Source: Ministeria vibrans ATCC 50519
Taxonomy: Eukaryota > Protista > Filasterea
Length of the DNA stretch: 35,441 nucleotides
NCBI GenBank assembly: GCA_943704425.1
Contig: CALSCP010001010.1
Location: 1-35,441, forward strand
Reading direction: 5' to 3'
Below the pieces are notes generated by a model, which made no database searches, was not told where the DNA came from, and saw only the letters and a list, made by a program, of their open reading frames with translations. Below are positions 1 to 35,441 of this stretch, one piece after another. Made by a program: the position numbers and the translations under genes. How positions within the stretch are numbered: the stretch's first letter is position 1; each line of letters begins with the position of its first letter.

Positions 1-98
<98 letters not shown>

Positions 99-110
99 CT
101 TTCTCTTTCT
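1..110. repeat. (CT)n microsatellite grading into a CTTT polypyrimidine tract (intron of the truncated upstream gene)
   Basis: Perfect CT dinucleotide run to ~82, then CTTT units leading to the acceptor cttgtag at 111-117. Confidence 0.95.
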
Positions 111-117
111 CTTGTAG

Positions 118-207
118 GGCTCAGAGAGTCTGTACCGGGGCTGGCAGCCGGTGTTGGTGTGGAATATGGCGACGTCCACCCTCATGTATGTGCTGTCCCG
201 TCAGTGA
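118..207 (+). CDS. Terminal exon of a probable mitochondrial carrier (SLC25-like) protein; 5' part lies outside the window
   Basis: After acceptor TAG(117) the sequence reads GSESLYRGWQPVLVWNMATSTLMYVLSRQ*. G-x3-LYRG-x2-P followed by a hydrophobic helix matches the second half of the mitochondrial carrier repeat. Only 29 aa are visible. Confidence 0.55.
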   Translation, partial: GSESLYRGWQPVLVWNMATSTLMYVLSRQ

Positions 208-368
208 GCAGGGTTGTGTGTATTTCCTATTAAAAGCACGGCAGTTTAGAATACCACGAATCAGAATTCACAACTCGGAAGATTAGATTCAGTCAATTAC
301 TCAATTAGTCAATTTTTAATAATAATAATAATTATTATTTGTGTAAATTTGTGTTTGTTTCTTGCACA

Positions 369-2169
369 ATGAAGGTCGCAGTCATTGGTGGCGGCATGGG
401 CGGCTTGTGTTGCTCGTGGCTCCTCTCGCGAGGGGGTGCCGAAGTGCATCTGTTTGAACGACAGGTTCGTTTTGCTTTCAGTCGTTTCCTTTTCATCTCA
501 ATCGTACATTCCATTCCTCGCGCCTTCCACCACCCATCTTGCCGCATGGCACATGCTATTGGGCCAACGATGCTCGAACACCCCGACCCTTTGCGTTATC
601 CTGTCACCCAACTCGTCTCTAACTTTTTTCCCCACACTCGCACACTTGGGCGCACAGGCAGCGCCCGGACTCAGCTCACACGCCATCGACGTGGCCTTTG
701 AGGACGACGAAACGAGGGTAGTCGATGTGCCGCCGCGAGTGTTCACCAAGGGATACTACTCGGAGCTGCTGTGTCTGTACGAGTATCTGGGCGTGCGCTT
801 TGAGACGACGGACGCGAGCACGTCGTACCAGGTCCTGGGCGAGTCCACCTTCTTCCGCTTCTTCAACATCATCGTCGGCTCCTGGTCCGTGCCCTGTGCC
901 CTGGGCCTTGGCGTCTTCTCGCTCGACTTCTTCCGCTGCGTCCGCGACCTCATCGCCTTCAAGCGCTGCGCTCGTCGCGACCTCAATGCGGGCCTCCTTG
1001 ACAAAATCACCCTCGGCGAGTATCTCATTCAAAACAACTACAGTGAAGTCTTTTCAAAGCGTTTTCTCGTGCCCATGTTTGCCGGTAAGAAACAGAGCTT
1101 CTGAAGACGTAGTCTCTTATAATACTATTATATTGTTATTGGTTTAACAGTGATTTGCACATGCTCATGCGAGAGTGTCGAAGCATACCCGGCCAATGTG
1201 ATTGTTGAGTTTATGCTGTCTCTTGCGCTTCGGCCGCGCAGTGGCGTGCGACGGGCCGTCGACGGAATGCGCACTGTGTCACGGCAGCTGAGTGCTTCCG
1301 TCGCACACACACTGTGCCACACACGCGTGGTGCGACTGCGGCGACATGCCGACGACCACCGCATCTTTGTGACGACCGTGCAGGATGAGGAGGGAAGCAC
1401 AGCCGAGGAGACGACCACTGCCTTTGACCATGTCGTGTTTGCCACACAGGCCAATCAGGCGCTCGAGCTACTGCGTGAATGTGGCGAGAGTGGGCCTCGC
1501 GCAGCCGATCGCGCACGCGCTCTCGCGCACTTTGCGTACGAGGCTAGCGACGTGACAGTGCATCGCGATGCGGCTCTGATGCCTCGTCGGCGCTGCGACT
1601 GGGCTCCCATGAACATCTTCGTGACGCCCGATAGCGCCCAAGCCATGTGCACTGCCTGGCAAAACCGCGTACAGCCCCTGCCCACCCGCACCCCCCTTTT
1701 CCAGACATGGAACCCCGTCCTCAAGCCAGACCCCGCCACCATTGTCGTACGTCCTACCCGCATACTTTTGTTTTGCACCTTACACGCTCTCCATTATTGT
1801 GTGCTCACTTTGCTTCGTTTTTTTCCCTCGTAGTCCCAAGCTCACTTTGAGCGGCCCATTGTACGTCTTGACACCGCAGCCGGACTGGCTCTGCTGCGTG
1901 ACGTACAAGGTGCCGACAACTACTGGTTTGTCGGCTCGTACTCGCTGCACGGCGTACCCCTCCTCGAGAACGCGTGTCGCTCGGGCCTGTGGGTCGCCGA
2001 GAAGCTCACGCCCGCCCGTCGTCCCTGGACGCGCCTCGACAATGAGGAGCTCGGGTCGCACGAGACCATGCCTCCCACGCATCCCCGAAGCATCTCTTGG
2101 CTTGCCCGTGTTGCTGTCGTTGCGGCTGTCGCTGCCCTCTCTGCTTTCATTGTCGCCAAGAGGAAATGA
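369..2169 (+). CDS. FAD/NAD-binding oxidoreductase (amine-oxidase-like, COG2907-type), 484 aa, with C-terminal membrane anchor
   Basis: Exons 369-464, 658-1084, 1151-1746, 1834-2169 have GT-AG boundaries and join in frame (1455 nt). N-terminal Rossmann motif MKVAVIGGGMGG...VHLFE; VDVPPRVF..GYY; FDHVVFATQANQA; VHRDAALMP; NYWFVGSY...LLENACRSG; hydrophobic tail ending KRK. Confidence 0.85.
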
Positions 2170-2313
2170 GATGATTAATGAAGAGCGCGTCAATTTTGAA
2201 TATCAAATTTTTTCAATATTTGCCCCCACGCGCATCCCGGATTTTATTTGCACCGGTAGCTGACTGGTTGTGCTGCTAAGCGTGCTCCCTGCCAACGTGT
2301 GTTTCCAAGCGGG

Positions 2314-3981
2314 ATGACATCATCGTTCGTCCATCACCACCTTGAACACCCGCGGAGCTTCGAGGAGGTGGAAGATGATGACTCCCCCGACTGGTGTGCC
2401 GACGACGAGGATAGAGGGGCTGCTGCCCACGACAGCTACCTTGGCTTCAACCGGCATGCTCGCCCTGTGTCGCTCCCTGCGCGACTTGAGCACGATGACG
2501 CTGCAATCAACGCGAGCGACTCTCTCGGGCCCATGCGGCGACGGGGCCGCCTCTCCTCTACTTCTTCTCGTCAACGAAGCGGTACGTCAAGTGAAAAGGC
2601 CCCTTGCTTGTGCCCCAACGCGGCTTTGTTTTTTTTTCTCGATCATTCTCTGTCCTTTCTCTCCCCTATTCTACCCCATCCGCACCTCGCCGTGCCACCT
2701 CTTGCGTTTGCACCACTCTATTTTTGCCATAGTCTCTTGTTCCTTGTACTGCGCAAGCGATCAGGAGTCGTGTTCTCTGCTGCACGTGGAAAGCGTCATT
2801 TTCCTCAACCCAACACGATGTTTTTCCAGTATTTCCCCCCTGATGCGCATTTGTGTCTCTTCTGTGGTGCACGTACATTCCATTTCTTACAGCTCCTTCA
2901 TACGCGGATCGCATTGTGTCGCACCGCTATGGAACACATCCTTACTAACTTTTATTGTTTTTTGCATACAGAAAATCGAGTGGGCTATCAAAAGCATTTG
3001 AGCTACAACTTGTGCGCCAATCGCGCGCACACCGGGTACGAGCTGGAGTTGACGGGCGATATGTTTCGTCGGGTCCATCTCGACCCGTGGCACTCGTTGG
3101 AGCATTTTGATCCACAGTCTCTGCCTGGGCTGCACGCCGTGCGTCTCATGGATGCCGCCATCAAGAACCACGACGCAGAGAACTGCGAGGCGTGCACGAT
3201 GCGGAAACACTTGCGTAAGGGTGGCGCGCCCCACTTTATCCGGCTGACTAATGCGCGCCTGTGGACTCTGCGGTGCGATGACTCCTGCAACGTGTCGGGC
3301 CGCTGTCAAGTAAGAGAAAAACAAGAAACAAGACGTCTTGTGTATGTCAACGATGCGACTCATCAAGTATTGTGTTTGGGATAGGATGGCTTCATTTGCA
3401 CCAACACTCAGATTGTGGCGCATTTGCAAAATTTAGGCTGGTGTGGCCCGGCGGTGAATCTCGACAAGTCGGGCAGAAGGCGGCTGAAGTGTCGCCGCTG
3501 TGGCGAGTCCGGCCTCACTCAGGACGCACTCCTTTTGCATCTGCTTGTGGTACCCCATGGCAACGAGGAGGACGACGAGGATGATAACAACGACGATGAC
3601 GAGGAAAAGGAGAAGGAGCACTTGGACGCTGATGAGAGGAAGGGCTGTCGCGCCAGGATGGTCACCAACACGTCTCACCCTGCTCATCACCATGCTCATC
3701 ACGAGTTGGAAGACGTCATCAATGGAAGCATGCGCATGGACTTGTCGACGGACGTGACCACCTTGAGTGTGGACACCTTGTCGTACGCCTCGCCCACCTG
3801 CACCGCCCAGCCGGCGCCGCCCCTCAACCTCACATTCACCACCATTGCCTCGGGGAACATGTCTGCCCTGGGTCACACCCCAACAGGGCGCCCCACCACT
3901 GCACCGTCCTCCTCCACCTCGCTGCTTCACATGCTTGCTGACATTGCCGCCCAAACGCCAATGTTGGCGCCCCAGCACTGA
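2314..3981 (+). CDS. Hypothetical 400-aa Cys/His-rich protein with one C2H2-like zinc finger; possible transcription regulator
   Basis: Exons 2314-2581, 2972-3309, 3385-3981 join in frame through GT-AG introns. Contains C-x2-C-x12-H-x5-H (CRRCGESGLTQDALLLHLLVVPH), further CxxC/CxxxC pairs, an acidic tract and a C-terminal LLHMLADIA helix. Confidence 0.65.
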
Positions 3982-4385
3982 GCTATTTATATTCAACAAA
4001 AGTGTAAAAGAGTGAACAATTATTATGAGTTTTAGATGAGTATTGAGACGAATACTGATGAATCAAGAATCGTTGAGTGGGCGTGCATCCGTTTGTCAGA
4101 ACAAGACATTTCCATTCAGCTCTCACGTAGCAACGACAGCAGAAGCCGCCGCGACTCAGGCACTCAACACCAAATTACCAATAACGAATGTCAATGACTA
4201 ATCTTCATTCTTCATTCTTATTTCTTCAAAAACTATTTTCTTGCTTTGTTACGTACCTCAGTAGTCATGCCACCCCCAAAGACGGTATGAGACTGCGCGC
4301 CCGCTTGCTCGCTTTGCGCTGCTCCGCTTTTTCCAAAATGCGCGCCTAAAACACACTCGTTCTCGCACCACCACAGAAGACCGCG

Positions 4386-9629
<5,244 letters not shown>

Positions 9630-9808
9630 AAAAAAGTGAAAGTGCAATAAAAAAGTCTTCTCTTTTCACGTATTGTCAATTTTTATTGTTCTTAAAATTG
9701 ATTGATTTTTATTCCTATAATTTTTGTCTTTGATTAAATTATTTCCTTTAACCTTCTTTTATTCGATTATTGTGTTGCTCTTTTTTCTTTTTCTAATTAT
9801 TTTTTATT

Positions 9809-12182
9809 TTACAGCAGAAGCAAGTGCGGAGGCACTTGTGTCACGTCTACTTGCACGGCGCACTCACCCTTGCCACCCTCATGAACTTTTTCACTTTGTT
9901 GCGCTTGTGCTGCAGCACTGACAGCATCAATGGACGAAGGAATGGACGAGGAGCGTCGCGAGCGACTAAGCAGCGTGTGCTCCCAGCGCGTCAGCTCGGC
10001 CGCATACGTGTCCACCAAGTGGGCAATCTCTGCAACGCGCGAGCGATTGCGCCTGTGTTCGCGAGCAGTTGTCTCGGCCACGAGTGCATTTAGCTCAGCC
10101 GTCACATGAGCAACAAGACGATCTTCGGCGCTGTCGAGCGTCGCCATGCGCGCATCAACCGACGCACTCAGTGCGTTCGCAAGCACATCTTTGTCCTGCA
10201 TCAGCGACCGCAGCTCCTGAAATATGAAATATGGAGAGTGTCAGCACACGCATATAACTATGTGATAGAGCAGTTACCGGCGCAAGTGCTTCGTCAAGTT
10301 CGTTTTTGCCAAACTTGTCCATCGTCTGACGCGCCAAATGGCCAATGCGCTCTTGTAGCCCCTTTTCCATCTCCCTACATTTTTTTTTCATTGGCAATAC
10401 ACACAGACAAAATGAGCGACGCATGAATAGCTTGAGTACAGGCAAATAGCACCTGAGCTCTGTAAAGAGGGCGGCGCTGCGTTCGCGATGAGCACTGGCC
10501 AGATCGCGCAGAGTGCGCTGGTATCCCTTGTCAATCTCTGCCATTTGGTCGACTGTCGCCACTTCACGTTCCATCAGCGCAGTCCACAGTCCCTTCAGCT
10601 CCTCCTTCACATACACAACAATATTAAACAACCGGTTGAGTCGATCATTGAAAACGTCTCACATGTACATTCGACGTTCATAAGTCATCGATGGAATACA
10701 ATAATAATTAACTTCGTACTTTGCGCAGTGCAATCCACCCTGAGTCAATCGACTGGCTGTCTGACGCACGCTGTGCAAGTGTGCGCCATTGCACTGCAAA
10801 CGCCCGCACCAGCGCACGCCCTGCCGCATCCTCTGCTTGTGTATCTGCATCGACTGCCTCCTCATACGCCTGTGTTTCTTGGTGCCGTCGCTCAGCCTGT
10901 GCCAGCGCACTCTCGACCACTCGATCGCACACGTTGTTAAATGGCTCTATCGCACATGGGAAAAAACTCATCTTATTTCATACCTTCTTTTCTCATCACT
11001 AGTTCTGTACTCACCTTGGATGGCCTGAACAAAACCCTGGTAGTCGGGCAAAGCGTGCATGCGACTGCGCTCCGGGTCTTGTGCGCCCATGTCCGCCAGC
11101 AGCGCACCCTCCGCCATGCCCTGCACCCCCACCTGTGCCTGCTGCGTCTTCGTCCGCTCTCTTTCCTCTGCTGCCTCCTGCGCTGCCGCCTTGTCCTGCT
11201 CCCTTAGCTCTAGCAACACAAGCGCACTCCGCTGCGTCTCCACCGCCGCTGCTTGCTTCAAGAGACAATTTGAATGTAAAAAAAAAAATTGCATCGCCGG
11301 AGCATCGGCAAGAAAGAGTTTTATATATATATATATTATATATATATTTATTATATAATTTATTATATTATTTACCTCTTCGGGTAAGATGGGCTCGTGA
11401 TCGAGGTAGCGCAAGGAAGGAAGGTGTGCTAGCACAAACTCTTTGTAGTTGCCTGCAGTATCGCTTGCAGTATCGCTTGCAAATGCTGGATTTCCCTTGA
11501 TATTCAAGCAGCGCAGTTTGCCCAATGATCTCAAGTGGAGCACCTAATATAAATGGAATGAATTGTGTTGAGACGTACTAATGTTTCTTTGTACCGTAGA
11601 CATGTCGTTGAGAAAGTTACTGCCAACGGAGAGAAATTGAAGTTGAGCAAGCGAGTTGAGATTCTCTAGGACCGAGATGCGATTGTGGAAGAGCGACAGT
11701 TCCTCAAGATGTATCAGTTGATGGAGACCCTCAATTTTGTCAATGTTGTTAAAGGAAAGATCTGTTGTAACAACAAAGATTAGTGCGACGAATGTAACTG
11801 GCTGATGGTTTACCTAAAGAGCAAAGATTGACAAGACGGTCGAGACCCTCGATGCGTGCAATAGTGTTGTTGTCCAGCTTTAGCTTTGTCAGTCCCGTGA
11901 ATGATTGAAGGTTTTCAATGCGACCAATGTCTGAGTAACAGGTCAGTACAATCCCACGAATTAAGCGCCGAGCCTTACTCTGAAACCCAAAGAAGAGCTC
12001 GACAACGTCCGCATAGTCACTCTTCTCTGCCTGGTTAGGCGCTTGTGTCTACGTTATGAGAACAAAGATATTATTTTTCGTTGTCAATGGCAACGACAAA
12101 ACCGAACCTCTACAACTTTCGCCAGATACTCGACAGAGAGTGTGGTTGGATCAACATGTCGGTCGTGAGTCAACTCAGTCAT
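9809..12182 (-). CDS. DRC3: Dynein regulatory complex subunit 3 (LRRC48), multi-exon; extreme 3' end uncertain
   Basis: ATG at 12182 (MTELTHDRHVDPTTLS). SDS22-type LRRs NIGRIENLQSFTGLTKLKLDNNTIARIEGL, DLSFNNIDKIEGL, LEELSLFHNRI; LRR cap NIKGNP...YKEFVLAHLPSLRYLD; long coiled coil with LWTALMERE and C-terminal EHRRNRSRVAEI, as in DRC3. Confidence 0.9.
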
Positions 12183-12346
12183 ACTACTGAGAATGGACTG
12201 AGTGAGGCATGGAAAAATTTAAAATTTAGATGAAGTAAATGACGAGTAATAATTGATATTAATTTTTTTTACTTGGAGTGCGGGCGTAATGGATGAACAC
12301 GATTCGCACCAGGATTGAATAATGTATTTAGTATTATTAAAATATA

Positions 12347-12582
<236 letters not shown>

Positions 12583-13140
12583 GCCACCTGGACTTGCCGC
12601 CGCCGACCACCGATCCGATTGCCTCAACCACGACTTCGACCTTACACTCCTTGCCGACAGACACCTCCATGGTGTCAGAGCCCTAAGCCTCCTCTGGGGG
12701 TATGGCGTACCATTGCGATTGCCTCACTGGATAACGTCGACACAGCACTATGACCTGCCACTGCTCTCCCATGTTACCTCTAGAGTTTCGGTCGAGTTTG
12801 CAAGGCGGTCTGGCTGTGTCTTCGCGTGGTGACTGTATCGTTAATAAATGGGTTGTATTCTTCTTCTTCTTCTTATTATTTCTTCTCTTATTATTATTAT
12901 TATTATTATTATTCTCTTATAATTATTACACGCTCACATCGCCATGTACACGCTTGTGCGTCACCCACCGTGAGACCAAAAAAAAAAGGCTTCAAATTTT
13001 AACATTGTAATGTGTGGGTCTATGTAAGCGCCCATCTTTGGAGGGATAGTCTATATGGCGTAAGCAGTGTATAATTATTGTTCTCTCACATTATATTTTT
13101 AGTGAACTTTCACTTTTTATTATTATATTTTTACTGTCGA

Positions 13141-13618
13141 TCATAGTACGCACTCAATCAACGGTGGTCTGCACAATGGAAAGCACAGTGCAAGTCGCGT
13201 CAACAAAGAAGCTCGCGGCAGACGTGGTGTCGCCGACAGACACCACGGCGTCGGTGTGTCAGTGGACTCATCGTCCTCTGCAAACTTACATCCGCCTGAG
13301 GTCGAAACACTGACTTCGCCAAGGTTGGCATTGGTGTCAGCTTGTTGGATATACTCGGCGCGTTGATCCTCCTCCCAACACTTCCAGACGGCAGAAGAAG
13401 AAATCTTGAGCCAACTAAGATGATAAGGCGTTATTAATTTGATATTCGTCATCTCCGCACAACAAACATTCATACGATCCACGACGGTAGGCAGTGGGGT
13501 TGTGACTGGGGTCGCTGGCAGCCTCCACCTCAACCCCTTTGCTGTTTCTATTGCAGTAAGCCTCCAGACGACAGCGGGTGAAGCCCGCAGAAGGAAGCGT
13601 CGCGGCGCACGACAGCAT
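13141..13618 (-). CDS. Small Cys-rich orphan protein (138 aa from ATG 13618), two exons; true start uncertain, possibly secreted
   Basis: A 61-nt GTATGA...CTTAG intron (13475-13415) joins the ORFs 13415..13663 and 13141..13533 in frame: MLSCAATLPSAGFTRCRLEAYC...RRGS|WLKISSSAVWKCWEE...CVL*. No family recognised. Confidence 0.5.
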
Positions 13619-14507
13619 CACAACAACAACAACAAGGGGGTAAAACGCATCTCTCCTCCCCACAATGCATATGCACGAAGCGTGTCAGACGTATACACAT
13701 CACACCGTTCATATAAACTGGCACTCTGGCAGTTGGCCACAGTGCACGTCAAGCGTCAAGTCGGACATGACTCCATTACGAAGAGGTGTGAAAAAATGAA
13801 TAGGGTATCGTCAACGCAATAAGCGCACAAGGGCGTACGCCTACGTCGGGGATGCAAGCTCGCCCACTACTCCACTAGACCGTAGAGGAATACACTATAC
13901 AGTGCTTATGCATACTCAGTGTTCTTCCCCTTGCAAAATGCTCTTGATTTCTCTTGGGGAAAAGGAGACAAAAAATTTCCCAAAATTCCAAAATTATTTT
14001 AGTTGCGTTTCGTCCAGCCAGAAGAGAAACCCGCTCGCAAATGCAGTGAGCTGTCCGCGTTACAAACCATGAGCCGTGATCCGTCACAGTCGGTTGTCTC
14101 ATTTCTCAAGAGGCGAGTGAGACAGCAGAGTGAGCACGCACACCGATATTAAAATACATATTGTGTGCCCGCGATCAGTCAGTTAATGCTTTATTGACCA
14201 ATTCTCGACTGCTGTCAACTTAACAAACAAGTGAGTGTCACTCAGACAACAGGTAGTCTGTCTTTCTGTCAGGTACCACTTTTACTGTGGTAGACCTCGC
14301 GCCTGTGTTCTCCTGGGGGTGTTTTTCTCATCAGGTTGGCCGTTTAATGTTTATGCAGTTATGAAATCAATTATTTTTCAGATTTCTCATTCAAATTATT
14401 TATCATCATGACTCGGTGAAAATTGACCATGGCATCACTCCATCTGCCCTCAGGATTCAGTCAGCAGTCTTTTCTCTCTCCTCTCTGATCTGAGTGATCT
14501 CTGCCCC

Positions 14508-14556
<49 letters not shown>

Positions 14557-14560
14557 CAAA

Positions 14561-15169
14561 ATGGCTGGGTCCGCCAATAGCGAACTGGTCGTTAAAACTG
14601 CGCTTGCAATCGTGCCCCCCGTCGAAATGTGGGCGCCCATTCAAGCCATTCGAGAGCATCGTGACAAGGCGTATGCACGATGGCCGCCGCACATCAATTT
14701 GCTCTATCCGTTTGTTCCCGAAGAAGACTTTGCTGAAGTAGTGCGCCCGCTTGCACAAGCGCTCACAGACGTCCCGTGCTTCACCGTCACCCTCGCCGAG
14801 TTTGCCTTCTTCCGGCAGAAAAAGGTTGCTTCGGTGTACCTACGACCGACGTCCAGCGTGGACGGTGCGGTGAATACAGTGTACAGGAGGGCGCGAGCGG
14901 CTGTGCCTGCAGTCGCGGCGGTGCCCGAGGGCCGTCCCTTCGCCGCTCATCTGTCGGTAGGCCAGTGGCCCAATGCCGAGGCAGAACGAGTGTGTTCGAC
15001 AACACTCGCTCTTGAAGGTGGGCCCATTACCTTCCCGGTCAACGAGGTGTTTCTACTAGCACGGCGGGGCTTTGCCGATCCTTTTCATGTGCGTGCTGTC
15101 GTGTCCCTCGGCACAGGCAAAGGCCGTCTTATCACTGATGATTCCTATAGCAGCTTTGCGTCACGCTGA
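14561..15169 (+). CDS. 2H phosphoesterase / 2'-5' RNA ligase-like protein (LigT-like), single exon, 202 aa
   Basis: TALAIVPP...IQAIR..DK...RWPPHINLLYPFVP (first His motif) and PFAAHLSVGQ (second HxS motif) are typical of the 2_5_RNA_ligase2-type domain. Confidence 0.9.
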   Translation: MAGSANSELVVKTALAIVPPVEMWAPIQAIREHRDKAYARWPPHINLLYPFVPEEDFAEVVRPLAQALTDVPCFTVTLAEFAFFRQKKVASVYLRPTSSVDGAVNTVYRRARAAVPAVAAVPEGRPFAAHLSVGQWPNAEAERVCSTTLALEGGPITFPVNEVFLLARRGFADPFHVRAVVSLGTGKGRLITDDSYSSFASR

Positions 15170-15369
15170 GTGAGCTACAACGAAGAAGAGTCGTGAAGAG
15201 CAAGGATAGTTTAGCTGTATTCGACGAGACAGAAGCGAGTGACACCCTCAGAGTGTACCCCTCAAGATATATTAAAGTTCTATTAAAGTGCCTCCTCCGG
15301 GCTATTATAGTATTTACAATGGACAGCAATGAGTGAGCAATCAGCATAGACAATGTAGACTTGTGGCGA

Positions 15370-15640
15370 TGACTCCTGGAGCGCTTGCGGAACTGAGACT
15401 TCACTGAGACTTTCCGGTAGTTCGGTGTTCGTTCGGTGCAAGCCCCTTGTCGCCCCTCTTGTGGAGCGGGATCACACGTGCCAGGCGCCAGCTGGTGGGA
15501 ATCATTTCCATCGTCTGACACAATTGGAACAGCTTGGTCAGGGCCTGGTGCAGTGACTGTCGAAACTCTGTCGGTGCGACGAGCGCGGTTGTGTTCGCGC
15601 TGCCAGCGACACCTCTTCGACGGTGTACGACTGTACGGTG
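15370..15640 (-). mobile_element. Degenerate non-LTR retrotransposon (LINE) reverse-transcriptase N-terminal fragment
   Basis: LTKLFQLCQTMEMIPTSWRLARVIPLHKRGDK then, after a frameshift, PNYRKVSVKSQFRK. This matches the LINE RT signature LF..C...IP..WK.A.V.PI.K.G...NYRPISL.S...K. No downstream RT motifs are seen. Confidence 0.8.
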
Positions 15641-15814
15641 CTGCAACCGGGTCCAGTGAGAACGGCAGGGGCTGCCAGCCGACGTTTTCCATTTTTTGAT
15701 TAATTGCGTGGCGGTCAATTTTCAACTTCTTTCAACTCCAGTTGCCGTCTTCTGGGGATTGATGGAAATTTCGGATCGATTAATCGACAAATTCACACAA
15801 ATATTTCTCCCCCT

Positions 15815-26565
<10,751 letters not shown>

Positions 26566-27163
26566 GGGAGAAGGGAGAGTAAAAGAGAGGAAGAGAGGAA
26601 GAGTTTTATGATTATGAATACATGAGAGACTAAGTTCACAGTTTAGTGAAGATCGGAAGGTGGAAGGACTCTCTTTGGGAGTTTCAACCTTGGTTTTGCA
26701 TAAAGCCGTTTCACATCACCTCTTTGATTACAAGCTCCGAACTTTGCTTGGTTTGCCTGGTTTGAAGATCGACCCTATTTAGTGTCTCTTCAATTGGACG
26801 GGGGTGGGTATTAGTGTACCTTGGAAGCGCAAGCTAGCCAAGCTTGAATACGCTACTCTTTGCATATCCAACATTGTATCACAACGGACAAGCAGCCAGA
26901 GCCCAGCTTGAGAGCTTTCTATTTCGCGTTTTCCCGCCATCCACATACGAAAGGGCGCTCACAGACAAACCTCACTCACTCAGCACTTAGCAGTGTCTAG
27001 TGAAACAAACAAACACTCGAGTGAGTCGACAGTCAGGCAGACGGCAGACAACCCGTGACCGGCCAGACCGGGTTTCTTATTTTCGCATCAAAAAATAATA
27101 TTAATCAAAAATCAAATTAATTATTCAATATTCATCAGAATATTTTTTTGTTTTGGTATTTTC

Positions 27164-28644
27164 ATGATTTTTGACGACGACAAAGTTGTAAGACTGGCGA
27201 ATGCCATGGTAAGGCGTCTGTCGTGTGTGCAGTACTCTCCCTTTGCGCTCCATGTGCACCCTGTCTGGTTGGACTGCTGTTGGCACCGCCGGCACCCGCA
27301 ACGGCGCCCGACGGCGTGTCTATGGGGCCATTTGGCTCTCGTTCAATCAAATCGTTCGGACATTTGCCGATCACCCCAAACCACTTTCTTGACTGAAATT
27401 TCCCATTCCATCCCTCGCATGCACGGCAATGTTTTGTCCTGGGTCGCATGGCGCTTTAGCCTGGCGGCTTTCATTTGAAGATGTGGAATGCGCCGCAGTT
27501 GGAATTTATTATTTTTAAAAAAACTAAAAAAATTTCGTCTCTTTTAGCACGAACAGTCAGACGAGGAGTCTGATGGCACTATTGCAGTGCATGGAACCCT
27601 ACAGACACTCTCCGAGTCAGTTTTCACACTGCCGGTGTTTGCCTCTTTGAAACATCTCGATTTGTCATCCAATCGTCTCACGTCGCTGCCCACCTCCATT
27701 GCACGACTCACGCAACTCATCACATTGAACCTTACTTCAAATGCTCTCGTAAGAAGTCATGATCATGAATCATTTTTTTTTCTTTTTGTGTGCTGATGAT
27801 TAGTATTGACTGTTTTTTTTTTCAGACGACCCTTCCCGACTCGCTGGATCAGTGTACCCAGCTGCACACACTGTTGCTATCAGGCAATCTTTTGGGTCCT
27901 CGATTGCCCGACGCCATCACACGGTTACGGCACCTCGAAGTGCTCAAGGTGGGCGCGAATCGACTGCGTGAGTTGCCGCACACCATTGGCCAGCTCACTC
28001 GACTGCGCACCCTCTATCTTGGTGGCAACCAGTTGGATGAGTTGCCGTCGCAAATGAGTTCCCTCGTTTGCTTGCGCCTTCTCTACCTGGGCGACAACCA
28101 GCTGACTCAGCTGCCGTCGCTGGTGACGCTCACCCAGCTGGTCACGCTCGACGTGCACGCCAACCAATTGCGTGCGCTTCCTGCCCACACCATGGACTTG
28201 CCACAGCTGCGCAATCTCAGCTTGCGTGAGAACCCTCTTGTACAGGCGTTTGCCGCCGAACAGGAGCAACAGCAGCAGCAGCGCGAGCCTCCCACATTGT
28301 TCGAACTTGCCGCACGCTCCGTCAAACGACTCCGACTTGACTACCACAATCGCGTCCCAGCGTCGCTTGGTGTACTCCTCGACCGCGCCCATCGCTGTGA
28401 CAACCCTGCTTGCAACGGCGTTTACTTTGACGAGGCGTCCGCTGTGCCTCACATCAAACTCGCCGATTTCTGCGGCAAATACCAAGTCCCCATGATGAGC
28501 TTCCTCTGTCGTCCCGACTGCTTTGCACGCGAACCCCAACCTCAACCCGCCGACAAACACCCCGAACCTAGTGAACGCGCCTTGCAACCTCGTCCTGACT
28601 TTGTCGCGCGCGTCCTTCTCCCAAGCGAACTTGTGCGCCAATAA
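27164..28644 (+). CDS. LRRC58: Leucine-rich repeat protein 58 orthologue (LRRs + BC box + Cys-rich C-terminus), ~354 aa; first exon tentative
   Basis: Exons 27164-27208 (tentative), 27548-27748, 27826-28644. LRRs with LYLGGN and LSLRENPLV, then PPTLFELAARSVK, CDNPACNGVYFD, IKLADFCGKYQVPMMSFLCRPDC and terminal RVLL. These are colinear with human LRRC58 as I recall it (LSLRGNPLV, PPTLLELAARTIK, CPNPKCGGVYFD, IKFVDFCGKYRLPLMHYLCSPEC, KVLLG). Confidence 0.93.
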
Positions 28645-28747
28645 CACCGACATGGCGCAACCAATCGAACACACTTTTATATTGCACTTCATTTCCCTCG
28701 CTCCTGCCTGCGCCTCCATTTTCCACCCCCGCCTCTCCTTTGCCTCT

Positions 28748-29857
28748 ATGGAACCTCTTGATCGTCTCGTTGCCGAGCTAAACGATGTGTTCTCGGCCGA
28801 AAGCTGTTGCGTCGAAGACTTCAAAGCGGCCGTCGCCGCGTACTCAAGCAGGCACGCTCTCTCTCTCTCTCATCACTCGCTCCTCCCCTGTCATATACAT
28901 CCCCCCTGTATACCTTGTACTGACCTATTCTACTCCACAATGCAACTTTTACACATCCTTTTTTTTTTTGGACTGTTTTTTTTTTCTGCTTCTTGCAGTG
29001 TCTCTCACACTTTCCACTCACACTTGCATTTAAACTCGTTCACAGCTCGACCGACTGGAAGCAGTACGCTCTTGCCGACGACTGTGGCGGCTACACGCGC
29101 AACTTCGTGTCGGATGGCGACAAAAACCTTTTCAACGTGTTGCTTCTCGTCTGGCCTGAAGGCGCCGCAAGGTACTGCCTCATTCCTCTCCTACGACTCT
29201 TCTTGTCCGCCCCAACACCCACCCATACACACACCTCTCTCTCTCTCTCTCGCAACTGCCCCTTCTACGCTTTTTTCCCCTTCTTTTTTCGTTTTGTGAA
29301 TATCAATTATTATTATTCAACCCATCCCACTTTTTATTTGTTTTTTTACAGCTCCATTCATGATCATGCCGGTAGCCACTGTTGTCTCAAAGTCTTGCAG
29401 GGCTCTCTTCAAGAGGTACCCTTTCCCACAATGACAATGACTTCTTGTGTCATTCATTACTCCTTTGCCCTCTCAGGTTCTGTACACGAATCCAAAGCAG
29501 ACGGACACGTTTGAAGAAGTAAAGCGCCACGACTTGCCCACCGACACCATTGGCTACATCAACGGTAAGGCACAGTGCGGAGATTTGCTGCTGCACAGTG
29601 GACATGCACTTGACTGACTGACCGACTTGTCATGGCACTCTATAGACACCATCGGCCTGCACCGTATGGTCAACACATCGCACACAACGCCAGCCGTCTC
29701 GCTTCACATCTACTCGCCACCCTTTCAGGCCGCGTGCACCTACGACTCCAACGGTGTGCGCCATCAGGGCTCTCCAATGACATTTTACTCGCGCAGCGGT
29801 CAACTCGTCGCGTACCATTTTGAAAAGACACCCGAATCATCACCCTTGCCCCAGTGA
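28748..29857 (+). CDS. CDO1: Cysteine dioxygenase type 1, 197 aa, five exons
   Basis: Exons 28748-28851, 29046-29171, 29352-29415, 29477-29564, 29646-29857 (594 nt). Motifs YTRN, LLVWPEG, SSIHDHAGSHC (two iron His ligands plus the cross-link Cys), YINDTIGLHRM (third His), PAVSLHIYSPPF (cross-link Tyr), MTFYS. Confidence 0.96.
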
Positions 29858-29869
29858 ACTAAAAAAACC

Positions 29870-30091
29870 NNNNNNNNNNNNNNNNNNNNNNNNNNNNNNN
29901 NNNNNNNNNNNNNNNNNNNNNNNNNNNNNNNNNNNNNNNNNNNNNNNNNNNNNNNNNNNNNNNNNNNNNNNNNNNNNNNNNNNNNNNNNNNNNNNNNNNN
30001 NNNNNNNNNNNNNNNNNNNNNNNNNNNNNNNNNNNNNNNNNNNNNNNNNNNNNNNNNNNNNNNNNNNNNNNNNNNNNNNNNNNNNNNNNNN
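29870..30091. other. Assembly gap (N run)
   Basis: Run of n immediately after the CDO stop; the CDO 3' UTR is not visible. Confidence 0.99.
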
Positions 30092-30193
30092 ATAATTTTG
30101 TGTGTTACCTATTAATTACCATTACTCAATTTGCTCTACAACACAACGACGAAACCGCAGAAGAGCCCCTACTGACCGACGCGCGCTGCGAGA

Positions 30194-33100
30194 ATGAACC
30201 ATCGACCAGGATCAAGGGGTGATGGCTCTATCGCCAGTGCAGCCCCGCGTCCGAGTGTGGCTGAGTTGCCCTTTTTACGCCTCAACTTTGCGCAGGTGAG
30301 AAAAAAAAATCTACAAGAGTCATTTGGAGGTCCGCATAGCGCCCCTTTCGCTTCTTCTGCCAGCGCATCCGTGCTATTTTCCTTGTGTGATGTGTGTGTG
30401 CGCGCCGCAATGCCCGCACCCATGCGCAGTGGCCTTCCACGCCGCAGGTGTGAAAAAAAAAGAAAGAAAGACGCTTGCCTCCCAAGATTCCTCAGTTCTC
30501 GGCCAAACATTGCACAAGCCGGGAGGCTCGGCGTAGCGGCACCATGGCGTGGTATATCGTCGTCTGAGTGGGAGTTGCGCCCCTCCCGTGTCGCGCGTGA
30601 TCTCTGGAATGTTGAAAAATGTCAAGCAACTGAGAGATAAAAAAAAAAAAGAAGAAAAAACAGAACGCGCCCGTTCCTGCTTCCCCTCCTCCTCCTCCTA
30701 CGCTGTACACGTGCTGACAGCTGCACATCTGCCTTGCCACAGGTCGGCGAGCAGTTCTCGGCACAGATTGAGGAGCTGCCCATGACAATTCTGCAGTCGT
30801 TCAATCTGGCGGCAGTGGCCATTTCCATGGCTCACCAGCAGAACTTCGCCGACTACGACCGTGTCGCTCTCGCCACGCTCCCGACTTCGAAGCGGTCCAT
30901 CACAGGCCTGACGTCGACCGCCTCCTTGGGAAACGTCTCCACATCAAGCGCCGACGGCGTCACAACCGACACCGAGAGCGATCTGGTGTCGTCGTCGTCG
31001 TCGTCCTTCACGTCGCTCGTCCCCTTGGCCGGCTCCTGTCTTGAATGGAGCATGAAGAACATCTGGCTCGTCATCTGTGCTGACTTTGCTCTCCTCCTCC
31101 AAGGAGATCCCCTCTCGTCTCCCAGTCTCACGCTGGTGGTGCAGGTAAGCACGAGAAGAACACAATAACCTTATCATAACTGTTATTATTTTTGGGGGTC
31201 TATTTTATATTGTTTACACAGTCCCTAAACTCTTATTAATTAATATTACATCACTGTCTTTAAAGATCTCATCCCATTTTGTTCTTGTTCATCATCATAA
31301 TTTAGCCACTCTTCTTGACGGGTCTCGTTGTGCTGCCGTCGGCGTCGCGCCGAACCCCTCGCCTGTTTCATCTGCGCTTTGGCGATCTGCTGATCACTTG
31401 CCACTGTGTGACCGAGACGGATGCAACCGAGGGAGTTGAGGCATTCCATACGGCATTCGCCTTGCAACACCATGCTTCCTGGTGCCGTCTGGTGCGTCCC
31501 TCTCGTTCCCTGCGCCAAATGGATCGTGTTTCCCTTGCGTCCCTCGAGAAATGGGAAGACTATGGCGCACCCGTCGCCGAAGCTGGTTCCCTCAGCCGTC
31601 AACGGTCTACCAGCTCACAACAAAGACAGCGCATCCGCAAGCAGTCCGATGTTCAGGAAGACAAGGCAGAAAGTGCCTCTACCCAGGCAGATGCTGCTTC
31701 AGCCGCAGCTTCGAGTGCACCGCCGCGACGCACGTCGAATCCCTCAAATCCTTCAACTTGTATGCTTCAGACGCGACACTCCGAACCGAGCGTGTCCATG
31801 GACGACGATGACCACGTCCGTCTCACCGCAACCCGCTCGCCCAAGGCCCNNNNNNNNNNNNNNNNNNNNNNNNNNNNNNNNNNNNNNNNNNNNNNNNNNN
31901 NNNNNNNNNNNNNNNNNNNNNNNNNNNNNNNNNNNNNNNNNNNNNNNNNNNNNNNNNNNNNNNNNNNNNNNNNNNNNNNNNNNNNNNNNNNNNNNNNNNN
32001 NNNNNNNNNNNNNNNNNNNNNNNNNNNNNNNNNNNNNNNNNNNNNNNNNNNNNNNNNNNNNNNNNNNNNNNNNNNNNNNNNNNNNNNNNNNNNNNNNNNN
32101 NNNNNNNNNNNNNNNNNNNNNNNNNNNNNGACCTCTGCCGCCCCTTCCTCTCCACTTTCCTCCACTTTCACACAACGCTCCGCTCGTGGCCGCCACCTCT
32201 CAAGCGTCTCCCTTACCAACACTATCACGGGCGCCTCAACGCCCCCATCTTCACCGAGTCCCCTTCGTAGTCCTTTCACCGTTCGCTCCGCCAAGTGTGC
32301 CTCAGTACAGTTCCCTGTTCGTCCCGATCCCCTCCTCCAGCGCTCCTCTGCTAGCCTCGTGCCCATTTCCATCGTAGACGCCTCTCCAGACACTCTCACC
32401 AATAGCACTCCGAGCATCTCCACTACCCTCACCACCTCAACCGCCACTGGCCTTCCGAGTTCTAGCACCATCCCTTCGGCTGCACTCGCCCAAAGCACCA
32501 ACACATTGCGCATGACACCCATTACTACCGTCACCGACACTACTACCACCACCACCATCTCATCTTCCTCCTCCGCTTTCTCCGCCACCTCCTCCACCTC
32601 GTCCGTTCACCAACAGCAGCAGCAGCAGCAACAACAACAACACAAACAGCGCATGCGCAGTCCCAGTATCTCCAGCGACGCCTCGTCGGGTCTCGTCTCG
32701 TCTACTCTCCTGCGTGCCACCAACCGCGTCCGTGGTGCCCTCTCTCGCATTGTCCGTCATTCCTCTCTCGACTTTCCGGATCACAACACGAGCTCTGTTG
32801 CTTCCGAACCCTCCAACGCCACCACCACGACGAGCACCATTGCCGGCAACTTAGGCTCCGCCTCGACCATCTTCACCGGCTCTACCGACTCCATTGACAC
32901 TCGTCGCACCAGCGGTAGCAGTACGTCCACTGAACGGCGCACCAACGGTAGTAGTGCTTCGATTGACACCAAGCGCACCAGCAACGCGTCTGTTGTCGAG
33001 GTGAAACGGTCTCGCAGCCTGAGCAACAGCGGCACAAGCGCACCGCTGCCCCCTCAAACGCTCTATGTGGCCGAAGCTGGTGTCGACACGCTTGTCGTGC

Positions 33101-35232
33101 AGCTGCCCGCCGTCGCCCTGCCCGCCTCCTTTGACGAAGATACTCACGTCGCCCTCGTGCCTGGCGGCTCCATTGGCGTTGTACTGGCCGGTCGTCGCGA
33201 CAAACTCGTCGAGCTGCTTGCCTCGGACGAAACGGTCAGCAGCGAGTATGTCACGACCATGTTGCTTGCACACGACTTCTTCATCAACAAACTCCTCTTC
33301 ATCGACATGCTTGTGTCGCGCTTCAGTATCACCCCTTTCAGCAACATCACCGCGGCCACGCTGCACTTTTTTCGTCAGTGGAAGCGCGTTATTCAGTTCA
33401 AGGTGATTGCCGTCATGCACGCTTGGGTCTCGTCCCACTGGCTTGACTTTGTGCGCAGTCGTCCTCTCCGAGAGCGCCTCGACGCTTTTGTCGCGCGTCT
33501 CAGTGCCATGGGCTTTATCGCTGCTCACAATGCCTTTCTCTCCCTCATTCGTGACGTTGAGTGGCGCTACGTCTGCTCAACGCTCAAGCTTAAAGCGCGC
33601 ATCAAGACCAACGCAGCCGGCACCATTGACGCCGCCCAGTCCATCTTGTTGCGCTCGCAGCCCCTTCCTCTCTCTACGTCCACGCCTACCTCTGAGCCCC
33701 GGCAACCCGTCTTGACTTCATCACCTGCTGCCTCCACGACCTCCGTCTCCGTCTCGTGCCGTGTCATGTCGTCGTTTGGCCCCGACTCTGTCCTCATGAG
33801 CGGCTGGTCCACCCTCGACATTGCCGAGCAGCTCACCCTTCTTGATCACGACCTCTTCTGTCTCATTCCCCCTCGCCAGTTCCTCGATCGCTTCATTGTT
33901 CATCGGTTGCACGGCGCCTCTCGCAACCACCACGACATGTCGCGCAGCAACAGCGACAGCGGTGACTCGAATGGCGACTCCACCACCCTCAACGGCAGTG
34001 GAAACTCAAGCAACGACGACAACCTCGCTCACAAGAACCAGGAGCAGGCTATCACCGATCCCGCCGTGTCCGCACTTGCGCTGTTCACGGCCCGCTTCGA
34101 CACCGAGTGCTATTGGGCGGCAACACAAGTCTGTGTGGCTGCGTCGCCACAACGATGTGCTGCGACCGTCGCTTTTCTCCTCGACATTGCCGATCGGGCG
34201 CTCGACCTGGGCAACTACTTTACGTCGGCCGCCATCCAAGTGGCGCTCCAGCTCACGCCTGTGCGCGAGCTGACCGCTGCTTGGGACCTCGTGCCCGCGC
34301 GTAGCCTTGCCATCCGTGATCGCCTCGACTCGCTCCTCTCGCACACGGGAAATATGCGCGCCTACCGTCGTGCCGTCAAGGACATCCCCGCTGGCACTCC
34401 TATCGTGCCCTTCTTGCCCCTCTACCTCAAGGACCTTGTGTTTATTAACGACGGCAACGCAGCTCTCATTGACGACTCGCTTGTTAACTTTGACCGTCTG
34501 CGCATGATGGCGGCGACCGTCGCGTCTCTCTCGCGTCACCAGACGACTCCATTCAACATTGCGTCACGTCTCGATGTCCAGTCGTGGATTTTCACCTCAG
34601 AGAGTGCCATCGTGCGCACCTCAGACATGCTCGACAGGGTCATCCGTACCGTCCGCAAGCACGCACACTCGTCTCGCCCGCAGTCTTTCACGCTCACCAA
34701 TGCACCCGGTCACGTGAGCAGCAGCAACCCGGCTGACTCGATTTCTCCGCCCCCGTCTCCGCTCAAACTCCAGTTGCGGCAGGAGCAAACCCCTCGTGGC
34801 ACCTCATTCGAACCCACGCAAGACCAGATACCCCGTAAAGCGCAGAATGTACAGCAAGGGAATGAGGACACCAGTGACAACGACAGAGGGCGCGCCAGTC
34901 GTCCTCGACATGCCTCACCACCACACGTTCAGCAGCATTCGCACCGCACTCGTTCGCGGTCTCCTATGCGAAGCAAAGCCTTGTCCGTCTCCCCGCCTCC
35001 GCGCCGCCAGCGCCACTCTCCGGCCGTTTCACCTCGAGGCAGTCCCATCCTGTCGCGTCGCGCAGCCTTTGCTCGTGTGCGCTCAGCAAGCGACTCGCTT
35101 GTCAAGCCCGTCATCATTCCCATTACATCTGCAGCCACAGCCGCAGCGCTCCTTTCCGCACGCAGTCCCGACTCTGCTACTACCACCGCCACTGCTCAGT
35201 CTCCTGCTAGTCTCCGCGTCACGACAGTATAA
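30194..35232 (+). CDS. Ras guanine-nucleotide exchange factor (PH-like N-terminus, Ser/Thr-rich linker, REM + CDC25 domains)
   Basis: Exons 30194-30295 (tentative), 30743-31144, 31306-35232 (contains an N gap, so frame across it is unverified). REM: LAGRRDKLVELL..EYVTTMLLAHDFF..LVSRF, KVIAVMHAWVSSHWLDF. CDC25: DIAEQLTLLDHDLF, LGNY, NMRAYR, PIVPFLPLYLKDLVFINDGN, VNFDRLR. Confidence 0.9.
31850..32129. other. Assembly gap (N run) inside the RasGEF low-complexity region
   Basis: Run of n. Confidence 0.99.
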
Positions 35233-35385
35233 TGTATATTTCTTCTTCTTCTTTTTCAACGAGTGCAATATTTAATTCTTGATGTCATTCATACTATCGT
35301 GATTTTCTACATTGGAAGTGACTAAAATGATGACAACAACACAAAAGGGCTCAGCGACACTCGAAATGTCGACCCATTTCCCTTA

Positions 35386-35388
<3 letters not shown>

Positions 35389-35441
<53 letters not shown>
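35389..35441. repeat. (CT)n microsatellite at the window end
   Basis: Perfect CT run. Both window ends terminate in CT repeats, consistent with contig breaks. Confidence 0.95.

What the first reader, a model, noticed from the sequence alone, without database searches (positions are those of the whole stretch)
27164..29857. LRRC58 and its substrate cysteine dioxygenase form an adjacent, co-oriented two-gene module
Seen in the sequence: an LRRC58 orthologue (stop 28644) is followed on the same strand, 103 bp later, by an intact CDO gene (ATG 28748). Established knowledge, from memory: mammalian LRRC58 was recently characterised as the Elongin B/C-cullin substrate receptor that ubiquitylates CDO1 under cysteine limitation, and the human genes are on different chromosomes. 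Inference: a degradation receptor placed next to its specific substrate in a probable unicellular animal relative suggests an operon-like cysteine-homeostasis cluster. It would also mean the cysteine-responsive LRRC58-CDO circuit predates animals. Functional clustering of an E3 receptor with its substrate is unusual in eukaryotes, and I know of no description of this linkage. A single genome cannot exclude chance adjacency.
Basis: partly seen in the sequence, partly recalled or inferred. Interest (0 to 1): 0.92.

Follow-up and report, generated by a model that had tools for sequence, protein, structure and literature searches.

The report
LRRC58 and cysteine dioxygenase gene tandem
In a small eukaryotic genome, the gene for the LRRC58 ubiquitin-ligase receptor sits 103 bases upstream of the gene for its known animal target, cysteine dioxygenase. 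Both are spliced and lie on continuous RNA contigs, but I found the pairing in no other genome, so it may be a lineage-specific or chance arrangement.

Summary
A 3-exon, 354-codon LRRC58-type gene (27164-28644, +) is followed after 103 bases by a 5-exon, 197-codon type I cysteine dioxygenase (CDO; 28748-29857, +). All six introns, including a GC-AG intron in CDO, are removed in contigs of public RNA-like runs. In three runs from three studies, contigs cross the spacer. One spliced 1546-base contig runs from LRRC58 exon 1 to CDO exon 4.

Both genes are single-copy in the 29.7 Mb assembly. The LRR protein's C-terminal domain matches one solved protein only, human LRRC58 (E 5.9e-21). It keeps the BC box, Cul2 box, conserved cysteines and C-cap tyrosine. 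It lacks the terminal -VLLG end, and CDO lacks Lys8 and about half of the mapped contact residues.

LRRC58 predates animals independently of this genome, because a choanoflagellate has it. Elongin C is present here.

No CDO lies in 323 kb flanking 85 other LRRC58 loci, and the pair is unlinked in C. elegans. The receptor-substrate relation and the pair's co-evolution are published; the adjacency is not, in the library searched. Whether one RNA molecule carries both reading frames is unresolved, and chance adjacency is not excluded. Other first-stage notes on this window cover the same stretch.

The parts
27164..27208 (+). LRRC58-type gene, exon 1 (15 codons, from the ATG)
   Evidence: The joint 27208|27548 (GT..AG) is present in contigs of X8 and X14. 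The 5' end of the mRNA was not determined.
27548..27748 (+). LRRC58-type gene, exon 2 (acidic N-terminal stretch and the first leucine-rich repeats)
   Evidence: Pfam LRR_8 and LRR_4 match. Joints on both sides appear in X13, X8 and X14.
27826..28644 (+). LRRC58-type gene, exon 3 (272 codons plus TAA): leucine-rich repeats, then the LRRC58-specific C-terminal domain
   Evidence: Diadema LRRC58-like protein matches at E 1e-51. Human LRRC58 (9t7v_B) matches in a single stretch, query 9-234 to chain 118-337.
28294..28380 (+). BC box (T-L-x-x-x-A-x-x-x-V, 28294-28323) and Cul2-box-like motif (V-P-x-x-L-x-x-x-L, 28354-28380)
   Evidence: Aligned residue by residue to human LRRC58 residues 259-290. 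The role of these boxes is described in PMC13156300.
28396..28521 (+). Cysteine-rich zinc-loop region and C-cap (D-F-C-G-K-Y at 28465-28482)
   Evidence: Five cysteines and D-F-C-G are invariant in alignment A1. Tyr322 of human LRRC58 aligns to Tyr here.
28609..28641 (+). R-V-L-L motif followed by seven more residues, so it is not at the C-terminus
   Evidence: Alignment A1. Animal proteins end in -VLLG. That terminal motif is needed for cysteine-dependent instability in human cells (bioRxiv 10.1101/2025.09.23.678073).
28645..28747 (+). 103-base spacer, 72% pyrimidine on the + strand; an ATG at 28652, 7 bases after the stop, is in frame with the CDO start
   Evidence: Sequence. The spacer is covered without a break by X13 record 2, X8 record 22 and X14 record 7.
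28748..28851 (+). CDO exon 1
   Evidence: The joint to 29046 is present in X8 and X14 contigs. The intron 28852-29045 has GC..AG ends.
29046..29171 (+). CDO exon 2 (Tyr58, Arg60)
   Evidence: Pfam CDO_I. Aligned to human CDO1 residues 45-80.
29352..29415 (+). CDO exon 3 (His86, His88, Cys93)
   Evidence: Pfam CDO_I. Aligned to CDO1 residues 84-104.
29477..29564 (+). CDO exon 4
   Evidence: Joints on both sides are present in RNA-like contigs.
29646..29857 (+). CDO exon 5 (His140, Ser153, His155, Tyr157, and the stop codon)
   Evidence: Pfam CDO_I at E 4e-10. Aligned to CDO1 residues 137-187 at E 3e-11.

Best explanation
These are the organism's single LRRC58 orthologue and its single type I cysteine dioxygenase, placed head to tail.

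Shown:
- Both genes are spliced and expressed.
- RNA-derived contigs run without a break from one gene into the other.

Inferred:
- As in mammals and C. elegans, the LRR protein uses its BC box and Cul2 box to dock on Elongin B/C and a cullin. Its last repeats and C-cap hold CDO for ubiquitylation, so CDO falls when cysteine is scarce.
- The tight spacing puts the two genes under shared or overlapping transcription. They are therefore made together, and CDO abundance is set mainly after translation.
- The adjacency itself is most likely a lineage-specific arrangement in a compact genome, not an ancient conserved cluster.
- The cysteine-sensing step may differ from the human one, because the C-terminal -VLLG end and CDO Lys8 are absent.
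For: - Gene models and expression: six spliced joints are seen. X8 record 22 (1546 bases) covers LRRC58 exons 1-3, the spacer and CDO exons 1-4. X13 record 2 and X14 record 7 also cross the spacer. In contrast, RNA contigs stop at about 26645, roughly 80 bases past the upstream gene's stop codon. X8 depth falls to 0.65 in 26980-27095, just before LRRC58.
- LRRC58 identity: the C-terminal 143 residues match only human LRRC58 in the PDB, at E 5.9e-21. The BC box, Cul2 box, five cysteines, D-F-C-G-K-Y and R-V-L-L are conserved across the family. A quick tree places the protein inside LRRC58, grouped with a sponge-like and a choanoflagellate sequence (SH-aLRT 95).
- CDO identity: the residues that align to His86, His88, His140, Cys93, Tyr157 and Arg60 of mammalian CDO1 are all present.
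- Contact residues kept: CDO Arg141, His147 and Asp168; LRRC58 Arg243 and Tyr322; and Tyr172 by alignment offsets (residue list from PMC13156300).
- Machinery: Elongin C is encoded on contig C1486.
- Copy number: both genes are single-copy.
- Published function: PMC12589099, PMC13156300, PMC13158863.
Against: - Contigs cannot show that one RNA molecule carries both reading frames. Rare read-through or overlapping untranslated regions would give the same contigs.
- Several mapped contacts are changed: CDO Glu143 to Val, Arg170 to Asn, His173 to Arg, Gln55-Tyr56-Arg57 to Asp-Cys-Gly-Gly, and LRRC58 Glu238 to Arg. The ubiquitylated Lys8 has no counterpart.
- The terminal -VLLG needed for cysteine-dependent turnover in human cells is not terminal here.
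- No CDO lies beside any other LRRC58 locus examined.
- Binding was not modelled or measured.
Confidence: 0.6

Rival explanations
1. Chance neighbours. The two genes are true orthologues, but they ended up side by side through ordinary rearrangement in a compact genome. The continuous RNA contigs reflect overlapping untranslated regions or low-level read-through, and the adjacency has no regulatory meaning.
For: - The adjacency is seen in one genome only. It is absent from 323 kb of flanks of 85 other LRRC58 loci.
- No gene at all lies within 10 kb in a sea urchin.
- The pair is on chromosomes III and X in C. elegans.
- The pair was noticed after the fact among thousands of neighbour pairs.
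- Logan contigs join any overlapping k-mers.
Against: - For two single-copy genes the prior chance of adjacency is about 2 in 10,000.
- The 103-base spacing is much tighter than the neighbouring gaps in this window: 599 bases upstream and more than 870 downstream.
- The pair are reported as each other's top co-evolving partners (PMC12589099).
Confidence: 0.3
2. True dicistronic unit. One mature mRNA carries both reading frames. CDO is translated by reinitiation, leaky scanning or internal entry, perhaps from the ATG at 28652 seven bases after the LRRC58 stop, which fixes the ratio of receptor to substrate.
For: - One spliced contig spans both genes (X8 record 22).
- There is no break across the spacer in three runs.
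- An in-frame ATG lies at 28652, with no stop before 28748.
- 103 bases leave little room for a poly(A) site plus a promoter.
Against: - Contigs do not prove single molecules.
- Reinitiation after a 354-codon reading frame is inefficient in eukaryotes (established knowledge).
- The pyrimidine-rich spacer looks like an untranslated leader or promoter, and the 32 added residues have no counterpart in other CDOs. The window's Met1 aligns near human residue 9.
- X13 and X14 hold a form that reads into CDO intron 1 and ends near 28933-28954. That form could be the LRRC58 3' untranslated region.
Confidence: 0.15
3. Diverged receptor. The LRR protein is an LRRC58 family member but no longer recognises CDO in this lineage, or never did, and serves another substrate.
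For: About half of the mapped contact residues differ on both partners, Lys8 is absent and the -VLLG end is not terminal.
Against: - The central contacts are kept: Arg141, His147 and Asp168 on CDO; Arg243, Tyr322 and the Tyr of the L-Y-L-G-G-N repeat on LRRC58.
- The function is conserved from nematode to human (PMC13158863, PMC12589099).
- The Glu238 to Arg change pairs with the loss of its partner Arg57, which could be compensatory. This is inference.
Confidence: 0.2

Closest known systems
Human and mouse CRL2/CRL5-LRRC58 with its substrate CDO1 (PDB 9T7V; PMC12589099, PMC13156300, bioRxiv 10.1101/2025.09.23.678073)
   Same: - About nine leucine-rich repeats, BC box, Cul2 box, zinc-loop cysteines and a C-cap with the D-F-C-G-K-Y tyrosine.
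- CDO has the three-histidine iron site and the Cys93-Tyr157 pair.
- CDO Arg141, His147 and Asp168 and LRRC58 Arg243, Tyr322 and Tyr172 are kept.
   Different: - The genes are adjacent and lie on continuous RNA here. From memory, they are on different chromosomes in human.
- V-L-L is followed by seven residues instead of a terminal Gly.
- Position 297 is Asp, not Pro, and the Cys308-Cys309 pair is absent.
- CDO lacks Lys8 and differs at Glu143, Arg170, His173 and Gln55-Arg57.
C. elegans lrr-2 / cdo-1 (PMC13158863)
   Same: An LRRC58 homologue lowers CDO protein after translation and is part of sulfur amino acid homeostasis.
   Different: lrr-2 is on chromosome III and cdo-1 on X, so the genes are unlinked. 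No function has been tested for the window's pair.
Choanoflagellate LRRC58-like protein (Salpingoeca kvevrii, EukProt EP00050, P0007)
   Same: A non-animal LRRC58 with the same C-terminal domain and a V-L-L motif that is not at the very end. It groups with the window protein in the quick tree.
   Different: It is known only from a transcript too short to hold a CDO, so its gene neighbourhood is unknown.
Eukaryotic operons and dicistronic genes (nematodes, tunicates, some insects and fungi; from general knowledge)
   Same: Two co-oriented genes with a very short spacer and continuous RNA coverage.
   Different: No spliced-leader or single-molecule evidence here, and no sign that such units are common in this genome.

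Membership tests
LRRC58 (Elongin B/C-cullin substrate receptor) | N-terminal array of about nine leucine-rich repeats | tested here: met
   Pfam LRR_8, LRR_4 and LRR_1 match on exons 2 and 3. Eight clear repeats plus a cap can be read from the sequence. The AlphaFold model has pLDDT above 90 over residues 11-130 of exon 3 and 88 over the first ten.
LRRC58 (Elongin B/C-cullin substrate receptor) | BC box and Cul2 box directly after the last repeat | tested here: met
   T-L-F-E-L-A-A-R-S-V and V-P-A-S-L-G-V-L-L align to human residues 261-270 and 282-290. Helices are predicted at residues 158-168 and 179-187.
LRRC58 (Elongin B/C-cullin substrate receptor) | Cysteine-rich zinc loop and C-cap (V-D-F-C-G-K-Y-R-L, Tyr322) | tested here: met
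   Five invariant cysteines and D-F-C-G in A1. Tyr322 aligns to Tyr. This domain matches no other PDB protein.
LRRC58 (Elongin B/C-cullin substrate receptor) | Terminal -VLLG motif, needed for cysteine-dependent instability in human cells | tested here: not met
   R-V-L-L is present but is followed by P-S-E-L-V-R-Q. The choanoflagellate protein and P0010 are also extended.
LRRC58 (Elongin B/C-cullin substrate receptor) | Falls within the LRRC58 clade and not with other LRR families | tested here: met
   Quick maximum-likelihood tree with LRRC39, RSU1 and SHOC2-like outgroups. The window branch is long (2.91) and the careful search did not finish, so placement within the family is unsure.
LRRC58 (Elongin B/C-cullin substrate receptor) | Binds CDO and Elongin B/C | not tested
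   CDO is split into five exons, and a joined model could not be given by reference, so no complex was predicted. Elongin C is present in the genome.
Cysteine dioxygenase type I (PF05995) | Cupin with an iron site of three histidines (His86, His88, His140) | tested here: met
   Alignments to CDO1 structures. Three exons score above the Pfam cut-off.
Cysteine dioxygenase type I (PF05995) | Eukaryote-type Cys93-Tyr157 cross-link pair, plus Arg60, Tyr58, Ser153 and His155 | tested here: met
   All are present at the aligned positions.
Cysteine dioxygenase type I (PF05995) | LRRC58-contact patches 1-4 and Lys8 of the mammalian enzyme | tested here: inconclusive
   Kept: Arg141, His147, Asp168. Changed: Glu143, Gln169, Arg170, His173, Gln55, Tyr56, Arg57. 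There is no counterpart of Lys8 (residue list).
Operon-like or dicistronic transcription unit | Single RNA molecules carrying both reading frames | tested here: inconclusive
   Contigs bridge the two genes in three runs, but contigs merge overlapping transcripts.
Conserved functional gene cluster | The same adjacency in independent lineages | tested here: not met
   No CDO signature in the flanks of 85 other LRRC58 loci, with a positive control in the window. All of these loci are 50% identical or less to the window protein. The assembled genomes of unicellular animal relatives could not be reached.

The most novel reading that the evidence does not exclude
The pair is a genuine two-gene transcription unit, kept together by selection. 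A ubiquitin-ligase receptor and its one metabolic substrate are then made in a fixed ratio from one RNA, and the enzyme level is set purely by cysteine-controlled receptor stability. That would be a eukaryotic operon-like homeostat predating animals.
Probability: 0.15. Interest if true: 0.75.

Novelty: new member of a known kind. Interest (0 to 1): 0.42.

Why it matters
The LRRC58-CDO1 axis was discovered only in 2025 and has been studied in mammals and one nematode. This locus shows an intact, expressed pair in a small, probably non-animal genome.

It adds gene-neighbourhood evidence to the published co-evolution signal. It also offers a natural variant that lacks the terminal -VLLG motif and Lys8, which could help show which features are essential for cysteine sensing.

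If the two genes prove to be co-transcribed on single molecules, it would be a rare case of an E3 receptor physically coupled to its substrate gene in a eukaryote. As it stands, the adjacency is a single-genome observation.

Tried and rejected
- The search of protein representatives with the whole exon 3 was a wasted job. All 150 listed hits are giant multi-repeat LRR proteins. The C-terminal domain alone should have been used.
- The search for homologous proteins restricted to residues 130-272 returned only four proteins.
- Foldseek of the AlphaFold model against the PDB found only generic LRR folds over about 140 residues. The library stops at 2026-04-08 and apparently predates the release of 9T7V.
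- Complex prediction was not run. CDO is in five exons, the largest 70 residues, and a joined model cannot be passed by reference. A fragment would not fold.
- The joined coding sequences were used only inside one script, to count codons and stops. They were never sent to a search or fold tool.
- Fusion protein: rejected. The TAA is present in the RNA contigs, the two frames differ, and no joint bypasses the stop.
- Assembly artefact: rejected.
- Larger sulfur-metabolism cluster: rejected. The neighbours are a giant gene of unknown function, annotated as a DUF-domain helicase-like gene by an earlier first-stage note, and a RasGEF.
- Organism identity could not be established. Run names are coded and no named search remained.
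Full report
**What is in the sequence**

The window is eukaryotic, with short GT-AG introns. On the + strand, an LRR gene has three exons (27164-27208, 27548-27748, 27826-28644) and ends in TAA at 28642-28644. After 103 bases, a cysteine dioxygenase (CDO) gene starts at the ATG at 28748. It has five exons (28748-28851, 29046-29171, 29352-29415, 29477-29564, 29646-29857).

An in-script check of the spliced frames gave 354 and 197 codons with no internal stop. That check was the only use made of the joined models.

**Support from reads**

The stretch is held by 20 public runs from 10 studies. I laid the contigs of four runs on 26400-29870.

- All six introns appear as joints. This includes the CDO first intron (28852-29045), which has GC..AG ends.
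- X8 record 22 is a single 1546-base spliced contig. It runs from LRRC58 exon 1 through exons 2 and 3, the spacer and CDO exon 1, and on into CDO exons 2 to 4.
- X13 record 2 (27556-28933) and X14 record 7 (28309-28851) also cross the spacer.
- Upstream the picture differs. RNA contigs stop at about 26645, roughly 80 bases past the giant upstream gene's stop codon at 26565. X8 depth then falls to 0.65 in 26980-27095, just before LRRC58. Not every pair of neighbours here is bridged.
- X13 and X14 also hold a form that reads from CDO exon 1 into its first intron and ends near 28933-28954. This could be unspliced RNA or the LRRC58 3' untranslated region.

Contigs merge overlapping transcripts. 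These data therefore show expression, splicing and continuity, but not that one molecule carries both reading frames.

**Identity of the LRR gene**

- Exon 3 (272 residues) best matches proteins named LRRC58. A sea urchin protein scores E 1e-51 at 46% identity over 83% of the query. A profile of nine family members retrieves over a thousand proteins, and the named ones are almost all LRRC58 from animals.
- Alignment A1 shows the family signature after the last repeat. It has a BC box, a Cul2-box-like motif, five invariant cysteines, D-F-C-G-K-Y and R-V-L-L.
- The C-terminal 143 residues match one PDB sequence only. That is human LRRC58, chain B of the CDO1-LRRC58-CUL5 cryo-EM structure 9T7V, at E 5.9e-21.
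- A quick maximum-likelihood tree with three other LRR families as outgroup places the window protein inside LRRC58. It groups (SH-aLRT 95) with a sponge-like sequence, Salpingoeca kvevrii and an unnamed NCBI protein. Its branch is long and the careful search did not finish, so only family membership should be read from the tree.
- An AlphaFold model is confident over the repeats and the BC and Cul-box helices, with mean pLDDT 81.

**Identity of the CDO gene**

Three exons score above the Pfam CDO_I cut-off. All exon matches in the PDB at E below 0.1 are cysteine dioxygenase type 1; exon 3 also has weak hits (E 0.37-0.59) to 2-aminoethanethiol dioxygenase. The aligned positions show His86, His88, His140, Cys93, Tyr157, Tyr58, Arg60, Ser153 and His155. 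This is an intact eukaryote-type enzyme.

**Copy number and machinery**

The assembly is 29.7 Mb in 2860 pieces. CDO_I matches only this locus. Only this locus matches the LRRC58 C-terminal domain. Elongin C is encoded on another contig.

DHFR and thymidylate synthase lie on separate contigs and are therefore not fused. This fits opisthokonts and Amoebozoa, not most other eukaryote groups (the marker itself is from general knowledge). The organism's name is hidden, so I cannot say it is a unicellular animal relative, only that this is plausible.

**Would the two proteins interact?**

The published structure and mutagenesis list the contacts.

| Partner | Kept here | Changed or missing here |
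|---|---|---|
| CDO | Arg141, His147, Asp168 | Glu143 to Val; Gln169 to Ser; Arg170 to Asn; His173 to Arg; Gln55-Tyr56-Arg57 to Asp-Cys-Gly-Gly; no counterpart of the ubiquitylated Lys8 |
| LRRC58 | Arg243, Tyr322, and Tyr172 (by alignment offsets) | Glu238 to Arg |

Residues needed for cysteine-dependent instability in human cells give a mixed picture. Asn298, Asp317, Phe318, Cys319, Tyr322 and Leu330 are kept. Tyr329 is Phe and Pro297 is Asp. Position 297 varies in invertebrates too. The terminal -VLLG is not terminal here, because V-L-L is followed by seven residues. The choanoflagellate protein is extended in the same way.

Recognition is therefore plausible but unproven, and the sensing step may differ from the human one.

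**Is the adjacency conserved?**

- A degenerate-pattern scan of JGI metagenome contigs returned 80 LRRC58 loci. I added five more places from look-ups.
- tblastn with the five CDO exon peptides and three CDO motif patterns found nothing in 323 kb of flanks. Thirty-five loci had 1.5 kb or more downstream and 18 had as much upstream. The window itself scored on all three motifs.
- All of these loci are 50% identical or less to the window protein. Many are animal or are mRNA contigs, so this is a weak negative.
- In C. elegans the two genes are on chromosomes III and X.
- The window's other neighbours are a giant gene of unknown function and a RasGEF. The 'cluster' is two genes.

**What is already known**

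The receptor-substrate relation, the cullin usage and the structure are published. The fact that Cdo1 and Lrrc58 are each other's top co-evolving partners, and the nematode homologue's function, are published too. Those texts do not mention synteny. No paper in the library combines LRRC58 with synteny, choanoflagellates, Capsaspora, bicistronic transcripts or gene clusters.

**Verdict**

- The orthology is supported.
- The pre-animal age of LRRC58 is supported independently by a choanoflagellate protein.
- The claim of a functional, operon-like cluster rests on one genome plus contig continuity.
- The most likely reading is a conserved receptor-substrate pair that happens, in this lineage, to be packed head to tail with shared or overlapping transcription.
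- Chance adjacency remains a serious rival, and a true dicistronic unit is the more novel but less likely reading.

Noticed in passing
window 28852-29045: The first CDO intron has GC..AG ends and is removed in RNA-like contigs of two runs. The other five introns of the two genes are GT..AG.
   Followed up: yes
window 28652-28747: An ATG seven bases after the LRRC58 stop is in frame with the CDO start, with no stop between. It would add 32 mostly hydrophobic residues without a lysine. The spacer is 72% pyrimidine and looks more like a leader sequence.
   Followed up: partly
window 29858-30092: RNA contigs of three runs continue past 29869 into sequence that the assembly replaces with a run of N (29871-30092). 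The CDO 3' untranslated region therefore lies in an assembly gap (loose ends).
   Followed up: no
window 27100-29870 (runs X7-X19): Near-identical sequence (99% or more) is held by runs filed under five other organism labels and by 'algae metagenome' runs. The organism seems to be a frequent companion or contaminant of other cultures, or to be filed under several names.
   Followed up: no
ESM Atlas hit for window 28213-28641: A 58-member cluster automatically named 'Leucine-rich repeat-containing protein 58' has Mucoromycota as its commonest phylum (score 0.79, a lead only). If real, LRRC58 would reach into fungi.
   Followed up: no
L039:105-1148 and L043:223-1266: Two metatranscriptome LRRC58 proteins end in A-L-L-P-D-x-V instead of -VLLG, like the window's non-terminal V-L-L-P. 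Their mRNAs are AT-rich and look monocistronic.
   Followed up: partly
P0094: The Branchiostoma lanceolatum protein named LRRC58 is 629 residues, about 260 longer than its relatives, with no extra Pfam domain listed.
   Followed up: no
G000 contigs C2542, C761, C1168: DHFR and thymidylate synthase matches lie on different contigs, so they are not fused. The thymidylate synthase first exon sits in a 372-residue open frame with about 200 unexplained residues.
   Followed up: partly
window 18337-26565 and 31315-35232: A 2742-codon single-exon reading frame lies upstream of the pair and a 1305-codon RasGEF reading frame lies downstream. Neither is related to sulfur metabolism.
   Followed up: partly
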